Source: Rickettsiales bacterium (GTDB lineage Bacteria > Pseudomonadota > Alphaproteobacteria > Rs-D84). From it: a stretch of 64,000 nt of DNA. Below the pieces are notes generated by a model. It was not told where the DNA came from and ran no database searches. It saw nothing but the letters and a program-made list of their open reading frames with translations. Both the position numbers and the translations under genes were made by a program. Positions 1 through 64,000 of this stretch are shown piece by piece. Location: positions 63,237 to 127,236 of the forward strand of contig JAITCH010000010.1 of assembly GCA_031283185.1 (NCBI GenBank), given 5' to 3'. How positions within the stretch are numbered: position 1 is the stretch's first letter; the number at the start of each line of letters is the position of its first letter.

Positions 1-2445
1 TTGGGAACGGTGTTGTCGAATTCCGAAGCGTCGCAGGATTATAGAGTTGTGCAGGACGAGGCGATAAGTGTTTGGTTTGAATTGGAAGACGGCCGGCGGA
101 TTATTGCCTGGACGACAACGCCTTGGACGCTTCCTGCGAACGAAGCATTGGCAGTGAATCCGAAAATGGAGTATGTGCAACTTCGTGCAGAGGACGGCAA
201 GAATTATGTAGTGGCAAAATCGCGTGCGGGCGCATACGAAAAACAACTCGGCACAAACATCACTGCGAATTTCACTGGCGATGCGCTGGTTGGAAAAAAG
301 TATAAGCCATTGTTTGCTTATTACAATGATGAAAAATTATATCACATTGCTGCGGGCGAATTTGTTTCCGACTCGGATGGAACGGGTATTGTGCATCTTG
401 CGCCTGCATTCGGAGAAGACGATTTTTGGACGCTGAAAAAGTCCGACCAACATTTTCCAGTTATTGTGAATGTTGATGACTTTGGCAATTTTACGGCGGA
501 AGTCCTGGGTTTTTCGGGAATGAATATTTTTGAAGCCAGTCCGAAAATAATTGAAAACCTGAAAAAATGCGGCAATCTTATCCGGCGCGAATCTTATTCG
601 CATTCGTATCCTTATGGTGATAGATCAAAGGAAAAACTGATTTATCGCGCGACTGATTCTTGGTATATAGATGTTCCAAAAATCCACGATGCGTTGTTGA
701 AAAATAACGAACAGGTTCGGTGGACAAGTGCAGGCGCGCGGTTTGCGGATTGGATAAAGAACGCGCGGCCGTGGAGCATATCGCGTAATCGTTTTTGGGG
801 CACGCCGCTGCCGATTTGGGAACGGGATGGCGAATATAAAATCTTTGGCAGCATTGCGGAAATTGAAAAGTTTTTTGACACGAAAATTGAAGACCTTCAT
901 CGCCCGACTTTGGACGCATTGGAAAAAGACGGCTGGCATCGCATCCCGGATGTTTTGGATTGTTGGGTGGAAAGCGGGTCAATGCCCTGGGCTTCATTGC
1001 ATTATCCGTTTGAGAATAAAGCGCGGTTTGATAAAGAATTCCCTGCGGATTATATTATCGAAGGGCAGGATCAAACGCGCGGTTGGTTTTATTCGCTGAT
1101 GGTGCTTGCGTCTGCATTGTTTTCAAAACCTGCGTTCAAGGCGGTTTCTGCGAACGGAATGGTCGTTGATGATAAAAAGAAAAAGTTATCCAAATCGGTG
1201 GGCAATTATTCTGATCCAATGGATTTGATAAATACTTATGGTGCGGACGCGGTGCGGCTTTATATCCTTGGGTCAAATTTCTTAAAGGCAGAGCCAGTCA
1301 GCATAGACCTGAAAGGATTGGTATTTTTAGAGCCGACTAAAACTATTCTTGTGCCGTTGTGGAACGCGTATCATTTCTTTACCCTTTACGCGAACGCTGG
1401 AAATATGACGGCCGGACGGGGTAGTGGTAATAATGTAATGGATAAATACATTTTATCCGAATTGAATGATTTGACGGCGGTTGCGAATGACTCGCTTGAA
1501 AATTATTCACCGGATTTGCTGACGCGTAAAGTTGTGGAATTCTTGGACATTCTGAATAATTGGTATGTGCGCTTGAACCGAGAAAGATTTTGGAATGAAG
1601 ACCAGGATGCGTTTAATACATTGTGGACGGCATTGTCGGATTTATGTCGGATTATCGCGCCTGTTGCGCCGTTTTTGGCGGAACATATTTTCCGCGCATT
1701 GAATAATGGCGCGTCTGTGCATTTGGAAAACTTCCCGACATATATAGAGAATAAAGAAACCGAAAGTCTAAGAACGATGCGGACGATTAGGGACATTGTG
1801 TCGGTTGGAAAAATGTTGCGCGAAAATGCGGGTCTTCGTAATCGCCTGCCATTGAACGAGTTGAAGATATATGGATATAAAGATTTTGATAATCACTTTA
1901 TTAAAATTATTGAAACCGAATTGAATGTTAAAAAAGTGTCGCCAATGGGAACGGATAGTTCATCGGTTGCGGAAAGTTTTGTGTATCTGATTACGCCGAA
2001 AATCGGCGCGCGCCTTGGGGCGAAGTTGAAAGAGATAATGTCCGCATCAAAACAGCCGAATTTCAATCCGGCGGAATTTGGATTGTTGCCGGACGAGTTT
2101 GAGATGCGTCTGAATGTTAAAGCGGGAATAACGGGCGCGGCATTGCCGGATAATACGGCGGTGGTGGTGCTTGATACCGATATAACGCCGGAATTGGTGG
2201 CCGAGGGCTTGGCGCGAGATGTCCTGCGTTTTGTGCAGGATACTCGTAAGGCTATGGATTTGGATGTGTCCGATAGAATAACTTTGGAATATGACGCGGA
2301 TGATGAATTGTCCGCCGCGATAGAGGCGCATTCGGTGATGATAAAGGAAAACGCATTGGCGACCGAACTTCGCCGCACGACTGGGCAGGGCGATTATTCC
2401 ACAGAAATAGAATCCCACAAAATTTCTATTAGGATTAATAAGTAA
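1..2445 (+). CDS. ileS: isoleucyl-tRNA synthetase, C-terminal ~814 aa (5' end outside window)
   Basis: The ORF runs in from the window edge. Class I aaRS features are present: TTTPWTLPAN, a KMSKS-like KKKLSKS and an IleRS-like C-terminal region. Confidence 0.9.
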   Translation: MGTVLSNSEASQDYRVVQDEAISVWFELEDGRRIIAWTTTPWTLPANEALAVNPKMEYVQLRAEDGKNYVVAKSRAGAYEKQLGTNITANFTGDALVGKKYKPLFAYYNDEKLYHIAAGEFVSDSDGTGIVHLAPAFGEDDFWTLKKSDQHFPVIVNVDDFGNFTAEVLGFSGMNIFEASPKIIENLKKCGNLIRRESYSHSYPYGDRSKEKLIYRATDSWYIDVPKIHDALLKNNEQVRWTSAGARFADWIKNARPWSISRNRFWGTPLPIWERDGEYKIFGSIAEIEKFFDTKIEDLHRPTLDALEKDGWHRIPDVLDCWVESGSMPWASLHYPFENKARFDKEFPADYIIEGQDQTRGWFYSLMVLASALFSKPAFKAVSANGMVVDDKKKKLSKSVGNYSDPMDLINTYGADAVRLYILGSNFLKAEPVSIDLKGLVFLEPTKTILVPLWNAYHFFTLYANAGNMTAGRGSGNNVMDKYILSELNDLTAVANDSLENYSPDLLTRKVVEFLDILNNWYVRLNRERFWNEDQDAFNTLWTALSDLCRIIAPVAPFLAEHIFRALNNGASVHLENFPTYIENKETESLRTMRTIRDIVSVGKMLRENAGLRNRLPLNELKIYGYKDFDNHFIKIIETELNVKKVSPMGTDSSSVAESFVYLITPKIGARLGAKLKEIMSASKQPNFNPAEFGLLPDEFEMRLNVKAGITGAALPDNTAVVVLDTDITPELVAEGLARDVLRFVQDTRKAMDLDVSDRITLEYDADDELSAAIEAHSVMIKENALATELRRTTGQGDYSTEIESHKISIRINK

Positions 2446-2460
2446 AAAACGGGTGATAAA

Positions 2461-2868
2461 ATGGAACAATTTTTACAAGGACAATTATTTGCGGCAATTA
2501 TAATTTTAATACTAACAACAATTCTGACATTTGTTTCTAGCTATTTTTTAGAACGACAGCGCGCTAAAAAAGAAATTCAGCAAAAACTATTAATCAAACG
2601 ACTAGAAACATATGAAACACTTATGGAACTGATAAAGAATTGGCGGAATTTGATTCGCAATAAAAAAGAAAATAATGATGAAATTATGAGAATAAAACAA
2701 ATTGCTATTGATATTGAATCAAAATGTCTTCTATATGCATCTCACGAAGTGTGTCAGGAATACTCTAGGTTGGTTAATTGTGCCATGGATCAAAAAATAT
2801 TTGAATCCCCTGACAAACTTACACAAATAATACGAAAAGAGATTGGCAACGACAATCTTCCAAGTTAA
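2461..2868 (+). CDS. hypothetical protein with an N-terminal TM helix and a coiled-coil-like region
   Basis: The ORF has an RBS-like GGGTGATAAA upstream and a hydrophobic N-terminus (AAIIILILTTILTFV). No domain is recognised. Confidence 0.4.
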   Translation: MEQFLQGQLFAAIIILILTTILTFVSSYFLERQRAKKEIQQKLLIKRLETYETLMELIKNWRNLIRNKKENNDEIMRIKQIAIDIESKCLLYASHEVCQEYSRLVNCAMDQKIFESPDKLTQIIRKEIGNDNLPS

Positions 2869-2897
2869 GTGCACTAAATTTTCCCGACTAGTTTTTA

Positions 2898-2970
2898 GCA
2901 GGTGGGGGTTTCCTGCCCCACACTCATCTCCCCTTGTCATTCCCGCGAAGGCGGGAATCTCAAATTGTTA
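2898..2970. repeat. composite repeat family B copy (degenerate G-rich hairpin + GTCATTCCCGCGAAGGCGGGAATCTCAAATTGTTA), overlapping the 3' end of the GIY-YIG gene
   Basis: Sequence match to 29117-29194 and 55347-55453. Confidence 0.75.
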
Positions 2971-3278
2971 ATTTCCGCTGTTATTCCGGGGCATATATCT
3001 TCGGACAAATCATTCCATTCGGGATTGCTTTCTATTACCAATCGCTGTTTCCAACTTTTATTCCATTTCTTCAACTGCTTTTCCCGCACAACGGCGTGTT
3101 CCATATCTCCTTGAACTTCATACCAAACCAACTTATCCAGGTTGTATCTGTCGGAATGGCTATCCTTGAAAAACCCCGTCTTGTGTTGGTAAACGCGATT
3201 AACCAGGTCGGAGGTTGATCCGATATAGGTTCTGCCCATCCAACAATTAGTCATAATATATACGCAAGGCTGTTTCAT
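2937..3278 (-). CDS. GIY-YIG nuclease family protein (YhbQ/UPF0213-like)
   Basis: Starts VYIMTN...GRTYIGSTSDLVNRVYQHK...KLVWYE, which fits the GIY-YIG core. The last ~10 codons (NNLRFPPSRE) are encoded by the repeat at 2936-2970. Confidence 0.7.
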   Translation of the reverse strand: MKQPCVYIMTNCWMGRTYIGSTSDLVNRVYQHKTGFFKDSHSDRYNLDKLVWYEVQGDMEHAVVREKQLKKWNKSWKQRLVIESNPEWNDLSEDICPGITAEINNLRFPPSRE

Positions 3279-3325
3279 AGGACAAGGCTATCAAATTTTA
3301 TAAGTCCGCATCAAAGGATTTTTTA

Positions 3326-3406
3326 CAATTTGAGATTCCCGCCTTCGCGGGAATGACGACACTTCGTGTCGTTTCTAGCGGGTGGGGGTCGGGAGATCCC
3401 CACCCG
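3326..3406. repeat. composite repeat family B copy in inverted orientation (CAATTTGAGATTCCCGCCTTCGCGGGAATGAC ... GCGGGTGGGGGTCGGGAGATCCCCACCCGC)
   Basis: Reverse complement of the family B consensus. Together with 2898-2970 it brackets the GIY-YIG gene. Confidence 0.75.
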
Positions 3407-3418
3407 CCAAATGGAAAT

Positions 3419-4087
3419 TTATTTTATTTTCTGCTGCCCGACCATTGCCATTAGATTGCGTCTGTCGTCATTATGTAATTCGGGTAAATCCGCACAGGTA
3501 TCGCGGATCAAAGTTTCGAAATATAATCTGTAAGTATCCGAATGTAATTTTTTAATTTTGTTCTTATTGAAATTCAATTCTCCGTTCCGCCGCCGCCGCG
3601 GATAATTTTCCAAATCTTCAATATCTTCCTGTGTTGATTCAATCTGTTCGTCTAGGCAGGCGTTGTGCATACGAATTTCGTAATCGTATGCATTCTTTGC
3701 GACTATTCCATCTGCGCCGACACGGACGATTTCATAGCAGACATCGCGTAAAATTACCGGCTTGATCTTAATTTGGATGCCGATGATCCCGGCTTTGCCC
3801 ATTTTAAGGATTGCATTTTCGAATTTTATATCTTCATCCATTATGTGGGATAGACATTTGGCGTCCTTTGTCCCGTTGGCGCAAAGCCCAAGGGCATTTT
3901 GGAAGATGTCGTTGTTTGATGGATAGTTTAGAAAGATATGTTGTGTTTCCGGGTCAAGTGATTTTAATCCGGCGCGTTCGTCAACGACGCTTTTTGACAT
4001 AGAGTAAATTTCTTGGATAATTTTTACAATTCGGACGGCTTTTAATTGGGTTCGGTTTTCCCAATAGTTTTTTGGCGGTTTGTTCAT
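3419..4087 (-). CDS. hypothetical protein (222 aa)
   Basis: Long ORF divergent from the small paralog pair. No domain is recognised. Confidence 0.45.
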   Translation of the reverse strand: MNKPPKNYWENRTQLKAVRIVKIIQEIYSMSKSVVDERAGLKSLDPETQHIFLNYPSNNDIFQNALGLCANGTKDAKCLSHIMDEDIKFENAILKMGKAGIIGIQIKIKPVILRDVCYEIVRVGADGIVAKNAYDYEIRMHNACLDEQIESTQEDIEDLENYPRRRRNGELNFNKNKIKKLHSDTYRLYFETLIRDTCADLPELHNDDRRNLMAMVGQQKIK

Positions 4088-4231
4088 TTGCGGCCTCTTT
4101 TCCTACACAATACAACCATAATTTAATTGTGTCAATAAATAAAATTCCTCAGCCTGGCATAGGTAAAAAATCCCATAGGATTTTCGTCAAAAATATGATA
4201 CAATGCTCGGTCAAATAAATAGGAATTACAA

Positions 4232-4444
4232 ATGGCACTTTTTGAACTTAATGGGTATTTGGTTGGGAATGACCAATACGGACACTTGAATGTAATAAGA
4301 AAACTTGAAGATGGCGAAAAGGAATGGTTGGGCAAAATGTGCCCGCCGCCACTGCCACAAGAGAATGTCGGCGCGGTATCGAAATTGCTGAATTTTTTAA
4401 GAAAGACTATAGCGGATGCTTCCCGTCAAAGGGCTGTGGCATAA
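4232..4444 (+). CDS. small hypothetical protein (70 aa), first of a tandem paralog pair
   Basis: The ORF starts MALFELNGYLV... and contains CPPP. A -10-like TACAAT lies upstream. Confidence 0.5.
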   Translation: MALFELNGYLVGNDQYGHLNVIRKLEDGEKEWLGKMCPPPLPQENVGAVSKLLNFLRKTIADASRQRAVA

Positions 4445-4456
4445 AGGAGAAAACTG

Positions 4457-4671
4457 ATGGCATTATTTGAGTTAAATGGATTTCTTGTCCATAATGATGA
4501 TTTTGGACAGATAAATGTAATAAGAAAACTGGATGAACAGGAAAAAGAGTGGCTCGGTGGGCTTTGTCCCCCCCCCCATTCGCTAGTGCAGCGGCGAGAT
4601 TAAATACAGAATTCCTGTTATATTTGCGGAATAGGGCGAATATAGATAGTCGGCAAAGGGCTGTGGCATAA
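4457..4671 (+). pseudogene. tandem paralog of 4232..4444, interrupted or phase-shifted at a poly-C(10) tract (present frame stops at 4603)
   Basis: An AAGGAGA RBS sits 7 nt upstream. The N-terminus MALFELNGFLVHNDDFGQINVIRKLDEQEKEWLGGLCPPP parallels copy 1. After the C10 tract (4568-4577), the +1 frame encodes ...NTEFLLYLRNRANIDSRQRAVA, homologous to the copy-1 C-terminus ...NFLRKTIADASRQRAVA. Confidence 0.6.
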
Positions 4672-4697
4672 TAATTGAATAAATTAACGAGGATAAA

Positions 4698-4895
4698 TTG
4701 ACTCTGAAAGAGATTCCTGGCGCATTGATTGCGGTGGATTGTTTGGGTAATGTTGATGTGCGTCATAAGGTGGATAACGAACATAAGTTTAAGCGGACGG
4801 ATGGGACGCATTCGTCCAGCAAGGTTTCGCATCCGACCCCGCTTGATGCGGCGTTGAGCATTTCTAATCTTGCCCATAAAACTATTGCGCGTTAG
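4698..4895 (+). CDS. small hypothetical ORF (65 aa, TTG start)
   Basis: GAGGATAAA precedes the TTG. A strong hairpin terminator follows at 4927-4965. No homology is recognised. Confidence 0.3.
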   Translation: MTLKEIPGALIAVDCLGNVDVRHKVDNEHKFKRTDGTHSSSKVSHPTPLDAALSISNLAHKTIAR

Positions 4896-4926
4896 CCTAA
4901 AAATAGTTGGCGCGACCGATACAACT

Positions 4927-4965
4927 GCCGGAAGGGGTCTCAGAATCCCTTCCGGCATATTTTAT
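4927..4965 (+). terminator. intrinsic terminator-like hairpin GCCGGAAGGGGTCTCAGAATCCCTTCCGGC followed by ATATTTTA
   Basis: A 9-bp GC-rich stem followed by a T-rich tract, read directly from the sequence. Confidence 0.5.
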
Positions 4966-5003
4966 CGGCATTATATTGGCACTATTCAACCCGTTATACA
5001 CGA

Positions 5004-5036
5004 TGTATATACAAAATGCACGCAAATGTATATACA
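5004..5036. promoter_or_regulatory. two copies of the perfect 10-bp palindrome TGTATATACA with starts 23 bp apart; candidate operator
   Basis: Read directly from the sequence. A TTGACC motif follows at 5044-5049. Confidence 0.35.
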
Positions 5037-5122
5037 GGGGGTGTTGACCCGGACATAAGGTTTTCTGTGGATTTTTATCCTTTGACAAATAATAAAAGTG
5101 GGTGGAAAAGTTATAAAAAGTT

Positions 5123-5249
5123 CTCCTCCATTGGAGGAGTCCCCCACGAAGTGGGGGGAGGTGGTTTAGCCACATTAAGGTAAGTAGTGCGGGGATATTT
5201 GGTTAAACCACCCCGCGCCTACGGCGCACCCCTCCACCGGAGGGGAATT
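5123..5249. repeat. composite structured repeat copy A: hairpin, hairpin, inverted-repeat core GGTGGTTTAGCCAC...GTGGTTAAACCACC, hairpin, hairpin
   Basis: CTCCTCCATTGGAGGAG, TCCCCCACGAAGTGGGGGGA, the core, CGCGCCTACGGCGCA and CCCCTCCACCGGAGGGG. The architecture is the same as the copy at 35317-35454. Confidence 0.8.
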
Positions 5250-5300
5250 GAGCCCTGAAATGGGCGGGATGGAAAACAGACCTTATGGGGTTTGTTCGGT

Positions 5301-7004
5301 TTATTTTGTCATTTTCAGGAATTTTTCGCTGCGTTTGGCGGGCAGGTCATCCGGCTTTTCTTTCGCCAAGGCATCCAACTCTGCGCCAATCGCCTTTGAT
5401 AGATTTTCCATTGTCGTCTGCCAATCCGTATGCGCGCCACCTTCCGGCTCTGCTACAACTTTATCAACAATGCCCAGCGATTTGGCATCCGCCGATGTCA
5501 ATTTTAACGCCTCGGCAGCCTCGGCCTTGAACTTATTGTCCTTCCAACAGATAGAAGCGCAGGATTCCGGCGCAATAACCGAATATACGGCATTTTCCAT
5601 CATCAGCACTCGGTCGCCTGTGGCGATGGCGATTGCCCCGCCGGATCCGCCTTCGCCGACAATGGCTGCGATGTATGGAGTTTTAACTGACAGCCCGACC
5701 TGGATGGAGTTTGCGATTGCTTGGGATTGTCCGCGTTCTTCGGCATCCTTGCCCGCGAATGCGCCCGCCGTATCCACAAGCGACACAATCGGCAGTCCGA
5801 ATTTTTCCGCCAGCATCATAAGCCGTGCGGCCTTGCGATAGCCCTCTGGCGTTGGCATTCCGAATCTGTGCTTGGTTCGCGTTGCCGCATCTCGGCCTTT
5901 TTCTTGCCCCATTATGACGACTGGGCGTCCGCCAAAATATCCGACCCCGCCGATCAATGCCAGGTCTTCGCCGAATTGTCTGTCTCCGGCGAGCGGGATG
6001 AATCCAGAAACCATTCCGTTGATATAGTCCAAAAAGTGTGGGCGGTTTTCGTTTCGCGCCAGCAGGACTTTTTGATAAGCCGGGGGCAGGTCGCTTGCCT
6101 TGGATTCCATTCCGCCGTGATTTGGCGTTGCGATATGCGCGGATTCCTTGTCGCCCTGCTGTTTCATAAGGATGCGTAGGATATTGCCAAGAGTGTCTTT
6201 CAGCGCATCGCGTTTGACGACTATGTCGACCATTCCGTGGTCAAGCAAAAATTCCGCGGTTTGGAAATTGGCGGGTAATTTTTCATGCAGGTTCTGTTCA
6301 ATGACGCGCCGTCCTGCGAATCCGATTCGCGCGCCGCTTTCAGCAATATGAATGTCGCCGATCATTGCAAAGGATGCCGTTACCCCGCCGTATGTCGGGT
6401 CGGCAAGCACGACTATATAAGGCAGCCGTGCATCGCGGAGTTTATTTATTGCGGCGGTGGTGCGTGCCATCTGCATAAGTGATAGTAAATTTTCTTGCAT
6501 TCTCGCGCCGCCGGAACTGGTTATCAATACGAAAGGCTGTTTATGTTTGATGGCGTGTTCTGCGGCGGCGATGATTCCTTCACCGACTGCGCGACCCATT
6601 GATCCGCCGATAAAGTCCATATTCATAACGGCGATGGTTGTTGGAATTCCGCCGACTTCGCCAGTTGCGGCGGCGAGGCCGTCCTTCATTCCAGTTTCAT
6701 CGCGCGCTTCGGACAGGCGGTCTTTATATGGTTTGATGTCGGTAAAGCCCAGCGGATCGTCAACCACGACCGGCATTGGGACGGCGGTAAAATCCAATCC
6801 GTCAAACATCATTTTGAATCGTTGCGGAGGCGTCATTCCGAATATATGTCCACATTTGGGGCATACGCGTAGATTTTTCTTATAGTCTTTATAGAATACT
6901 AATTTTCCGCAAAAGTCGCATTTAATCCACATAAATTTTTTTATGGATTCGTATTTATCATTTTTTTTGATTGGTTCGGCGTCGTTCTTTTTTTTCCAAA
7001 ACAT
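5301..7004 (-). CDS. accD-accA: acetyl-CoA carboxylase carboxyltransferase, fused beta (AccD, zinc finger CDFCGK...CPKCGH) and alpha (AccA) subunits
   Basis: A 567-aa ORF with an AccD N-terminal half and an AccA C-terminal half, both judged by similarity. Confidence 0.9.
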   Translation of the reverse strand: MFWKKKNDAEPIKKNDKYESIKKFMWIKCDFCGKLVFYKDYKKNLRVCPKCGHIFGMTPPQRFKMMFDGLDFTAVPMPVVVDDPLGFTDIKPYKDRLSEARDETGMKDGLAAATGEVGGIPTTIAVMNMDFIGGSMGRAVGEGIIAAAEHAIKHKQPFVLITSSGGARMQENLLSLMQMARTTAAINKLRDARLPYIVVLADPTYGGVTASFAMIGDIHIAESGARIGFAGRRVIEQNLHEKLPANFQTAEFLLDHGMVDIVVKRDALKDTLGNILRILMKQQGDKESAHIATPNHGGMESKASDLPPAYQKVLLARNENRPHFLDYINGMVSGFIPLAGDRQFGEDLALIGGVGYFGGRPVVIMGQEKGRDAATRTKHRFGMPTPEGYRKAARLMMLAEKFGLPIVSLVDTAGAFAGKDAEERGQSQAIANSIQVGLSVKTPYIAAIVGEGGSGGAIAIATGDRVLMMENAVYSVIAPESCASICWKDNKFKAEAAEALKLTSADAKSLGIVDKVVAEPEGGAHTDWQTTMENLSKAIGAELDALAKEKPDDLPAKRSEKFLKMTK

Positions 7005-7073
7005 TTTTATTCTCCCATAATAATTTTCGCCGCAGTGCGGCGATTCATTAATTTCAACTTTTAATTTTTTGGT

Positions 7074-7364
7074 TTAACTTTTTTTCAGATGGTTCATCAC
7101 CTTGAAAAAATCCGCGCTGATTTTGAAGTGGAGTTTCTTGCCCGCTGGCACGGCGATTTTTTCTTTGGAATATGGGTTGTATCCGATTTTAGTAGCGCGT
7201 TCGCGCATTTCGAATGTTCCGAATCTGCGGATTTCTACGCGGTTGCCGATGGCGGCTTGTTCGCGGACTGCATTAAAAAATGTATCGACTACGCGTTCAG
7301 CGGCAGTCTTGTCCATTCGGATAAACCTTACTTGAATTGTTCTGACCAAATCCGATCGTTTCAT
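7074..7364 (-). CDS. ihfB: integration host factor beta / HU-family DNA-binding protein
   Basis: Starts MKRSDLVRTI...GFGTFE...RNPKTG, the HU/IHF fold. The start is chosen at the internal Met. Confidence 0.8.
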   Translation of the reverse strand: MKRSDLVRTIQVRFIRMDKTAAERVVDTFFNAVREQAAIGNRVEIRRFGTFEMRERATKIGYNPYSKEKIAVPAGKKLHFKISADFFKVMNHLKKS

Positions 7365-7486
7365 TGTCTTGCCTTTTACCCTGACCCTCATTGGGGCGGG
7401 GTTGATAAGTGGTCGGCGCAGCCGACATCTAATTTCCAAGTGAATTTAATATAAATTCTGCGTTATTTCAAGCATTTCTTTTTTAC

Positions 7487-7514
7487 TTGCAAAATTTGAC
7501 TGGCAATGTAAAAT
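7487..7514 (+). promoter_or_regulatory. sigma70-like promoter TTGCAA-N16-TAAAAT for the rpmF-plsX-fabH operon
   Basis: Hexamers read from the sequence about 35 nt upstream of the rpmF ATG. Confidence 0.5.
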
Positions 7515-7549
7515 ACGGGGCGATAGAAACAACATAGGGAAGACTAATT

Positions 7550-7723
7550 ATGGCAGTTCCAAAAAAGAAAAAAAGCAAATCTCGTTCCGCGCAGCACAAG
7601 GCGCATAACGCATTGTCTGCGATGCCGGCATCAACCTGCGTGAAATGCGGGGAAAAGAAGCGTCCGCATCATGTATGTGATGCTTGCGGCGCGTATGGCG
7701 AAAAGGCCGTATTGAAGAAATAA
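7550..7723 (+). CDS. rpmF: 50S ribosomal protein L32 (57 aa; shorter than the 60-aa cut-off of the ORF track)
   Basis: MAVPKKKKSKSRSAQHKAHNAL...CVKCGEKKRPHHVCDACGAYG, sitting immediately upstream of plsX as in the conserved cluster. Confidence 0.9.
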   Translation: MAVPKKKKSKSRSAQHKAHNALSAMPASTCVKCGEKKRPHHVCDACGAYGEKAVLKK

Positions 7724-7724
7724 T

Positions 7725-8795
7725 ATGGCATTTGCCGTCCAAAATACTTTTTCAATAGATGCGTTCGGGGGGGATAATGCCCCCCGGGCGGTTCTTGGGG
7801 GATTGAATCAATTCCTGTTTGCCGAACCTGAGTTGTCGGAGAAAATTCGTTTTCGTATTTTCGGCGACCGAGATAGGATTGGCGCATTGATGTCCCGTTA
7901 TCCGCGCGTTATGGCCAAATGTGATATTGTTCACGCGCCGGATATTGTGAATAATAATGATAAAGTCCGCGATGCCGTTAGGAAAGTTGATAGCAGTATG
8001 TTTGCGGCGATCAAGGATGTGCGTGATGGAAATTCTTGCGGGATAATATCTGCGGGGAATACGGGCGCATTGATGGCGTTAAGCAAATTGGCGTTGAAAA
8101 CCGTCGAGGGGATTTCGCGGCCCGCGATAACGACTATGCTGCCATCTGGCACTGGAAATACGCGGGTGGTTATGTTGGATTTGGGTGCGAATGCGGAATG
8201 CGATGAAGAAAATTTGGTGGATTTTGCTGTGCTGGGATCGGCTTATTCCAAGACATTGGGCGGCGCGAGCAGACCGAGAGTCGGGCTGTTGAACATCGGG
8301 GAAGAAGATCAAAAGGGCGATGAAACGCTGCGGAATGTTAACGAGGCGTTCAAGAATAATATAGATAGCCTTCCGTTTGAGTATGTGGGTTTCGTAGAGG
8401 GTAATGATATTTCCAGTGGCGAAATTGATGTGGTTGTTACGGATGGATTTACTGGGAATGTGGTGTTGAAAACGATAGAGGGGACGGCGCGGCTGATGAA
8501 GCGGGTTATGAAGGAAACTTTTGCAAAGTCTATTCTTGCGATATGCGTTTCGTTCGCGTTGCTTCATGTGTTCAAGAGGTTAAAGTCGAAAATCGATCCG
8601 CGTAATTATGCGGGCGCGGCGTTTATAGGGCTGAATGGCTTTGTGGTAAAGACGCATGGAAATTCAGATGCGCTGGCATTTGCGAATGCGGTAAAATATG
8701 CGGTGCAGATGTCTCGCGCGGATTATAATGCGGAAATTAGAAGGGATGTTGCATTGATGGGCAAGGTTAAAGAGGGTTTAAGAAATGGCAGGTAG
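7725..8795 (+). CDS. plsX: phosphate acyltransferase PlsX
   Basis: FGGDNAP...GNTGALMA motifs and the rpmF-plsX-fabH synteny. Confidence 0.9.
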   Translation: MAFAVQNTFSIDAFGGDNAPRAVLGGLNQFLFAEPELSEKIRFRIFGDRDRIGALMSRYPRVMAKCDIVHAPDIVNNNDKVRDAVRKVDSSMFAAIKDVRDGNSCGIISAGNTGALMALSKLALKTVEGISRPAITTMLPSGTGNTRVVMLDLGANAECDEENLVDFAVLGSAYSKTLGGASRPRVGLLNIGEEDQKGDETLRNVNEAFKNNIDSLPFEYVGFVEGNDISSGEIDVVVTDGFTGNVVLKTIEGTARLMKRVMKETFAKSILAICVSFALLHVFKRLKSKIDPRNYAGAAFIGLNGFVVKTHGNSDALAFANAVKYAVQMSRADYNAEIRRDVALMGKVKEGLRNGR

Positions 8796-9720
8796 AATTA
8801 CTGGACTTGGATATTATGCTCCGGCGAAGATTGTGAGTAATGACGATTTGGCGAAGACATTGGATACTTCGGACGAATGGATTTCTTCGCGCACGGGGAT
8901 TCGGCAGCGGCATATTGCAGCGGAAGGCGAAAGCGTTGCGGATATGGCGGTTGTGGCGTCAAGGCGTGCTTTGGCGCAGGCGGGATTGCAGCCGAATGAT
9001 ATAGATTGCGTTATATTGGCGACTATTTCCAACGGGCGCGAATTTCCGTCCGAGGCGAATTATTTAACGGCTTTGTTGGGGATGACGAACAAGGCTCCGG
9101 CATTTGATGTCAAGGCGGCTTGCACTGGGTTTGTGTATGCTTTGCACCAGGCGCGGGCATTTTTGGATGCGAAAATGCACAAACGGATTTTGTTGGTGGG
9201 CAGCGAGAAGATGAGTGATTTGGTGGATTGGACGGATCGGAATACTGCGGTTCTGTTTGGCGATGGTGCAGGCGCGATGGTGTTAGAGGCGTCCGATGAC
9301 GATTCGACGGGAATTATTGATACGAAAATTTATTCGGATGGTTCAAAGGCGGATTTGTTGTATTCAACGCCTTCGGCGATTCATATGGATGGCAAGGAAG
9401 TTTATAAAAATGCCGTGACGGATATGCCAAGTGCGGGCAAAGCGATTTTGGACGATATGGGTCTGACCGAGGCGGATATTGATTGGTTATTGCCGCATCA
9501 GGCGAATTTACGGATTATACAAAGTGCTGCGGACAAGGTTGGTTTTCCTATGGACAAGGTAATTGTTAATGTGGATCAGTTTGCGAATACTAGCGGGGCG
9601 AGCGGGATTATTGCGCTGGCGCACGCGGCAGAGCAGGGGCAGGTAAAAAAGGGTCAGAAAGTGCTTTATACGGCATTTGGTGCGGGCTTGACTTGGGGAG
9701 CCGCCCTTATTAAAATGTAA
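8785..9720 (+). CDS. fabH: 3-oxoacyl-ACP synthase III
   Basis: Active-site Cys context AACTGFVYAL and the motifs HQANLRI and NTSGAS. Confidence 0.9.
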   Translation: MAGRITGLGYYAPAKIVSNDDLAKTLDTSDEWISSRTGIRQRHIAAEGESVADMAVVASRRALAQAGLQPNDIDCVILATISNGREFPSEANYLTALLGMTNKAPAFDVKAACTGFVYALHQARAFLDAKMHKRILLVGSEKMSDLVDWTDRNTAVLFGDGAGAMVLEASDDDSTGIIDTKIYSDGSKADLLYSTPSAIHMDGKEVYKNAVTDMPSAGKAILDDMGLTEADIDWLLPHQANLRIIQSAADKVGFPMDKVIVNVDQFANTSGASGIIALAHAAEQGQVKKGQKVLYTAFGAGLTWGAALIKM

Positions 9721-9742
9721 ATGCAATGAAAGAGGTATCATC

Positions 9743-10033
9743 ATGACAGAAAAAAGCATAACCCGGTCGGATTTTGCGGAAATTATACATAGTATGGTTG
9801 GTCTGTCCAAGGCCGAGGGCTATGCGATGACTGACTTGATATTTCAAGAGATTGCGGATAGTTTGGTTCGTGGCGAGGAAGTAAAAATAAGCGGCTTTGG
9901 AACATTCAAGATATTGAATAAGAGAGAGCGTATGGGTCGGAATCCTAAGACTGGCGCGCCTGCGGTAATATCTGCGCGGCGCACTGTTACATTCCACCCG
10001 TCTGCGAAATTAAAAAAGAAAGCCAATCAATAA
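9743..10033 (+). CDS. ihfA: integration host factor alpha
   Basis: ISGFGTFK...RNPKTG; the position after fabH is the typical alphaproteobacterial order. Confidence 0.85.
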   Translation: MTEKSITRSDFAEIIHSMVGLSKAEGYAMTDLIFQEIADSLVRGEEVKISGFGTFKILNKRERMGRNPKTGAPAVISARRTVTFHPSAKLKKKANQ

Positions 10034-10078
10034 GAGAGCAAGGCCGCGCCATAGCGCGGAGCGCGTAGGCGGGAGAGG

Positions 10079-10453
10079 ATGTCAACAGAACAATCATATT
10101 TTTTACCGATTTCGGATGTATCGAAAAAGATGGGGCTTCCATCGCATGTATTGCGTTTTTGGGAAAAGCAATTTCCGAATTTTGTTAAACCGACGACTGG
10201 CGCGGGCGGGCGGCGTTATTATAGAACTACGGATATAGAAAATTTGGAACGGATAAAGGATTTGCTTTATCGGCAGGGCTATACTATACGCGGTGTGAAG
10301 AAATTGTTGGCATCTGGTGGGGGTGCGATGGTTGGGGCTGCGGCCGGCGGGGCAGAGCCTGCGCCAAGGTCAATTGTTGACGGCGGAGTTTCAGAGCAGG
10401 TTGTAGAGTTATTGTTATCTGCGCGCCTTGCCCTCAAAACCGCAAATGAATAA
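10079..10453 (+). CDS. MerR-family transcriptional regulator
   Basis: ISDVSKKMGLPSHVLRFWEKQF is a MerR-type HTH. A regulator downstream of ihfA is the alphaproteobacterial arrangement. Confidence 0.8.
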   Translation: MSTEQSYFLPISDVSKKMGLPSHVLRFWEKQFPNFVKPTTGAGGRRYYRTTDIENLERIKDLLYRQGYTIRGVKKLLASGGGAMVGAAAGGAEPAPRSIVDGGVSEQVVELLLSARLALKTANE

Positions 10454-10461
10454 AAAATAAG

Positions 10462-10504
10462 ATTCCCCTCCAAGGTGGAGGGGTGCCCGAAGGGCGGGGT
10501 GGTT
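10462..10504. repeat. terminal half-copy of the composite repeat (AATTCCCCTCCAAGGTGGAGGGGTG + GC hairpin + GGGGTGGTT)
   Basis: Matches the ends of the copies at 5123-5249 and 35317-35454. Confidence 0.75.
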
Positions 10505-10529
10505 GAGTTTTGTAGAGAGAGAAAAACTC

Positions 10530-12395
10530 GTGAATATATTTCTAATTCTTATCGCATTCCTGCTTATGGCGGGATATTATTATATGGACTCGCCGTCATT
10601 GCGTGGCGCGGCGAAATCGTCAGAGGAAATTTTAGAAACTTCGGATGCGGCGGCGGCGGTTGCTTGTCTTGTGGCAGAGCATAATGCGGAATTAGAGGGG
10701 CTGGACGAAGGCGCGACCCGCCGCGCGAAAAATCCCTGTGCGGACAAGTTTAAGATAACATCGGCATCAGCGTGTTTTAATGATGGCGAGGTTTCGCGGT
10801 CTTGCCGTGCGGACGCGAATAATCCCGGATCAATGCAGCGGTTTGTCATATCCCGGTCGGAATGGGCTGGTTCGGAAATGTCCGGCAGCATAATGGAAAC
10901 ATTGCGGAAGAAATATAAAAATACATCCGGGCTGGGGATTGTTATGGCATCGGTTTCGGATGGCGATGAAGATGCTGGTATGACGATAATGTCGGCGGGT
11001 CGGAAACCCGTTGCGATTGATCCCGAACTTGTTCGGCTGGCAAAGTTGCAGGCCGGGGACTTGGCGTATATCTCGCATCATTCCGGGGATGAATTAGAGG
11101 CGCGTAATATAAAGAAGGAGGCCGAAACGATTTCTTGCGCCAAGGGCGAGGTCAAGGTTTTCCGCTTTCGTAATTGGCGGTGCGAGCAGCCGACCCCTGT
11201 AAAGGTTTGTCAGGGCGATACGGTTTATGACAGGGATTTGGATGAATGCGTAGATAATGTTGCGAATACGATAGTGTGCGGCGGGTCAGAGACGGCGGTG
11301 GTTATTGACGGGGTGTGGACTTGCCAGCCGCCCAAGGTTGCAAAGGAATGCCCAACTGGCAAAACGGCAAGTTTTGATTATGACGCGCTTGAATGGGTGT
11401 GCGTGGGCAATCCGGCAGCCGGTGATTTCAAGAAATGCGCTGGCGCATCAAATGCTGGTGCGAATTGTAGCGATTGTGAAGCGGCGGTTCAAGATGATGA
11501 AAGTTGCGAAATTTCGTGTATTCCGAACGCGGCGAAACTGACTTGGAAAAGTTGTTATCCCGATGTGGGCGAATGTAATGGCGGTGATGGAACCAAGGCG
11601 TTTTATTTCGGCTTTCCAAATGATGCGAGTTATAATGCGAGGGCGATGCAGTTGGTGGCGGGGCTTGCGGCGGCGGGGATTCCGCGGACGGATATGCATT
11701 CTGCGAACAGGAAATTTAATTGTTTGGATTGCGCGCCGTTCAAAGTAAGCACGGAAAATATTTTTGCTCCTTATATAGCGTCTTGTGTTTTCGAAGGGAC
11801 GCATTCTTCGGTGTGCGGCGCGAATTCGGTTTTTGTGCCGTCCCCGGTGGTTGGGGAAAACGGGCGATGCGAGAGTTTAGAATTGCGACCTGAATTGGTT
11901 CCGCCTTGCCCGAATGGATATGCGCGGGCGACATTAAGCGCGGCGTGTAGTCCGAAATGGTGCGGCGGGGATAACGGATCGGCGGGGGTATATTGCAGCA
12001 CCAGTCGGCAACTTATGGTTCTTGCGCCCGAAGGCTGTGCATATTGTATAAATCCTCGACCGGGTCAGGTTCCGATTGCCAGCGGGGTGGAGATTGATAT
12101 AAATAAGAATGCTGGGAATAACGGATATGCGGGCGGGGTCAAGGTTAGTTGGAGCGGTGAATACGGCTATGAGATTCCAGTTATTCCGCCAGAGTTGTCT
12201 GGGTTTAATTTGCTTGGTGGACGGCGTTTTGCAGACGAGAATATATTTGACGGCGGGCGGGTTATAAATCTGATGGATGCGATTGTTTGGGGCGACAAGA
12301 CGGGGATGCCTGTGCCGATGCCAGTTGCTGTTCCCCAAGGCAAGATTGAATGTGATATGACTGGCTCCCACTGCTCAGCCAATCAAAATCCATAG
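10530..12395 (+). CDS. large cysteine-rich protein with an N-terminal signal anchor (hypothetical; start uncertain, TTG 10503 or GTG 10530)
   Basis: A ~620-aa ORF with a hydrophobic N-terminus (VNIFLILIAFLLMAGYYY) and more than 40 Cys. No domain is recognised. Confidence 0.5.
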   Translation: MNIFLILIAFLLMAGYYYMDSPSLRGAAKSSEEILETSDAAAAVACLVAEHNAELEGLDEGATRRAKNPCADKFKITSASACFNDGEVSRSCRADANNPGSMQRFVISRSEWAGSEMSGSIMETLRKKYKNTSGLGIVMASVSDGDEDAGMTIMSAGRKPVAIDPELVRLAKLQAGDLAYISHHSGDELEARNIKKEAETISCAKGEVKVFRFRNWRCEQPTPVKVCQGDTVYDRDLDECVDNVANTIVCGGSETAVVIDGVWTCQPPKVAKECPTGKTASFDYDALEWVCVGNPAAGDFKKCAGASNAGANCSDCEAAVQDDESCEISCIPNAAKLTWKSCYPDVGECNGGDGTKAFYFGFPNDASYNARAMQLVAGLAAAGIPRTDMHSANRKFNCLDCAPFKVSTENIFAPYIASCVFEGTHSSVCGANSVFVPSPVVGENGRCESLELRPELVPPCPNGYARATLSAACSPKWCGGDNGSAGVYCSTSRQLMVLAPEGCAYCINPRPGQVPIASGVEIDINKNAGNNGYAGGVKVSWSGEYGYEIPVIPPELSGFNLLGGRRFADENIFDGGRVINLMDAIVWGDKTGMPVPMPVAVPQGKIECDMTGSHCSANQNP

Positions 12396-12422
12396 GGGTA
12401 GGGCGCGGGTAATTTCCCAACA

Positions 12423-13310
12423 CTAAACCCTTGAAAACTTGCTGCGAAGTTTGTGGCGCAAACTTTTACTTGGAATCGGCATTACAAATATATAAAGAAA
12501 GAAGTTGTATATTGCGTTCGCCAGAAATGTTTTATAAAATGGCGACATTTTCGCATATTTCCACCATATGCCTGACATTCTGGTCGGAAAAAACCAAGGC
12601 TTTTTCCCGGTGTAGTGGATAATACCGATTTCCTTGCCGCGTGCGCGGTCGCAGTGTATGCGAAAGTTGTATGTCGTATCGCCGTCATTGCACATTGCAA
12701 GTTTGCCTTTGAATGCGACACTCATAAGGCCTTGTTCGTATGACAGGTCTTTGTTTTTTAAGATTTCTGCAAATGATTCATAAACTTTGGATTCGCGGAT
12801 TAATTTCAGATTCAGTGCGACTACCCCTGCATTAAATTCGCAAATATCTTTATATGCGGATCGTCTTGCGGACAAATGAAATGCGTTGCCGACTGCAAAC
12901 GCTGCCATATAATTATCACCTAAATCTATATCCGCAAGTTCGTCCAATGGCTTCAATATGATTGTATCATCGTCCAAATGAATAACCCTGTCAATGTTGG
13001 GCAGCAAGCGGTATGAATCCATTTTGTAATAACAGATGCCGCCGCCAAAGGCCATATTTTTATTATAAGGTATGGATGCGTTTTTTTCATCAAAATCAAC
13101 GAACTCAATGGAAGACTCGGCATCTATTCCGGCTACAATTTCTGTCATTTGTTTTTGTGCATCTAAATTTCTGAAAAAATCCGCATTAACTATGCAATGA
13201 ATTGCATAATGTGAATCGCCCTTATTTTTCAATAGCGATATTATGGATACCAAGGTGGTTTTCCACCGCGTATTATCAAAAGTATAAGAGACATCAATAG
13301 TTTTTTTCAT
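12423..13310 (-). CDS. glycosyltransferase family 8 (LPS/LOS glycosyltransferase-like)
   Basis: A DxD motif (HLDDDTI) and the GT8 C-terminal motif IIHYTGKKPW. Confidence 0.8.
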   Translation of the reverse strand: MKKTIDVSYTFDNTRWKTTLVSIISLLKNKGDSHYAIHCIVNADFFRNLDAQKQMTEIVAGIDAESSIEFVDFDEKNASIPYNKNMAFGGGICYYKMDSYRLLPNIDRVIHLDDDTIILKPLDELADIDLGDNYMAAFAVGNAFHLSARRSAYKDICEFNAGVVALNLKLIRESKVYESFAEILKNKDLSYEQGLMSVAFKGKLAMCNDGDTTYNFRIHCDRARGKEIGIIHYTGKKPWFFPTRMSGIWWKYAKMSPFYKTFLANAIYNFFLYIFVMPIPSKSLRHKLRSKFSRV

Positions 13311-13421
13311 TGTCCGGGCATTATACTTTGTGTTCGGAATAAATCAATTGATTTTTTGACAAAGGGGGGTATAATTGTATTGTTCGGAGGGGGAACACAA
13401 CAGAAACCAAAGGGTTCTCGT

Positions 13422-14396
13422 ATGAACAATTTTCCATCATCCTTAGGCGCGCATTGCCGTGGCAAAGTCCGCGATACATTTAAAATTGAACGCGACAAGA
13501 TGCTGATTATCACCAGCGATCGCATTTCTGCATTTGATATTGTCTTGAATCCGGGCATTCCTGGCAAGGGAATTGTCTTGATGCAGATTTCCAATTTCTG
13601 GATGCAGCTGATGAATTTTCCGAATCATTTGATTGATACGGATATTGATTCTTTGGCAAAGGTTTATCCAGACCTTGCACAGTATAAAGAATATCTTCGT
13701 AATCGGATTGCGCTTGTGAAAAGGTTGGATATGCTTCCTGTTGAAGTTATTGTGCGCGGGTATCTGACAGGCTCGGCATTGAATGAATATAATGTCGAAA
13801 CGGGAATGTTGTTTGGACTTGATCATTATGTGGGCAAGAATCTGATCCCGCAAAGCAAATTGCCCGCACCGATTTATACGCCGACCACCAAGGCGGAACA
13901 GGGTCAGCACGACCAGCCTTTGTCGCGTTGTGATGCGGCGGATATTTGTGGGGCGTATGGGTTTTCTTCGGAAATATCTTATGAAGTAGAGGATGCGGCG
14001 ATTGATATGTTTGCATCCGCAAGCAATTATATGTTAAAGAATGGTTTGATTCTGGCGGACACCAAATATGAATTTGGAACGGATGAAAATGGCGTGTTGG
14101 TTTTGGGCGACGAAATTTTAACGCCGGATTCTTCGCGGTTTTGGGAATCGGACGATTATGAACGGGCGATACAGAATAATACTGCGCCGAAATCGTATGA
14201 TAAACAGCCTGTGCGCGATTACTTGACCGCGGAAAAAAAGGCTGGGCGTTGGGACGGAAAATCTCAGCCGACTTTGCCGGACGAAGTTGTGTCCGAAACC
14301 CGGTCGCGTTATATTGAAGCATATTTGAAAATTGCGGGCGAAGACTTTAATCCGTCAGCGACAATGCAGTTGTTAATGGGCGGGCGCGGTCGTTAA
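13422..14396 (+). CDS. purC: phosphoribosylaminoimidazole-succinocarboxamide synthase (SAICAR synthetase, long form)
   Basis: Starts KVRDTF...LIITSDRISAFD..., which is PurC-like. The start is chosen at the internal Met with an AAAGGG RBS. Confidence 0.85.
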   Translation: MNNFPSSLGAHCRGKVRDTFKIERDKMLIITSDRISAFDIVLNPGIPGKGIVLMQISNFWMQLMNFPNHLIDTDIDSLAKVYPDLAQYKEYLRNRIALVKRLDMLPVEVIVRGYLTGSALNEYNVETGMLFGLDHYVGKNLIPQSKLPAPIYTPTTKAEQGQHDQPLSRCDAADICGAYGFSSEISYEVEDAAIDMFASASNYMLKNGLILADTKYEFGTDENGVLVLGDEILTPDSSRFWESDDYERAIQNNTAPKSYDKQPVRDYLTAEKKAGRWDGKSQPTLPDEVVSETRSRYIEAYLKIAGEDFNPSATMQLLMGGRGR

Positions 14397-16231
14397 GCAG
14401 CGTCTGGTCGCCGCGCTTTTTTCCGCATATTTGGATCCAGGTCTTTTTTACGCAGGCGGATTATGTCCGGCGTTACCTCTACCAGTTCATCGTCTTGAAT
14501 ATATGATAATGCTTCTTCCAAAATAATTTTGCGTGGCGGTGCAAGGAATAGTTTTTCATCAGCCGTAACCGACCGCATATTGGTCAGTTCCTTGCCCTTG
14601 ACGGGGTTGACTTCCAGGTCGTTTTCTTTCGCGTGTTCACCGATAATCATTCCGTTATAAACCTGTGTGCCGTGTCCGATAAACAGAACTCCGCGCGGCT
14701 CTAAATTGTGAAGCGCGTATGTAACAGCCGTGCCGTTTTCCATTGAAACCAAGACGCCCGGGCGATAACTATCAATCGGCCCACGATAAGCATCAAAGCC
14801 CGAAAAGATTCGGTTCATAACGCCGGTGCCACGCGTGTCCGTGCGGAATTCTGATAAATATCCAATCATTCCGCGGCTGGGCGCAGAGAAGACGAGGCGG
14901 GTTTTTCCAACTCCGCTTGGTTTCATTTCGACCAGTGTTGCGCGCCGTTTGGAAAGTTTTTCTACGACCGCGCCGGAAAATTCATCATCAACATCAATGA
15001 CGATGTCTTCAATCGGTTCCAGCATATTTCCGTCTGCATCTTTTTGCATAATGACGCGCGGACGCGAAACGGATAATTCAAATCCTTCGCGCCGCATTGT
15101 TTCTATTAAAATGCCAAGTTGTAATTCGCCACGGCCGGAGACTTCAAAACTTTCATTGTTGGCGGATTGCGAAACGCGAAGGGCTATGTTGGTTTCTGCT
15201 TCCTTGAACAGCCGTTCGCCGATCATACGACTGGTCAGTTTTTTGCCGCCGGATTTTCCAGCCAGGGGCGAAGTGTTGACCGAGAAAGTCATTGATAATG
15301 TTGGCGGATCAATCGGCATTGCGGGGATTGGTTCTGAAACGCCGATGTCGCAAAGTGTGTCTGCCACCGTTGCCTTGGAAAATCCGGCGATGATGACTAT
15401 GTCGCCCGCGCTTGCGGATTCCAGGGATATTTTTTCTATTCCACGATGTTCAATTATTTTTGTAATTTTTGCGCGTTCAACGACTTCGCCTTTGGCGTTT
15501 ATTGCTTGCACTTGTTGGTTGACCTTGACCATTCCGGTTTCAATTCGGCCGGTTAGAATTCGCCCGACATACGGGTCGGCTTCCAGTGTGGTGGCCAGCA
15601 TTTTGAACGGGGCATTAGCATTGCATTGGTCTGCTCCGCGGCAGTCTGGCGCGGGCACATGGTCAACGATTAATTGGAATAGTGGTTCAAGTCCCTTGCG
15701 TTCATCATTCATATTGCGGACTGCCCAACCATCGCGTCCGACCGCATACATAAATGGAAAATCAAGTTGTGAATTTGTCGCGCCGAGTTTATCAAACAAA
15801 TCAAAAACTTCATTTAATACTTCATCCGGCCGAGCATCGCTTCTATCAACCTTATTTAGAATTACGATTGGATGCAGATTTAATTTTAATGCTTTGCCCA
15901 ACACAAATTTGGTTTGCGGCAGCGGACCTTCGGAAGAATCCACGAGCAGAACAACGCCGTCAACCATTGACAGGATTCGTTCAACTTCGCCGCCAAAGTC
16001 CGCGTGGCCTGGGGTGTCGATTATGTTGATTTTGTAGCCATTCCAAAGAATGGAAGTTGGCTTTGCGGAAATGGTTATACCGCGTTCGCGTTCCAAATCG
16101 CCGGAATCCATAACGCGTTCCGCGATTTTTTCATTCTCGCGGAATGTGCCTGCTTGGCGAAGCATATTGTCCACCAGTGTTGTTTTTCCATGATCGACAT
16201 GGGCGATAATTGCAATGTTTCTAATCTTCAT
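14393..16231 (-). CDS. typA: translational GTPase TypA/BipA
   Basis: G1 motif AHVDHGKTTL, DTPGHADF, and an EF-G-like domain architecture. Confidence 0.9.
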   Translation of the reverse strand: MKIRNIAIIAHVDHGKTTLVDNMLRQAGTFRENEKIAERVMDSGDLERERGITISAKPTSILWNGYKINIIDTPGHADFGGEVERILSMVDGVVLLVDSSEGPLPQTKFVLGKALKLNLHPIVILNKVDRSDARPDEVLNEVFDLFDKLGATNSQLDFPFMYAVGRDGWAVRNMNDERKGLEPLFQLIVDHVPAPDCRGADQCNANAPFKMLATTLEADPYVGRILTGRIETGMVKVNQQVQAINAKGEVVERAKITKIIEHRGIEKISLESASAGDIVIIAGFSKATVADTLCDIGVSEPIPAMPIDPPTLSMTFSVNTSPLAGKSGGKKLTSRMIGERLFKEAETNIALRVSQSANNESFEVSGRGELQLGILIETMRREGFELSVSRPRVIMQKDADGNMLEPIEDIVIDVDDEFSGAVVEKLSKRRATLVEMKPSGVGKTRLVFSAPSRGMIGYLSEFRTDTRGTGVMNRIFSGFDAYRGPIDSYRPGVLVSMENGTAVTYALHNLEPRGVLFIGHGTQVYNGMIIGEHAKENDLEVNPVKGKELTNMRSVTADEKLFLAPPRKIILEEALSYIQDDELVEVTPDIIRLRKKDLDPNMRKKARRPDAA

Positions 16232-16232
16232 T

Positions 16233-17510
16233 TTATTTTTTACCTATTGTTTTTCTTCCGTCCATAAGCGATTGTAATTTGACGGGAACATTTACGCTGC
16301 CGTCTTCGTTCTGATGATTTTCTATTACCGCGGCCAGCGACCGGGGCAATGCGATTGCGGTGTTATTAAGTGTCGCGCAGAAACGGACTTTGCCGGTTGC
16401 ATTTTCACGGAATCTGGTGTTGGTGCGCCGCGCTTGAAATTCGCCGATTGTGGAGCAACTGCCCAGTTCGCGGTATTTTTCTTGCGAAGGAAACCAAGCC
16501 TCCACATCGTCCATTTTGATTTTGTTGAAACCCATATCGCCGGTGCAGGTGGATAATATATGGTATGGCATTTCTAAATCTTCCATTATGCCGCCCAGGA
16601 ATCCCAAAAGTTCCGCGTGCATTTTTTCCGAATCTTCGGGCTTGCAGAAAATAAATTGTTCAACCTTGTGAAATTGATGTGCGCGCACCAGACCGCGAGT
16701 GTCTTTGCCCGCCGCGCCCGCTTCCTTGCGAAAGCAGGGTGAGTATCCTGCATATTTAATTGGAAGTTTATCTTCGGATAAAATTTCGCCGCGATGCATA
16801 GAGTTCAGAACGATTTCGGCAGTTCCGGCCAACGCCTTGTCCGGCGCGTTCAGATAAAATACATCATTGTCCATAATGGAAATATCTTTGCCCGGAAAAT
16901 GTCCCGCATCAAAAATCATTTGCGGTTTGACGATTGCGGGAACGGAGATATAAGTAAATCCCGCGGCGATCATTTTTTTAATTGCGTGCGTTTGAATTGC
17001 TAAATCCAGTTCTGCAATTTCGCCCATAAGGGTGTATGTGCGCGCGCCGGATATTTCGGAAATTTTTTCGCTTGCCCACCAGTTGTTCATATCCAGAATT
17101 TCCCAGTGCGGACGCGGGGTGAATGCGAATTTTTTTGGTGTGCCGATTGTGCGGACGACGACATTGCCGGAATCATCTTTGCCGATTGGCGAATTTGCAT
17201 CTGCAATCTGCGGAACGGATAAAAGTAGATTATTTAATTCTGATTCTGTGGCGTCTAATTCGGCTTGCAGCGAATTTATTTTCTCATTTAGATTTTTTGA
17301 TTCAGCGACCAGGGGTGCTTTGTCGGCGGCGGCAGCGACTTGACGGGAAAGTTCATTTTTGCGTGCGACCATATTTTCGGTTTCACATTTTAAGGCGCGA
17401 ACGCGTTCGTCCATTTTCAATATGGCATCAGTATCAACGCGATAGCCTTTGTTAATGGCATTTTGTTTTACCGAATCGGGATTGGTTCTGATTATGTTTA
17501 TATCTATCAT
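16233..17510 (-). CDS. serS: seryl-tRNA synthetase
   Basis: N-terminal coiled coil followed by class II motifs (FRKEAGAAGKDTRGLVRAHQF). Confidence 0.9.
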   Translation of the reverse strand: MIDINIIRTNPDSVKQNAINKGYRVDTDAILKMDERVRALKCETENMVARKNELSRQVAAAADKAPLVAESKNLNEKINSLQAELDATESELNNLLLSVPQIADANSPIGKDDSGNVVVRTIGTPKKFAFTPRPHWEILDMNNWWASEKISEISGARTYTLMGEIAELDLAIQTHAIKKMIAAGFTYISVPAIVKPQMIFDAGHFPGKDISIMDNDVFYLNAPDKALAGTAEIVLNSMHRGEILSEDKLPIKYAGYSPCFRKEAGAAGKDTRGLVRAHQFHKVEQFIFCKPEDSEKMHAELLGFLGGIMEDLEMPYHILSTCTGDMGFNKIKMDDVEAWFPSQEKYRELGSCSTIGEFQARRTNTRFRENATGKVRFCATLNNTAIALPRSLAAVIENHQNEDGSVNVPVKLQSLMDGRKTIGKK

Positions 17511-17663
17511 TAAGACCTCGTCATCCAGGCGAAGGCCGGGATATTTGTATGAATGTCTATTATACCCTCATTTTCCCAATTTTCAAGATTTTCTTGATTT
17601 ATTGTGCGTTTTAATATAAATTGTCTGCACGAAACCAAATAACTCCGTGGGGAGGTGATTTTA

Positions 17664-17870
17664 ATGGTCAAAGTTTTAGTGCGCGATAATAATGTAGAGC
17701 AGGCTCTGCGTGTGTCCAAGCGCAAGTCGCAAAAAGAAGGCCTGTTCCGCGAAATGCGCGAACGCGAAAGGTTCAAGAAACCGACTACGCGTAAGAAAGA
17801 AAAGCAGGGCGAAGCCGTGCGGCGCGAGAAAAAGCGTCAATCCAAGCAAAAAATGGTCTTTGGGTTTTAA
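17664..17870 (+). CDS. rpsU: 30S ribosomal protein S21
   Basis: [21 protein letters not shown]...[20 protein letters not shown] sits 8 nt upstream of the ATG at 17664. Confidence 0.85.
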
Positions 17871-17871
17871 T

Positions 17872-17901
17872 AAAAAATCCCCTCTAATAGAGGGGATTTT
17901 T
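17872..17901 (+). terminator. intrinsic terminator CCCCTCTAATAGAGGGG followed by a T-run
   Basis: Hairpin flanked by an A-run and a T-run, directly after rpsU. Confidence 0.7.
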
Positions 17902-17959
17902 CACTATTTGCACATCTGAATAAAATCTGATATAATTAATCCAACCAAAGGATAAGAAA

Positions 17960-18268
17960 ATGCAAATAATGAAAACAATAACATACTTGGCAGCCTTGTT
18001 AATGTTCGCGGGCTCAGCGCAGGCAGGAACGGGAACGGTTATTTCCACACAAAAGAATGTTTCATTTTCAATGAAACCTACATCCGCAGCAACTGCCCCC
18101 ACGCCTTCTGCTATACAACCTGCACCTGATAATGGTTCCGTAGCATCCGCGCCTGATAATTCTAAATCAACCACGAGCTCCACAACACCTACTACTTCTG
18201 GTGGTCCCATTAATGTAAAAGTTTCTATTGATGCGGCAGGAAATATAACAGGTTGTACTAAGATATAA
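17960..18268 (+). CDS. small secreted S/T/P-rich hypothetical protein
   Basis: Signal peptide MKTITYLAALLMFAGSAQA, an AAGGATAAGAAA-like RBS and a low-complexity body. Confidence 0.45.
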   Translation: MQIMKTITYLAALLMFAGSAQAGTGTVISTQKNVSFSMKPTSAATAPTPSAIQPAPDNGSVASAPDNSKSTTSSTTPTTSGGPINVKVSIDAAGNITGCTKI

Positions 18269-18289
18269 AATTTATATTTCTATAAAATT

Positions 18290-18330
18290 TAGCGGGAAGG
18301 GATCTCCGAATCCCTTCCCGAACATTTTAA
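18290..18330. terminator. bidirectional terminator hairpin GGGAAGGGATCTCCGAATCCCTTCCC between convergent genes
   Basis: A 10-bp stem located between the 17960..18268 (+) ORF and trpS (-). Confidence 0.55.
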
Positions 18331-18343
18331 CCCAACTTTTCAT

Positions 18344-19399
18344 TTACCCAAAATAATCCAATCCAATCGCACGCATAACACGCGCGCGGGTTGCGGCGGC
18401 GCGTTCGCGCGCCTTGTCCGTTCCAACGCGTAAAATTTCCATAATCGCAGCCGGGTCTTTCGCCAATACTTCGCGCCGTTCCCGAATCGGCCGTAATGTA
18501 TCCTGTAAAACAGAATTCAGAAACTTTTTCACAATGCCATCGCCCAAACCGCCTCGTTCGTAATGCGCTTTGAGTTCCGTAATGTTTTTATATTCAGGCA
18601 GATATGCGGCAAAATGTTCCGTAGTGGCAAAAACTTCCAAATAAATGAATACGGGATTGTTTTCGGTGTGTCCCGGATCTTCCACGCGCAAGTGAAGAGG
18701 ATCGGTGAACATCTCTTTAACCTTCGCGGCGATTTCATCGGCGGAATCCCGTAGGAAGATTGTGTTGCCCAAAGACTTTGACATTTTCGCATTGCCGTCT
18801 GTACCGACAAGGCGCGCGGAATTTTTATCGGACGGGATAAGGCAGTCCGGCTCTATCAAAGTTTCGCCATAAAGCGAATTGAACTTGCGGACGATTTCGC
18901 GGGTCTGTTCAATCATTGGCTTTTGGTCTTCGCCGACCGGGACGAGTGTCGCATCAAACGCGGTTATGTCGGCGGCCTGAGATATGGGATATGTAAAGAA
19001 TCCGACCGGCACGCCTTCGTTGAATTTGGATTTGCTTTCGATTTCAGCTTTGACCGTTGGGTTGCGTTCCAATCGCGCGACCGAAACCAAGTTCTGATAG
19101 TAAAATGCAAGTTCTGGCAGTTCCGGGATTTGCGATTGAACGAACAGGGTGGAAATTTTCGGGTCAATGCCGACCGCGAGATTATCCAGCGCGAATTCAA
19201 TTACATTGCGGCGAATTTTCTGCGGATCGTCAAAGTTGTCGGTCAGTCCCTGGGCATCTGCGGCCATTAAAAAAACTTCGGCATATTTGCCGCTGTTTTG
19301 TAGCGCGACCCAATTTTGTAACGCGCCGACAAAGTGTCCGATATGAAGGGGTCCTGTTGGCCGCGCGCCGGTTAATATGATTTCTTTTTTATTTGCCAT
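18344..19399 (-). CDS. trpS: tryptophanyl-tRNA synthetase
   Basis: HIGH-like motif TGPLHIGHF and the KMSKS motif. Confidence 0.9.
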
Positions 19400-19401
19400 T
19401 T

Positions 19402-20022
19402 TTATTCAATACAACAATCTACGGCTTTTTTAACCCAAGCCCCAAGTTTCCCGACTGCGGTTGTTGGTGCAGCACCTTTGGCCTCGGCCATAACGGCGGC
19501 GCGGGCGGATATATCGCAAGTCTTTGATGATTGGGCAGGTATATTTTTGATTTCTTCCGAAACGGACGAAGTTATCGCCTGCACGCCGGATAAATCAATC
19601 AAGTCCATATTGATGCCCCAAAACAGCGAATATAATTCATACGCCTTGCCGAATAGCATATAGGCATCGTCTTTATTCCCGCGCCCGATTTGCTTTGTTC
19701 CGACTTCCATAAGGCGCATTGATGCGGCGAGCAAGTGTTTGGAAATGCACCACACTTCGCCGTTATCGCCGCCGGACTTTTTCACGATGCGCCCCATCAG
19801 GTCTTTACGCATTTCGCGGACGACATTAATCAGGTCGTAAAACCCAGTCTTGCCGGTTTTGCCGCCGCTGAAAAAGAAGTGTTCTTCCAGACTGACGAGA
19901 TTCATTAATGCGATGGATAAATCCTGGTCGCTGGACAAGTCAAGCGGATTGACCTTTTTCGCCTCGTCCAGTTGGGCGACCATTTCGTCCATAGTAAGTT
20001 TTTTTGCGTTCTCGATCGGCAT
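19402..20022 (-). CDS. hypothetical protein co-oriented immediately upstream of trpS (206 aa)
   Basis: The ORF has a 2-nt gap to trpS. It contains [10 protein letters not shown] and a C-terminal CCIE. No homology is recognised. Confidence 0.45.
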
Positions 20023-20056
20023 TTGATGCTCCTTTTTTAGGCGCGAATATAATACA

Positions 20057-20557
20057 TTATCCGACTATTAGCCAGAAGATTAAAGTCGCAAGCGATAATG
20101 CGGCGATTGGCATCACGACTTTCTGAAATGGGAAAATTGCGTGTCCGCCGTTGTTTTTCTTGATGCGTGCATACCAAAAAACGGAAACCCAAAACACTAC
20201 GCTGCCTGTAAGAATTCCTAATAATAACTTGTCAACGCCCCATAAGGTGTGCGCGCCGAAGTCAATTCCCGGCAATGCATAAACGGACATTGTTAGCGCA
20301 TACATACCGACTAAATCCAAAACATAAGGCCACGATGCCTTGACCCCGCGGCGTTTCATATAGTTTGCGATCCACATTGCGACTGACAATGTCAGCGCGC
20401 CCGCCCATAGTCCTGATATGATGTCGTCGATTCCGAATTCGCGTGCAAATATCAGTCCGCCTCCGACTGCGACCGTGCAGACTGGACAGACGGCCTTGGC
20501 GGTAAGGGTGGAAATTGAAAGGCATAAAGTTGATATTGCGAATAATAATTTTTTCAT
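20057..20557 (-). CDS. integral membrane protein with an N-terminal CPVC motif
   Basis: About five hydrophobic segments, and CxxC right after the signal/TM region. Confidence 0.5.
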   Translation of the reverse strand: MKKLLFAISTLCLSISTLTAKAVCPVCTVAVGGGLIFAREFGIDDIISGLWAGALTLSVAMWIANYMKRRGVKASWPYVLDLVGMYALTMSVYALPGIDFGAHTLWGVDKLLLGILTGSVVFWVSVFWYARIKKNNGGHAIFPFQKVVMPIAALSLATLIFWLIVG

Positions 20558-20587
20558 AATTAAGTTTCCTTCATTGAATTTGCCGAA

Positions 20588-21316
20588 TTATACCGATAAT
20601 CCTAGGGTCAGGTCAAGCCATTCCGAATCGGGGAAATTCGTCCGCAAAACTTCCTGTTGGGCGCGGACTTGGTCGCCCATCCCAAGCGCGGCATAGCATA
20701 CGGCGAGCCTATATAAAGCCTCGGGCACCATTTTTGTGTCTTGCAGGCTGAGGATCAGCCCGTTCAGGCGCGTAATAGCGGCTGTCCAATTCTGCCGCCG
20801 CATTTCTTGCCGTGCCAAAAACATCAACTTGCCCGCCAGGTAATTGCGAAGGATGCTTACCTTGTTCTTGGCATTTTCTGCATATTCGGATTTTGGGAAT
20901 CGTTCTATAAGCGCGCCGAACGCGGCGATTGCGTCTTGGGTCATACTGGCATCGCGCTGCACATCTGATGCCTGTTCCATAAACGCCATACCGCGCAGAT
21001 ACATCATATAGGCGGCATTTGGATTGCCCGGGTGGAATCGCAGGAATCTGTCCGCGCTGAGAATGGCAGAGGCAAAATCTCCGTCCATATAATATGAGTA
21101 TGCCGCCAGAACGAGGGAGTCGGCAATCCAAGGGCTAGCGGGGTGGAGTTTATCGACATCTTCAAACCTGGCGGCTGCTGTGGAAAAATCTTTATTGGCA
21201 AGTTTTTCGTGTGCTTCGGTGTAGATTTCCGTATCGGACAACTCTGGCGCATCCGTGCCCGAGCACGCAGTCAGCGCGAACAATGCCATAACTATAATAA
21301 TTTGCTTTTTTATCAT
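20588..21316 (-). CDS. bamD: outer membrane protein assembly factor BamD (TPR lipoprotein)
   Basis: Lipobox LTAC, and colinear similarity to E. coli BamD (EIY..A..KL, FP.S.W, NP..P....Y.MYLRGM). Confidence 0.8.
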   Translation of the reverse strand: MIKKQIIIVMALFALTACSGTDAPELSDTEIYTEAHEKLANKDFSTAAARFEDVDKLHPASPWIADSLVLAAYSYYMDGDFASAILSADRFLRFHPGNPNAAYMMYLRGMAFMEQASDVQRDASMTQDAIAAFGALIERFPKSEYAENAKNKVSILRNYLAGKLMFLARQEMRRQNWTAAITRLNGLILSLQDTKMVPEALYRLAVCYAALGMGDQVRAQQEVLRTNFPDSEWLDLTLGLSV

Positions 21317-21340
21317 TTCGGGTGTATATTAAGGCAAATT

Positions 21341-22816
21341 ATGAGCATAAGCAAACAATTTTTATCAGTCAGCGTCTGGACGGCGATTAGTCGCTTGCTG
21401 GGCTTTGCGCGCGATGTGCTGATTGCGTCATTGATGGGCGCGGGTCGCGGGGCGGATATATTCTTTGCGGCGTTTAGGATTCCTAATATGCTGCGGAATT
21501 TATTTGGCGAAGGCGCATTGCAGGCTTCGTTCGTGCCGATGCTGGTAGAGCGCAAGAATAACAGCGAAGTGAATTTCGCAAATATGGCGTTTAGTTGGCT
21601 GATGCTGATAATGTTGCTGATTACGATTGCGGCGGTTATTGCGATGCCGCTGATAATGCTGATAATCGCGCCGGGCTTTTCGGCAGAGCCGGGCAAGTTG
21701 GCCGAAGCGATAGATGTAGGGCGGCTGTTATTCCCATATTCATTATTAATATGCGCGGTGGGATTTTTGTCGGGTGTTCTGAATGCAAATCATAGATTTG
21801 CGCTGGCGGCGGCGATGCCAGCATTTTTGAATATATTTATGATTGCGGGCGCGGTTGGTGCTTGGCATTTTGGATGGGCGGTTGCGCCTGCATTGTCCAT
21901 TGCAGTTCTGTTGTCGGGCGCGTTTCAGATTTGGATTCTGTGGTCGCGGATTCGCAGCGGCAATTTTGGGCTGCGATTGGTGCGTCCGCGTGGCTCAACT
22001 GATATGAAGACCCTAGGGCGGCGGATGTTGCCGGGGATTGTCGGGTCGGGCGCGTATCATATAAATGTAATGATCAGCACTATTCTTGCCAGCCTTACGC
22101 CGGGCGCGGTTTCGTGGCTTTATTATGCGGATCGGATGATTCAGCTGCCGTTTGCTGTTATTGGGTTGGCGATTGGCACGGTGTTGCTGACGGCGATTTC
22201 CAAGGCACTTGCGGAAGGGGATAAACAACTTGCGACCCAGCATCAGAATAATGCGATAACGAACATCTTGTTTTGGACATTGCCTGCGTTTGCGGGGCTT
22301 GCTGCGCTGGCAGAGCCGATTACTCGGATTTTATTTCAGCGCGGGGAATTTACGGCATTTGATACGGCGCAGACGGCGGGTGCGATTTTGTTGTTGTCAT
22401 TTGCATTGCCCGCGATGAGTTTGTCGCAGGTGTTCGAGAAGACCTTGTTTGCGGACAAGAATACCAAAACCCCGGCGAAGATTGGGATTTTAAGTATTTT
22501 AGGCGGCACGATTGCGGCGATTGCGCTTTACCCGGTTATGGGATTTCTGTCGGTTGCGCTGGCGACATCGTTGTCGGCCTGGGCGCGGTTGTTTATGTTG
22601 GCGCGTGCGGCGCATCGCCGTGATTTGTTTCACCTTGATTCCTGCACGATTCTGAATGGATTGGTGTTTATGGCGGCGGCGGCGATGATGTATTTTGGGC
22701 TGAAAATGTTTGAAGTTCCGAATTTAATCCAGCTTGGGGCATTGATTGCTGTGGCGGGCGGGGCGTATTTGGTAGGGATGAAATTATTCCTTGTGTTTAT
22801 GAAAAAGCCCGGCTAA
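21341..22816 (+). CDS. murJ: lipid II flippase MurJ (MviN)
   Basis: MSISKQFLSVSVWTAISRLLGFARDVLIA..., a polytopic protein. The N-terminal extension in the ORF track overlaps bamD and is rejected. The start is approximate (+/-1). Confidence 0.85.
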   Translation: MSISKQFLSVSVWTAISRLLGFARDVLIASLMGAGRGADIFFAAFRIPNMLRNLFGEGALQASFVPMLVERKNNSEVNFANMAFSWLMLIMLLITIAAVIAMPLIMLIIAPGFSAEPGKLAEAIDVGRLLFPYSLLICAVGFLSGVLNANHRFALAAAMPAFLNIFMIAGAVGAWHFGWAVAPALSIAVLLSGAFQIWILWSRIRSGNFGLRLVRPRGSTDMKTLGRRMLPGIVGSGAYHINVMISTILASLTPGAVSWLYYADRMIQLPFAVIGLAIGTVLLTAISKALAEGDKQLATQHQNNAITNILFWTLPAFAGLAALAEPITRILFQRGEFTAFDTAQTAGAILLLSFALPAMSLSQVFEKTLFADKNTKTPAKIGILSILGGTIAAIALYPVMGFLSVALATSLSAWARLFMLARAAHRRDLFHLDSCTILNGLVFMAAAAMMYFGLKMFEVPNLIQLGALIAVAGGAYLVGMKLFLVFMKKPG

Positions 22817-22839
22817 AATTATAAAAAAGGGAAAATAAA

Positions 22840-24204
22840 ATGAAAAGACTTATATCTATTTTATGTGCATTGACATTTATGACTTCTGCGGCGAATGCGC
22901 GGAATCAATATGGCGAATGGAGCCCTGTGGACGATGTCATTAATCATCCAGATTTTGATAATGGTGATTTAAGCGATGAAGCGGCGAATGCGATAAACGC
23001 GGACGAACAGGATGATAAGAACAAGACGGCGTTTCCTGCGGGCTTGCAGTTCGGCGCGGGACTTACGATTATGCCCGGACATAACTGGTTTATTGGATAT
23101 GCGAACAAGGATTTTGAGAGTTTTTGGTGGAAAAGAATCGGCGGCAGGCTGGACTTTACGACCCCGATGTCATTGTCGGCCAGTGCGACCATTCACGACA
23201 AAATCGGGGGGGGGTATGAAGTTGATCCGCACGCGCAGATATGGTTCAAGAAATTTGATTTTGATAAACAAACAATCAAAGAAGACTTTGACCTTGATGA
23301 CGAAACGATCAGTCTTAATGGGTCGAATGCAAAGTTCTTTATGAAGCATAAGAATTTTGGCGCATTGATGGATATTTATCCGTTTGGAAATACTTGGTTC
23401 CTAGGCGGGCTCAGGTTGTCCGGCGGATATTATATGGGCGAATTGATGGCGGATTTTCATACGGATATTCCGTTGGATATTCCGGCACAGGGATTCAAGC
23501 AGCCAATCGGGGCGAATGATGAACTAAGATTCAGAATCCGTAATGGTTCCAAATTTGGAACGACTATTAATTGGAAATATAATGGACCTTATGTTGGATT
23601 GGGTTTTGATTTGGGTTTGTTGTGGGGCGCGAAAATTTATATGGACGCGGGCGCGGTATATACTAAGCCGTTGAAAGTATCTAACAAAAGCCTTATTGAT
23701 GACAAGAACATTTATGTGGACAGCTGTTTCAGAATAGGGGCATCAGGGGCTTGTGAATGGACACAATTATTTGCCGGGATGACTACGCCGAATGTTGACC
23801 AGATTGTTCAGGGTGTTTTAAGCGGGGTTATTGATGCAAAGATACAGACATATTTGACCGGCGATCAACTCATAATTCCTGGCGCAGGCACTTATACTTT
23901 GACTACTGATCAACAAGCAACCATTGGGCAAGACATTACTTACTGGTTATTGAACGGAACGAATGCGAATACTCCTGCGTGGATTACACAACTTACTGAA
24001 ACAAATGCCGATATTGCGAATACAATGAATCAGATTCGAACCGAGGTTGTTGATGACGCGCATAGCGATATTCAGTCTAAAATTGACGAGATTTGGGGCG
24101 ATTACGAGCAGCAAAAGTTGGATGCGGTTAATGATATAAATGATAGTGTGAAAGACTTCCGCATTATGCCTATGATAAAACTGGGCTTTATGTATAGATT
24201 TTAA
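22840..24204 (+). CDS. hypothetical outer-membrane/secreted protein (454 aa), probably a beta-barrel (C-terminal ...GFMYRF)
   Basis: Signal peptide MKRLISILCALTFMTSAANA, and a C-terminal aromatic residue. It contains a G9 tract at 23206-23214. Confidence 0.55.
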   Translation: MKRLISILCALTFMTSAANARNQYGEWSPVDDVINHPDFDNGDLSDEAANAINADEQDDKNKTAFPAGLQFGAGLTIMPGHNWFIGYANKDFESFWWKRIGGRLDFTTPMSLSASATIHDKIGGGYEVDPHAQIWFKKFDFDKQTIKEDFDLDDETISLNGSNAKFFMKHKNFGALMDIYPFGNTWFLGGLRLSGGYYMGELMADFHTDIPLDIPAQGFKQPIGANDELRFRIRNGSKFGTTINWKYNGPYVGLGFDLGLLWGAKIYMDAGAVYTKPLKVSNKSLIDDKNIYVDSCFRIGASGACEWTQLFAGMTTPNVDQIVQGVLSGVIDAKIQTYLTGDQLIIPGAGTYTLTTDQQATIGQDITYWLLNGTNANTPAWITQLTETNADIANTMNQIRTEVVDDAHSDIQSKIDEIWGDYEQQKLDAVNDINDSVKDFRIMPMIKLGFMYRF

Positions 24205-24210
24205 TCTCAT

Positions 24211-24239
24211 AAATCCCCTCCAACGGAGGGGATTTTTTT
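24211..24239 (+). terminator. intrinsic terminator TCCCCTCCAACGGAGGGGA followed by T7
   Basis: Hairpin followed by a T-run directly after the 22840..24204 stop. Confidence 0.75.
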
Positions 24240-24265
24240 AGGAATAAAAATTCTTCATTTTACCC

Positions 24266-24294
24266 CTTGAAATCCTGTTTTTACTCACTATTTT
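24266..24294 (+). promoter_or_regulatory. RpoH (sigma32)-type promoter CTTG-N18-CTATTTT upstream of dnaK
   Basis: Matches the alphaproteobacterial sigma32 consensus CTTG-N17-18-CYTATNT, about 200 nt upstream of the dnaK ATG. Confidence 0.45.
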
Positions 24295-24493
24295 CAGAAT
24301 AGCAAATAAATAATAAACCTCAAAAAACATTAACGAGGTCGCGTTTGCGAGGATAGAACGCCCAATATCAAGGAAAGCCGGGGGCGAAGTTGGCGTCTGC
24401 CAATGAGTGTGCCCCCGGTTTCCGCAGATAGTGGGTGTTATAGACCGCAAACGAAAAACCGAGGTTGTGTTTTTTAGCAAAAAGGAGCAAAAA

Positions 24494-26389
24494 ATGGCAA
24501 AAGTATTGGGTATTGATTTGGGAACGACCAATTCCTGTGTCGCATTTATGGATGGCGCAGAACCGAAAATTATAGAAAATTCCGAAGGCCAGCGGACGAC
24601 CCCGTCCATTGTCGCCTTTGCCGCCGACAGCGAAGAACAATTTGTCGGCATCACGGCAAAAAACCAAGCCGTTACAAATCCGGCAAATACGATTTATGAA
24701 ATAAAGCGGCTTATGGGACTTCGCTTTGACGATCCCAGTCTGAAAGATTTCGAGAAATTGTCGCCGTTCAAGATCGTCCCGGGCGACAACGGCGATGCTT
24801 GGGTGGAAATAAAGGGCAAAAAATACGCGCCTTCGCAAATATCCGCAATGATTCTTTCCAAATTGAAAAAGGATGCCGAGGCTTATTTTGGTCAGCCCGT
24901 AACAGAGGCGGTCATAACCGTTCCTGCATATTTCAACGATTCGCAACGCCAGGCGACCAAGGATGCCGGACGCATCGCGGGCTTGAATGTTTTGCGTATT
25001 GTGAACGAACCGACGGCGGCCGCGCTTGCGTATGGTTTGGATAAAAAGAAGAACGGCACGATTGCTGTTTATGATCTTGGCGGCGGAACATTTGATATTT
25101 CAATTCTTGAAATTGTTGACGGGGTGTTCGAGGTCAAGGCAACGAACGGCGATACCAAATTGGGCGGCGGCGACTTTGATAAACGCGTTATGGAGTATCT
25201 GTTGGACGAGTTCAAGAAGTCCAGCGGCATAGATTTGCGCGGCGATAAACTTGCCTTGCAACGGCTTAAAGAAGCGGCGGAAAAGGCAAAAATTGAATTG
25301 TCCAGCAAAACCGAAACGGATATTAATTTGCCGTTTATTACGGCGGATGCGTCCGGCCCGAAACACTTTAATATAAAGATGACCCGGGCGAAGTTGGAAT
25401 CTTTGGTGGACGATTTAATTACGCGTTCGGTGGAACCTTGTAAAAAAGCAATGAAGGACGCAGGGCTGAATATGTCCCAAATTTCCGAGGTTATTTTGGT
25501 CGGTGGACAAACCCGTATGCCCAAAGTGCAGCAGGTCGTCAAAGAGTTCTTTGGCAAAGAACCGCACAAGGGCGTGAACCCGGACGAAGTCGTCTGTATG
25601 GGCGCGGCAGTGCAGGGCGGTGTGCTTAAAGGCGATGTTAAAGATGTTCTGCTTTTGGATGTTACCCCGCTGTCGTTGGGTATTGAAACAATGGGCGGCG
25701 TCTTCACGCGCCTTATTGATCGCAACACGACCATACCGACCAAAAAGTCGCAGGTGTTTTCCACGGCCGAAGATAATCAAACGGCCGTTACGATTCGCGT
25801 ATTTCAGGGCGAACGCGAAATGGCGCAGGATAATAAATTGCTTGGGCAGTTTAATTTAGAAGGCATTGCGCCCGCGCCGCGCGGTATGCCACAGATAGAA
25901 GTCTCGTTTGATATTGACGCGAATGGAATCGTTCATGTATCGGCCAAGGATAAAGGCACGGGCAAAGAGCAGATGATTTCCATTAAATCAGACGGCGGCC
26001 TGTCCGAGGCGGACATACAAAAAATGGTAAAGGATGCAGAGGCGAATGCCGAGGCGGACAAACAGAAACGCGCGCTTGCCGATGCGAAAAATAGCGCAGA
26101 GGCGTTGTATCATTCAACCGAGAAAGCACTTAAAGAGCACGGCGATAAAATTGATGCCGATACGAAGAAAGCGATTGATGATGCTATGACCGAATTGAAA
26201 TCCGAAATGGATAAATCGGATGCGACCGCGGACGGGCTGAAAGCCAAGACGGACGCATTGTCGGAACGCGCGATGAAACTGGGCGAGATTATTTATAAGC
26301 AAGCCCAAGCCGAATCGCAGTCTGCCGGGTCTTCGGAACAGAAAAATCCCGATGGCCCCATCGACGCCGACTTTGAAGAAAAGAAATAA
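24494..26389 (+). CDS. dnaK: molecular chaperone DnaK (Hsp70)
   Basis: Starts [14 protein letters not shown] and continues with the remaining Hsp70 signatures. The start is chosen at the Met with an AAAAGGAG RBS. Confidence 0.95.
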
Positions 26390-26450
26390 TCCTTGTCCCC
26401 CTTTGTCGCGCCGTAGCAAAGCGAAGGCGGATAATGGGTGGGTAAAATAA

Positions 26451-26482
26451 GTTATTCCGGGGCTTGACCCCGGAATCTTGTC
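26451..26482. repeat. REP/RPE-like 32-bp palindromic element (GTTATTCCGGGGCTTGACCCCGGAATCTTGTC)
   Basis: One of six copies of the GTCATYCCSGGGCTTGACCCSGGRATCTYG family. Confidence 0.8.
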
Positions 26483-26498
26483 ATAATATAATTCCCAT

Positions 26499-27503
26499 AT
26501 GAAAAAAATAGATCTTGTATATCTTTGGGTAGATGGCAGCGATGCGAAATGGCAGGCGAAAAAAAATGCCGCATTGAAAAAAGCAGGCATTTATAAAAAG
26601 ACTTCTGCGACATCTGCGAATCGTTGGCGCGATAATGACGAGTTGAAGTATTCGTTAAGGTCTGCGGAAAAATTCGCGCCGTGGATAAATCATATATATA
26701 TTGTGACAGACAGGCAGAAACCAAAATGGTTGAAAGAAAGCGCGCGCTTATCAATTATCAATCACGAACAAATTATGGAAAAAAAGTTTTTGCCGAACTT
26801 TAATGCATCAGCCATTGAAATTAATATATATAAAATTCCAGGGCTTTCGGAACACTTTCTTTATGCGAATGATGATATGTTTTTCGGCCGCCCAGTTAAG
26901 CCGGACTTTTTCTTTGATAGACGGGGTAATCCGATAGTGATTATGACAGGACGAAATAATTGGCGTGCTTTTGCGGGACACAAAACGCGGAATCTCTTCA
27001 AAACAATGAAGTGGAATGCCTTACGATTTGTCCAGCGCGTCTTCGGCGAAAAATATAATTTAACATTCAAACACGCGATAGAGCCATATCGCAAATCGTA
27101 TATGCAGGAAATGGCCGACAAATTTTATAAGGACATAATTGTGCCAAGTATGACGCAATTCCGAGACCGGGCGAATGTGCAGAGAGTTGTATTGCCACTT
27201 ATTGACAATGCGATGGGGCGCAATACGATAATGCTTAATTGGCGCGATGGTAAGAATCGGATAATTTATAATGTCCACCGCGAGCATAGGTTCTGGCATT
27301 TCATTCGTTGGATGTTTGCGGCATTGTTCGGATATATAAAGTATGATTGTTATGACAAGCAGTGGCGGATGAACAAAATTATTCAGAAACGCCACCCAGC
27401 ATTATTTGTGATAAACGATACGGCGGAATCTGATGCTGATTTTATCCGCACTGCGAATTTGATGAACGAAATGTTTCCAAAAAAATCCCAATTCGAAAAA
27501 TAA
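26499..27503 (+). CDS. Stealth-family protein (capsule polysaccharide phosphotransferase-like)
   Basis: CR1-like IDLVYLWVDGSD, and a CR2-like LYANDDMFF. Confidence 0.65.
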   Translation: MKKIDLVYLWVDGSDAKWQAKKNAALKKAGIYKKTSATSANRWRDNDELKYSLRSAEKFAPWINHIYIVTDRQKPKWLKESARLSIINHEQIMEKKFLPNFNASAIEINIYKIPGLSEHFLYANDDMFFGRPVKPDFFFDRRGNPIVIMTGRNNWRAFAGHKTRNLFKTMKWNALRFVQRVFGEKYNLTFKHAIEPYRKSYMQEMADKFYKDIIVPSMTQFRDRANVQRVVLPLIDNAMGRNTIMLNWRDGKNRIIYNVHREHRFWHFIRWMFAALFGYIKYDCYDKQWRMNKIIQKRHPALFVINDTAESDADFIRTANLMNEMFPKKSQFEK

Positions 27504-27594
27504 AACTAAAATTTTTTCTGCCTCCGCTGACCGGGGGTGGGATTAAGCATACATTCCTATACACAACTTTTCCGCGCACATATATCATTGCGGA

Positions 27595-28233
27595 ATGAAA
27601 AAAATTCTTGCCGCATTAATTCTTTGCCCATCCGCCGCATTTGCCATTGAGGCGGATGTTTTGTCGCCCACGCATCGTAGTAATTTCGTTATGCTTTCGG
27701 TCATTCAGCCGAATATAATGTTCAAGACTGATGGCGAATGGCCGGGGCAGCATCACATCAGCGGCACTGGTATGGGCGTGGGTTTTGGGCGGAGGTTTCC
27801 GAATGGTTTTGCGGCGGACTTTGATTTTTCTTCGGTTAGCATAAATTTATTTTCGCCTAGCAAGCAGAATGCGTTGCAGTCGGGATCCTTGATGGGCGGC
27901 GTTATGTATGAGCATAACATTTGGGAAGGCATTGCGCCATATGTGGGTGCGGGTGTTGGCGGTGCGGTATGGGTGAATAATATAAAGTATCGCAATACGG
28001 ATCAGACTGGATTGATAAGCGATTGGTCGGTGCATACTGATACGGCGATGCGCTTAAACTTCGCATATTATGCAAGGGCGGGCGTGTGGGTTGAGTTAAG
28101 TGATCGGTTTGATATGGATTTGGGGGTGCGGTTTCAAGACCTTGGCCGTGCGCCGAATAGATATGGATATTTTGATATAGTTGGGCGGATAACGAATGTG
28201 CAATTCGGTATCGGCGTAGCATATAAATGGTAA
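27595..28233 (+). CDS. small outer-membrane beta-barrel protein (OmpA-like/OMP_b-brl family)
   Basis: Signal peptide, alternating amphipathic segments, and a C-terminal ...GVAYKW. Confidence 0.55.
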   Translation: MKKILAALILCPSAAFAIEADVLSPTHRSNFVMLSVIQPNIMFKTDGEWPGQHHISGTGMGVGFGRRFPNGFAADFDFSSVSINLFSPSKQNALQSGSLMGGVMYEHNIWEGIAPYVGAGVGGAVWVNNIKYRNTDQTGLISDWSVHTDTAMRLNFAYYARAGVWVELSDRFDMDLGVRFQDLGRAPNRYGYFDIVGRITNVQFGIGVAYKW

Positions 28234-28302
28234 TAAAAATTTCATAGAAAATTTTGTTTTTGCAACGCATGGTTATACTTAATGTATCTTTTTCTGTCTA
28301 TA

Positions 28303-28330
28303 CAAAAAATCCCCTTTCGGGGACTTTCTC
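28303..28330. terminator. bidirectional terminator AAAAAATCCCCTTTCGGGGACTTTCTCTT
   Basis: Hairpin with an A-run on one side and a T-rich tract on the other, lying between convergent genes. Confidence 0.6.
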
Positions 28331-28870
28331 TTAGAATTCTGTCTTAAACCCCAATCTTACAGATTCTGAATTTGCGGACACTTGAATCTTATCTTCATGC
28401 TTACCAACTAACACCCATGTAAATAAAGCTGAAACTGCTGCTCCTGCTATCACATCATGGGTATAGTGTGCTCTTATCTCTACTCTTTGCCAAGCAACTA
28501 TACCAGACATTATGTAAGGTGCGATTGCTTGCTTCCAACCATACCTTTTATGGACAAACATAGCCCCAGAGAAAGCACCTGCGGAATGTCCGCTCGGGAA
28601 AGACATATTATCAATCCCATTAGGCCTTTCTTCTTTCACAGTTCTTTTAAGTCCTTCCACCATAAGTTGAGAAGCAACTATCGAACTTGTTAATTGTAAA
28701 GCTCCTGCCCAATCTTCTTTACCAGCTGTCATTCCATAAGCATAAAATACCGAAGCGGATAAAAATAGATCACCCATTACACCCTTGTTCGTAAATGGAC
28801 CAGCATAAACTTCATTTGTCGTCAATGCCCAACAAATAAAGATTGTACCAAGAGTTCTAAGCCCTGACAT
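28331..28870 (-). CDS. PAP2-family phosphatase (lipid phosphate / lipid A phosphatase-like)
   Basis: PAP2 motifs KRTVKEERP, PSGHS and HYTHDV. Confidence 0.8.
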   Translation of the reverse strand: MSGLRTLGTIFICWALTTNEVYAGPFTNKGVMGDLFLSASVFYAYGMTAGKEDWAGALQLTSSIVASQLMVEGLKRTVKEERPNGIDNMSFPSGHSAGAFSGAMFVHKRYGWKQAIAPYIMSGIVAWQRVEIRAHYTHDVIAGAAVSALFTWVLVGKHEDKIQVSANSESVRLGFKTEF

Positions 28871-28892
28871 TTTCTTACTCCTTTTTTATGAC

Positions 28893-28919
28893 AAAAAAAG
28901 ACCACCATTAGTGGTGGTC
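28893..28919 (-). terminator. intrinsic terminator on the minus strand (GACCACCACTAATGGTGGTC + T7), 20 nt upstream of the PAP2 RBS
   Basis: Perfect 8-bp stem plus a T-run on the minus strand. It ends a ~180-nt minus-strand unit that starts near a TATAAT at 29090-29085. Confidence 0.6.
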
Positions 28920-29116
28920 AGGAGTTAGAACAGTCAAACATTGATGACCCTGTTGTCTTACGAGCAACAGCATCCTGACCATAAGTCAGGACATAAAATC
29001 AGTGCAATGTTTCGGTGTTCTAAGCCAAATCCACTAACTATGTCTTATCCCTGTTTTAGAGAGACAATGGGATAATACTACTAAATTATATGAGATTCAA
29101 TCGGAAAAGAAGTTTA

Positions 29117-29194
29117 GCGGGGCGGGGTCTCCTGACCCCGCCCCGCAATCGTCATCCCCGCGAAGGCGCGGATCTCAAATTGTATAATGCAAAT
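29117..29194. repeat. composite repeat, family B: G-rich hairpin GCGGGGCGGGGTCTCCTGACCCCGCCCCGC + GTCATCCCCGCGAAGGCGCGGATCTCAAATTGTATAATGCAAAT
   Basis: Same architecture as the copies at 2898-2970, 3326-3406 (inverted) and 55347-55453. Confidence 0.8.
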
Positions 29195-29257
29195 AAAATT
29201 CCACGCCACCATTGACGGGTGTGATAGGGTAGGGGTAATTTCCCATTAAAAAACCTG

Positions 29258-29286
29258 TTGCAATCTACATCACCACCCCTTATAAT
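29258..29286 (+). promoter_or_regulatory. consensus-like promoter TTGCAA-N17-TATAAT for tRNA-Ala/tRNA-Cys
   Basis: Hexamers lie 10 nt upstream of the tRNA-Ala 5' end. Confidence 0.6.
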
Positions 29287-29296
29287 CGCAACCTGT

Positions 29297-29372
29297 GGGG
29301 TCGTAGCTCAGTTGGTAGAGCGCTACGTTCGCATCGTAGAGGTCGGGCGTTCGAGTCGCCTCGGCTCCACCA
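29297..29372 (+). tRNA. tRNA-Ala (anticodon CGC), CCA encoded
   Basis: A cloverleaf can be folded by hand, with a G3:U70 identity pair. The anticodon loop is TTCGCAT and the T-loop TTCGAGT. Confidence 0.9.
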
Positions 29373-29404
29373 ATTTTTGCCAAACTTCGTTTAGTTGCAA
29401 ATAA

Positions 29405-29478
29405 GGCTCGGTGGCAGAGTGGTTATGCAGAGGACTGCAAATCCTTGTATGCCGGTTCGATTCCGACCCGAGCCTCCA
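29405..29478 (+). tRNA. tRNA-Cys (anticodon GCA), CCA encoded
   Basis: Acceptor stem GGCTCGG/CCGAGCC, anticodon loop CTGCAAA and T-loop TTCGATT. Confidence 0.9.
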
Positions 29479-29599
29479 AATTTCAATATATTATGGCACA
29501 AATCAAGGCCTTACCTGCCGCGCCCGCCTAGGGCGGGGTGGTCGGCAGGCGTATTCGCCCATCCCAAAATAGACAAAATAATAAATTTCACTAAACTAC

Positions 29600-29627
29600 T
29601 TGACAAACGGAGGCAGTGTGCTATATT
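29600..29627 (+). promoter_or_regulatory. promoter TTGACA-N16-TATATT for the sRNA candidate
   Basis: Near-consensus hexamers read from the sequence. Confidence 0.5.
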
Positions 29628-29633
29628 AATGCT

Positions 29634-29834
29634 GTCTGGGGGGAAACTTCCAGCCAGATTCCTTGGGTCACCAGACTCCCTCCTACATTCTCTCTCCTCT
29701 GGCCCCAAGGAACCAAGATTTTGCCGCATTTCATTTACGCGCGGCGCAGAGCTTAAAGCATTCTGTTTCTCCTTTCCTTCCTCCTTCATTTGGAATGCTT
29801 TGGTCCCCCGGATAAAACCGGGGGAAGTTTTTTA
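29634..29834 (+). ncRNA. candidate ~200-nt CU-rich small RNA with its own promoter and intrinsic terminator (CCCCCGG-ATAAAA-CCGGGGG + T6)
   Basis: Delimited by a promoter and a terminator, with no ORF. The pyrimidine-rich tracts CUCCCUCCUAC and CUCCUUUCCUUCCUCCUUC resemble anti-Shine-Dalgarno seed regions. Confidence 0.45.
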
Positions 29835-29837
29835 TCT

Positions 29838-29866
29838 TGCAAACTGATTGTGCTGACATTAATATC
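29838..29866 (+). promoter_or_regulatory. promoter TTGCAA-N17-TAATAT for tRNA-Leu
   Basis: Hexamers lie 14 nt upstream of the tRNA-Leu 5' end. Confidence 0.55.
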
Positions 29867-29880
29867 AATGGGCTTAAATG

Positions 29881-29965
29881 CGGTCGTGGCGAAATTGGTA
29901 GACGCACTACCTTGAGGTGGTAGCGAGTAAAATCATGGGAGTTCAAGTCTCCCCGACCGCACCAA
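29881..29965 (+). tRNA. tRNA-Leu (anticodon GAG), long variable arm, CCA encoded
   Basis: Acceptor stem GCGGTCG/CGACCGC, anticodon loop TTGAGGT and an 85-nt length with an extra arm. Confidence 0.9.
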
Positions 29966-30029
29966 TAATTTTTTTCTAAAATAAATCCCGGCTTTCGCCG
30001 GGATGATTTTTTATCCTGCTATTTTTTGA

Positions 30030-30551
30030 TTAAAACCAGCTCCGTTCTTTCAGAACGCCCCAGCCGATTTTCTTGCCGTCTTTTTTGCCAATCGCTATTT
30101 TCATATTTTCCATTTCCGCCGCAGTTAATCCGGCCATAAGGAACGACATATTCACCCGTCCCTCGGCATCCGCGTGTAAAATCGGAAGCGTTATATTGCT
30201 GCGTTCCTTTTCGCACTTTGCGGTGGTTTTGTCGGCCTTATACTTTTTCATATCGCATTTGGAAATGTCGTAAAGCCACAGGCTGTAATCGTTATTCGGC
30301 TTTACTCCGCTGATTTCCACGCGCATCACCAATCCGCTGTCCTTTTCTGTGAATCTAATCACGCCAAGTTCGGTTTTGGTTTCGCCCTTGATTTTAATGA
30401 CGCGGGCGCGAAGTTTCGTAATGTCGTCATTATTATGCGTTTCAATCGTGGTTTCCGGCTTTGTGTTTTCGCCAGATCCCGAATCCGAACACGCGCCGAG
30501 TGCCACCACGGACACCGCAAGCATTGCAATTTGTTTCAATGAATATGTCAT
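30030..30551 (-). CDS. hypothetical lipoprotein (173 aa)
   Basis: Lipobox LGAC. No domain is confidently recognised. Confidence 0.5.
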   Translation of the reverse strand: MTYSLKQIAMLAVSVVALGACSDSGSGENTKPETTIETHNNDDITKLRARVIKIKGETKTELGVIRFTEKDSGLVMRVEISGVKPNNDYSLWLYDISKCDMKKYKADKTTAKCEKERSNITLPILHADAEGRVNMSFLMAGLTAAEMENMKIAIGKKDGKKIGWGVLKERSWF

Positions 30552-30679
30552 AAGTTTTTCCTTTGGTTGTTTTTTGTTGCATCAACATTTTACCGCGTTT
30601 TTTATAATTTGCCTTAGGAGTGAATTCCGCGCAAAAAATAAAGTTGAAAAAATTCTTAAATCCGGTATAGTAAAGCATA

Positions 30680-32119
30680 ATGAAAAAATACATAACCACG
30701 CCGATTTACTATATGAATGCCGCGCCCCATATTGGCAGCGCATATACCACCGCAATGTGCGATATTTTGCGCCGCGCTTATATCCGCCAAGGGCACGAGG
30801 TTTTCTTTACCAGCGGCAGTGATGAGCACGGCCAGAAAATGCAAGAGGCTGCGGAACGCGCCGGTATGTCATTTACGGAATTTTTGGATAAACAAAGCGC
30901 GCGGTTTAGGGAACTTACGATTGCGCTGAATGCCGCGCCGGATTTCTTTATTCGCACCAGTATGGATCAGCATAAAAAGATTGTCAGCGAATGGCTGGCG
31001 GACGCGCATCAAAAGGGCATTTTGGTAAAGAAAAAGTATAAGGGGCTTTATTGTGTCGGCTGCGAGCAGTTCAAGAAAGAATCAGATTTGATAGAGGGCG
31101 GCCTGTGCCCAGACCACCGCAAAGCACCGGTTGAAATGGAAGAAGAAAATTACTTTTTACCATTAGAGCCGCACCGCGAATGGTTGCGGGAATACATTGC
31201 GAAAAATCCCGAATGGATTCAGCCGGAAAGTTATCGCGCTGAAATTCTTAATATGTTATCAGAGCCGTTGGAGGATTTGTCCATTTCGCGGCCCCGGTCG
31301 CGGGTTGCACTGGGGATTGAATTTCCATTTGACGGGGATCATATAACTTATGTTTGGTATGACGCGCTGATTAATTATGTGTCTTCATTGCGTATAAACA
31401 AGTTTGATGAATTTTGGGCGGGCGCGATTCATGTAATTGGCAAGGACATATTAAAACCGCATTGTATTTTCTGGCCGATAATGTTGCGCGTTATGGGTAT
31501 GCCCCCGGCGCACCGCACATTTATACACGGATTTTGGACGGGCGAGGGCGGAATAAAAATGTCAAAGTCGCTGGGGAATGTAATTGATCCGTTTGAAGTT
31601 ATTGATGAAATCGGCGCGGACGCGTTAAGGTTTTACTTCGCACAGAACGCGGCGATTGCAAGGGATTCGACTATATCGCGGGAGTTGCTGAGAAAGGGCT
31701 ATGAAACCTTGGCGAACAATTTCGGCAATTTGTATCTGCGAACTTTTAAGATGATTGAGAAATATAATGTAGAATTCCCCTCCAAGGCTTGTCGCGCCGA
31801 AACGAAGTGTAGGCGGATGGAGGGGTCGGCGAAGCCGGGGGTGGTTGAGAATCTATCCGACATCCAAACCCTTGCGAATGATATTTTACGGCGCAGTTCG
31901 GAGTTAAATTTGTATATAGATCAGACGCAGCCGTGGGCATTGGCAAAGGACGAGGCGAAGAGGGATGAGTTGGTGCAGGTGCTGCAAACATTGGCGAATG
32001 GGGTTTTGGAATTGGCAGATGCGGTTGCGCCGATTATGCCGGATACTTCGGATAAAATTATTCAGTCATTCAAAACCAAAGAGTCCGTAGTCCTGTTTCC
32101 AAAGTTGGAAGATAAATAA
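30680..32119 (+). CDS. metG: methionyl-tRNA synthetase (short form)
   Basis: HIGH motif PHIGSAYT, zinc knuckles CVGC...CPDH, and KMSKS. Confidence 0.9.
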   Translation: MKKYITTPIYYMNAAPHIGSAYTTAMCDILRRAYIRQGHEVFFTSGSDEHGQKMQEAAERAGMSFTEFLDKQSARFRELTIALNAAPDFFIRTSMDQHKKIVSEWLADAHQKGILVKKKYKGLYCVGCEQFKKESDLIEGGLCPDHRKAPVEMEEENYFLPLEPHREWLREYIAKNPEWIQPESYRAEILNMLSEPLEDLSISRPRSRVALGIEFPFDGDHITYVWYDALINYVSSLRINKFDEFWAGAIHVIGKDILKPHCIFWPIMLRVMGMPPAHRTFIHGFWTGEGGIKMSKSLGNVIDPFEVIDEIGADALRFYFAQNAAIARDSTISRELLRKGYETLANNFGNLYLRTFKMIEKYNVEFPSKACRAETKCRRMEGSAKPGVVENLSDIQTLANDILRRSSELNLYIDQTQPWALAKDEAKRDELVQVLQTLANGVLELADAVAPIMPDTSDKIIQSFKTKESVVLFPKLEDK

Positions 32120-32123
32120 AATT

Positions 32124-32402
32124 CTAATGATGCATCGAATGGCAATTATGACAAACCGATACCAACCAGTCGATGGGTTCTCTGCCGATGTTCCTTGCAT
32201 ATTTTAAGTGATGAACTTGTGTCGCGCGAGCACCACAATATACGCAACGCCAATTATCTCGCTTGAACACCAAATAACGCTTTCGTTGCCAAGCATCTGA
32301 TTTAAGGTAGTCGTTCCGATAATAATCTCTCCGCCATTTCCGCTTCAAATTATTAAAAAACACAAACAAGATTATTAAAACTATTGAAAACAAAATTTGC
32401 AT
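32124..32402 (-). CDS. membrane-anchored HNH endonuclease-like protein (92 aa)
   Basis: An N-terminal TM helix followed by CVYCG...HHL...CHNCH. Confidence 0.65.
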   Translation of the reverse strand: MQILFSIVLIILFVFFNNLKRKWRRDYYRNDYLKSDAWQRKRYLVFKRDNWRCVYCGARATQVHHLKYARNIGREPIDWLVSVCHNCHSMHH

Positions 32403-32403
32403 T

Positions 32404-33243
32404 TTAGTCGTTCCGGTTAAATTTTAAAACAGAATTTTTATTATATGGGCTTGCATATTGCATTGGTTGTGATTTTTCCAAATAGACTATAATTACAAGA
32501 ACCAAATCCATAAACCAACTTATTTCTTCATTGTCAATGTCATGCGAATCAAAGCCCGGGGTCAACATATTAACATGTTTATAACAACAATATTTAGAAT
32601 AATAATTCGAGAAAGATTTTGCAAATTGATTTTCGCCAAGATTTTCCAAATTATCTAATTTCTTTGAGAATGCTCGGACATAACCTTCTGGATCCGGTCG
32701 TTTGTAAGAGTCTCTTAAAAGTTTTATTTTTTCTGCATTAGTTCCGCCGCGAGTGTTTAGTTTTGTGATCGCTTCTTTGTGCATTTCTTCATAAGTTTTA
32801 TGATTTGCTTTATCCAACTTAACTATGCTTGCGCCACTCTGATTGAGAAATTTCAATAAGGATATATGTGATTGTTGAGATGCAAGGTCGTCAAGATTGT
32901 TTTTATCCATATCAAGTATTATAATCATCCGTCCAACAGCGGAACGCGCTACACATTTATTGAAATTAAGAAGTTTAGGTTCTTTATCATTATCTTTTAT
33001 ATAGCTCAATATCGCACAGGTCTCCAACATCTGACCCGCTGTAAGGAATGCATCATAATAACATTTATTTTCTAGTAGAATTCCAAAGGATTTTATTGAA
33101 CTGCAAATGCGTTCATATAAAAGCCATAAAATATAAAGCATTGTGTCTTCGTTATTAAAAGCAGGGCGCGACATAGGGACGAAATCTTTTATGATTTGGA
33201 TTTTGCCCTCAATATTCCAATTATATTTGCGAGAATTCGTCAT
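32404..33243 (-). CDS. hypothetical protein (279 aa), operonic with the HNH gene and the lipoprotein gene
   Basis: A 1-nt gap to the HNH gene, and a 4-nt overlap with the upstream lipoprotein gene. No domain is recognised. Confidence 0.5.
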   Translation of the reverse strand: MTNSRKYNWNIEGKIQIIKDFVPMSRPAFNNEDTMLYILWLLYERICSSIKSFGILLENKCYYDAFLTAGQMLETCAILSYIKDNDKEPKLLNFNKCVARSAVGRMIIILDMDKNNLDDLASQQSHISLLKFLNQSGASIVKLDKANHKTYEEMHKEAITKLNTRGGTNAEKIKLLRDSYKRPDPEGYVRAFSKKLDNLENLGENQFAKSFSNYYSKYCCYKHVNMLTPGFDSHDIDNEEISWFMDLVLVIIVYLEKSQPMQYASPYNKNSVLKFNRND

Positions 33244-33674
33244 TCCATTTCTTTTTGCGGGATATAATAATCCGAAACTTTATAAAAATTATTAAACTTC
33301 TTTTTTTCATTCTCATTTATTAAAAGAATTGTGTAGTATTGGCTATGTTTTGTTATTTCGGTAGGTATATAGACACCATTTGATACATAGCCGCTTTGGG
33401 ATTTGCTTGTGTTGCCATCTTTTGACAACATAGAAAAATATTCATACCCCGTGCCATTAACAAATTTGGCAGTATTTCGCATACAACTATCTTTAACAAA
33501 AGTGTAATTTGCATACCCATTTCCGCCACAGAAAATACTAAATAATTTTCCATCTAGATGTTCGAATCCTGCTCCTAAAATTTCATTGGTTTTAAGTTCC
33601 TCCACATCAAATCCCGCGGTTGGTTGGGCGCAACCAAAACAAATTATAGGTAAAATCAAAGGCAGTTTTTTCAT
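33240..33674 (-). CDS. hypothetical lipoprotein (144 aa)
   Basis: Signal peptide plus lipobox ICFGCAQ. Confidence 0.5.
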   Translation of the reverse strand: MKKLPLILPIICFGCAQPTAGFDVEELKTNEILGAGFEHLDGKLFSIFCGGNGYANYTFVKDSCMRNTAKFVNGTGYEYFSMLSKDGNTSKSQSGYVSNGVYIPTEITKHSQYYTILLINENEKKKFNNFYKVSDYYIPQKEME

Positions 33675-33746
33675 ATCAAATCCTTTTTAAGAGACACCAG
33701 GATTATAGTCCAGGAAAATACAAAAACAATAAAAAAATTCCCAGCC

Positions 33747-33776
33747 TTGATTTTTACCGCCATTTCAGACTATAAT
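33747..33776 (+). promoter_or_regulatory. promoter TTGATT-N18-TATAAT placed 6 nt before the ATG (leaderless transcript predicted)
   Basis: Hexamers read from the sequence. The start given in the ORF track is the TTG of the -35 hexamer. Confidence 0.45.
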
Positions 33777-33782
33777 CATTCT

Positions 33783-34343
33783 ATGGCAAAGAATCTTTAT
33801 ATTATCGCAGGTGCAAATGGAAGCGGCAAAACAACGCTTGCCCACGAACTTCTTCGTGAAGAAAAAGACCTGGTCTTTCTCAACGCAGACGAAATCGCAC
33901 GGGAAATCAATGATGATTTGGGTCTTCGTGCGGGTAAAATTGTCCTGGAACGCGCTGACGAATTATTAAAGGCAAAAAAATCGGTTGCTTTGGAATCCAC
34001 CATTTCGGGAAAATATCACGAGCGTCTAATTGAAAAATTCAAGAAATCTGGGTATGAAATTGTCCTAATTTATGTCTTCCTTAATCTCCCGGAACTCAAC
34101 ATTGCAAGAATCAAAAATCGGGTTGCGCTTGGTGGGCACAATGTCCCTGATCAAGATGTCATAAGGCGTTTTCATAAAAGCGTTAAAAATTTTTGGGCGG
34201 CGACAGGGCTTGCCGACCGGTGGAAACTTTATTACAATGGCGATGACAATTATGAGCAGATTGCAGCCGGTCGGGATGATGTCCTTGAAATTCTGAATGA
34301 TGACCTTTATAATCGGTTTAAGAAAGGGCTGAAAAATGGATAA
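33783..34343 (+). CDS. zeta-toxin family P-loop kinase-like protein (COG4185-like)
   Basis: Walker A GANGSGKTT and the family-typical RV.LGGHNVP...IRRF motif. Confidence 0.65.
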   Translation: MAKNLYIIAGANGSGKTTLAHELLREEKDLVFLNADEIAREINDDLGLRAGKIVLERADELLKAKKSVALESTISGKYHERLIEKFKKSGYEIVLIYVFLNLPELNIARIKNRVALGGHNVPDQDVIRRFHKSVKNFWAATGLADRWKLYYNGDDNYEQIAAGRDDVLEILNDDLYNRFKKGLKNG

Positions 34344-34524
34344 AAAAGATTACGAATTGTCGGCAAAAATTACGCGCCTTGCCAATCGCGGTGTTCGCAA
34401 GGCAATTGATGCGGCGCATCGTGCGGGACTTGCCGTGCCATATGCTTTGGGCAATAAAATTTTATATCAACTTCCAGACGGCAGCATCACTGACAAACAG
34501 CCGAAAGTAATTAAGAAAAAATAA
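34336..34524 (+). CDS. small protein (62 aa), translationally coupled to the kinase-like gene (8-nt overlap)
   Basis: Overlapping stop/start ATGGATAA. No homology is recognised. Confidence 0.4.
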   Translation: MDKKDYELSAKITRLANRGVRKAIDAAHRAGLAVPYALGNKILYQLPDGSITDKQPKVIKKK

Positions 34525-34527
34525 TTT

Positions 34528-35301
34528 TTATTTCAACTCCAAAATCAATGGCGTATGGTCGCTGGAACTTGGGGCGCGGCGCGGGGATAAATCAATCTCA
34601 ATACTCTTCGCCATTGGCGCGGCCGCGCGGTTCAATAAAAAATAATCCAATCGCAATCCGTGTCCTTTTTCCAAACTTCCGCCGCGATAGCCAATCCAAG
34701 TATATCCAACTTCGTCTGGCCCGCGCAAAGCCCGCCAAGCATCCGTCCACCCGGCATCCAACCATTCCTGCATAATGCGCCGCGCCGCCGGGGCGGAAAT
34801 GGACGATCCTTCATAAGCCTTTGGATTCCACACATCAATATCCCGAATTGCAACATTAAAATCACCCACCAATATAGTCGGAAATTCGTCATCCAATAAC
34901 GGCGCGGCGAACTCCGAAAACTTTTTCATCCAATCAATTTTATAAGGAAATTTTGGCGAATCTTCCGCCTCGCCATTCGGCATATATACATTGACCAACC
35001 GCACGCGCCCGTCAATGATGCAGTCAACCATACGGGCATTCGGATCTCCCGGAAAAGTCGGCAGCCCGCGCGAAAAATCCTCTATGCTGAACTTAGAGAA
35101 CACCGCCACGCCGTTGTAAGACTTTTGCCCAAAGACCTTTATGTTATAGCCCAGGTGTTCGAAGATTATATGCGGAAATTGTTCGTCTTGCGCCTTGACT
35201 TCCTGGATCAGAATGACATCCGGGCGGGCGGCCTGCATCCAGTTGATAAAGTTCTCTGCGTGCGCGCGGATAGAGTTTATATTAAAAGTCGCAATTTTCA
35301 T
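34528..35301 (-). CDS. xth: exodeoxyribonuclease III
   Basis: MKIATFNINSIRA...QEVK, the EEP nuclease motifs. The start is chosen at the internal Met. Confidence 0.85.
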   Translation of the reverse strand: MKIATFNINSIRAHAENFINWMQAARPDVILIQEVKAQDEQFPHIIFEHLGYNIKVFGQKSYNGVAVFSKFSIEDFSRGLPTFPGDPNARMVDCIIDGRVRLVNVYMPNGEAEDSPKFPYKIDWMKKFSEFAAPLLDDEFPTILVGDFNVAIRDIDVWNPKAYEGSSISAPAARRIMQEWLDAGWTDAWRALRGPDEVGYTWIGYRGGSLEKGHGLRLDYFLLNRAAAPMAKSIEIDLSPRRAPSSSDHTPLILELK

Positions 35302-35316
35302 TTTTATCATCCATAA

Positions 35317-35454
35317 GTTCCCCTTCATTGAAGGGGTGTCGCCGCAGGCGACGGGGTAGTTTAGCCACATTTTGGCAAGCAGTGCGGTTATATGTGGTTA
35401 AACCACCCCGGCACTTCGTGCCACCCCTCCAACGGAGGGGAATTTTATTTTTAT
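35317..35454. repeat. composite structured repeat copy B (same architecture as 5123-5249, with compensatory stem changes)
   Basis: CCCCTTCATTGAAGGGG, GTCGCCGCAGGCGAC, the core GGGTAGTTTAGCCAC...GTGGTTAAACCACC, GGCACTTCGTGCC and CCCCTCCAACGGAGGGG. Confidence 0.8.
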
Positions 35455-35522
35455 TCTACACACTTTATTCCCCCCACTCCACACTTTTTTTTACGCGGCG
35501 TTTGTGATATAATGTTGGTAAT

Positions 35523-37865
35523 ATGAAGATATTGAAACACCAATTTTTATGGTTTTCTGCTGCTTTGCTTGCGCTTGCATTGCCCGCGGCGTCCGAGCCT
35601 CGGCCAGATTTGGCGGACAATGAAGAAATAATTATTGATGAAGAAATTTATACCGAAGAATCAGAAACCCCGGCGGAACAGGGCGCGCGTCCAGTTATGG
35701 CATCTGCACCGGGAATGGTTCGTACGGGAACTCGGTCGGTTCGTGCTGGCGCAGCACCTGTGGCGGGTGCGATGACGCAGCAGCAGGGCAGGGGCGTTGT
35801 CAGCCGCCAGCCGGGAAATTTACAGCCTGCATTTAATAGTGGGCGCGTGGTCAGCGGGCGAAGTGCGGTGAATACGGGTCAGGTGAATGCGAATACAGCG
35901 CAAAGGTCGGCAACGACATCTCGTCCGACTGCGAATGCAGCAACCCCAAGATCTGGCGAAATTCATAGCCGCACTACTGGGCGGACTGGTGCGGTTCAAA
36001 CGGCACCTGCGGCTGATTCTGCGCGGACAATTTCTGCGCGGACACCTGGAACTACGGCAAGTGGTGTGAATACTGCGCGCGCATCGGTTATTACTTCGGT
36101 GAACAAGGCGTCTCCGGCGGCGGCGCGGCGGTCAAACAATACGGCGCGTAATGCTACGGCGGATGTGGTTGATCCTTCGGTGGAAAAGTATTCCAAGATG
36201 CGCCAGGAAGTCGAAAATCTAAAAACCGAAATGAACATTAATAATGACAAGGCAGAGGTTTATGCCCAGGTTTATGATAATTGCGAGGCGCGGTTCTTCG
36301 GATGTATGGATGACATTTGCGAACGGGTCAGCGATGAGATGGGTCGTTGCGCTTGTTCGCCGAATGCGGATACATATAAAGAAAATGCAGAGGCGTTAAA
36401 GCAGGCGAAGATTGACTTGCAGGATACGGTTCAGAATATCCAGTATTTGGGATTGACGGCAGAGGAAGTTAATTCGCTGTTCACAATTACCGAGGCCGAA
36501 GGCGCCTTAGAGGCGAATCAGTTTGGCGGCGGCGACCAGTCGGAATTGAAAAAAATGATTATGGGGATTCGTGATAACATTCCGGACATAAATAATCTCA
36601 GTTCTACCAGCAGCGGGATATTGACATCTTCGACTGGTTGGAATTTGGACGCAGATTTTTCGATTATGACGGATATGAATTCGTTCACATTTGGTAATGT
36701 AAAGGGCAATCAGTTCAATGACATTTCTGGTATGACTGGCGGCGATTTGTATAAAAGCGCGAAGAATGTGTGTCAAACCATTATGAACGAATGCAAAAAG
36801 AATAAGGTTGATGTGGACTTGATGCAGGCGAAATATGATGTAGAGGTTGGCAAGGCCTGCGTAGATTATAAAGGTATGTTAGAGGATCAGACGCAGTCAT
36901 TAAAAACCTTGAACAGGAATGCGAAGTATATGTTGGAACGCGCAAGATTTTCCGTGCATCAGAACAAGAACGCGTTGGATTTGAAGGGTTGCGTGCTGGA
37001 AATTGATAAATGTATGCAAGATGATTTCGTATGCGGTAAGGATTATAAGAAATGCCTCGATCCGACTGGTCAGTATATTTCAGTGGATAGCAAGGTTGTT
37101 CCCGGCGCAGATTTGCCTGTTGGCCAGATAAGGTTGTGGGGCGCACGGAAAAGCGCAGTTAATTATAGCGAACTTGCGGGTCTTGGTGCCACTTCTAAAG
37201 ATATAGTGTCTGTGAATGGTGCGGCGGGATCTACTAATTACTTGGTTAATATGCTTACCTCCAAGGTGGGCGAGATTGATAAACTGACGGGTAATGCGAC
37301 CAGTGGATATTGCGCGGGTGTTATGAGGCAGTGTCAGCGGTTCAGTTATGATTCGAATGCACAGTATAATTCGAATAATCTTGTGATTAAGAATTATGTA
37401 TATATGGCATTGCCAAAGATTATGTCGGCACAGGATACGATGATAAGCAATTATCGGACGCAGTGCACAACGGACTTAAAGCAGTGTTATCAGACGCAGT
37501 TGTTGACTTTCAATACTGGGCAGTATTATGGCGGACAAATAAACGGCAGCCAGTTGACCTGGGCGCATCTGAATTCAGCATTGTATGCGTGTGATAATAT
37601 AGGGCTTTCGTGCGCGTTCACTGTATTTAGCGGCGCGGATAATTTAGGAGAAACCGATAGCAGCGCGACAGCGAAGCAATGTCCGAGATATATAAAATGC
37701 GATGCAGAAAAAGGAACCTGTGATAATAAAGCAACCTTTGATGCCGATGGTTCTGCCCAAATATGTTCTAGAAGTATGATGATTAATTTGATTCAGGGCT
37801 TGTTGCAGTGTAATGGAACTTATCCAAAGACTTGGGAACCTGATAATAATGCTGTTTGCAAATAA
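35523..37865 (+). CDS. large secreted protein (780 aa): signal peptide, ~200-aa disordered R/T/A/S-rich region, coiled coil, Cys-rich C-terminal domain
   Basis: Signal peptide MKILKHQFLWFSAALLALALPAA and low-complexity composition. No domain is recognised. Confidence 0.55.
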   Translation: MKILKHQFLWFSAALLALALPAASEPRPDLADNEEIIIDEEIYTEESETPAEQGARPVMASAPGMVRTGTRSVRAGAAPVAGAMTQQQGRGVVSRQPGNLQPAFNSGRVVSGRSAVNTGQVNANTAQRSATTSRPTANAATPRSGEIHSRTTGRTGAVQTAPAADSARTISARTPGTTASGVNTARASVITSVNKASPAAARRSNNTARNATADVVDPSVEKYSKMRQEVENLKTEMNINNDKAEVYAQVYDNCEARFFGCMDDICERVSDEMGRCACSPNADTYKENAEALKQAKIDLQDTVQNIQYLGLTAEEVNSLFTITEAEGALEANQFGGGDQSELKKMIMGIRDNIPDINNLSSTSSGILTSSTGWNLDADFSIMTDMNSFTFGNVKGNQFNDISGMTGGDLYKSAKNVCQTIMNECKKNKVDVDLMQAKYDVEVGKACVDYKGMLEDQTQSLKTLNRNAKYMLERARFSVHQNKNALDLKGCVLEIDKCMQDDFVCGKDYKKCLDPTGQYISVDSKVVPGADLPVGQIRLWGARKSAVNYSELAGLGATSKDIVSVNGAAGSTNYLVNMLTSKVGEIDKLTGNATSGYCAGVMRQCQRFSYDSNAQYNSNNLVIKNYVYMALPKIMSAQDTMISNYRTQCTTDLKQCYQTQLLTFNTGQYYGGQINGSQLTWAHLNSALYACDNIGLSCAFTVFSGADNLGETDSSATAKQCPRYIKCDAEKGTCDNKATFDADGSAQICSRSMMINLIQGLLQCNGTYPKTWEPDNNAVCK

Positions 37866-37889
37866 TTTATAGCGGGTAAAATTCGACCA

Positions 37890-37917
37890 GTTCCCCTTCA
37901 AAAGAGGGGAACTTTTT
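37890..37917 (+). terminator. intrinsic terminator GTTCCCCTTCAAAAGAGGGGAAC followed by T5
   Basis: Hairpin plus a T-run after the stop at 37865. Confidence 0.7.
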
Positions 37918-37985
37918 CGCCTTTGACAAATCCGTGTCGGTGCGTCATAATCCCTCTGTCTAGCGAAACCGAAAGAAGGAAAATT

Positions 37986-39572
37986 ATGAATATGTATTTG
38001 TTTTTGGACGCAGCCGTCCAAGAAACGCCTAACAGCATCTTTATCGCCCGCGAAGGTATTACCTATGTGGACTTTATGGAACTGGTCAAGGCGCGGGCGG
38101 TTGCTCTCCGTAAGTTGGGCGTTAAATCTGGCGACAATGTCGGGGTTTTATCGCACAATATCAAAGAATTCCCGCAGACGCTGTTTGCGTTGTGGGGCTT
38201 GGGCGCGCGCGCGCTTATGTTGGATACGAACCTGACAAAGTTCGAATATGACAATATGACCGAACGCGCGGACACGAAACTGATAGTATGCGAAAAGGGC
38301 TTTATCTATAATTCCGATCGCTTGAAGTTTTATGATATTAAAACGCCAGAAGTCGTGAACCAGGAAAGTTATGAATTCGTCCCGGCCGAAGTCGGCATGA
38401 ATGACATCGCAACCCTTTCATTCACTTCGGGATCAACCGGCATTCCAAAGGTTGTGCCATTGACGCATTCCAATTTAATTGAAACTGCGCGTTCATTGAA
38501 TGATATGAAAGAATTTCTGCACAAGGGCGATATGTTCTATGGCTTTTTGCCGATGTATCATGTATTCGGCTTTGCTGTGGAAATTTTGGCGTCCATTTGG
38601 TATCGCGGATCTGTGCTGTTGCAGCCGACCTTGAATCCAAAGGAAATTTCGTCCGATTTGGAAAATTTCAAGCCGCATATTTTGCCGGCTGTTCCGCGCT
38701 TGTTTGAAGTCTTCCGCAATAAAATCATAGATAGTTTCAAGGCGAAACATTTATGGTGGTTTGCGGGATTCGTATTGCGCCGTCAGAATACTCTGAAATG
38801 GCTTGGGCTTGGATTCTTGGTGAAAAAGATTCAAGACCCGGTGCATCAGAAATTCGGCGGGCGCGTGCGTCTTCTTATCGCAGGTGGCGCAGCAACCAAG
38901 CCGGAAGTGGAACGATTCTATCAACGATTCGGGTTTGAATTTATACAGGGTTATGGATTGACCGAAACCGTTGGACCAATCTGCCTCAGTTATCCTGTTC
39001 CGGGACGCTTGCCGTTTGCTATTGGCAGCACCCTGTCCAATAACGAATACGAAATCCGCGACAAGAATGCTGATGGCGCGGGCGTATTGTGGCTGAAAGG
39101 CACCAGCGTGTTCTGCGGCTATCTGAATAACGAAGCGGCGAATAAAGAATCGTTTGATGATCGTGGATTCTTTAATACGGGCGACCTTGTTACATTGGAT
39201 CGGAACGGCGAATTGCATTTCCACGGGCGCAAGAAACTGGTTATCGTTTTGGATAGCGGCAAGAATGTTTATCCTGACGAATTGGAAGGCCTGTTTATGC
39301 AAATACCCGGCGTAAAAAATGTTGCGGTGTTCGAGCATAAGATAAAGGACAAAACCGTTACTTATGGCGTGTTCCAAGTGGAAGAGGGCATAAAGATAGA
39401 TGAGCTTGAAAAGGGCATAAAAAAGCAGAATTCCAAATTGGCATCGTATAAGTGGTGTTCACACTTTGCGATGACGACCGAGGATTTGCCGCTGACATCT
39501 ACGACCAAGGTAAAGCATCACGAAGTCAAGAAGTTGCTTGATTCCGGCTCTTACCCGATTCGTAAAGAGTAA
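37986..39572 (+). CDS. AMP-dependent synthetase/ligase (long-chain acyl-CoA synthetase-like)
   Basis: AMP-binding motif SFTSGSTGIPKVV, plus GYGLTET and the conserved downstream Gly/Asp-rich region. Confidence 0.85.
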   Translation: MNMYLFLDAAVQETPNSIFIAREGITYVDFMELVKARAVALRKLGVKSGDNVGVLSHNIKEFPQTLFALWGLGARALMLDTNLTKFEYDNMTERADTKLIVCEKGFIYNSDRLKFYDIKTPEVVNQESYEFVPAEVGMNDIATLSFTSGSTGIPKVVPLTHSNLIETARSLNDMKEFLHKGDMFYGFLPMYHVFGFAVEILASIWYRGSVLLQPTLNPKEISSDLENFKPHILPAVPRLFEVFRNKIIDSFKAKHLWWFAGFVLRRQNTLKWLGLGFLVKKIQDPVHQKFGGRVRLLIAGGAATKPEVERFYQRFGFEFIQGYGLTETVGPICLSYPVPGRLPFAIGSTLSNNEYEIRDKNADGAGVLWLKGTSVFCGYLNNEAANKESFDDRGFFNTGDLVTLDRNGELHFHGRKKLVIVLDSGKNVYPDELEGLFMQIPGVKNVAVFEHKIKDKTVTYGVFQVEEGIKIDELEKGIKKQNSKLASYKWCSHFAMTTEDLPLTSTTKVKHHEVKKLLDSGSYPIRKE

Positions 39573-39583
39573 TAAAATAAAAT

Positions 39584-39615
39584 GTCATCCCGGGGCTTGA
39601 CCCCGGGATCTTGCC
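39584..39615. repeat. REP/RPE-like element GTCATCCCGGGGCTTGACCCCGGGATCTTGCC, 12 nt after the stop codon
   Basis: Member of the family described at 26451-26482. Confidence 0.8.
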
Positions 39616-39666
39616 TTTAATAACCTTGACATTTTCCCGTCAGCCCTTTATCATCCCAAGACTTAT

Positions 39667-39744
39667 GGCGAATGTAGCTCAGTTGGTTAGAGCGCGGGTT
39701 TGTGGTACCTGAGGTCGCGGGTTCGAGTCCCGTCCTTCGCCCCA
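39667..39744 (+). tRNA. tRNA-His (anticodon GTG) with an encoded G-1, C73 and CCA
   Basis: Anticodon loop TTGTGGT and T-loop TTCGAGT, with an extra 5' G opposite C73. Confidence 0.85.
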
Positions 39745-39892
39745 TTTTTCTTGACTTTTCGCCAGTTCCATTATAAAATCCCCCCAATCGCTAGGCAATC
39801 AGACCCGATTAACCGATTTGCGCCCTATGGTGGCAGACGGGATAAGGTGCCTGTTAAACGCCCGGCTTAACTAAAAACCATAGGAAGAAAAA

Positions 39893-40519
39893 ATGGCAGG
39901 CAAACGCCTTAATGCAAAAAAGAAAATAGATCGTCGCTGGGGTATAAACCTTTGGGGGCGCGCAAACTCATCATTTAACACTCGCAAGTATAAGCCGGGT
40001 CAGCACGGGCCGACCGCTCGCACTGGCGGAACTGGCAGCGATTATGGCCGTCAGTTAAAAGCCAAGCAAATCCTGAAAGGTTATTATGGCAATATCGGCG
40101 AAAAGAAATTCCGCAGTTATTATTTAGAGGCGAATAACGCAAAGGGTGATACCGGCGCGAATATCATAGGCCTGTTGGAATCGCGCTTGGATGCGGTTGT
40201 GTATCGCGCGAAATTCGCGCCGACCGTTTTCGCGGCGCGTCAGTTGGTCAGCCACGGACATATTTTGGTCAACGATAAACGTGTGAAAATTTCGTCTTAT
40301 TCAGTAAAGCCGGAAGATGTCATATCCATTTCGGAAAAGGCAAAACAGATGCCATTGGTCGTAACAGCATTGGAAAGCCCGGAACGCGACTTTTGCGACT
40401 ATGTCCAGGTTGATCCGATGGCGTTCACTGCGAAATTCGTGCGCCGTCCTGCATTGGAAGATGTTCCATATGCGGTTCAAATGCACCCGGAATTGGTCGT
40501 CGAATACTATTCAAGATAA
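39893..40519 (+). CDS. rpsD: 30S ribosomal protein S4
   Basis: [13 protein letters not shown]...YKPGQHG, the alpha-type S4 N-terminus. Confidence 0.9.
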
Positions 40520-40528
40520 TAAACAAAT

Positions 40529-40560
40529 GTCATCCCGGGGCTTGACCCCGGGATCTTGCC
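40529..40560. repeat. REP/RPE-like element, 10 nt after the rpsD stop
   Basis: Identical to the copy at 39584-39615. Confidence 0.8.
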
Positions 40561-40575
40561 TATAAGAGGTCTCCG

Positions 40576-41139
40576 ATGAAATACATTGCAAATGAAATTC
40601 GTAATGGTTGGGTTATATCGCATAACAGCCGCCGCTTTGTGATAACTGGATTTACAAAGGTAAAGCCCGGCAAGGGCGGCGCGTTTGTGCAGGCGGAAAT
40701 GCGCGATATTGACAGCGGAACAAAAGGAAACGAGCGATTCCGCGCGGAAGATACGATTGAAAAGTTGATGGCAGAGGATATAAAGGCTCAGTTCTTGTAT
40801 TCCGATGCGGACGAATCGTATTTTATGAATTTGGATAGTTATGAGCAGTTCACATTGCCGAACGATAATCTTGGAGACCAGACTAAGTTCCTCGCGCCGG
40901 AAATGGAAGTGGTGGCGAGTTTCATAGAGGGTTCGCCGATGTCCATAACCCTGCCGAAAAATGTGGTGGCGGTGGTTGCAGAAACAGAGCCTGCATTAAA
41001 GGGGCAAACTGCATCCGGCAGCGGCAAGCCCGCGACATTGGATAATGGGGTTCGCGTTTCTGTTCCGACCTTTATAGAGCAGGGCGAGCGGATTGTGGTC
41101 AATACTGAAACATATGAATATGTAGAAAGAGCAAAATAA
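40576..41139 (+). CDS. efp: elongation factor P
   Basis: Length, and the KPGKGGAFV motif around the modified Lys loop. Confidence 0.9.
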   Translation: MKYIANEIRNGWVISHNSRRFVITGFTKVKPGKGGAFVQAEMRDIDSGTKGNERFRAEDTIEKLMAEDIKAQFLYSDADESYFMNLDSYEQFTLPNDNLGDQTKFLAPEMEVVASFIEGSPMSITLPKNVVAVVAETEPALKGQTASGSGKPATLDNGVRVSVPTFIEQGERIVVNTETYEYVERAK

Positions 41140-41143
41140 TAAA

Positions 41144-41671
41144 ATGCACGAACGCACACTTGTAATCTTGAAACCTGATGCAATCGCCCGCGGACTGGCC
41201 GGGAAAATAATTACAGCAATTGAAGATTGCGGACTGAAAATAACTGACGCAAAATTAATGACCGCATCGCGTTTGACTGCCGAACAACATTATAACGGAT
41301 CACAGGAATTCTTGAATGCACTTGGGGTCAAGGCGATTGAAAATGCCAAGTCAAAGGGCGAAGACATAATCAAAAAATTCGGCACGGAAAATCCCGCGCA
41401 GATTGGCGCAATGATTCGCACTCGCATATTGAATTATATAACCGAAGGCCCTGTTATGCCGATGATTGCAGAGGGCAATGACGCGGTTCGTGTGGTTCGG
41501 AAATTGATTGGCGCAACAAATCCTGTGGATGCCGATCCGTCAACCATACGCGGCAAGTATTGCACGGATTCGCTGGAATTATCCAGCCGCGAGGGGCGTG
41601 CGACCCGGAACTTGGTTCACGCATCCGGCAATGTCGCCGAAGCCGCCGCCGAAATCCCCATTTGGTTTTAG
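41144..41671 (+). CDS. ndk: nucleoside diphosphate kinase (with a C-terminal extension)
   Basis: Starts ERTLVILKPDAI and carries ...NLVHASGNV, with the active-site His context. Confidence 0.8.
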   Translation: MHERTLVILKPDAIARGLAGKIITAIEDCGLKITDAKLMTASRLTAEQHYNGSQEFLNALGVKAIENAKSKGEDIIKKFGTENPAQIGAMIRTRILNYITEGPVMPMIAEGNDAVRVVRKLIGATNPVDADPSTIRGKYCTDSLELSSREGRATRNLVHASGNVAEAAAEIPIWF

Positions 41672-41766
41672 GGTCAAAATAATGGCTGAAATCAACTACT
41701 TATTCAGGGGGGCGATATAGAAGACTTGGCGCAAAACTAATATGCGCCTTTATTCCATTCGGGTCG

Positions 41767-42612
41767 TTGCGGCGTAGTGTCCGCGACATTTTAATTTTTG
41801 GCATAATAAATTATATAAAATTTTTTCGCGCGGCTAAACGCGCAGAACACAAACTTAAATTTCCACATAAACTTTCCATTGTTGCCATCGCAAAAAACGA
41901 AGGCGCAAATTTTCAGGAATGGATTGAATATCATCGCATTGTTGGCGTTGAAAAATTTTATATTTACGATAATGAATCCACTGACGATACGAAAAAAGTT
42001 CTTGAACCATATATAAAATCCGGCGTGGTGGAATACACTTATTTCCCTGGGCAGAAAATGCAAAAGCCTGCTTATGCAGATGGGCTTAAAAAATGCAGAT
42101 TTGATACGAAGTGGGTCGCGCTCATAGACCTAGATGAATTTATTGTCCCGATAAAGCACGAAAAAATTTCCGATTATTTGGACGAACTTCCCGATGATGT
42201 GGGATGCGTTATGGTACCTTGGATTACATATGGATCCAGCGGACATCAAGCCAGACCAATCGGATTGGTTATTGAAAGTTATAAAATGCGTAGTGCGGAT
42301 TTCAAGTTGGGAAATCTCGCGGCGGACAAGCAGTGTAAAAGCATTATTAATCCTCGGTTTGCTATTCGATTGAACGGCGTGCATATAGGCAGCAGCATAT
42401 TGAAAAAGATACGAAGTGATGTGTTAAGGTGCAATCATTATTACAGCAAATCGTGGGAAGAATTCGCTGCTCGCCGATCTAGGGGTGATGTTAGGTTTGG
42501 CAATAATTATGCCCAAGCGACTTTCAACAAAGATTTATTTGATCGTATAAACAGGGATAATTTTTATGACCCAATTATGGATAAATACATCCCGCAATTA
42601 AAAACCATTTGA
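41767..42612 (+). CDS. glycosyltransferase family 92 (DUF23)
   Basis: The AKNE...EWIEYH...FYIYDNESTDDT motif. The TTG start is uncertain. Confidence 0.6.
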   Translation: MRRSVRDILIFGIINYIKFFRAAKRAEHKLKFPHKLSIVAIAKNEGANFQEWIEYHRIVGVEKFYIYDNESTDDTKKVLEPYIKSGVVEYTYFPGQKMQKPAYADGLKKCRFDTKWVALIDLDEFIVPIKHEKISDYLDELPDDVGCVMVPWITYGSSGHQARPIGLVIESYKMRSADFKLGNLAADKQCKSIINPRFAIRLNGVHIGSSILKKIRSDVLRCNHYYSKSWEEFAARRSRGDVRFGNNYAQATFNKDLFDRINRDNFYDPIMDKYIPQLKTI

Positions 42613-42644
42613 AAACTCACTTATACATTGATATAATTCGCATT

Positions 42645-43421
42645 ATGAAAATAATAGTCAGTTTAACATCATTCCCGGCGGCGATTCCGTTTGCGGTGAA
42701 CGCGATAAAAAGCATTATGAACCAAAGCGTTCTGCCGGATAAAATCGTTTTGTATCTGACGGCGGAACAATTCCCCGATAAAAAACTTCCAGCAGAATTG
42801 TTGAATTTAGTAGAATCATCTTCGCTGTTCGAAATCCGTTTTTATTCAGAAAATATTCGTTCATATACGAAACTGATTCCCGCGCTGAAAGACTTCCCGG
42901 ATGACATAATCATAACGATTGATGACGATATAAATTATCCGCGTGATTTGATAAAGAAATTGTTGCGCGCGCATAAAAAATATCCGAATGCGATTGTGGC
43001 GCATCGGGTTCGCCGAGTGCGATGGGATGCTGATGGAAATTTGCTGCCTTATAAGAAATGGGGTCGCTATATGCGATTAAGGTATTATTTATGGTCGTGC
43101 CGTCCACGCCTTTGCAATTTGTTGACTGGTGTGGGTGGGGTGTTGTATCCGCCGCACTCCTTGCCGCCCGAGGCGAGCGATGCCGGAACATTTATGAAAC
43201 TTGCGCCGACTACGGACGACATATGGTTTTGGTTGATGGCGGCCAAGACAGGAACCGGGACTGCCCCGGTCAGATGGGGATTTGTAAATCAACTGGGTGA
43301 TATGCACAAGCCAAGGGATATAACATTAAGTTCGGTTAATATAAAAAGCGCGGTGGATGTGAACCGAGAGAATGCCGAAAAGATAATCGCACATTATAAA
43401 ATCAAAACCCCTATCAAATAA
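42645..43421 (+). CDS. putative glycosyltransferase (DxD-containing, capsule/LPS biosynthesis-like)
   Basis: IVSLTSFP near the N-terminus, and a TIDDD motif. Confidence 0.5.
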   Translation: MKIIVSLTSFPAAIPFAVNAIKSIMNQSVLPDKIVLYLTAEQFPDKKLPAELLNLVESSSLFEIRFYSENIRSYTKLIPALKDFPDDIIITIDDDINYPRDLIKKLLRAHKKYPNAIVAHRVRRVRWDADGNLLPYKKWGRYMRLRYYLWSCRPRLCNLLTGVGGVLYPPHSLPPEASDAGTFMKLAPTTDDIWFWLMAAKTGTGTAPVRWGFVNQLGDMHKPRDITLSSVNIKSAVDVNRENAEKIIAHYKIKTPIK

Positions 43422-43471
43422 AATTCCCCTCCAAGGTGGAGGGGTGGTGGCGTAGCCGCCGGGGTGGTTGG
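43422..43471. repeat. terminal half-copy of the composite repeat
   Basis: AATTCCCCTCCAAGGTGGAGGGGTG-GTGGCGTAGCCGCC-GGGGTGGTTGG. Confidence 0.75.
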
Positions 43472-43474
43472 TGC

Positions 43475-44077
43475 TTAAAAATTCCACGAAACTCCTAATG
43501 CATAAAAGTCATATACATAATTCATATCGCCAGTGTCGCCGTTGGAAAAATGTTGCATTATTAATTCCAAGTTCCAAGAATCTGTCATACGCCATCCGGC
43601 AACCATTTTGAAAGGCAGAATGAATTTTGTGTTCAGGCGAGCGTTCTGTTTCCCTTGAATGGCGATACCGATTCCGGCACCAAGATATGTGCGTTGGGTC
43701 AGTGCGAATCCGACTTCTTGGGTCAGCACGGCGATTTCATTGCCATATTCTTGCCAGTCGGTGTGTCCAGTCCAAACGGCGTGCTTGCCGTAGTTGTGAT
43801 GACCGAATCCCAGGGTTTTGGTGAAGCCGATTGTTTGCCGACCTGGCAGACGAAAGAAGGTGTTTGGTTGGCTGTATGAAGCGGCAATCATATAATATGG
43901 AACCGGGACATCCAGGTGTTTGAAGAGGATGAGTTCGGCGGAGTCAAAGCCTTGCCCAATGGCGAGTCCCAGTTGATTTTGTTTATCGCCAAAGAAAGGA
44001 TTGAATTTCGTCCCTTCGGTTTCCGCGTTTGCTGCGCCGCATAAAATTGCAAAACATAAAATTATTTTCTTAATCAT
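43475..44077 (-). CDS. PagL-like outer-membrane lipid A deacylase family protein (paralog 1)
   Basis: Signal peptide, YSQPNTFFRLPGRQ, a His-x-Ser catalytic-like motif QHFSNGD, and a C-terminal ...GVSWNF. Confidence 0.55.
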   Translation of the reverse strand: MIKKIILCFAILCGAANAETEGTKFNPFFGDKQNQLGLAIGQGFDSAELILFKHLDVPVPYYMIAASYSQPNTFFRLPGRQTIGFTKTLGFGHHNYGKHAVWTGHTDWQEYGNEIAVLTQEVGFALTQRTYLGAGIGIAIQGKQNARLNTKFILPFKMVAGWRMTDSWNLELIMQHFSNGDTGDMNYVYDFYALGVSWNF

Positions 44078-44322
44078 CTTGGTTGTCCTGCGAATAATTG
44101 TTGAATGATTTGTTTTGGTAAAGACATAAAGATTTGCCGATTGGTATCCGGGTCTGTGAAATATATGTCTAACATACTATGTTTATCTTCAAACTTGGCG
44201 AATGCGATGTTGCCTTGCCGGGACACGGGCTGTTTTTTAGATATTCTTCTAATTGATATTGGTATATTTTCTAATACTGGCATAATATTATATTCCTTTT
44301 TTGTTTAGTGTGGTATTGATAA

Positions 44323-44562
44323 CTAAAAATGTTTTTTAGAAAATAGCCTGCCATTTCCAGTTTTCAAATATGCCTCAAATTTTTCTGCCTTGTCTCTATT
44401 TTCAAATGCAAAATAGTTTTTAATTTTCCAAGGCTTGAATTTGTTTGTATGTATTGAGCATCCTTTGTTATGTTCATTAAGTCGTTTTTTCAGGTCGTCA
44501 GTTTGTCCCACATAAAATCTGTCTGGATTGCTTATGCTTTGTAAGATATATACATAAAACAT
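44323..44562 (-). CDS. GIY-YIG nuclease family protein (80 aa)
   Basis: MFYVYILQS...RFYVGQTDDLKKRLNEHN. Confidence 0.7.
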   Translation of the reverse strand: MFYVYILQSISNPDRFYVGQTDDLKKRLNEHNKGCSIHTNKFKPWKIKNYFAFENRDKAEKFEAYLKTGNGRLFSKKHF

Positions 44563-44673
44563 ATTTAATCCCTAATTGCCCGCTTTCGTCCTTCGGACGA
44601 TAGCGCGGCATCCGCTTCTCTAACACTCCGCCGCGATTGTGCCCAATCGCGCCGTAGCGTAAGCGAAGGCGGA

Positions 44674-44747
44674 TGGTTGGGGCAACTGGATTCGAACCAA
44701 TATAGTCAGAATCAGAATCTGAAGTCCTACCATTAGACGATGCCCCA
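44674..44747 (-). tRNA. tRNA-Gln (anticodon CTG), CCA encoded
   Basis: The reverse complement folds as tRNA. It has a U1:A72 pair like E. coli tRNA-Gln, anticodon loop TTCTGAT and T-loop TTCGAAT. Confidence 0.85.
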
Positions 44748-44794
44748 AGGTTTGGGAATAATACCCCCGCGCTTGCATATTTGCAACATAAAAA

Positions 44795-44843
44795 AATTCC
44801 CCGCCAAGGGTGGCGGGGTGTCTGCGAAGCAGACGGTGTGGTT
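44795..44843. repeat. terminal half-copy of the composite repeat
   Basis: AATTCCCCGCCAAGGGTGGCGGGGTG-TCTGCGAAGCAGAC-GGTGTGGTTCG. Confidence 0.7.
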
Positions 44844-44853
44844 CGTTAAAAAT

Positions 44854-45405
44854 TTACTTCTTTTTCCGTTTTGGCATTGCCAAAACCACCAATAGCAACA
44901 CGCCCAAAACGCCGAGTATCACATACAGATACCCGTATCCATTTTGTTTTTCAATTACAACTTTTTCGGCTTTGGCGCGGGCTGTCCGTTCAGCATTTTC
45001 CTTGCGGACTGCGACTGGATTTGCCGCGAGGCGCGCAGAATTTGCGGCGACAGATTCGGTTTCAATTTCATTCAGTCCATCGTTCAAAGCATCGCGGTAT
45101 TCTTTTTCAGTTGTGCCCTTGCCGAATCCTTGAAAGCATTTGTCGCCGATGACCATAAGGGGGACGCCGAACGAGTCCAACTTGCACTTTTTGATCTGCC
45201 GTTCAAATGCGCCGCGGTTTGACGGCTCGCCGACATTTTTCTTGTTGAATTGAACGAAGGGATATTCAATGACAAGTGTTTCGTCAATGAATTCCATCGC
45301 GTGGTGGCAGTGCGGGCAGGTAGTCATATAGAATAGGGTGGCGTCCTTGGCGGCGACTGCGGGCAAGGCGAGAATTGCGAATGCGAATAATAATATCTTT
45401 TTCAT
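44854..45405 (-). CDS. thioredoxin/glutaredoxin-fold protein with a CPHC motif and a C-terminal TM anchor
   Basis: Signal peptide, TTCPHCH, a basic K/R/E-rich helix and a hydrophobic C-terminus. Confidence 0.55.
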   Translation of the reverse strand: MKKILLFAFAILALPAVAAKDATLFYMTTCPHCHHAMEFIDETLVIEYPFVQFNKKNVGEPSNRGAFERQIKKCKLDSFGVPLMVIGDKCFQGFGKGTTEKEYRDALNDGLNEIETESVAANSARLAANPVAVRKENAERTARAKAEKVVIEKQNGYGYLYVILGVLGVLLLVVLAMPKRKKK

Positions 45406-45465
45406 AATGTGTCCTTTTTTGTTTATTGGGGCATTATAAGAATAATGGGGTAGGGCGGTCAACCA

Positions 45466-45822
45466 TTAAAACTCCATCAACCTCACTTGCCCGGGGTTGT
45501 ATTGGGACGGCGGAGTGCTGAAAAGCCAATACATTCCAACGAGGAATACTGCACTGACGCCGATGGCAATTACGGCATTATCTTTAATCCAACTGCTTTT
45601 TTGTGATTTGGGTTTATATGCTGTTGTTTGAGGGCAGTAGTAAATGTCCCCATTTTTTTCGGAGCATTGAACATAATTGGTTAGTGGAGTATTACATTGA
45701 ACTTTGTCTGGCTGTTGACCCGGCGCGGTGGGAACCATGCAGTAATTAACGGCATTTGCAGGGGGGGGCGTGAACACCGATATAAGTCCGAAAACCGATA
45801 AAATTGCTAATAATTTCTTCAT
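45466..45822 (-). CDS. small exported Cys-containing protein with a C-terminal TM segment (118 aa)
   Basis: Signal peptide MKKLLAILSVFGLISVFT. It contains the G8/C8 tract at 45762-45769, which encodes PPP. Confidence 0.45.
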   Translation of the reverse strand: MKKLLAILSVFGLISVFTPPPANAVNYCMVPTAPGQQPDKVQCNTPLTNYVQCSEKNGDIYYCPQTTAYKPKSQKSSWIKDNAVIAIGVSAVFLVGMYWLFSTPPSQYNPGQVRLMEF

Positions 45823-45887
45823 AAATGAACTTTCTCATAAATGTCGGTATAGAGTCAATACAAAAATTGCCCGCCACCCCTTTCCTC

Positions 45888-45915
45888 TTGACAAAACGCA
45901 AATACTCGCTACAAT
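45888..45915 (+). promoter_or_regulatory. promoter TTGACA-N16-TACAAT, 7 nt before the ATG (leaderless)
   Basis: Hexamers with the upstream TTTCCTC motif shared by the promoters at 46590 and 48248. Confidence 0.5.
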
Positions 45916-45922
45916 CCCGCTT

Positions 45923-46573
45923 ATGATAAAAAAGACTCCGACTATTTTAATGCGATTTAACCGCTGGCGCGATATAGACGAATGCCTAACCGACACGCAT
46001 TTCTTTGACCCGAAATATCCGTCCATTGGAAAGGATATTTTGGTGGTTGGTGGTGGCGACAGCACATATAGCACATTCGGATATTTTGATTTTAATTGGA
46101 CGAATATAGACCTGAACATCCCGGACGGATATTTCCAAATACCTTGGGTCAAAAGTATCAGGGCTGATTTCATAACGCATTTGGAATTTAATCCTACCGG
46201 GTATGACGAGATTTTGTCCTGGTATGCTTTGCCGTTGTATTCGCCAACTTTTGCATCTGCGTGGTATTTTTATCTGAAAGCGATGAGTCTTTTGCGTCCC
46301 GGCGGACGGCTGCGTGTGGGCGGTGTGCGCCCCGAAGATTATGCGGAATCCAGGAATTCATACCTAAGGAATTCGGATGCGCCGGAAAAGATTGTTCGTG
46401 CGCGGCAAGGGGCGTTGGCGACCCTTGCGAATTGGGGTGCAGAGGTCAAGGAATATAAATATGCGGAAATTATCACGAAACCCCGGTCGGCATCGCTCTT
46501 TAACCACCAGGTTGACGGCGAACTTGGTCGTATGCGGCTTCATATCGCGGATTATAAATTGCAGGTCAAATAG
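45923..46573 (+). CDS. class I SAM-dependent methyltransferase-like protein
   Basis: Rossmann GxGxG motif ILVVGGGDS, and LRPGGRL. Confidence 0.45.
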   Translation: MIKKTPTILMRFNRWRDIDECLTDTHFFDPKYPSIGKDILVVGGGDSTYSTFGYFDFNWTNIDLNIPDGYFQIPWVKSIRADFITHLEFNPTGYDEILSWYALPLYSPTFASAWYFYLKAMSLLRPGGRLRVGGVRPEDYAESRNSYLRNSDAPEKIVRARQGALATLANWGAEVKEYKYAEIITKPRSASLFNHQVDGELGRMRLHIADYKLQVK

Positions 46574-46589
46574 CCCAACAAATTTCCAC

Positions 46590-46617
46590 TTGACAAAATA
46601 AATGTCTGTTCTATAAT
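46590..46617 (+). promoter_or_regulatory. promoter TTGACA-N16-TATAAT
   Basis: Near-consensus hexamers. An AAGGAG RBS and an ATG follow. Confidence 0.5.
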
Positions 46618-46651
46618 ACGCCTAACAATCGCAACCAAGGAGCGACCAAAA

Positions 46652-47173
46652 ATGATGATACAAGAAATAACAAGATATATATTAGTCCCTAGCCAAATTC
46701 TGGTCATCGGTCCTGACGGACAGAAAACCTTGGACGGCAATAGTCAATATTATCATCTGCCGGAATACCAGTTTGATAAATACGATAATGATCTTATACA
46801 AAACAAGTTCAACGCGATTGTCAAATTGGGGAAAGAATATAAGATAAATATCGGTCAGTTCGCGCTCTTCCCGGTGAAATATGAAACAAAAGGGTGTGAC
46901 CGATGCGTGGGCTTGGATATTCCAGAGGCATATGACTTTTCCAAGGCGAAAGAATGGTGTCGCGTGATGTGCGTGCCGTTAGAGGTCAGTGGTAAAGAAC
47001 TAAAAGCACTAAAATCCGGTGCCTTGTTTGGCGGCTGCCACAGCTCGATTGACCGCTTTGCGAAGGACGCCGCCGTTGATTTTGTGAACGCTGTTGCGGA
47101 CACGGATGAGACAGATTTCCGAAAAGCATTGCGCCTCGCTCTCGCGTTTGTGTCAAAAGCGAGATCGAAATAA
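46652..47173 (+). CDS. hypothetical protein (173 aa)
   Basis: ORF with a strong promoter and an AAGGAG RBS. Confidence 0.5.
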   Translation: MMIQEITRYILVPSQILVIGPDGQKTLDGNSQYYHLPEYQFDKYDNDLIQNKFNAIVKLGKEYKINIGQFALFPVKYETKGCDRCVGLDIPEAYDFSKAKEWCRVMCVPLEVSGKELKALKSGALFGGCHSSIDRFAKDAAVDFVNAVADTDETDFRKALRLALAFVSKARSK

Positions 47174-47217
47174 CGAGATAACAACCCTACGAAACCTAAA
47201 TAATAAGGAATGTAAAA

Positions 47218-47402
47218 TGATTTATAAGATAATATATGAATTTGGCTCGGTTGGGAGTCAGGAGCTTGACTTCGATGATGATCATTCAACTATGAGTATT
47301 GTCGGGCAGCAAATGCCATTTGATCCCGGGGATTTCCAGGACGCGGCGCGCTACTTCGGTAGAGATATTATGTCAAGCTTGATACAACAACGAATGAGAT
47401 AA
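47218..47402 (+). CDS. small acidic hypothetical protein (61 aa)
   Basis: An AAGGAATG RBS precedes the ATG. Confidence 0.4.
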
Positions 47403-47490
47403 CGGAAATCGGTTTGGGTGTGCGGGGGCTTTTGTGCCCCCGCCCTTTTTTTATTTGACATTCAATTGATTCCATTACAAGGTATGGCGC

Positions 47491-47544
47491 AAATTCTCCT
47501 CCTGTGGAGGAGTCCGGGCGAAGCCCGGGAGGTGGGTCTACCAT
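47491..47544. repeat. 5'-half copy of the composite repeat (subfamily with GGTGGGTCTACC core), directly upstream of the DUF559 gene
   Basis: AAATTCTCCTCCTGTGGAGGAGTCCGGGCGAAGCCCGGGAGGTGGGTCTACCAT, identical over 56 bp to 48002-48057. Confidence 0.8.
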
Positions 47545-47564
47545 TAATCCTTGGGCAACAAACA

Positions 47565-47978
47565 ATGTCAATAGTTATTCAATACAATCCAAATCTTCGC
47601 AACAATGCAAAAGCATTACGCAAGGCGGGTATATTATCCGAAATCCTTCTATGGGATCAGATAAAGCGAGGTCAAATAAATGGTCTTGATTTTGACCGAC
47701 AACGAATCATGGGAAATTATATAGTGGATTTCTGCTGCCCAGATACAGGTGTAGTTATAGAGATTGACGGACATTCGCATGACTTTAAGGAACTGCACGA
47801 TACCAAGCGTGAGGAATATCTAAAAAGCCTGGGTCTTGAAACTATACATATCGCGGATATTGATGTTAAGCAAAGTTTAGATGGTGTTGTTGGAATGTTA
47901 AAGGCGCATCCATTTTTGCAAAATCCAATTAAAGATAGAAAATGTGTTTTTATACATAATTCTCCTCTTGTGAATTAG
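47565..47978 (+). CDS. DUF559-family endonuclease-like protein (Vsr/restriction-endonuclease-like fold)
   Basis: ...GNYIVDFCCPDTGVVIEIDGHSHD...EYLKSLGLETIH, the typical DUF559 pattern. Confidence 0.65.
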   Translation: MSIVIQYNPNLRNNAKALRKAGILSEILLWDQIKRGQINGLDFDRQRIMGNYIVDFCCPDTGVVIEIDGHSHDFKELHDTKREEYLKSLGLETIHIADIDVKQSLDGVVGMLKAHPFLQNPIKDRKCVFIHNSPLVN

Positions 47979-48001
47979 GATTTGGTAGTGTGGCACTGAC
48001 T

Positions 48002-48128
48002 AAATTCTCCTCCTGTGGAGGAGTCCGGGCGAAGCCCGGGAGGTGGGTCTACCATATCTATGAAACGCAAGCCTAACCCGGAGACCCACCCCGTCCGCTT
48101 CGCGTCCACCCCTCCACCGGAGGGGAAT
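48002..48128. repeat. full composite repeat copy (GGTGGGTCT...AGACCCACC core subfamily), immediately downstream of the DUF559 gene
   Basis: Its 5' half is identical to 47491-47544. The 3' half ends CCCCTCCACCGGAGGGGAATT, as in the other copies. Confidence 0.8.
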
Positions 48129-48247
48129 TGGGCCCCGGAACGAGTTGGATTTCAAGTGGCAACGCAGAAATCTTAAGAGTTCCAGGCGAACATCCCTCAA
48201 CATCCACCCGCTCCATAACCCCCTCGCGCGCCACAATAACTTTCCGC

Positions 48248-48275
48248 TTGACAAAACTAATTAATGGGGTATAAT
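48248..48275 (+). promoter_or_regulatory. promoter TTGACA-N16-TATAAT
   Basis: Near-consensus hexamers. The -10 overlaps the ATG proposed in the ORF track, so the start is moved to 48307. Confidence 0.5.
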
Positions 48276-48306
48276 GACCCGGTCAATAACCCAAAAGGGG
48301 GAGAAA

Positions 48307-48729
48307 ATGGCAACTTTTACAGAAACAGAATTGATTCTGGAATGGGAATATAACGAAGAATATCAGTATGCATTTGAACGAATTCGGGAATACAACGCGT
48401 CCGAGCAGGGCGGCGAAAAACTTAAGGCTGATGAACGGCACGATTTGTTGGAACAAATCGCAAAAATGCAGGAAATTGACCTTCGTCGCTATAAAATGGC
48501 TATGATCGGCAAGTTTTATGTGGAATTAAAGGGGGCGTTGGAAGAAGTTATAGATGCCCGCCTTGCAATTCGTGGCGCAAGCGCGATTTTGGGGGCTGCA
48601 ACCAAGCCGGATGATGTCGCGCGAGAGGTTGTATCGCGCCGCGCTGTTGATATTACCCGCAAATTGGATAAAAACGAGCGGGAATTGGCGAAAAAAATAG
48701 CAGAATACTTGTCAGGCCTTGCGCGGTAA
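48307..48729 (+). CDS. hypothetical protein (140 aa)
   Basis: An AGGGGGAG RBS lies upstream of the ATG at 48307. Confidence 0.5.
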   Translation: MATFTETELILEWEYNEEYQYAFERIREYNASEQGGEKLKADERHDLLEQIAKMQEIDLRRYKMAMIGKFYVELKGALEEVIDARLAIRGASAILGAATKPDDVAREVVSRRAVDITRKLDKNERELAKKIAEYLSGLAR

Positions 48730-48736
48730 TAGGGGC

Positions 48737-48765
48737 TTGACGATTTAACCCGGGCAATATATAAT
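48737..48765 (+). promoter_or_regulatory. promoter TTGACG-N17-TATAAT
   Basis: Near-consensus hexamers. Confidence 0.5.
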
Positions 48766-48790
48766 GCCCCGGCAAAACAAAGGAAACGAA

Positions 48791-49225
48791 GTGATATATT
48801 TAGAAGAACATTATAGCAACGCGACTAAGTGGATTGCGTTTTATCAGTACATTACCTGGGTCAAAAAGTTAAATTTGACTGCCGAAGAATTGGCGGATTA
48901 TGACAATCTGACTAACATTGTGGATAATTGTCCGGCCGCAACTCGGCAAGAGGCTTTTCGTGAGCACGAAGACGCGTTTCATGGCTATTCGGACGAGGAT
49001 TTAAAGCGCGAGCGGTTTTTGCGGCAGAAATTTATTGGGATTTCTGAGACATTGAAGACGATGCCGGAAACTCAGCGTAGATTGGCAAACTCAAGGTCGC
49101 CTGAATCGCAGGCTCAGGCTGCGGCGATGATCCGGGAGATGGCGGAACTTGAAAAAACGCGCGATGGCTTGTTGAAAGAGTTAAATTCTTTGTGCGTCGC
49201 CACCCACGCCGCCCAGACCTGGTAA
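48791..49225 (+). CDS. hypothetical protein (start probably the GTG at 48791; the ORF-track ATG at 48764 overlaps the -10)
   Basis: An AAAGGAAA RBS lies 6 nt upstream of the GTG. Confidence 0.4.
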   Translation: MIYLEEHYSNATKWIAFYQYITWVKKLNLTAEELADYDNLTNIVDNCPAATRQEAFREHEDAFHGYSDEDLKRERFLRQKFIGISETLKTMPETQRRLANSRSPESQAQAAAMIREMAELEKTRDGLLKELNSLCVATHAAQTW

Positions 49226-49268
49226 AAATAAAAATTTCCGCCCCCGATTCCGGGGGCAGGAAAATTAT

Positions 49269-51074
49269 TTACTTCAACACTTTCTCAATTTCATCCGCAG
49301 TCAGGGTTTCGCGTTTCAGTAGTGCCTCGGCCAATTTTTTCATCTTTGGCTTGTTCTTGCCTAAAACTGCGCTGGCAATTTTATATGCCGAATCAATAAG
49401 CGACTTTATTTCCGCATCCACCAGTTCGGCAGTTTTATCCGACACATTTTCGCGCCGGGTTTGGATCCCCCACCCGCCCATTGTTTCATTGACGGCAATC
49501 ATACCCAGTTTCGGCGACAATCCCGCGCTGACAACGGCGTGCCGCGCCAGATTGGTCGCGGCGGCAATGTCGGCGGTCGCGCCGGTGGTGATTTTGTCTT
49601 TGCCGATGAATATTTCTTCGCTTGCCCGTCCGGCCATATAAATCGCCAAATTCGCACGAATTTCGGCTAAATTCATAGAGTTCTTGTCATCAACCGGCAG
49701 ATGCTGCACCATCCCGAGTGCCCGTCCGCGCGGGATGATTGTGGCTTTCAGAATCGGGTCGGAAACGCCCTTGAAATGCACGGACAGCATTGCGTGGCCG
49801 GCTTCGTGATAAGCGGCAATTTTGCGGTCATTTTCGGACATCCGCATTGATTTTTCCGGCCCCATCAGGACTTTGTCGCGCGCCATATCCAAATCCGCGG
49901 CGGACACAGCGGTTGACTTGCGCCGGACGGCGATTAACGCGGCTTCATTCATAAGATTTTCCAATTCCGCGCCGGAAAATCCGGGTGTTCCGCGTGCGGC
50001 AATATCTAGGTCAACTGACTTGTCCAACTTTAATTTCGCAGCATAAATTTTCAGAATATCTAACCGACCCGACCGATTCGGCAGGTCAATATGCACTTGG
50101 CGATCAAATCGCCCCGGGCGAAGTAACGCGCCGTCCAGTATGTCAGGGCGATTGGTTGCGGCGATTACGATTACGCCGGAGTTGTTGGCAAATCCGTCCA
50201 TTTCAATCAGCAGTTGGTTCAGGGTTTGTTCGCGGTCGTGGTCGGACATTGAACCCTTGCCGCGCTTTTGTCCGATTGCGTCAATTTCGTCTATGAACAG
50301 GATGCAGGGCGAGTTGGACTTTGCCAGTTTGAACAGGTCGCGGACTTTGCTGACCCCCAGGCCGACCAGGATGCCGGAAAATTCAGAGCCGGAAGACGCA
50401 AAGAACGGAACTTTTGCCTCGCCGGCGATTGCGCGTGCGAGCAAGGTTTTGCCAGTGCCGGGCGCGCCGGATAACAGGACGCCGCGGGGTAGTCTTGCCC
50501 CCAGTTTTGTGAAATCTGACGGCTTTTTAAGGAAATCTATCAGTTCCTCAACTTCTTTTTTTGCATCATCAATGCCCGCTACATCCTTGAAAGTAGTCGC
50601 TTTTTTCTTTTTCTCGCCATTTGCGCGCATAACTACCATTTGTGGCATTCCGGGGATTCCGCCGCCTGCCATCATTTTTGGCCCCCGCAGTATCAGATAT
50701 ATGAACAGGATACCGATGATAAGCGGGAAAAACATAGCCACTTTCTCCCAAAAACTGGTGGACGAATCGATTGATATTGATACGCCGGACTTGCCCAACT
50801 GGGTCAGGGTGGCGGGGTCATAAATTATTTCAGCATTGTAAGTTCCGCCGTCTGTCAGATCGCCGGTTGCTTCGTTTGCGCGGATTGTGGCTGTCTTGAT
50901 TTTACCTGCGGACGCGGCATCCATAAAGCCGGTAAAGTTCATCTCTGTGGTCTTTGGGGCTTCAACTTTCGCCGGGCTAGATTTACTGCCGATATATATG
51001 TCCCGCGCGGCGAGTGCTGCGATTATGATGAACAGCAGTAAAAATTTATTTGCCTTAAACTTTTTCATTTTCAA
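49269..51074 (-). CDS. ftsH: ATP-dependent zinc metalloprotease FtsH
   Basis: Walker A GPPGTGKT, SRH, HEAGH zinc motif, and an N-terminal TM segment. Confidence 0.95.
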   Translation of the reverse strand: MKMKKFKANKFLLLFIIIAALAARDIYIGSKSSPAKVEAPKTTEMNFTGFMDAASAGKIKTATIRANEATGDLTDGGTYNAEIIYDPATLTQLGKSGVSISIDSSTSFWEKVAMFFPLIIGILFIYLILRGPKMMAGGGIPGMPQMVVMRANGEKKKKATTFKDVAGIDDAKKEVEELIDFLKKPSDFTKLGARLPRGVLLSGAPGTGKTLLARAIAGEAKVPFFASSGSEFSGILVGLGVSKVRDLFKLAKSNSPCILFIDEIDAIGQKRGKGSMSDHDREQTLNQLLIEMDGFANNSGVIVIAATNRPDILDGALLRPGRFDRQVHIDLPNRSGRLDILKIYAAKLKLDKSVDLDIAARGTPGFSGAELENLMNEAALIAVRRKSTAVSAADLDMARDKVLMGPEKSMRMSENDRKIAAYHEAGHAMLSVHFKGVSDPILKATIIPRGRALGMVQHLPVDDKNSMNLAEIRANLAIYMAGRASEEIFIGKDKITTGATADIAAATNLARHAVVSAGLSPKLGMIAVNETMGGWGIQTRRENVSDKTAELVDAEIKSLIDSAYKIASAVLGKNKPKMKKLAEALLKRETLTADEIEKVLK

Positions 51075-51963
51075 TCCTTATAATGTTTCCTTTTCTTTTC
51101 ACGATGCAATGCGCGAGGGTTATGGTAGCATCCTTTTCCAATTCTTTCAATGCCCGTTGCACGGAATCAAGTCGTGGGGGGTATGCGTCCCCGCCGACCT
51201 GCTGTAAAATGCGGCTGAAAAATTTCAACTTCATTTCCTCTGGCAGGTTTTCAAGCGTTGAATAATTGCCGTCAAAATTTAATAATAATTTTTCAATCTC
51301 GCCTTCGGACGCATCGCGCGCGCGCGCCAACGAAGAAATTGCCAACAACAATCGCTCGTCCGAAATCCCTAACTTTTCCGCCAATATCCCGCGATTTTTC
51401 CGAACACGAACGCGCAGAAATTGTTCGTCGTCATTCATCGGGTCGTCAACAAAATCAACCGAATTTTTAACACACCAATCACGAAGTTCCGCACGGCGCA
51501 CTTCCAGCAGCGGACGCGCGATTGTGATTCCGCCGCGCTCTGAAATTGGGCGAAGTCCGCCAAGTCCAAACAGACCTGATCCGCGTCCCAGGTTCATTAA
51601 AAAGGTTTCAATGTTGTCATCGGCGTGATGTGCGGTCATAAGAATTCCGATGTTGTTCGCCCGGCAAAAATCAAGCATCAAATTGTATCGCGCTTCACGC
51701 GCGGCTTCTTCAACGCCGGTGTCGGGCTTGTCGCCGACCCATTTTAATGTGTGATGTTCCAACCCCAATTTTTTCGCAACGCGTCCGACCATTTCTGCTT
51801 CTGCCGCGCTCTCATTCCGTAATCCGTGGTCAATGGTCAAAACTACGGGCTTGTAATCCGCGCACCAATGCATCAAAGCCATACTATCTGCGCCGCCGGA
51901 AACAGCGACAGCGATGCGCGCCTTGGGCAGTGCATTTATAAATGAAGTGAACTTATTATTCAT
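51055..51963 (-). CDS. tilS: tRNA(Ile)-lysidine synthetase
   Basis: PP-loop SGGADS. The tilS-ftsH order is conserved in other bacteria. Confidence 0.85.
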   Translation of the reverse strand: MNNKFTSFINALPKARIAVAVSGGADSMALMHWCADYKPVVLTIDHGLRNESAAEAEMVGRVAKKLGLEHHTLKWVGDKPDTGVEEAAREARYNLMLDFCRANNIGILMTAHHADDNIETFLMNLGRGSGLFGLGGLRPISERGGITIARPLLEVRRAELRDWCVKNSVDFVDDPMNDDEQFLRVRVRKNRGILAEKLGISDERLLLAISSLARARDASEGEIEKLLLNFDGNYSTLENLPEEMKLKFFSRILQQVGGDAYPPRLDSVQRALKELEKDATITLAHCIVKRKGNIIRIENEKV

Positions 51964-52044
51964 AGTCTGAAAGTATTAGCACCCTTTGATTGGAATTTCA
52001 ATGTCAAATATGGTATAGTTTGTTATTGAAACAGGGAGCGGATT

Positions 52045-52605
52045 ATGGCGGACAAAAGGTCAATGGCTGTGTATTGCGGGCATAAGATGGGTGGCAGTCC
52101 AGAGTATAAAAAGGATGCCGAGCGTCTAGGCACGCTGATGGCGAAAAATTGTATTCGTCTGGTGTATGGCGGCGGGTCGCTGGGCTTGATGGGCGTGGTG
52201 GCTGGCGCGGCGAAAAAGGCCAAGGGCGAAGTTATCGGCATTACGACTCAGCATGTTATAAATTTGCAAGAGCCATTGTTGGAAGGCATAGAGTTCGAGA
52301 TAAAGGGCGGTCTGTCAGAGCGCAAGCGCAGGATGTTTGAATTGTCCGATGCGTTTTGCATTTTGCCTGGCGGACTTGGGACGCTGGACGAGTTGGTAGA
52401 AATTATGGTTATGCAACAGGTGCATGAAAGCAGTTTGCCGATATATTTTCTAAATACGAACGGCTATTGGAACATAATGGGGCGGGTGATGGGGCATATG
52501 CAGCGGGAAGGTTTTCTAAGTGATTTAACACAATTTAATATGCATATTATGGACACGCCCGAAGACATAATTAAAACCTATAAATCCCGTTTCTGGACAG
52601 ACTAG
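52045..52605 (+). CDS. LOG-family protein (cytokinin riboside 5'-monophosphate phosphoribohydrolase-like, TIGR00730)
   Basis: PGGLGTLDEL and GGGSLGLMG motifs. Confidence 0.8.
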   Translation: MADKRSMAVYCGHKMGGSPEYKKDAERLGTLMAKNCIRLVYGGGSLGLMGVVAGAAKKAKGEVIGITTQHVINLQEPLLEGIEFEIKGGLSERKRRMFELSDAFCILPGGLGTLDELVEIMVMQQVHESSLPIYFLNTNGYWNIMGRVMGHMQREGFLSDLTQFNMHIMDTPEDIIKTYKSRFWTD

Positions 52606-52694
52606 CAACTAATTCCCCTAAGCGGGCGGGGTAGTTTTTCAATCAAGAATATCTTCCGATTTTATTTGCGCGTTGTGTGTGCGTAAATAATATA

Positions 52695-53270
52695 ATGAAA
52701 AAATTATTATTTCTTATCTGCACTTTACACTTTCCATTCTCCGCCTTGGGTGCGAATCCTATGCTTGGGGACAATCAGAATTCCATCCGCATTGAAGGCG
52801 TGAATATGGTTGATTGGTATGCGCGGGACATTCGGGTTTTTTATCTCAGTTATGCACAGCCGAATATTTTTTTTCGTTTGCCTGGTCAGCGGAATTTACA
52901 AATGGTTTATATCAGCGGTCGGACGAAATATAGCCCGGAATACAGACCTGGGCGATTGCATTCTGTGCAAATGGTGAATGGAGAAACTAGTCGGGATGTA
53001 TCGCAATTTGCGTGGGGCTTGACGCAGGATGTGGTGTTTTTATCTGGCTGGGGATTTTATATGGGCGCGGGGATTGGGCCTTTTGTAAAGGAGTATAAAA
53101 ATGATTATATCGGGACAAAGTTCATAATGGGCGAGCGTTTTTTTGCAGGTTATAGATTGAATAATAGTTTCAATTTGGAATTGGTGGCGCACCATTTTTC
53201 CAATGGACATCTCAGCGCGATGAACAAGGGTCTGGACGGCTTTGGTCTTGGCATTGCCTGGAATTTTTAA
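52695..53270 (+). CDS. PagL-like lipid A deacylase family protein (paralog 2)
   Basis: YAQPNIFFRLPGQRN, HHFSNGH, and a C-terminal GIAWNF. Colinear with the copy at 43475-44077. Confidence 0.55.
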   Translation: MKKLLFLICTLHFPFSALGANPMLGDNQNSIRIEGVNMVDWYARDIRVFYLSYAQPNIFFRLPGQRNLQMVYISGRTKYSPEYRPGRLHSVQMVNGETSRDVSQFAWGLTQDVVFLSGWGFYMGAGIGPFVKEYKNDYIGTKFIMGERFFAGYRLNNSFNLELVAHHFSNGHLSAMNKGLDGFGLGIAWNF

Positions 53271-53283
53271 GGAGTAAAAACAA

Positions 53284-53856
53284 ATGAGAAAAAACATACT
53301 TATACTTTTGGCTGCGATGCTGATAATTGGTGTTGCATCGGTGGCGCGCGGGGCGCGGGAAAATCCATTGTTTGGGGATACGCAAAGCCAGTTTGGACTT
53401 AATGCGGGACATGGTGTTGGCGGCGGGAATATCTGGCGGATGGTTCCGTTTAACGATTGGCGCATAGAGCCGTTTGGAGCGTATTGGGCGGAATATAGCC
53501 AGCCGTTCGAGTTTTTTCGTCTTCCTGCGCGGCAGACTTTGCACGCGGGGATGTTCGCTGGGTATGAAGATATGTCCCGGAATTATACCGAGCCATTTTT
53601 AGGTCTTTCGTGGGATGTAGTGCCGCTTAGTTGGCGCGGAGCGTATGTTGGCGCGGGGCTTGGGGTTTATATAAAGCCGACTTTTCGTGGGCGTCAGGAT
53701 TCGTTGTTGATGTTCGGGGAGAAGTTGTTTGCTGGGTATAGGATAAGCGCGGCGTGGTCGGTAGAATTATGGACGCGGCATTTTGATAGTGGTGGATTGA
53801 CACCGATTAATGGGGGCTATAATTTCTTTGGTCTGTCTGCATTGTATAACTTTTAA
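53284..53856 (+). CDS. PagL-like family protein (paralog 3, His-x-Ser motif altered to RHFDSGG)
   Basis: YSQPFEFFRLPARQT, and a C-terminal LSALYNF. Confidence 0.5.
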   Translation: MRKNILILLAAMLIIGVASVARGARENPLFGDTQSQFGLNAGHGVGGGNIWRMVPFNDWRIEPFGAYWAEYSQPFEFFRLPARQTLHAGMFAGYEDMSRNYTEPFLGLSWDVVPLSWRGAYVGAGLGVYIKPTFRGRQDSLLMFGEKLFAGYRISAAWSVELWTRHFDSGGLTPINGGYNFFGLSALYNF

Positions 53857-53923
53857 TTTGTCTTTTTTTATGATATAATACCCGTGAGAGAGAAGTAGGA
53901 AACTGCTCATAAAGGAACATATT

Positions 53924-55342
53924 ATGCTTAAATTTGCTAAAATTTTTGGTGCTGTGTGTGGGGTGCTTGTTGTTGCTGGTGGCGCGAATGCTGCTGCGAC
54001 AGAGGCTGATTCTTCGGAACAGGTTATACAGACCACGGGCGGCGCGCAGAATATCGTAATTAGGGTCAAGGTTCGTTCAAAGTCGTCAGAATCTGGCACG
54101 GCGACCACTGCGGGCACTGCGGCGGCATCGTCAAAGCCTGTGCGTCGTAAGTTGAAATCTGGACCAGATAAATGGATTTATGAAAAGCCGAAACCGGTAG
54201 AGGTAAAGCAGGATGTGATAATTGACGGCAAGAATTCGGCAAAGAATTATGAATATGATTTAGAGCCGATTGATTGGGAGGATGACGAACAGGAATTGCC
54301 ACCTTCTCCAAAGCCGAGGGCAGTGGGCGAATGGCGGACGATAAGTGTAGATACGAATTTGGCGAATCCGTTTTTCCAACCACAGCAGGGCAGATTTACA
54401 TTTGATATAGATGCGAGACAGACAAATCATTCATTCAAATTCAAGGTTAAGGATGCTTATACGCCTAGTGTAGTGTATCCAGCGGGCGCTTCTAGTGTGA
54501 ATTTGGAAGGTAAAAAGTTTGGTTTTGATAATACTCAATCTCAGTATTTGGGACGAATTACATATGGTATTACAGATGCGTTAGAGATAAATGGAACGGT
54601 CGCTGGTTATGATCAGAGGTTTGTGTATCAAAATCGTTCGTTTGCTCTTGATTCAACCTTGGCGTTGGCAAATCCGCCGCATGATCTTACGAATGCTGGC
54701 AGTGGGTTGGAATCATGGGGGCTTGGTGTTGCGTGGCGCGTATATGATTATAACGAAGTTTTGTTCCAGGTGCGCGGTGAATACAGGCAGTTGCAGTATG
54801 AAAAAGCATCCGAGGTTCATCTTGGTGTGCAGGGCGGTATCGTTAATGGGCGCAGCACATTTTATGGACGATTGGGTCTGTATTTGTGGAATAATGAACT
54901 GGATGGATATGGATATGGGTTTGGATATGGGGCTACGGATTTTCCAGAAAACTTGTGGGAAAAGGTGTTGTTTGAAACTGACAACAAGCATCCGATTTAT
55001 GTGGAGGGGACAGCCGGTATCTTTACTGCGTTGAACGATAGTGTGTCGCTGGATGTCAATACCAGTTTGGCAGATTTAAGTTGGCGTAGTGTTTGGAGCA
55101 TTGGCAGTCAGTTGGCGTTCCAGCCTGTGGATGCATTTATGTTTATGCTATACGGGAGTTATAATCTGTATGATAGTTCCGCTGGTGTCAGCACTTCTCC
55201 CGATGATAATCAGTTAGTGTTATGGTCAAATATGTCTCCGCAGTATGGTTCTGACCGGGTTGGTTTCCGTCCTGTGAGCGGCATCAATGTTTCCGCCCCG
55301 CGCGAATTCACCTTCGGAGCCGGAATAAAGGTCTTGTTCTAA
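53924..55342 (+). CDS. hypothetical outer-membrane protein (472 aa, porin-like, C-terminal ...KVLF)
   Basis: Signal peptide and a C-terminal Phe. Confidence 0.5.
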   Translation: MLKFAKIFGAVCGVLVVAGGANAAATEADSSEQVIQTTGGAQNIVIRVKVRSKSSESGTATTAGTAAASSKPVRRKLKSGPDKWIYEKPKPVEVKQDVIIDGKNSAKNYEYDLEPIDWEDDEQELPPSPKPRAVGEWRTISVDTNLANPFFQPQQGRFTFDIDARQTNHSFKFKVKDAYTPSVVYPAGASSVNLEGKKFGFDNTQSQYLGRITYGITDALEINGTVAGYDQRFVYQNRSFALDSTLALANPPHDLTNAGSGLESWGLGVAWRVYDYNEVLFQVRGEYRQLQYEKASEVHLGVQGGIVNGRSTFYGRLGLYLWNNELDGYGYGFGYGATDFPENLWEKVLFETDNKHPIYVEGTAGIFTALNDSVSLDVNTSLADLSWRSVWSIGSQLAFQPVDAFMFMLYGSYNLYDSSAGVSTSPDDNQLVLWSNMSPQYGSDRVGFRPVSGINVSAPREFTFGAGIKVLF

Positions 55343-55346
55343 TAGC

Positions 55347-55453
55347 GGCGGGTGGGGGTCTCCCGACCCCCACCCGAACATTTTACAAAAATTGCTTTTG
55401 CAATTTTTGTCATTCCCGCGAAGGCGGGAATCTCAGATTGTAAAATGCAAAAT
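55347..55453. repeat. composite repeat family B copy: GGGTGGGGGTCTCCCGACCCCCACCC hairpin, a 10-bp-arm palindrome spacer, and GTCATTCCCGCGAAGGCGGGAATCTCAGATTGTAAAATGCAAAAT
   Basis: Matches 2898-2970, 3326-3406 and 29117-29194. The repeat supplies the ATG/5' region of the downstream OMP gene. Confidence 0.8.
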
Positions 55454-56167
55454 AAAAAGAAACAAATGAAAAAACTATTAACAATTTTCACTATCGCCAC
55501 ATTATCCACTCTGTCGGCACACGCAGAACGCGCATTTACTACCGACCCATTTGATCCATTGTGGCTGGGGCTGAAAGGTGTGGTGCTGGCGGAAACTGGC
55601 GCGGATATTTATAAATCAACGATCAGCGTGCCTGTGCGCGCCCAGTGGTCTGTGGTGGATGATTTTGCAATTGAAGTAGATGTGAATGGCCAGGCGGACT
55701 TCAACAATCCGAATAGCGGCGTGTCGAATCTTGGCCTTAACGCATATTATAGAATTTCCGAAGGCAAAATGATATTTGATATGGTTGGCGGATTCCGGCT
55801 TGGACGGGAAAATAGTCGTGTTGCGATGTATCGGGACGACATATATACTTTTGGTATGCGTATAGGAACTGTTCGGAACAAGATAACGCTTTCTATGGAT
55901 GTTCTAACGAATTGGGCGTTTAACGGGAATTATAGTTATGCTCAGTTAAACTTGGTTCCGAATGTGTATATTCGCCTAGACGAAGATTGGAAATTAGGCG
56001 CTTATGCGGATGTCAAAAAGGACACATATAATACTGGGCAGGAAGAGGTTCGCATAGGTGTTTTGGCGGTGAAACAATATGGCGCGACAAGTTATATGGG
56101 CGGCGCGGGATATGCTGTGAACGAGGCGAGTATTTACCTCCAAGCCCGCCTAGCCGTCCTGTTTTAA
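55442..56167 (+). CDS. outer-membrane beta-barrel protein (start 55442 or 55463)
   Basis: Signal peptide MKKLLTIFTIATLSTLSAHA, and a C-terminal ...LAVLF. Confidence 0.5.
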   Translation, partial: KMQNKKKQMKKLLTIFTIATLSTLSAHAERAFTTDPFDPLWLGLKGVVLAETGADIYKSTISVPVRAQWSVVDDFAIEVDVNGQADFNNPNSGVSNLGLNAYYRISEGKMIFDMVGGFRLGRENSRVAMYRDDIYTFGMRIGTVRNKITLSMDVLTNWAFNGNYSYAQLNLVPNVYIRLDEDWKLGAYADVKKDTYNTGQEEVRIGVLAVKQYGATSYMGGAGYAVNEASIYLQARLAVLF

Positions 56168-56185
56168 TTAAAAAAGGAGAATCAA

Positions 56186-56785
56186 ATGGCAATAAAGAAA
56201 AAGAAATCATCAGCAAAAAAGTCCCCATCAAAGGTCGTGCACTCAAAAGTCCCCTTCGCTGGCGAAGGGGTGGCGGGCTTTGCCCGCCGGGGTAGTGGTA
56301 ATAATCTGTCAGCCGAATCGACCGGGTTTGTCCGTTTCGGGGACGCGCTGAACAACTTCTTCCGCGGATATTTTGATTGTTATGGCACGGCGACCCGCGC
56401 AGAATTTTGGTGGCCGGTTTTGGCTGTGGTTTTATTGGTGGGTTTGCCGTGGGCATTGCCAGGATTTATTTTGGCGATTATGGTTCCGTTTGTAATGGTT
56501 ACGATTCGCCGTATGCACGACATTGGGAAATCTGGCTGGCATTATTACGGAATTGAAATTGGCTTTTTCGCGCTGTATCAAGTATTGACTGCGATTGCGA
56601 CTAGCCTTGCGGATAAAGAGATGCGCCTGATAGGCGATCCGGAAGAATTGCACGAAGTTATTGTTCATACGGGGCTTAGCGGCTTTATTGATGCGTTTGC
56701 GCTTGTTATGATGTTGGTAGTCAGCGCATATCTGATTTCATTATTGATCCGCCCATCTCTTCTAACCGGCAATAAGTATCGCTAA
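56186..56785 (+). CDS. DUF805-family inner membrane protein
   Basis: RRMHDIGKSGWHYY motif and TM helices. Confidence 0.6.
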   Translation: MAIKKKKSSAKKSPSKVVHSKVPFAGEGVAGFARRGSGNNLSAESTGFVRFGDALNNFFRGYFDCYGTATRAEFWWPVLAVVLLVGLPWALPGFILAIMVPFVMVTIRRMHDIGKSGWHYYGIEIGFFALYQVLTAIATSLADKEMRLIGDPEELHEVIVHTGLSGFIDAFALVMMLVVSAYLISLLIRPSLLTGNKYR

Positions 56786-56792
56786 GCCGATG

Positions 56793-56822
56793 CCGGGCGG
56801 GGTCTCCGAACCCCGCCCGGAA
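56793..56822. repeat. solo G-rich hairpin of repeat family B (CCGGGCGGGGTCTCCGAACCCCGCCCGG); may also serve as a terminator
   Basis: Same GGGGTCTCC-N-ACCCC design as the hairpins at 29117, 3378 and 55347. Confidence 0.6.
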
Positions 56823-56841
56823 CCATTTCCTCACCTTATTA

Positions 56842-58392
56842 TTACGCTCCGAACTTACCCCTATTAATCGATCTGTATGTCAATGCCTCGGCAATATCTT
56901 CCATAATGATATTTTCTGCGCCACGCAAATCTGCAATCGTCCGTGCGATTCGTAATACGCGATTGTATCCGCGCGCTGACAGCGACATTTTTTCCGCCGC
57001 TAAATTTATAAAGTCGCGCAACTCTTGCGTCAATGCGGTGGCGGTTTCCAACTCGCGCCCGTCCAGCCGGGCATTCAGAATTTCGCGCCCGAAAAGTTTC
57101 ACGCTTCGCGCGATCTGCCGTTCCCGCGCGGCGCAGGTGCGTGCCCGAATCGCTGCGGATGTTTCCTCGGGCGCGCTTTCTGTCCGCCCCAGTTCCCAAG
57201 GGTTCACCGAATCAACTTCAACATGCAAATCGATTCGATCCATTAGTGGTCCTGAAATTTTATTTTGATACGCCTCGGCACAGCGCGGTGCCTTGGAGCA
57301 CGATAATTTTGCATTCCCCAGGTGTCCGCACGGGCAGGGATTCATTGCCGCAATAAGTTGAAATTGCGCGGGGTATGTTGCATTGCGTTTCGCGCGCGAA
57401 ATGGTAATGCCGCCGGTTTCCATTGGCTGCCGTAAAATCTCTAATGCGCCGCGCTGAAATTCGGGCAGTTCGTCCAAAAATAACACGCCATTGTGCGCCA
57501 AAGAAATCTCGCCGGGCAGCGCGTTGGAACCGCCGCCGGACAGCGCGATTTGACTTGCGGTGTGGTGGACGGCGCGGAACGGACGGGCATTCATCAACCC
57601 GCCGCCTTTGAGGAGCCCCGCGACAGAATAGATGACCGAAGTATCTAAAACCTCGCGTTGCGTCATCGGCGGCAATATAGAGCCGAGGCGCGATGCGAGC
57701 ATTGATTTACCCGCGCCCGGAGGGCCGACCATTAACATTGCGTGCCCGCCTGCCGCGGCGATTTCCAATGCCCGTTTTGCTGCCGCTTGCCCCTTTACTT
57801 CGGACATATCTGCCGAATCAGTTCCCCTCCGGTGGAGGGGTGCCGCCAAAGGCGGCGGGGTGGTCTCGGGCGCAGGCATTGGTTCATTATGTCTAAACCA
57901 ATTCACCAAATCCAAAACATTTCCGGCGGCCAGGATATTTTTATTTCCCGCCCACTTGGCCTCGTCCATATTGTCAACGGGGCAAATGATGCCCAACCCT
58001 TGGTCGTTTGCCCAAATACTGGCGGGCAGGACGCCATTTGCCCGCAGGATTGTGCCGTCAAGGCCGACTTCGCCCATAATGACATATTTTGCCAGTTCTT
58101 CTTCTGGCAATACGCCCATCGCGGCGAGAACGGCGCATAGAATCGGCAGGTCAAAGTGCGCACCGGTCTTGGTCAGGTCGGCGGGCGCAAGGTTCACTAC
58201 GACTTTCTTTGCGGGTATGGACAGGTTCATTGCCTTGAAGGCGGATTCAATGCGGGTGGATGCTTCTTTGACGGCGCGGTCGGCGAGCCCAACGATGAAG
58301 AATTTAACCATTCCGTGGGATATTTGCGCCTGTGCTTCGACGCGGGTTATTTCCAGTCCATTAAAAACGATAGTATTTATATTCGCCGTCAT
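56842..58392 (-). CDS. comM: YifB/ComM-family Mg-chelatase-like AAA+ ATPase, carrying an in-frame half-repeat insertion in the inter-domain linker
   Basis: Lon-like N-terminal domain, Walker A GPPGAGKS, and a C-terminal ChlI-like domain. The repeat at 57821-57864 encodes PETTPPPLAAPLHRRG. Confidence 0.9.
   Translation of the reverse strand: MTANINTIVFNGLEITRVEAQAQISHGMVKFFIVGLADRAVKEASTRIESAFKAMNLSIPAKKVVVNLAPADLTKTGAHFDLPILCAVLAAMGVLPEEELAKYVIMGEVGLDGTILRANGVLPASIWANDQGLGIICPVDNMDEAKWAGNKNILAAGNVLDLVNWFRHNEPMPAPETTPPPLAAPLHRRGTDSADMSEVKGQAAAKRALEIAAAGGHAMLMVGPPGAGKSMLASRLGSILPPMTQREVLDTSVIYSVAGLLKGGGLMNARPFRAVHHTASQIALSGGGSNALPGEISLAHNGVLFLDELPEFQRGALEILRQPMETGGITISRAKRNATYPAQFQLIAAMNPCPCGHLGNAKLSCSKAPRCAEAYQNKISGPLMDRIDLHVEVDSVNPWELGRTESAPEETSAAIRARTCAARERQIARSVKLFGREILNARLDGRELETATALTQELRDFINLAAEKMSLSARGYNRVLRIARTIADLRGAENIIMEDIAEALTYRSINRGKFGA
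57821..57864. repeat. terminal half-copy of the composite repeat, inserted in-frame within comM
   Basis: GTTCCCCTCCGGTGGAGGGGTG-CCGCCAAAGGCGGC-GGGGTGGTCT on the plus strand. It is read through on the minus strand. Confidence 0.8.
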
Positions 58393-58423
58393 TTCTCTTT
58401 CCTTTTATACCCTGCCCCCTTGA

Positions 58424-58444
58424 GGGGCGGGGGAGGGGTGGGGG
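58424..58444 (+). promoter_or_regulatory. G-quadruplex-type motif GGGGCGGGGGAGGGGTGGGGG between divergent genes (comM and 58514..60010)
   Basis: Four G-tracts of at least 4 nt separated by single nucleotides, read directly from the sequence. Confidence 0.4.
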
Positions 58445-58513
58445 TTAAATTAATTCTAAAAATTTACCCTTTTTTATGATATACTACAAGTAATTAATGT
58501 AGAGGGGAATGTT

Positions 58514-60010
58514 ATGCAAAAATTTATATTTGGAAGTTTGGCGGTTCTGTTCAGTGCATCTGCTGCGTCTGCGAATACATATTATAATCCTGGGAATGTG
58601 GGTCAGTATAACCAAGGTGGATTTATAGGGCAGGGTAATGCCAGTCAGCAGTATCAACCTCGCGGCGGCGGTTATCAGGGAAATTATCAAGGCGGTGGCT
58701 ATCAGGGTGGCGGCTATCAGCCGCAACAGAATCAGCAATTTCGTCCTTATGGACAGGGCGCGCCCGGCGCGTATGGCCAGCAGAATCGCGGATACGGATA
58801 TGGTCAACAGGGGCAGCAGTCTCGCGGACAGAAACCGCAGGCGAGCAAGGCGTTCGAGTTTGATGTGTTTGCGGGATATGAGGGCGCAGATTTTGGATTC
58901 AATATGAATAGTGCTGGGTCAGAGATTAGCTTTAATAATATCACTTGGCAAAAGATTGGCGCGGCGGGCAAGGGGACATTTGACTTGGGCGGCACGGCTG
59001 TGGAGATAAAGGGCGGATTGGAACTTGGCACGCAGGGCAAGTCCGGCACCGTTACGGACGATGATATGCAGAATGGAGGAATATGGAGTGGCTTTGTATA
59101 TTTCTCAAATGGCGCGCAAGATCCTTCGCTTTTGAATTGGTCTAGTCTGGGCGGCGATAACGAATGGGTCAATTTTGGATCCACAGAATTGGCGTATGGC
59201 GTGGGCGAGCAGGGCAAAGGAAGTTCTCTTGGATTTTTTGCATCTGTTGGTCTGGCGAATGGTTGGACATTGGCGGATAATATAACTTTAAAGCCATCGG
59301 TTGGTTATAGATATGAAAGTTATAAATTGATTGGACAGAATGTTATAACGACATCGGTTCTTGCAATTTTGGGCGAAGGATATGACGAGCAGGGTGTTCC
59401 ATATATGATGGGGGATTTGCAGGCGGTTGCTGATTTCTGTGGGAACGCGTCAAATGCTTGTGATGTTATGGTTGTTTTTGATAAGGATGACATACCTCAT
59501 TTTGTCGGATTTGTTATGGGGCTAGACGATTATGACGAGCCGTGGTTTTTAACTTTGGCTTCGGCGCACGCATTGGATGGCATTACGCATAAGTATGATG
59601 TTGTTTGGGCGGGACCATTTATCGCAGCGGACATAGAGGCGAAGTTGATGCCAAAGATGACGGCGAATATGCGGATTGAAATAGGTTTCCCTGGATATTC
59701 GTCCGAGGCGGATCAGCCGTTCCGTAGTGATTTGGCGCATCCAGTGGCGTTTAGGGATTCTGCGGGAATGTTCAGCGGGATGCATTATGGGTTGATGTTG
59801 GGCTATACGGCGGCGATTACGGACGGGATGTCGGTTGGGTTAGATTGGAAATGGGATTATTATGAAGTTAAGGGTGCGGCGAGCGAGAGTTTCTATGCGC
59901 GTGGTTATCCTGCATATGAGGAACATGGTCCAAGCTTTAAGATTGATAATGAAGTGAATGCCCGGTATAAGCAGTCTGGCCTCCGCGCCACCCTCAAAAT
60001 GAAATTCTAA
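58514..60010 (+). CDS. outer-membrane protein with an N-terminal Q/G/Y-rich low-complexity region (GGYQG repeats)
   Basis: Signal peptide and a ~90-aa QGY-rich region, followed by a predicted beta-barrel ending ...LKMKF. Confidence 0.55.
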   Translation: MQKFIFGSLAVLFSASAASANTYYNPGNVGQYNQGGFIGQGNASQQYQPRGGGYQGNYQGGGYQGGGYQPQQNQQFRPYGQGAPGAYGQQNRGYGYGQQGQQSRGQKPQASKAFEFDVFAGYEGADFGFNMNSAGSEISFNNITWQKIGAAGKGTFDLGGTAVEIKGGLELGTQGKSGTVTDDDMQNGGIWSGFVYFSNGAQDPSLLNWSSLGGDNEWVNFGSTELAYGVGEQGKGSSLGFFASVGLANGWTLADNITLKPSVGYRYESYKLIGQNVITTSVLAILGEGYDEQGVPYMMGDLQAVADFCGNASNACDVMVVFDKDDIPHFVGFVMGLDDYDEPWFLTLASAHALDGITHKYDVVWAGPFIAADIEAKLMPKMTANMRIEIGFPGYSSEADQPFRSDLAHPVAFRDSAGMFSGMHYGLMLGYTAAITDGMSVGLDWKWDYYEVKGAASESFYARGYPAYEEHGPSFKIDNEVNARYKQSGLRATLKMKF

Positions 60011-60014
60011 TTAA

Positions 60015-60044
60015 AATCCCCCTCCATTGGAGGGGAATTTTCTT
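60015..60044 (+). terminator. intrinsic terminator CCCCCTCCATTGGAGGGG followed by a T-rich tract
   Basis: Hairpin directly after the stop. Confidence 0.65.
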
Positions 60045-60101
60045 CACTTTACACCCGACATTCTTTGTTCTATAATACCATGTCAAAGACAGAGGAATAC
60101 A

Positions 60102-60746
60102 ATGAAGTTCAAGTTATATATTATTATATTATGTGCATTTTTTGCAACTCCAACACTCGGGGCATCAGAACTTTCAGCCTCTCGCCAGGTTGAAATAACC
60201 GCGGCAAATTCGGTGGATGCAAAGAATCGCGCTGTGAATGATGCGCGCCAATCGTTGGTCAAAGAATTACTGCGCCGTAGTTCGTCTTCGGATGCCTCGC
60301 GGACAGAGGCCGCGCTGGAACGCCTGACCGATTCGGAAACTTCGGCACTTGTGCGATCGATGAGCATAGAGAACGAAAAGCGGTCGTCAAAGTCGTATGC
60401 GGCAAAGATAACGATAAATTTGGATGCCGAGGCGATGGCAGATTGGTTCGAGAATAGGAACTTGTCGTTTGCGCCGATTTTAGACGCGCAGGTTGGCTGG
60501 ATGCCGGTTTATGTAAATGTGCCTAATGGGCTGAACCAGTGGATATGGTTTAATGCCAAGTTAAGGGATGCCAAGGTTCAGAATCGCGGGGGGTTTCAAG
60601 TATTGCAGATTGGCGGCGGTGTTATTTCCGGCCGGATTTCATCTGATAACGCGCATAAGTTTGCAAGTAATGTTCGTTCCATTGGCGCGAATGTTCAGAA
60701 TGGCGGCACCCTTCGCATTTCATTACCACACGAATCAATGCAATAA
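60102..60746 (+). CDS. hypothetical secreted protein (214 aa)
   Basis: Signal peptide MKFKLYIIILCAFFATPTLGA. Confidence 0.45.
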   Translation: MKFKLYIIILCAFFATPTLGASELSASRQVEITAANSVDAKNRAVNDARQSLVKELLRRSSSSDASRTEAALERLTDSETSALVRSMSIENEKRSSKSYAAKITINLDAEAMADWFENRNLSFAPILDAQVGWMPVYVNVPNGLNQWIWFNAKLRDAKVQNRGGFQVLQIGGGVISGRISSDNAHKFASNVRSIGANVQNGGTLRISLPHESMQ

Positions 60747-60747
60747 T

Positions 60748-60779
60748 GTCATTCCGGGGCTTGACCCCGGAATCTTGCC
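60748..60779. repeat. REP/RPE-like element, 2 nt after the stop codon
   Basis: GTCATTCCGGGGCTTGACCCCGGAATCTTGCC. Confidence 0.8.
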
Positions 60780-60941
60780 TTTTTCACTTGCATTTTGCTT
60801 AAAATATCTATAAAATACTCCAACATTCTTCGGAATGAAATAAACAGGCTAGGTTTTAGGTAGTCTTCACGATTGCCTTCCAGTGCCCCGATGGGGTTCC
60901 CGACCAGCCGAAGTCCAACTGGTAAAACAAAAGGAAAAAAG

Positions 60942-61805
60942 ATGGCTTTACCGAAATTTACTATGAAACAACTGCTGGAAGCGGGTGTGCACTTTGGGCA
61001 TCATACGCGCAGATTTGAACCGCTGATGACCCCGTATGTCTTTGGGATAAAGGATTCAATCCGTATAATTGACCTTAATAAGACTGCGCCGCTGCTCCAC
61101 CGCGCTTTGACCGAACTGGAATCCGTTGCCGCAGCAGGCGGAAAAATTATGTTCATTGCGACCAAACCCCAGGCGCGTGAATTGGTCAAGGAAGCGGCCG
61201 AAAGATGCGGACAATTCTATGTCAACAGCCGCTGGCTGGGCGGAATGATGACGAATTGGGGCACGATTTCGCAATCCATTCGCCGGATGAAACATCTGGA
61301 AAAACAGATAGAAGACGGCGCGTCATTGGGTCTGACGAAAAAAGAAATTCTTAATATGACAAAGGAAGTTGAAAAACTTCGCGGCATATTCGGTGGAATT
61401 TTGGATATGCACGGCGTGCCGCAGGCAGTGGTTATTATTGATGTGCCGCATGAATATAATGCGGTAAAAGAAGCGGCGGTTTTGGGCATTCCTGCGATTG
61501 CGATTTGTGATACGAATGCGAATCCGTCATTGGTTGAATTCCCTGTGCCGGGCAATGACGATGCGGCGCGGGCGATTCGGTTGTATTGTGATTTGTTTTC
61601 GGACGCGATATTGTCGGGCATTGAAAAACGGCTTGCGGGCAAGGATGTGCAAAAGTCCAAGGGCGACATAGCCGCGGAAGAAGAGGACGAGTTGGAAGAA
61701 AAAGTTGTGGAAAGGGAATTGAAAGAAAAGTCCAAAACTTCCGAAGCGCGCGCTGTCCGCCGCGAGAAACTGGCCGAAAAAGCCGAAGAAAAATCCGCCG
61801 AATAA
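60942..61805 (+). CDS. rpsB: 30S ribosomal protein S2
   Basis: Starts MALPKFTMKQLLEAGVHFGH. The start is chosen at the Met with an AAAAGGAAAAAAG RBS. Confidence 0.9.
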   Translation: MALPKFTMKQLLEAGVHFGHHTRRFEPLMTPYVFGIKDSIRIIDLNKTAPLLHRALTELESVAAAGGKIMFIATKPQARELVKEAAERCGQFYVNSRWLGGMMTNWGTISQSIRRMKHLEKQIEDGASLGLTKKEILNMTKEVEKLRGIFGGILDMHGVPQAVVIIDVPHEYNAVKEAAVLGIPAIAICDTNANPSLVEFPVPGNDDAARAIRLYCDLFSDAILSGIEKRLAGKDVQKSKGDIAAEEEDELEEKVVERELKEKSKTSEARAVRREKLAEKAEEKSAE

Positions 61806-61812
61806 TTAATAA

Positions 61813-61844
61813 GTCATCCCCCGGCTTGACCGGGGGATCTCGGC
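61813..61844. repeat. REP/RPE-like element (GTCATCCCCCGGCTTGACCGGGGGATCTCGGC) between rpsB and tsf
   Basis: A family member with compensatory stem changes. Confidence 0.8.
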
Positions 61845-61863
61845 AAAATTAAAGGAATCTAAA

Positions 61864-62742
61864 ATGTCAGAAATAACTTCAAATATGGTAAAGGAACTCC
61901 GCGAAAAGACTTTTGCGGGTATGATGGATTGCAAAAAGGCATTGACCGAAACGGGTGGAGATATGGCGGCGGCGGCGGATTGGCTGCGCGAAAAAGGCAT
62001 ATTGAAAGCGGCGAAAAAATCCGATCGCGTTGCGGCGGCGGGACTTGTCGCGGCCAAGGCCGAGGGGAAATTGGGCGTGTTGGTAGAGGTAAATTCCGAA
62101 ACTGATTTCACTGCGAAAAACGGAATGTTCACAAAACTTGCGACTGATGTTTTGGACGCGGCATATGGGCACAAGGGCGACCTAGAAGCGACCCGGGCAA
62201 AGATGGCGGACGCGTTGACTGCGGCGGTTGCTACCATTGGCGAAAATATGGTTATTCGCCGTGCGGAAAAGATAGAGGCGGATTCGGTTCTGAAATATGT
62301 TCATAATTCTGTGGACGGCGGGACGCTTGGTCAGATTGGCGTGTTGGTCGGTTTGAATGGTGGGGATGAAGCGGCGCGGAAAGATTTGGGTCTGAAAATT
62401 GCGATGCATGTAGCGGCGGCCAAGCCGGACTTTTTGCGTGCTTCGGATGTCAAGCCCGAGGTTATAGAGAAAGAGAAAAAGTTCTTTATAGAGTCTGGCG
62501 CGACCAATGGCAAACCTGAACAAGTTGTGGCAAAAATGATAGAGGGTCGCATTAACAAATTCTTTGGCGAGGTTGCATTGGAAGAACAGGCGTTTGTAAT
62601 GGAGCCCGAGAAAAAAGTGAAACAGGTTGCGGCAGAGCAGGGTATGACGATTGCGGGTTTCGCAAGATTCTTGCTTGGCGACGGCATTGAAAAGGTGCAA
62701 GAGAATTTGGCAGACGAAGTCGCCAAAACATTAGGCAATTAA
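61864..62742 (+). CDS. tsf: elongation factor Ts
   Basis: Starts ITSNMVKELREKTFAGMMDCKKAL. The rpsB-tsf order is conserved in other bacteria. Confidence 0.9.
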   Translation: MSEITSNMVKELREKTFAGMMDCKKALTETGGDMAAAADWLREKGILKAAKKSDRVAAAGLVAAKAEGKLGVLVEVNSETDFTAKNGMFTKLATDVLDAAYGHKGDLEATRAKMADALTAAVATIGENMVIRRAEKIEADSVLKYVHNSVDGGTLGQIGVLVGLNGGDEAARKDLGLKIAMHVAAAKPDFLRASDVKPEVIEKEKKFFIESGATNGKPEQVVAKMIEGRINKFFGEVALEEQAFVMEPEKKVKQVAAEQGMTIAGFARFLLGDGIEKVQENLADEVAKTLGN

Positions 62743-62762
62743 AAAATAAAAAGGAAAACATT

Positions 62763-62972
62763 ATGAAAAAGGGAATTCATCCAGAATATCATACGATAAA
62801 GGTTACGGCGGTAGACGGCAGCGTTATTGAAATGCACTCGACCGTTGCAAAGGATATAACACTTGATACGGATCCGTCGAATCATCCGGCTTGGACTGGG
62901 CAGCGGGCATCGGTTGAGCGTGGTCAGCGCGTGAATAAGTTCAAGGCGAAATTCGGCGACTTTAAGTTATAA
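62763..62972 (+). CDS. rpmE: 50S ribosomal protein L31
   Basis: Starts MKKGIHPEYH. Confidence 0.9.
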   Translation: MKKGIHPEYHTIKVTAVDGSVIEMHSTVAKDITLDTDPSNHPAWTGQRASVERGQRVNKFKAKFGDFKL

Positions 62973-62978
62973 TCAAAT

Positions 62979-63025
62979 AATTCCCCGCCAATGGTGGCGG
63001 GGTGGCACGAAGTGCCGGGGTGGTT
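62979..63025. repeat. terminal half-copy of the composite repeat
   Basis: AATTCCCCGCCAATGGTGGCGGGGTG-GCACGAAGTGCC-GGGGTGGTTAG. Confidence 0.75.
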
Positions 63026-63030
63026 AGAAA

Positions 63031-63783
63031 ATGCTTACCGAAAAAGAACATCGTATAAAGGGCTCTGGCGAGTTAAACGAAATGTTTAACGCGCTAAGCC
63101 GGACTGCGACTGGAATCCAGCGCGACTTTGGCGAAATTGAAAGCCTGCAAAGTTCTATTAAGGGCGCGGCGGATTTCGTGGCCAAGGCGATAGAACGGGT
63201 CGAGGCGATGATATTGTCGGACTTGCAGTTAATTCGTCCGCAGGCTGGTATTACGACCACGAACGAATTCCGCGAAGGCGATGGTGTGGACGAATTTGTG
63301 TTGGGATTTTCCGGCGCGGGAAATTTCGTGCGCGGGAATCCGCATTTTGCGATTTCTTTGGCACTTAAACACGAAGGCGAAACTGCGATTGGCTTGATTT
63401 ATTCGCCGATTGACGACAGATTGTATTTCGCGGAAAAGGGCAATGGCGCATTTATATTCGCTCCGTTTCATAGTCAACGGATGCGCGCTTCAACCCGCAC
63501 CGAACCTACTGACCTTACAATTTATAAGTCATTCCCCGGCTTGACCGGGGAATCTCGGCCGCTAATATCGCAAATCCCAACCTCCAACCTTCGCATTTCC
63601 GGCTGCCCTGCGCTTGACCTGGCATATGTTGCATCGGGCAAGGCGGACATTGCGATTTTGGCGAATGACGGCATTTCCGAAATCTGTGCTGGTCAGTTAT
63701 TGGTCGAAGAGGCGAATGGCTTTGTTGATTTCACCAACGGCGACATCCTTGCGGCATCTCTTTCCATAAAATCCTTTATATAA
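63031..63783 (+). CDS. inositol monophosphatase (SuhB/IMPase)-family protein with a degenerate metal-binding motif and an in-frame REP-like insertion
   Basis: C-terminal ALDLAYVASGKAD and central PHFAISLAL match the IMPase fold. However, the DPIDGT motif is replaced by GFSGAG, and the repeat at 63528-63560 encodes SFPGLTGESRP. Confidence 0.6.
   Translation: MLTEKEHRIKGSGELNEMFNALSRTATGIQRDFGEIESLQSSIKGAADFVAKAIERVEAMILSDLQLIRPQAGITTTNEFREGDGVDEFVLGFSGAGNFVRGNPHFAISLALKHEGETAIGLIYSPIDDRLYFAEKGNGAFIFAPFHSQRMRASTRTEPTDLTIYKSFPGLTGESRPLISQIPTSNLRISGCPALDLAYVASGKADIAILANDGISEICAGQLLVEEANGFVDFTNGDILAASLSIKSFI
63528..63560. repeat. REP/RPE-like element inserted in-frame within the IMPase-family gene
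   Basis: GTCATTCCCCGGCTTGACCGGGGAATCTCGGCC. Confidence 0.8.
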
Positions 63784-63794
63784 TAGGATTATTA

Positions 63795-64000
63795 ATGTTA
63801 AAAAAGTATTTTGGTTTGTTGGCTCCGTTGTTGGTGTTTTATCATCGCATTCGTGCGATATTAAAGTTGGGCATTCTCAGGTATTTGCGCGTGCGATTTT
63901 TGGGCGCGGACGGCATTGAAAAATTTCCATATTTTTTATCAGTGGTTGCTTGTGCCAAAAACGAAGGCCACGACTTTGCGGAATGGATTGAATATCATCG
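63795..64000 (+). CDS. glycosyltransferase family 92 paralog (3' end outside window)
   Basis: ...VACAKNEGHDFAEWIEYH matches the GT92 N-terminal motif of the 41767..42612 protein. Confidence 0.5.
   Translation, partial: MLKKYFGLLAPLLVFYHRIRAILKLGILRYLRVRFLGADGIEKFPYFLSVVACAKNEGHDFAEWIEYH

Follow-up and report, generated by a model that had tools for sequence, protein, structure and literature searches.

Accessory genes between metG and xth in a Rickettsiales bacterium: a probable mosaic of separate modules that includes a conserved kinase cassette

Gene content and composition of the metG–xth locus

The window analysed here is a 64 000 nt stretch of contig JAITCH010000010.1 from a Rickettsiales bacterium, within which five genes lie between metG (PF09334 match, 4e-77) and xth (Exo_endo_phos match, 1.5e-28). 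A sequence-only reading had predicted five ORFs at this locus, and all were found at the positions it gave, as was the 8 nt overlap between the kinase gene and the 62 aa ORF (Table 1). Its account of the minus-strand packing required one amendment: the genes for the exported protein and the 279 aa protein do overlap by 4 nt, but the supposed 1 nt overlap between the 279 aa and HNH genes is a 1 nt gap (TAA-A-ATG on the minus strand). Similarly, the locus sits between metG and xth as described, but it breaks neither housekeeping gene; the MetG C-terminus (...VLFPKLEDK) resembles what we take to be the usual end of short-form MetRS. Clear homologues were identified for four of the five ORFs, indicating that these are real genes rather than chance ORFs. 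Screening of the five proteins against PADLOC, NCBIfam and PHROG matched no known system, and given the lack of a PADLOC or NCBIfam system match we regard the modules as undescribed.

Table 1. Features of the accessory locus, with window coordinates
Feature	Position	Strand	Comment
Mini-HNH nuclease, 92 aa	32124..32402	-	N-terminal hydrophobic anchor
DUF5677-family protein, 279 aa	32404..33243	-	All-helical, HEPN-like predicted core
Exported protein, 144 aa, possible lipoprotein	33240..33674	-	First gene of AT-rich three-gene unit
Divergent control region, 108 nt	33675..33782		Promoter-like signals on both strands
P-loop kinase, 186 aa, Zeta_toxin/AAA_33 (Pfam)	33783..34343	+	mRNA predicted leaderless
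Basic protein, 62 aa, downstream kinase partner	34336..34524	+	8 nt overlap with kinase gene

The suggestion that this is an accessory island was borne out, and its DNA is compositionally foreign by GC content, which was 32–34 % across positions 32100–33700 compared to ~46 % for the window, and by GC3, which was 0.28–0.42 in the minus-strand trio (0.28 for the exported protein), 0.39–0.40 in the kinase pair and 0.54–0.58 in metG and xth. The low GC3 of the AT-rich trio relative to metG and xth makes horizontal acquisition likely, and the three genes look to have been acquired in this way. An exact-sequence look-up of metG for strain variants without the island returned no record. On the plus strand, the control region contains TTGATT (33747–33752) and TATAAT (33771–33776) separated by 18 nt, followed after 6 nt by the kinase ATG at 33783. 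On the minus strand, a TATAAT (complement of 33702–33707) and a leader of ~21 nt with an AAAGGA Shine–Dalgarno sequence before the ATG of the exported protein were read by eye with low confidence and were not reported by the promoter scan.

A conserved kinase and small-protein cassette on the plus strand

The kinase ORF was initially listed from a TTG at 33747, giving 198 aa, whilst the ATG at 33783 gives the 186 aa product adopted here, in agreement with the JGI gene call and with the 180–187 aa length of most listed homologues, which fall into at least 611 clusters. Assignment to the zeta-toxin family held at the level of Pfam, with a score of 48.3 bits against PF06414 (cut-off 22.3; E 1.1e-12; residues 9–151 of the 198 aa translation), but did not extend to identity as a functional zeta toxin, an enzyme that phosphorylates UDP-sugars and whose epsilon/PezA antitoxin is encoded upstream. 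That identity is not supported, as the partner is downstream and unrelated and the polynucleotide kinase Pnkp1 is the closest relative of solved structure. A search of the PDB with the kinase family profile placed Pnkp1 at the top (4xrp, 4e-7), gave a weak match to 1ly1 and returned no zeta or PezT structures, and no same-strand ORF that could represent an epsilon/PezA-type antitoxin was present upstream, where the promoter abuts the ATG.

The GANGSGKTT (Walker A) and GGHNVP motifs noted in the sequence-only reading are both present and invariant across the family, and the second, in the form GGH(N/D)VP, is putatively specific to it. Conservation scored over 36 family members showed G10, G13, G15, K16 (Walker A), T18, D36, E71, R109 and R113 (lid), GGH117–119, R128 and R129 to be invariant. 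D36 probably corresponds to the catalytic aspartate of zeta toxins, Asp67 in zeta and Asp56 in ng_zeta1 (PMC5923241). Matches in PADLOC-DB v2 were mostly short and weak (E>=5e-5), beginning at the Walker A region, viral contigs yielded a single distant relative, and a literature search on this kinase subfamily found nothing specific. Among homologues longer than 200 aa there were no fusions to the partner, the surplus length being N-terminal or an unrelated C-terminal tail. More distant relatives, sharing ~35 % identity, are encoded in the kle/par maintenance region of plasmids from E. coli and Salmonella, where a small ORF precedes the kinase gene rather than following it.

The 62 aa ORF proved to be a real, conserved and translationally coupled partner of the kinase, their pairing recurring in five other contexts. 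Kinase and small ORF with overlapping stop and start codons were found after mraZ (L007), beside uvrC and mazEF (L009), in alphaproteobacterial MAGs (L011–L014), in a Muribaculaceae MAG (L139) and on a Persephonella plasmid adjoining traN, with overlaps of either 8 nt or a short TAATG type (1–4 nt). In L011–L014 the cassette is partly syntenic with the window, a single gene separating it from a downstream homologue of the 780 aa protein, indicating that it has been partly vertically inherited in this lineage. The predicted leaderless kinase mRNA also gained comparative support, as a TAnAAT exactly 6 nt 5′ of the kinase ATG was present in four of the five chromosomal loci checked (the window, L007, L011 and L139). 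The small protein is basic (pI 10.1) and was modelled as one long helix followed by a β-hairpin; it had no Pfam or PDB relative and no PADLOC match. The kinase is likewise basic, and a pair of basic proteins is atypical of the classic acidic-antitoxin arrangement and counts against a toxin–antitoxin (TA) reading.

These results establish kinase and small protein as a genuine conserved cassette, and two small overlapping genes recurring together in unrelated contexts are a general trait of type II TA systems. We infer a TA-like module in reverse order; the stronger proposal, that the leaderless kinase and its 62 aa partner constitute a new reverse-order TA family with a new antitoxin fold, is tentative and falls somewhat short of even odds. 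Alternatively, the pair may serve nucleic-acid end-processing and repair, with a polynucleotide 5′-kinase-like enzyme assisted by a small basic nucleic-acid-binding cofactor, or may be metabolic. We consider this rather unlikely given the patchy distribution of the cassette across phyla, in unrelated contexts and on one plasmid, its position beside other TA genes in L009, the occurrence of distant relatives in plasmid stable-inheritance regions, and the lack of a phosphatase, ligase or Hen1-type partner nearby.

Proteins encoded by the minus-strand unit

The first gene of the unit had been read as encoding a lipoprotein. A signal peptide is indeed present, and the 144 aa protein is exported whether or not it is a lipoprotein, but the lipobox (I-C-F-G|C, i.e. 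MKKLPLILPIICFG before the Cys) is non-canonical at −3. Its −1 (G) and −2 (F) residues are acceptable, whilst the Cys at −3 falls outside what we take to be the PROSITE lipobox pattern, [LVI][ASTVI][GAS]C. The protein forms a singleton cluster at 90 % identity, has no Pfam, PADLOC or PHROG match, and has no relatives in plasmids or beside any DUF5677 or HNH homologue. Profile comparison with three recurrent clusters of HNH-adjacent exported proteins also found nothing.

The 279 aa protein, previously listed as unknown, is not wholly so: it probably belongs to a named family, DUF5677, and has a HEPN-like predicted fold. It scored 24.4 bits against PF18928, below the 27.1 cut-off, and its assignment comes from homologues of 44–57 % identity with precomputed PF18928 matches and the NCBI name DUF5677. 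The structural model resembles the HEPN fold, and the family has an invariant KYCxxKH(S)N motif at residues 217–225 (K217-Y-C-x-x-K222-H223-x-N225). The Rx4-6H catalytic motif of HEPN proteins is absent, there being no arginine at the expected spacing; variant HEPN active sites exist (PMC3710099), so the protein may still be active. Comparison of the DUF5677 profile by hhalign with a bona fide HEPN protein (from L009) and an Abi_C protein (from L001) found nothing, the profile gave only a chance match to PDB sequences, Foldseek of the model against the PDB gave no significant match, and neither viral contigs nor PADLOC-DB v2 held a relative. In ~24 other loci DUF5677 genes stand alone among defence and mobile genes, including AAA_21/AAA_15 ATPases, integrases, type I R-M subunits, GmrSD, HipA, Abi_C and MazG-like proteins. 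One DUF5677 ORF has been tried in E. faecalis and was not among the phage-protective ORFs (PMC12632615).

The N-terminal transmembrane helix attributed to the 92 aa HNH protein was recovered as a hydrophobic segment with a 15-residue Kyte–Doolittle mean of 2.98, followed by a basic KRKWRRDYYR segment. By the positive-inside rule, this arrangement would give an N-out/C-in topology with the nuclease domain in the cytoplasm. Of 31 members aligned, 29 have a hydrophobic anchor, though its sequence varies, whilst C53, C56, H64, H65, C84, C87, H88 and H92 are invariant and N71 nearly so, a CxxC...HH...N...CxxCH layout in which the His-Asn-His catalytic and zinc-ligand residues are present. The protein scored 21.0 bits against Pfam HNH (PF01844), just below the 21.4 cut-off, and its best match to PHROG HNH families was 1.2e-10; PADLOC-DB v2 gave motif-level matches to DpdF and PD-T7-4 only, and a literature search on membrane-anchored HNH proteins found nothing specific. 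Its family comprises at least 1105 homologous clusters (92–105 aa, 65–83 % identical) and was detected in ~275 of 185 579 species genomes scanned (275 matches), mainly from Bacteroidota and gut Alphaproteobacteria.

Association of the minus-strand genes

The sequence-only reading had proposed that the membrane-anchored HNH is paired with the 279 aa protein, with or without the lipoprotein, as a candidate new system. Comparative data do not support a conserved system of this kind. Searches by tblastn for the HNH and the exported protein at 18 DUF5677 homologues and 20 metagenome loci found neither nearby, and the ~24 DUF5677 loci were without both; conversely, no DUF5677 gene was detected by tblastn in the first 12 HNH loci (L035–L046). 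Nearly every gene flanking the HNH across 82 loci fell into a separate similarity cluster, so that ~80 loci have almost all-different neighbours, and all-against-all clustering of these neighbours added a single case of DUF5677, in L050, amongst ~81 other HNH loci. In that locus, from an alphaproteobacterial gut MAG, the HNH gene is followed 23 nt on by a genuine DUF5677 homologue (hhalign probability 99 %), the reverse of the order in the window.

The same three genes could nevertheless work together as a single new system for defence or toxin immunity, in which, for instance, a protein that senses at the envelope or mediates exclusion would act with an RNase and a membrane-tethered DNase. 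Operon-tight packing (the 4 nt overlap and 1 nt gap) and shared low GC suggest that the trio may have arrived together and may cooperate, pure chance is an unlikely explanation for a second adjacency of two rare families in L050, and HNH loci often lie amid defence genes (SIR2, GmrSD, Mrr, KAP NTPase, TIR, McrBC, DarT, AbiLi). In addition, genes for exported or membrane-anchored proteins were enriched in the position immediately before the HNH (12 of 42 distinct clusters versus 42 of 313 elsewhere, p = 0.02), which hints at, but does not prove, this class of protein as its partner. However, the upstream genes also include ordinary housekeeping types (the range takes in Mrr, SIR2, AAA_14, histidine kinase, GHMP kinase and PMT_2 glycosyltransferase), the HNH and the exported protein are both missing from all of the ~24 DUF5677 loci, the one recurrence of DUF5677 is in reversed order, and the exported protein has no detectable relative. 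A single three-gene system is thus distinctly unlikely, and our preferred reading, to which we assign a probability of roughly 60 %, is that the 2.4 kb stretch is a mosaic whose accessory modules are each mobile in their own right.

Two further explanations centre on the HNH. The ~95 aa tethered nuclease might be the conserved effector of undescribed, modular, envelope-linked defence cassettes, in which the product of the variable upstream gene, often exported or membrane-anchored, would detect the entry of phage or plasmid DNA or prevent it, the HNH would cut entering DNA at the cytoplasmic face of the membrane, and the operon in the window would be a three-gene version adding a HEPN-like RNase; we regard this as very unlikely. 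That the HNH is instead a selfish, free-standing homing-type endonuclease gene, inserting downstream of unrelated genes and without cellular function, would fit its extremely varied contexts, the two copies in one MAG (contigs of assembly JANMDL01) and the phage HNH proteins that are its closest relatives outside the family, but is highly improbable given that its 70-residue core has no DNA-recognition domain, that a conserved membrane anchor is unexpected in a homing enzyme, that 2.9 million viral contigs held no close relatives, only distant ones (32–41 % identical, with 10 of 12 matches aligning only with residues 22–92), and that no conserved DNA, inverted repeats, att-like sites or target site surround the gene, DNA similarity stopping at the start and stop codons whilst third codon positions vary at 65–83 % protein identity, a pattern indicative of long-term purifying selection with no mobile-element scar.

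Proposed organization and significance

Under the mosaic reading, the minus-strand genes would form an AT-rich, horizontally acquired transcription unit whose three products are co-expressed here without being conserved partners. The DUF5677 protein would act as a stand-alone effector directed at nucleic acid, probably RNA, such as occurs in defence islands. The single N-terminal helix would tether the HNH to the inner membrane on its cytoplasmic side, where it may be a membrane-restricted DNase, possibly acting on incoming DNA. Adjoining this unit on the opposite strand would be the separately inherited two-gene cassette, in which a catalytically intact zeta/polynucleotide-kinase-like enzyme, predicted to be translated from a leaderless mRNA, is translationally coupled to the 62 aa basic protein. 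The cassette could function as a TA-like or addiction module with its genes in reversed order, in which the kinase is the toxic or active partner and is neutralized or regulated by the small protein.

The locus brings together two widespread families without a described function, the anchored mini-HNH and the kinase cassette, whose leaderless promoter layout is shared between phyla. Should the cassette prove to be a TA system, the class of zeta kinases would be widened to include the opposite gene order, a partner of novel fold and perhaps a novel substrate. Should the tethered HNH act on incoming DNA, it would represent a very compact DNA-entry barrier. The locus also illustrates that tight operon packing within a compositionally foreign island proved no sign of a conserved multi-gene system.

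Comparison with known systems

The kinase cassette is most readily compared with epsilon/zeta and PezAT (PF06414). Like these, it has a small P-loop kinase that passes the family threshold, with a Walker A motif, a conserved Asp after strand 2 (D36) and lid arginines, and its two overlapping genes form a cassette that is patchily distributed and associated with plasmids. It differs in that the partner is downstream and is an unrelated basic helix-plus-hairpin protein without a Pfam family, in the predicted leaderless mRNA, in a family profile that returns no zeta or PezT structure, and in the length of the kinase, which at 186 aa is much shorter than classical zeta toxins (roughly 250–290 aa). 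With polynucleotide 5′-kinases (Capnocytophaga Pnkp1, T4 Pnk) the kinase has a P-loop core in common, and these are the nearest solved structures by profile, but no phosphatase, ligase or Hen1 module is fused to it or lies nearby, and the arginine that we take to accompany the catalytic Asp of T4 Pnk is not conserved in its family.

The DUF5677 protein differs from HEPN toxins and Abi proteins (MNT-HEPN, Abi2/AbiD/AbiF, RnlA/LsoA; Anantharaman et al. 2013, PMC3710099) in that it lacks a canonical Rx4-6H, is not accompanied by an MNT or any other antitoxin, is double the length of a minimal HEPN domain and showed no sequence-level link to HEPN families, its only Pfam class being DUF5677. Finally, phage packaging-associated HNH proteins (PHROG 144/589; Geobacillus virus E2 HNH, PDB 5h0m) are the best matches to the anchored HNH outside its own family and resemble it in core size and in the CxxC...CxxC zinc finger, whereas the family described here is chromosomal and carries a conserved N-terminal anchor with a basic juxtamembrane segment.

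Layout and composition of the locus

ORF calling reproduced the gene positions of the sequence-only reading at this locus, which is flanked by metG and an Exo_endo_phos (xth-type) nuclease gene. There is a 4-nt overlap between the lipoprotein and 279-aa genes and an 8-nt one between the kinase and 62-aa genes, but the overlap claimed for the 279-aa and HNH genes is in fact a one-base gap (TAA-A-ATG). The ATG start of the kinase (186 aa) agrees with the JGI gene call and with the 180–187 aa of most homologues listed; the kinase has at least 611 homologous clusters in all.

Coordinates and third-position GC (GC3) of features in the window and in comparison loci
Feature	Sequence	Position	Strand	GC3
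HNH	window	32124–32402	-	0.42
DUF5677 (279-aa) protein	window	32404–33243	-	0.30
Exported protein (144 aa)	window	33240–33674	-	0.28
Kinase (186 aa)	window	ATG 33783; mechanical ORF opens at TTG 33747	+	0.39
62-aa ORF	window	34336–34524	+	0.40
metG	window			0.54
xth	window			0.58
CCAGGA direct repeat	window	33697–33702, 33710–33715
TATAAT	window	33771–33776
780-aa protein	window	35523–37865
tRNA cluster (Ala-CGC, Cys-GCA, Leu-GAG)	window	29297–29964
Toxin–antitoxin island	L009	4765–8322
780-aa protein homologue	L011	5277–7742
Zeta toxin family protein region	L141	2250–3091
282-aa/HNH/DUF5677 genes	L050	3148–5088
HNH-adjacent family	L041	3534–3977
HNH-adjacent family	L055	3615–4010
HNH-adjacent family	L072	3578–3958
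HNH-adjacent family	L035	5072–5428

GC content falls to 32–34 % across 32100–33700, compared with 46 % for the window, and the minus-strand trio is clearly foreign DNA by composition; the kinase pair is also atypical, less so than the trio. The best-supported reading of the locus is a mosaic, in which the trio would be a horizontally acquired unit co-expressing three genes that have no partnership elsewhere, and the conserved kinase/62-aa cassette, inherited separately, is interpreted as a reverse-order toxin–antitoxin-like module. We infer every activity, membrane topology and defence role discussed at the locus.

Upstream of the exported-protein gene, the CCAGGA repeat surrounds a minus-strand −10-like hexamer and could be an operator, or chance. 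Within the tRNA cluster, the 400-nt gap between tRNA-Cys and tRNA-Leu matched no Rfam family at gathering threshold.

The minus-strand trio

The exported protein, whose lipobox is non-canonical, formed a singleton cluster and matched no family in Pfam, PADLOC, NCBIfam or PHROG scans. No relatives were found in plasmids or beside any DUF5677 or HNH homologue searched, and profile comparison found no relationship to the exported-protein clusters that recur next to HNH genes.

The 279-aa protein scored slightly below the Pfam DUF5677 threshold; NCBI names it DUF5677 domain-containing, and homologues 38–57 % identical to it carry PF18928 matches. In an alignment of 18 sequences, numerous polar positions were invariant, among them those in LETC..LSYIKD and KYCxxKH(S)N. 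The gene was solitary in the three loci looked up and in 20 from metagenomes, where tblastn found no HNH or lipoprotein relatives nearby. Neighbours of DUF5677 genes included AAA_21/AAA_15 ATPases, integrases, type I R-M subunits, GmrSD, HipA, Abi_C and MazG-like proteins. No relatives occurred among 2.9 million viral contigs. DUF5677 is reported to be one of the domains enriched beside serine recombinases in Bacillota, and a DUF5677 ORF assayed against six phages in E. faecalis was not among the protective ORFs (preprint, PMC12632615).

The HNH protein falls within a large, tight family (at least 1105 clusters, 65–83 % identity, nearly all 92–105 aa). Its N-terminal segment of 17–25 residues varies in sequence and is hydrophobic in 29 of 31 aligned members; a strongly basic KRKxRRDYYRN follows, then an intact CxxC-HH-N-CxxCH core, and the positive-inside rule would place the nuclease domain on the cytoplasmic side. 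A search of 185,579 species genomes returned 275 matches, the majority in Bacteroidota and others in gut alphaproteobacterial MAGs, Deferribacterales and Campylobacteraceae. Relatives in viral contigs were only 32–41 % identical, nearly all aligning solely from about residue 20 on, past the anchor. DNA similarity ran only from ATG to stop codon with variable third positions, which places the protein under purifying selection; there is no scar of an element.

The main rival for the trio is a genuine three-gene system. The comparisons did not support it: the partners are absent at the 23 DUF5677 loci compared above, and across 82 HNH loci the flanking genes are nearly all different. Among those upstream are genes for Mrr, SIR2, AAA_14/DUF4143, histidine kinase, GHMP kinase, PMT_2 glycosyltransferase and many unknown proteins, and defence and mobile genes (integrases, Mrr, methylases, McrBC, DarT and AbiLi) are recurrent nearby. 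Two observations keep the partnership idea alive. In L050, a locus of alphaproteobacterial MAG RUG14070, the HNH gene is followed 23 nt on by a bona fide DUF5677 homologue (hhalign probability 99 %). The gene directly upstream of HNH has an N-terminal hydrophobic segment in 25/56 loci, an enrichment (12/42 distinct clusters versus 42/313 elsewhere, p = 0.02) resting on a crude hydrophobicity rule and ORFs called by us.

Several other arrangements were seen around HNH. A family of ~120–150 aa without a Pfam match adjoins TM-anchored HNH in 12/82 loci, mostly immediately upstream (gap 22–24 nt), in Bacteroidota, one Campylobacteraceae MAG and alphaproteobacterial MAGs; it carries a TM anchor at the N-terminus and is conserved at the C-terminus (...YYDDQKI.I...KCARQIGTYQY.T....KTVPAVVIE). 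An unknown 282-aa protein precedes HNH in L050 (4-nt gap), and its family lies downstream of HNH in L047 (Candidatus Enterousia), which suggests a shuffled cassette set in this clade. One JGI metagenome series (Ga0123353, Ga0123355, Ga0123357), Lab288/Th196 MAGs and Endomicrobium proavitum supplied several of the nearest DUF5677 and HNH homologues; we take these to be termite-gut sources, which would suggest gene exchange inside one gut community.

The kinase cassette

The 62-aa partner is, by these comparisons, a real and conserved gene, 58–63 % identical and in the same overlapping position in six further loci (L007, L009, L011–L014). The cassette follows mraZ in L007 and lies beside uvrC in L009; a Muribaculaceae MAG (L139) and a Persephonella plasmid, where it lies next to traN, have this arrangement too. 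In L009 (Chitinispirillales MAG) it directly adjoins a mazEF pair, an HTH repressor and a HEPN/nucleotidyltransferase (MNT) pair, a small toxin–antitoxin island.

The predicted leaderless kinase mRNA gained comparative support. In the window, the TATAAT six bases ahead of the ATG is itself preceded, at 18 nt, by TTGATT, and TATAAT or TACAAT has exactly this spacing in four of five chromosomal loci checked (window, L007, L011, L139). With a chance of ~0.3 % per locus for that hexamer at a fixed position, the conserved spacing, together with the conserved stop/start overlap, gives strong comparative support for a putative leaderless, translationally coupled bicistron.

As in the window, the cassette in L011–L014 lies upstream of a homologue of the 780-aa protein, with one minus-strand gene between them; the cassette is judged to predate the AT-rich trio in this lineage. 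The 780-aa protein is secreted-looking; its N-terminal third is of low complexity and rich in Ala, Thr and Arg, its C-terminal part is rich in Cys, and its homologues at this position in other alphaproteobacterial MAGs are 29–31 % identical.

Comparison with known systems

The 279-aa protein is predicted with moderate confidence to have a HEPN-like fold; the canonical Rx4-6H motif of that superfamily is missing from its 18-sequence alignment. The kinase shares the Pfam Zeta_toxin model with zeta toxins (48.3 versus a threshold of 22.3 bits), and Walker A, D36, E71, R109, R113, GGH and R128/R129 are invariant in its family. Among PDB sequences, however, the family profile retrieved no zeta or PezT structures and matched Pnkp1 polynucleotide kinase first (4e-7). 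The main rival to a toxin–antitoxin-like module is a nucleic-acid kinase acting together with a basic cofactor. Relatives ~35 % identical occur in the kle/par region of E. coli and Salmonella plasmids. On E. coli plasmid pEC187_3 (L141), the start of such a 'zeta toxin family protein' gene is overlapped by an 83-aa ORF, and genes of this type are carried by ~41-kb conjugative plasmids of E. coli, Salmonella and Klebsiella between kleE and trfB/parA/parB. Their layout is antitoxin-first whereas the window cassette is kinase-first, and with the small ORF upstream in these relatives, the wider kinase family has both gene orders.

Follow-up and report, generated by a model that had tools for sequence, protein, structure and literature searches.

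The stretch of DNA analysed here (64 kb; hereafter the window) carries three genes for small outer-membrane proteins, which we refer to as c1, c2 and c3 (Table 1). An earlier note on the same DNA had read them as paralogues of the lipid A deacylase PagL, and we recovered the three ORFs on the strands and at the positions that it gave, with c2 and c3 in tandem. The motifs that it quoted were likewise found, namely QHFSNGD in c1, HHFSNGH in c2 and RHFDSGG in c3, together with YSQP (YAQP in c2) followed by FFRLP. The proteins are 33–35 % identical to one another and have in common NP-x-FG, YSQP/YAQP, FFRLP, a C-terminal NF and an invariant Glu five residues ahead of an invariant His. Each possesses a signal peptide, an eight-stranded outer-membrane β-barrel and a C-terminal aromatic residue, and in each the catalytic His (H176 in c1, H167 in c2 and H166 in c3, a column invariant in three family alignments) faces the lipid from the penultimate strand, as expected of PagL family members. 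Two residues further on, c1 and c2 have a Ser (S178 and S169, respectively), whilst c3 has an Asp (D168). The His, Ser, Asn and Gly of the c1 strand are invariant or nearly so across the family alignments, and the +5 His of the c2 strand is common to all nine c2-type proteins. An in-frame GTG is located six codons upstream of the c2 ATG; the ATG start yields a normal signal peptide.

Table 1. Features of the 64-kb window, and further loci carrying the c2–c3 pair
Feature	Position (nt) or locus	Strand	Description
c1	43475..44077	-	PagL-family outer-membrane barrel of canonical type, 200 aa, with signal peptide; C-terminus ...SWNF
c1 active-site strand	43538..43552	-	H176-F-S178-N-G; register of H126-Y-S128-N-A of PagL 2ERV (family profile)
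c2	52695..53270	+	PagL-family barrel of canonical type ('HFSNGH' subtype), 191 aa; upstream gene of the pair; MDR2685782.1
c2 active-site strand	53193..53210	+	H167-F-S169-N-G-H; aligned with Salmonella PagL H-F-S-N-G-S
c2–c3 spacer	53271..53283	+	13 nt; GGAG Shine-Dalgarno read from sequence
c3	53284..53856	+	PagL-family barrel, 190 aa, Ser-to-Asp clade, second gene of the pair
c3 variant strand	53779..53796	+	H166-F-D168-S-G-G; Asp at nucleophile position, D168 opposite Ser165 of Salmonella PagL
GT8 glycosyltransferase	12423..13310	-	Pfam Glyco_transf_8, 79.8 bits
Stealth-family protein	26499..27503	+	Pfam CR1 46.9 bits, CR2 142.5 bits
PAP2 phosphatase-family membrane protein	28331..28870	-	Pfam PAP2, 53.9 bits
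GT92 glycosyltransferase	41767..42612	+	Pfam Glyco_transf_92, 88.4 bits
c2–c3 pair	Lab288P3bin104 (L001/L006)		c1, c2 and c3 types all in tandem
c2–c3 pair	Emb289P3bin18 (L003/L018)
c2–c3 pair	Nt197P3bin78 (L005)
c2–c3 pair	Nt197P3bin125 (L007)
c2–c3 pair	L034, L035, L037		Three metagenome contigs

Searches against Pfam placed all three proteins above the gathering score of the PagL family (PF09411, 23 bits), at 30.1 bits for c1, 39.5 bits for c2 and 27.0 bits for c3, with E-values from 6 × 10−7 to 8 × 10−10 that are far beyond chance. PagL was the sole Pfam family matched at E ≤ 1 by each protein; OmpW and OMP_b-brl, which the earlier note had named as the alternative identity, gave no match to c1, c2 or c3 at this level, and the PagL membership that it proposed stands. 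NCBIfam contained no model matching c1, c2 or c3, and a single-sequence phmmer search of the PDB with c2 returned no match, even at E 10. A family profile built from 29 sequences reached the Pseudomonas aeruginosa PagL structure 2ERV marginally (E 0.014) with H-x-S-N in register, H-F-S-N falling on H126-Y-S128-N129 and an invariant Asn on N136, whilst the Glu140 column corresponds to a variable D/N/A position of the profile. The 2ERV residue numbers given here follow the coordinates of this profile alignment. Additionally, a profile of the c3 clade recovered a 96-residue representative named 'acyloxyacyl hydrolase [Salmonella enterica]' (P0203), and pairwise BLASTP comparisons of this PagL fragment, which covered c2 and c3, gave 42 % identity over 97 residues for c3 (E 9 × 10−18) and 35 % identity for c2 (E 2 × 10−11). 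The C-terminal strings TEAYIRHFSNGSLT and GASISYNF of this fragment are exactly those encoded by the primers used for mutagenesis and cloning of Salmonella pagL, which specify ...YIRHFSNGSLT... and a C-terminus of ...SISYNF (PMC4958258).

The AF2 models of c1 (pLDDT 87.5, pTM 0.81) and c3 (pLDDT 89.5, pTM 0.82) each comprise eight long β-strands behind a signal helix. PagL was among the best PDB matches of both models, and Foldseek matched the c1 model to 2ERV with an E-value of 1.3 × 10−5 and a target-normalised TM score of 0.72, but this fold match fails to tell PagL from OmpA, NspA or OprF. NCBI places all three proteins on a MAG contig of 189.5 kb under the name 'acyloxyacyl hydrolase [Rickettsiales bacterium]' (c1 at 100 % identity), this being the pipeline name for PF09411 proteins; as such, the PagL assignment is correct but not new. 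That the three might instead be generic OMP_b-brl- or OmpW-type barrels wrongly assigned to PagL would fit the modest Pfam scores (27–40 bits), the empty NCBIfam and single-sequence PDB searches and the fold common to many eight-stranded barrels. Such an identity is nonetheless highly improbable and is largely refuted by the Pfam searches, the 2ERV profile and the Salmonella alignments, as no family other than PagL was matched, the catalytic register aligned to 2ERV, the H-F-S-N-G strand and Y-N-F C-terminus agree with Salmonella PagL, and the NCBI pipeline arrives at the same name. c1 and c2 are canonical PagL-family members with an intact His-x-Ser-Asn strand.

The earlier note had set the three genes within an expanded repertoire for lipid A and surface remodelling, and most of the members it listed were recovered. 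The PAP2 and GT8 proteins have Pfam matches above threshold, as does the Stealth protein by virtue of CR1 and CR2; for the remainder of the proposed CR1–CR4 series, CR3 reaches only 19.1 bits against a cut-off of 24.2 bits and CR4 was not detected with Pfam. Of the two GT92 enzymes proposed, one is present (Table 1); the ORF at 42609–43421 was rejected as the second, having no GT92 match and a GT2 score of 22.8 bits that lies below the 23.3-bit cut-off, and no other GT92 was found among the portion of window ORFs scanned with Pfam. A crude heuristic (a signal-peptide-like N-terminus plus a C-terminal aromatic residue) selected about eight ORFs, the three PagL genes included; one of the eight has a match in the Protochlamydia Pom family, and another a weak match in OMP_b-brl. 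The Pom match (Protochlamydia outer membrane protein, 30.7 bits), to a secreted protein of 498 aa at 58514–60010 (plus strand), is unexpected for an alphaproteobacterium. The surface genes are not clustered, lying scattered between housekeeping genes (accDA, plsX, fabH, tRNA synthetase genes, murJ, dnaK, ftsH, tilS, rpsD and tsf). One may reasonably speak of an 'expanded repertoire', yet it is no discrete feature, and the extensive lipid A and surface variation that the earlier note drew from it is a narrative of genes sharing the same 64 kb.

Several other features of the window were recorded. The accDA gene is a single 567-aa ORF (5301–7004, minus strand) in which an AccD zinc ribbon and carboxyltransferase domain are joined to an AccA domain, i.e. 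a fused acetyl-CoA carboxylase carboxyltransferase β-α. Between 32001 and 34000 the GC content is 0.353, against ∼0.46 elsewhere; this block, which contains a DUF5677-like ORF scoring below threshold (32404–33243, minus strand) and a Zeta_toxin/AAA_33 ORF (33747–34343, plus strand), may be an acquired island or a toxin–antitoxin remnant. Small, stand-alone ORFs with a GIY-YIG nuclease domain occur at 2937–3278 and 44323–44562 (both on the minus strand), the latter between c1 and a tRNA-Gln gene (44674–44747, minus strand). Two long ORFs on the plus strand, of 780 aa with a signal peptide (35523–37865) and of 630 aa (10503–12395), had no Pfam match.

In searches with c3 we found seven relatives at the orthologue level (50–58 % identity), and an eighth, at 45 %, came from a profile search. 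The resulting clade of nine proteins, all from uncultured Alphaproteobacteria and with termite-gut MAGs as its four named genomes, has the motif H-[F/M]-D-x-[G/A]-G throughout; the His and Asp are invariant, whilst the residue after the Asp may be S, D, N or A. A census of 217 family sequences spanning the motif gave Ser at the nucleophile column in 204, Asp in nine and another residue in four, and Asp is restricted to the c3 clade. The four sporadic sequences are isolated, and some look truncated or frameshifted; two unrelated representatives, P0137 (HLPSGS) and P0143 (HFPKNS), have Pro at the nucleophile column and may each have lost the catalytic Ser independently, elsewhere in the family. 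Within a library of 1.84 billion representatives clustered at 50 % identity, in which 162 clusters matched in total, the c3 clade consists of one representative, the window protein itself, at 315 bits, with the next protein at 182 bits. The clade is compact in a collection of 5.8 billion clusters as well, where none of its members falls below 252 bits and the best protein outside it reaches 191 bits. A neighbour-joining tree of 130 sequences also united the Asp proteins in one group, with the canonical-Ser proteins P0069, P0073 and P0068 as sisters, but bootstrap support was weak (47/100, falling to 24/100 once the motif columns were removed), and it is therefore the motif census and the bit-score gaps, not the tree, on which we base the clade. 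A single origin of the Asp clade is likely. Its members also have Leu where 97 of 111 other family members keep a Lys (T-K to S-L, at the top of strand 6), and several of their derived residues are common to c2-type proteins only. An assembly artefact was ruled out, there being nine independent sequences and the window pair occurring in a separate assembly as well. The literature that we searched, which was incomplete, described neither an Asp-variant PagL clade nor a conserved pair of canonical and variant PagL genes.

The strand parity of the c3 model puts W158, V160, L162, T164, H166 and D168 on the lipid-facing side of strand 7, so that the Asp sits where PagL has its membrane-exposed nucleophile. 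The catalytic Ser of the third copy had been proposed in the earlier note to be shifted. This does not hold: the nucleophile column is Asp in all nine members, D168 lies opposite Ser165 of Salmonella PagL, and the conserved change is Ser to Asp with a variable residue following, so that the Ser at +1 in the window protein is incidental. With D168 in place of the nucleophile Ser, c3 belongs to the PagL family by descent, yet it is no canonical serine deacylase. At the third triad position (His+14) c1 and c2 have Asp, whilst the c3 clade has Asn, as does the Salmonella fragment, compared with Glu140 in 2ERV. Two Asn residues lie near the nucleophile: one directly after the Ser, present in c1 and c2 and variable within the c3 clade (S, D, N or A), and one eight residues after it (N136 of 2ERV), present in c1, c2 and the window c3 and either N or D across the c3 clade. 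A conserved Asn contributes to the oxyanion hole of PagL, the particular residue being unspecified (PMC4402001).

The start of c3 follows the stop of c2 across a short spacer, TAA-GGAGTAAAAACAA-ATG, which contains GGAG and so gives c3 its own Shine-Dalgarno sequence; no terminator-like site was found between the two genes in the window sequence, and they are probably co-transcribed. A c2-type gene with the motif HFS[N/D]GH lies directly upstream of the Asp-variant gene in eight of nine loci, on the same strand and with gaps of 9–60 nt (Table 1). The genes that flank the pair are unrelated between loci, which marks the pair as a conserved unit. In the exception, a contig of only 3.4 kb (L036), the c3-type gene is found behind dnaK with no PagL gene before it; a GIY-YIG ORF adjoins this unpaired gene. 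Downstream of c3 in the window, after 67 nt, is a 472-aa ORF (53924–55342, plus strand) with a signal peptide, a C-terminus of ...KVLF and no Pfam match, which probably encodes a novel outer-membrane barrel and is not kept beside the pair in other genomes.

Relatives from Ca. Enterousia and from ruminant guts carry a single canonical copy at the locus. In a sister lineage, the canonical-Ser protein P0069 is encoded by the second gene of a PagL tandem. Since P0069 retains Ser and is nonetheless second in its tandem, the PagL tandem is suggested to be older than the Ser-to-Asp change. On the contig concerned (L039, 25–4213), two small ORFs separate lptD from two canonical-Ser PagL genes that lie in tandem just behind them, an order that ties the tandem physically to LPS assembly. 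The sources of these relatives, which include the termite-gut MAGs and Ca. Enterousia, are in keeping with the earlier remark that surface variation of this kind is common in host-associated bacteria.

Sequence conservation differs between the two genes of the pair. In each of 28 genome pairs the c3 orthologues are more similar than the c2 orthologues (mean identity 57.7 % against 48.1 %), and the distance matrices of c2 and c3 are correlated (Mantel r 0.73, p 0.0004), which argues that the two are co-inherited and co-diversifying. Between the window and Lab288, the single comparison available, c3 and c1 are equally conserved (58 % each). Since even the closest distinct c3 orthologues share only 66 % identity, synonymous sites are saturated. 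The c3 clade is small, vertically inherited and slower-evolving than c2. The greater conservation, the co-diversification and the kept pairing together argue that c3 is a selected variant, and not a decaying copy; the reading of c3 as a decaying or inactive relic was ruled out by the 28 comparisons and the Mantel correlation.

The resemblance to characterised PagL enzymes bears on function. PagL of Salmonella Typhimurium and of P. aeruginosa (2ERV) belongs to the same Pfam family, forms an eight-stranded outer-membrane barrel and carries a lipid-facing His-x-Ser-Asn strand that is the same in c1 and c2; the ...YNF C-terminus of the Salmonella protein is likewise shared, and it is in its C-terminal half that this protein aligns with c3. 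Characterised pagL genes are single, whereas the window has three copies including a conserved canonical-plus-variant tandem, and c3 and its eight orthologues depart from PagL in having Asp for the nucleophile Ser and no conserved Asn after it. PagL acts in the outer leaflet with the Ser as nucleophile and the His as base (PMC4402001, PMC4958258), and the His-x-Ser-Asn strand is essential in the Salmonella and the Pseudomonas enzyme. H163A/S165A abolished deacylation by Salmonella PagL in vitro (PMC4958258). c1 and c2 are most likely active lipid A O-deacylases of the outer leaflet, which would cleave an ester-linked acyl chain off lipid A, at a presumed position, using Ser and His as PagL does.

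For c3, the replacement of the nucleophile Ser by Asp would preclude a seryl acyl-enzyme mechanism. With a confidence that falls just short of even, we favour a role as a non-serine, probably non-hydrolytic partner of c2, given that the Asn behind the nucleophile is free to vary and that the conserved Lys has been lost. c3 would then be a lipid A- or cation-binding barrel, expressed from the same transcript as c2, that may modulate or complement the c2 deacylase with no deacylation by c3 alone. The chances are about even that the three genes are jointly explained in this manner, with c1 and c2 as lipid A deacylases and c3 as a selected non-serine partner of c2. More speculatively, and with rather poor odds, c2 and c3 might constitute a novel two-barrel module for lipid A remodelling, having either a new His/Asp water-activating site, carried by the Asp-variant barrel on its PagL scaffold, or an OMPLA-like heterodimer with its substrate pocket at the interface.

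Known outer-membrane systems offer parallels for several of these possibilities. OMPLA (PldA) has a lipid-facing His-x-Ser-Asn-Gly strand on the outside of its barrel, with the Asn as third member of the triad, and is active only as a dimer whose substrate pockets lie at the interface. Its H-x-S-N-G strand is like that of the window proteins, and its dimer serves as an analogy and a lead for a two-barrel c2–c3 heterodimer, not as evidence; OMPLA differs in being 12-stranded, homodimeric, Ca-dependent and of a different Pfam family, and no Pfam match to OMPLA was found for the window PagL proteins. The outer-membrane barrel LpxR is a lipid A 3′-O-deacylase that works by means of His-activated water and Ca, with no serine nucleophile, and provides a model for hydrolysis by a His/Asp c3, although it has 12 strands, belongs to another family and had no detectable sequence relationship to the window proteins. 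c3 also resembles pseudoenzyme paralogues that persist beside an active parent, in its loss of a catalytic residue, strong purifying selection and kept adjacency; unusually for a purely dead site, however, both its remaining His and its replacement Asp are invariant.

This last feature is one reason to consider that c3 is still a lipid hydrolase, in which a lipid-facing dyad of His166 and Asp168 activates water. Phospholipase A2 and LpxR likewise rely on a His to activate water, and were c3 to do so, the c2–c3 pair could have two specificities, for different acyl positions or lipid classes. The two residues are invariant in nine of nine sequences and stand precisely where PagL has its catalytic His and Ser, on the strand that bears the PagL active site; the tighter constraint on c3 relative to c2 fits a catalytic site as well as it fits a partner role, and the Asn at the third triad position has its counterpart in Salmonella PagL. 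We nevertheless regard hydrolysis by c3 as unlikely, given that the candidate oxyanion-hole Asn after the nucleophile varies within the clade (S/D/N/A), the Lys conserved family-wide is gone, no Ca-binding motif was identified in c3, and the literature searched gave no precedent for Asp at the PagL nucleophile position. Less probable again is a function outside lipid A biology, with c3 as a small structural or adhesin-type eight-stranded protein (OmpA-N-, OmpX- or NspA-like) that happens to lie beside its parent gene. The one c3-type gene with no adjacent PagL gene would suit such a protein, but the tight tandem in the other eight loci has survived full turnover of the flanking genes, the catalytic His is kept with Asp fixed at the nucleophile position, and c3 co-diversifies with c2. 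An unrelated function explains neither the kept active-site strand nor the linkage, and is the least likely reading of c3; the partner role remains the one that we prefer.

PagL-type deacylation alters the innate-immune sensing of lipid A, outer-membrane curvature and vesicle release (PMC4958258, PMC4402001). A plain PagL annotation of these genes is routine and already public; what is added here is a natural, strongly conserved Ser-to-Asp form that is paired with a canonical copy, albeit of narrow scope, with nine sequences known from one uncultured lineage. Should c3 prove to be a non-catalytic partner, it would represent a rare bacterial outer-membrane pseudoenzyme and a hint that PagL may be regulated by a paralogue, whilst if it is catalytic, a serine esterase barrel would have been turned to His/Asp chemistry. 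The two-barrel module, if true, would be a catalytic type or quaternary arrangement undescribed for PagL enzymes, and one that evolved in termite-gut Alphaproteobacteria.

Follow-up and report, generated by a model that had tools for sequence, protein, structure and literature searches.

Phages, plasmids and mobile modules have repressor-controlled consensus promoters in which an operator overlaps the -35 box. The region from about -42 to -36 is contacted by the alpha-CTD or by class II activators, a canonical UP element is an A/T-rich tract spanning -40 to -60, and promoters that depend on an activator tend to have a poor -35 box. For alphaproteobacteria, the sigma-70 consensus is CTTGAC-N17-CTATAT (PMC2873474). 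Putative mobile promoters are sequences that reach 80% identity or more over 50 nt or more and have non-homologous genes downstream (Matus-Garcia et al. 2012, PMC3488235). Here, we will describe a cluster of six genes (A to F) in which three near-perfect promoters carry the same 16-nt block around the -35 box, and discuss how this block is best read.

The cluster lies between a thioredoxin-like gene and ftsH in a 64-kb window, the whole stretch of DNA that was analyzed (Table 1). An earlier note on this DNA counted six genes in the interval; these six are present, and a seventh lies on the - strand at 45466-45822, where it separates gene A from the thioredoxin-like gene; its 118-aa product is a secreted or membrane protein. 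The note also placed near-perfect promoters at 45888, 46590, 48248 and 48737. All four are found, these positions being the starts of their -35 hexamers. In hexamers and spacers P1-P4 are of the sigma-70 type, with P2 and P3 as the sole 12/12 sites in the window; their activity and transcription start sites are predictions made from the sequence. The distance from the end of the -10 box to the start codon is 7 nt for gene A, 34 nt for B, 31 nt for E and 25 nt for F, and genes B, E and F have a Shine-Dalgarno sequence (SD). In two cases, as the note had remarked, the -10 box overlaps an ATG suggested by the ORF track (48274 and 48764, within TATAATG); the real starts are the ATG at 48307 and the GTG at 48791, each with an SD. 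The first promoter had been called leaderless, which fits: as the ATG of gene A lies only 7 nt past the -10 box, a leaderless mRNA is predicted, and database protein P0004 (216 aa) uses the same start.

Table 1. Coordinates of the gene cluster and its predicted promoters (positions in the window; promoter scores are hexamer matches out of 12).
Feature	Position	Strand	Description
Block copy 1 (TTTCCTCTTGACAAAA)	45881..45896	+	Contains -35 TTGACA at 45888-45893
P1	-35 at 45888	+	TTGACA-16-TACAAT; 11/12
P1 -10 box TACAAT	45910..45915	+	Preceded by 16-nt spacer; gene A ATG 7 nt on
Gene A	45923..46573	+	216 aa; MDR2685773.1, LBB23_03330; ATG 45923; predicted divergent Rossmann SAM-binding fold
Block copy 2 (TTTCCACTTGACAAAA)	46583..46598	+	-35 at 46590-46595; begins 10 nt past gene A stop codon
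P2	-35 at 46590; -10 at 46612..46617	+	TTGACA-16-TATAAT; 12/12
Gene B	46652..47173	+	173 aa; SD AAGGAG at 46637-46642
Gene C	47217..47402	+	61 aa, acidic, pI 4.3
Intrinsic terminator	47422..47443	+	8 GC pairs, then T-run; predicted to end the B-C unit
DUF559 cassette	47491..48055	+	Gene D (47565-47978; 137 aa; GC 0.37) with a perfect 54-nt direct repeat on either side
Block copy 3 (TTTCCGCTTGACAAAA)	48241..48256	+	-35 at 48248-48253
P3	-35 at 48248; -10 at 48270..48275	+	TTGACA-16-TATAAT; 12/12
Gene E	48307..48729	+	140 aa; SD GGGGGAG; ATG start agrees with database protein P0005 (140 aa)
P4	48737..48765	+	TTGACG-17-TATAAT; 11/12; starts 8 nt past gene E stop; without TTTCC/AAA extension
Gene F	48791..49225	+	144 aa; GTG start, SD AAGGAAA; agrees with database protein P0006 (144 aa)
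Terminator hairpin	49238..49259		9 pairs, 8 GC; called on - strand, ends ftsH; + strand not called by the scan

P1, P2 and P3 share the 16-mer TTTCCNCTTGACAAAA, which occurs in the window as three exact copies, all on the + strand; allowing up to two mismatches returns the same three matches and none further. This count compares with 0.33 expected, and 1 of 100 shuffles reached three. The block reads TTTCC-n-C, then TTGACA, then AAA, spans about -42 to -27, and is 15/16 identical in all pairs, the sole free position being T, A and G. After every copy come a 16-nt spacer and TAYAAT, directly upstream of genes A, B and E, and the block promoters lie 35-66 nt 5' of the gene starts. The nine extension positions (TTTCCnC plus AAA) are matched 9/9 in all three promoters, compared with a mean of 2.66/9 (maximum 5; random 2.31) in 53 other promoter-like sites of the window. 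The shared extended motif of the earlier note is thereby upheld: within the sampled DNA it is specific to this locus, and the extension does not belong to the general form of the promoters in the window. Across 335 kb of DNA from 18 related species, no block copy with a correctly placed -10 box was found. A scan for the 16-mer plus -10 box gave 23 metagenome matches and one viral match in unrelated organisms, as single copies at about 12 distinct loci, from which no family emerged. Some of these metagenome copies precede tRNA genes and others lie at different loci. Readings of the motif as a DnaA box or as a CtrA, LexA, sigma-32 or ECF-type site fit poorly when compared by eye with the consensus sequences.

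Near-consensus sigma-70 promoters as such are normal for this genome, as judged from the window: it holds 17 sites of at least 11/12 against 1.3 expected, including those 5' of serS, tRNA-His, an acyl-CoA synthetase and glycosyltransferases. The earlier note regarded such promoters as unusual for housekeeping genes of the chromosome, which is false here. CTTGAC is enriched 2.5-fold in the window, and a C preceding TTGAC, which agrees with the alphaproteobacterial consensus (PMC2873474), is common to the block promoters and 8 of the 14 other strong promoters. The note had also weighed whether the motif might simply be the common promoter form; near-consensus cores are indeed common, but the other promoters in the window come without the extension. 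The GGGGCTTGAC of P4 resembles a palindromic repeat of this genome that bears CTTGAC.

Searches of Pfam, NCBIfam, PHROGs and PADLOC returned nothing for genes A, B, C, E and F (gene A stays below the Pfam threshold). All-against-all BLASTP of the cluster proteins gave E > 2 for every pair, i.e. they are unrelated, and none of the six genes matches a DNA-binding family. No known RNA families were found in the island. Gene A matches only itself in the protein database, and tblastn against related loci yielded one distant relative, in L016, 3.3 kb from ftsH. A profile built from these two finds spermidine synthases (E = 7e-4) and a SAM-methyltransferase (0.04), with VVGGGD aligned to VVGGGD, and gene A looks like a spermidine-synthase or SAM-methyltransferase fold. 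A PDB sequence search with gene A alone gave nothing, and its single-sequence structure model (pLDDT 35) is unusable. Gene B belongs to an orphan family whose other members in protein databases are two paralogues, LBB23_00815 and LBB23_01100, both in the same MAG; it has no PDB fold match, and a PDB sequence search with the family was also empty. Gene C, the acidic protein correctly described in the earlier note, is probably co-transcribed with B, no promoter being found between them. Genes E and F are strict orphans, with self-matches only in protein databases (E) and in an exhaustive HMMER search (F), and PDB sequence searches with both gave nothing. They were ruled out as paralogues of each other by their lack of mutual similarity. 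On these matches, genes A, B, E and F are lineage-restricted. The hairpin shared with ftsH lies 13 nt past the gene F stop and would thus end the E-F unit too. The stretch comprising P3, gene E, P4 and gene F is 100% identical in an independent Logan assembly; an exact-protein look-up of gene E gave a 7.2-kb Logan contig as the only record, and those of gene A, gene B and the two gene B paralogues gave none.

The orphan-gene cluster is interrupted by the DUF559 cassette, which is without the promoter motif. The DUF559 assignment of gene D in the earlier note stands (Pfam PF04480, E = 4.6e-25, 88.1 bits against a cut-off of 20.6). The direct repeats of the cassette lie at 47491-47544 and 48002-48055, with a diverged inverted copy at 48082-48130, and with a GC3 of 0.29 gene D is the sole compositional outlier among the cluster genes.

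Our preferred reading, held tentatively and at slightly less than an even chance, is that the block is a selected cis-element over the -35 box, bound by a putative factor that co-regulates A, B-C and E, and probably an operator. P1, P2 and P3 would be functional sigma-70-type (RpoD) promoters and P4 a plainer one, together driving four short transcription units of lineage-restricted orphans: A (leaderless), B-C, E and F. Selection would be what keeps the block identical, and the block would represent neither the default promoter form nor freshly copied DNA. A sequence-specific DNA-binding factor would sit over the -35 region of P1, P2 and P3, switching A, B-C and E together. The block is conserved within surroundings at background: the 30 nt upstream share 5-10/30 identities among copies, the spacer remainder 3-5/13, and the leaders are likewise at background. 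Such a contrast is indicative of selection acting on the block and speaks against a recent duplication. The leaders and upstream flanks of P1-P4 have no significant homology, with alignment scores no better than those of shuffles. We infer both the existence and the sign of the regulator from sequence; since the core promoters are already perfect, the putative factor is likelier to repress than to activate. The common activator site proposed in the earlier note is accordingly possible, yet unlikely before perfect -35 and -10 boxes. Counting against the preferred reading, the block shows neither a clear dyad symmetry nor a second half-site, so that no classical dimeric operator is visible.

The preferred reading could be taken further, with the 16-mer as the operator of a novel DNA-binding factor and the mark of a small, private regulon made up of orphan genes, possibly including the two gene B paralogues, in an uncultured alphaproteobacterium whose promoters are otherwise unusually near to the sigma-70 consensus. 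We regard this version as possible, though on the doubtful side. The 16-mer may be commoner outside the 64-kb window, e.g. upstream of these paralogues.

A different explanation dispenses with a dedicated regulator: RNA polymerase itself would contact TTTCCnC and the AAA that opens the spacer (via sigma region 4, the alpha-CTD or spacer geometry), resulting in maximal constitutive promoters. The perfect or nearly perfect core hexamers and identical spacers of P1, P2 and P3 are consistent with this, as are the metagenome copies at about 12 loci in unrelated bacteria, one copy each, before tRNA genes and elsewhere. However, the strong promoters elsewhere in the window, including those of tRNA-His, serS and other 11/12 sites, score a mean of 2.5-2.7/9 at the extension positions against 2.3 for random sequence, i.e. 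without enrichment, which makes a general preference of RNA polymerase for the extension less likely. The block is also not A/T-rich like a canonical UP element, the regions upstream of P1 and P3 are GC-rich, and the -43 to -72 regions of the three block promoters have nothing in common; the UP-like element suggested in the earlier note is therefore a poor fit. We consider intrinsic promoter strength an unlikely explanation of the block.

Common descent would account for the block as a short promoter segment that spread locally, through promoter propagation or gene conversion, to positions before new or acquired orphans, with no function beyond that of a promoter. Three copies within 2.4 kb, on one strand and upstream of non-homologous genes, are consistent with such copying, short repeats abound in the genome, several of them with -35-like hexamers, and promoter reuse is documented (PMC3488235). 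However, a recent copy would have retained its flanks, which are at background along with the spacer: the best 50-nt windows between the P1-P3 regions are 30/50, 31/50 and 34/50 (60-68% identical), below 80% over 50 nt. In an old copy, TTTCC and AAA would have decayed unless selection maintained them. With three copies only, selection and an old common origin are not cleanly separable; we nevertheless judge copying without further function improbable.

The earlier note favored a phage-, plasmid- or island-derived module carrying its own consensus promoters. The orphan genes are absent beside ftsH in the 18 related species (gene A excepted), a tRNA-Gln with an adjoining GIY-YIG gene lies 1.1 kb leftward, and promoters occur at about 6 times the density seen elsewhere in the window. 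Against this, phage and plasmid collections and viral contigs gave no DNA or protein matches to the cluster, PHROG and PADLOC no match except DUF559, and no recognizable integrase or defence-system homologue is present among the six genes. The trinucleotide distance of the island ranks at the 55th percentile among windows of equal size, and GC3 is 0.45-0.55 like that of the neighbours, DUF559 excepted. The tRNA-Gln was considered as an island attachment site, and no conserved tRNA lies beside ftsH in the relatives. The relatives themselves, with FtsH only 55-58% identical and synteny at tilS-ftsH lost beyond three genes, are too distant for gene absence to mean much, and L016 has its gene A homologue at the same position relative to ftsH. 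Near-consensus promoters, too, are the norm in this genome. We consider a module origin very improbable and the shared promoter block a minor peculiarity of this locus that does not point to phage or plasmid DNA.

For sequence-only reading, the lesson is that near-consensus promoters here are no marker of foreign DNA, being normal in the window. If the block is regulatory, one co-regulated unit would bring together five functionally unassigned proteins, namely A, B, C, E and perhaps F, giving a handle on the orphan genes of an uncultivated alphaproteobacterial lineage and a strong, possibly switchable promoter for use in organisms of this kind. A private regulon would make the cluster a set of coordinated, switchable lineage-specific proteins, e.g. 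host- or niche-interaction factors, rather than loose hypotheticals. The finding is of local interest and leaves the current understanding of bacterial transcription unchallenged.

Compared with known systems, the promoters described here have the CTTGACA -35 box, 16-17 nt spacer, TATAAT or TACAAT -10 box and position directly 5' of genes that are typical of sigma-70 (RpoD) promoters. In contrast to the alphaproteobacterial form (PMC2873474), the -10 box of the block promoters is the E. coli-type TATAAT instead of CTATAT, and the spacer is 16 instead of 17 nt. Unlike the other promoters of this genome, the three copies flank the -35 hexamer with additional invariant bases, TTTCCn on its upstream side and AAA on its downstream side. 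With mobile promoters (PMC3488235) they have in common a similar promoter sequence before non-homologous genes in one genome, but the likeness is confined to the 16-nt block plus -10 box and falls short of the identity that defines that class. UP elements and class II activator sites likewise have conserved bases at about -42 to -36, whereas the block has no A/T-rich tract and its -35 box is perfect. Finally, although a visible dyad operator, a repressor-like gene among the six and phage or plasmid homology are lacking here, the locus shares with repressor-controlled promoters very strong cores and extra conserved sequence at the -35 box, repeated at several adjacent units.

Three ordinary-type promoters share a 16-nt block, apparently kept by selection, that is most likely a joint control site for clustered orphan genes. 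The cluster consists of six genes (A–F), all on the + strand, at 45.8–49.3 kb of the window. To its left, on the - strand, are genes for a 118-aa secreted or membrane protein and a CPHC thioredoxin/glutaredoxin-like protein, while ftsH and tilS on its right are convergent with it. The cluster proteins come from a MAG that carries the label 'Rickettsiales bacterium', where their locus tags run from LBB23_03330 onwards on a 189.5-kb contig. Nearby, 1.1 kb left of the cluster, a 79-aa stand-alone GIY-YIG nuclease-domain gene adjoins tRNA-Gln(CTG) (44323-44747), and three PagL-like lipid A deacylase paralogues lie inside 10 kb (43475-44077, 52677-53270 and 53284-53856), two of them in tandem.

Cluster genes and repeat copies, in window coordinates
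Feature	Position	Strand	Remarks
Gene A	45923-46573	+	216 aa
Gene B	46652-47173	+	173 aa
Gene C	47217-47402	+	61 aa, pI 4.3
Gene D	47565-47978	+	137 aa
Gene E	48307-48729	+	140 aa
Gene F	48791-49225	+	144 aa, GTG start
Perfect 54-nt direct repeats either side of D	47491-47544, 48002-48055
Double-hairpin REP-like copies	about 5206, 10455, 31818, 35327, 35401, 43414, 44788, 47491, 48002, 48082, 57819, 62972
Palindromic repeat CCGGGGCTTGACCCCGG(G/A)ATCTTGCC copies	26447, 39580, 40525, 60744, 61809, 63524

Window scans place the 16-mer TTTCCNCTTGACAAAA exactly at 45881, 46583 and 48241, in the promoters of A, B and E (P1, P2 and P3), and reveal no further copies in the window with up to two mismatches allowed. 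In every copy TTGACA is perfect, and a spacer of 16 nt separates it from TACAAT or TATAAT. The promoter of F (P4), TTGACG-17-TATAAT, starts at 48737. These scans bear out the four near-consensus promoters and common motif described in the earlier note, and its overlaps between -10 boxes and ATGs are also seen: the mechanically called starts at 48274 and 48764 sit inside -10 boxes. Shorter gene starts match database proteins of 216, 140 and 144 aa. As that note proposed, gene A is predicted to have a leaderless mRNA, because its ATG lies only 7 nt past the -10. A contig from Logan, an independent assembly of sequencing runs (run SRR14710906), is 100% identical to 48146-55377 and spans P3, E, P4 and F.

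Block identity is 15/16 in every pair, the single free position being T, A or G. Outside the block, resemblance falls to background, with 5-10 positions in common over the 30 nt upstream and 3-5 over the other 13 nt of the spacer; alignments of the leaders and of the upstream flanks score no higher than those of shuffled sequences, and no relationship was found among the proteins downstream of the promoters. Such a sharp-edged, perfectly kept block with one degenerate inner position points to selection on a binding surface, not to recent duplication. The pattern of promoters and block is genuine and not due to chance, though of small extent.

Could the block simply be the general promoter form? 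The nine extension positions (TTTCC-n-C plus AAA) match 9/9 in the three cluster promoters, while 53 other promoter-like sites average 2.66 matches (2.31 at random) with a maximum of 5. The other 14 strong promoters of the window have a pyrimidine, mostly C, immediately 5' of the hexamer, and no further preference at flanking positions. Loci around ftsH from 18 related species contain no block copy with a correctly placed -10. Within this DNA, the 64-kb window and the relatives' loci, the motif is not the common promoter form. When metagenomes were scanned for the 16-mer plus a -10 box, only some twelve different loci came up, each with one copy and all in unrelated bacteria; some of them precede tRNA genes. 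We infer that a specific factor would act at the block: the genome's other strong promoters lack it, which makes a general preference of RNA polymerase the less likely reading. With the core promoter perfect as it stands, this factor would more plausibly repress than activate. The block has no detectable dyad symmetry, and no regulator gene was found among the six cluster genes.

The earlier note took consensus promoters to be atypical for chromosomal housekeeping genes, which does not hold here: TTGACA-N16-18-TATAAT at >=11/12 occurs at 17 sites in the window against 1.3 expected (~13-fold over chance), and 13 of these fall outside the cluster. Such sites lie directly upstream of seryl-tRNA synthetase (serS), tRNA-His, acyl-CoA synthetase, Stealth-family, glycosyltransferase and thioredoxin-like genes. 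The cluster is denser in them, at 4/6 genes versus roughly one in ten elsewhere in the window, and contains the window's only two 12/12 sites. Because no enrichment appears in the relatives' DNA (18 species, 335 kb; 15 sites versus 12.7 expected), consensus-like promoters seem, on these counts, a trait of this genome and not of the wider group. An 11/12 promoter lies between tRNA-Cys and tRNA-Leu (29600-29880); the ~245 unannotated nt downstream match no Rfam family at threshold and may represent either an extended leader of tRNA-Leu or an unknown small RNA.

Only D belongs to a family, DUF559 (E = 4.6e-25); C has none in family-library scans, the searches run for it. E matched no protein except itself, and the same is true of F, which was compared exhaustively by HMMER with 1.8 billion representative proteins. 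Residues 68-122 of F weakly match a PHROG of phage nucleoside triphosphate pyrophosphohydrolase (MazG-like, E = 0.0028), and F contains several acidic EXXE-like stretches. For A, a word-indexed protein search gave only A itself. Its one relative found is an ORF in a sheep-colon alphaproteobacterial MAG (locus L016, 15036-15780), 38% identical over about 100 aa, which follows ftsH at a distance of 3.3 kb and keeps the same orientation relative to it. A profile of these two sequences matches spermidine synthases at E = 7e-4 and a SAM-methyltransferase at E = 0.04, with the alignment covering the GGGD motif, so the label 'methyltransferase-like' stands weakly, at fold level. Because the likely ATG of the L016 relative lies 5 nt past a TATATT box, the leaderless arrangement may be conserved in the family. 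B has two paralogues (P0002 and P0003; 56% and 36% identity), both in the same MAG, forming an orphan family of three copies found only there. Both hold ~55 extra residues near the N-terminus, directly after the shared MIQ-type start, which the window copy lacks. The predicted model of B (pLDDT 73, pTM 0.72) matched no solved fold.

D stands apart in composition (GC 0.37; GC3 0.29 versus about 0.5 for neighbours) and carries no promoter motif. The 54-nt repeats flanking D are followed shortly downstream by a third copy, inverted and diverged (region 47491-48130), and belong to double-hairpin REP-like elements that form a family across the genome. This arrangement suggests that D came in recently as a separate insertion, or is a duplicated cassette inside a REP-like element, splitting the orphan cluster. 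The Logan assembly break falls exactly at this cassette. The intergenic REP-like repeat reads AATTCCCCTCC..GGAGGGG, then a second GC hairpin, then GGTGG, and several copies score terminator-like. The palindromic repeat has a -35-like TTGACC in its loop, and at 26464 it provides the -35 of an 11/12 promoter for the Stealth-family gene, so promoter parts can come from this family. P4 (GGGGCTTGACG) is similar to the repeat.

The phage or plasmid origin suggested earlier finds no backing: PHROG and PADLOC searches gave nothing beyond DUF559, phage records, plasmid records and viral contigs held no cluster matches at DNA or protein level, none of the six genes is a recognisable integrase, and composition is native (trinucleotides at the 55th percentile of the window; GC3 similar to neighbours) except for D. 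Within the species collection the closest genomes come from gut alphaproteobacteria (Candidatus Enterousia and other MAGs). Their FtsH identity is only 55-58%, and all they have in common with the window is a block of three genes: a LOG-family gene, tilS and ftsH.

Among known systems, putative mobile promoters are defined by 80% identity over 50 nt (PMC3488235), whereas the best 50-nt windows between the cluster promoters reach 60-68%, below that criterion. The 2.5-fold enrichment of CTTGAC in the window, in turn, agrees with the alphaproteobacterial sigma-70 consensus, CTTGAC-N17-CTATAT (PMC2873474).
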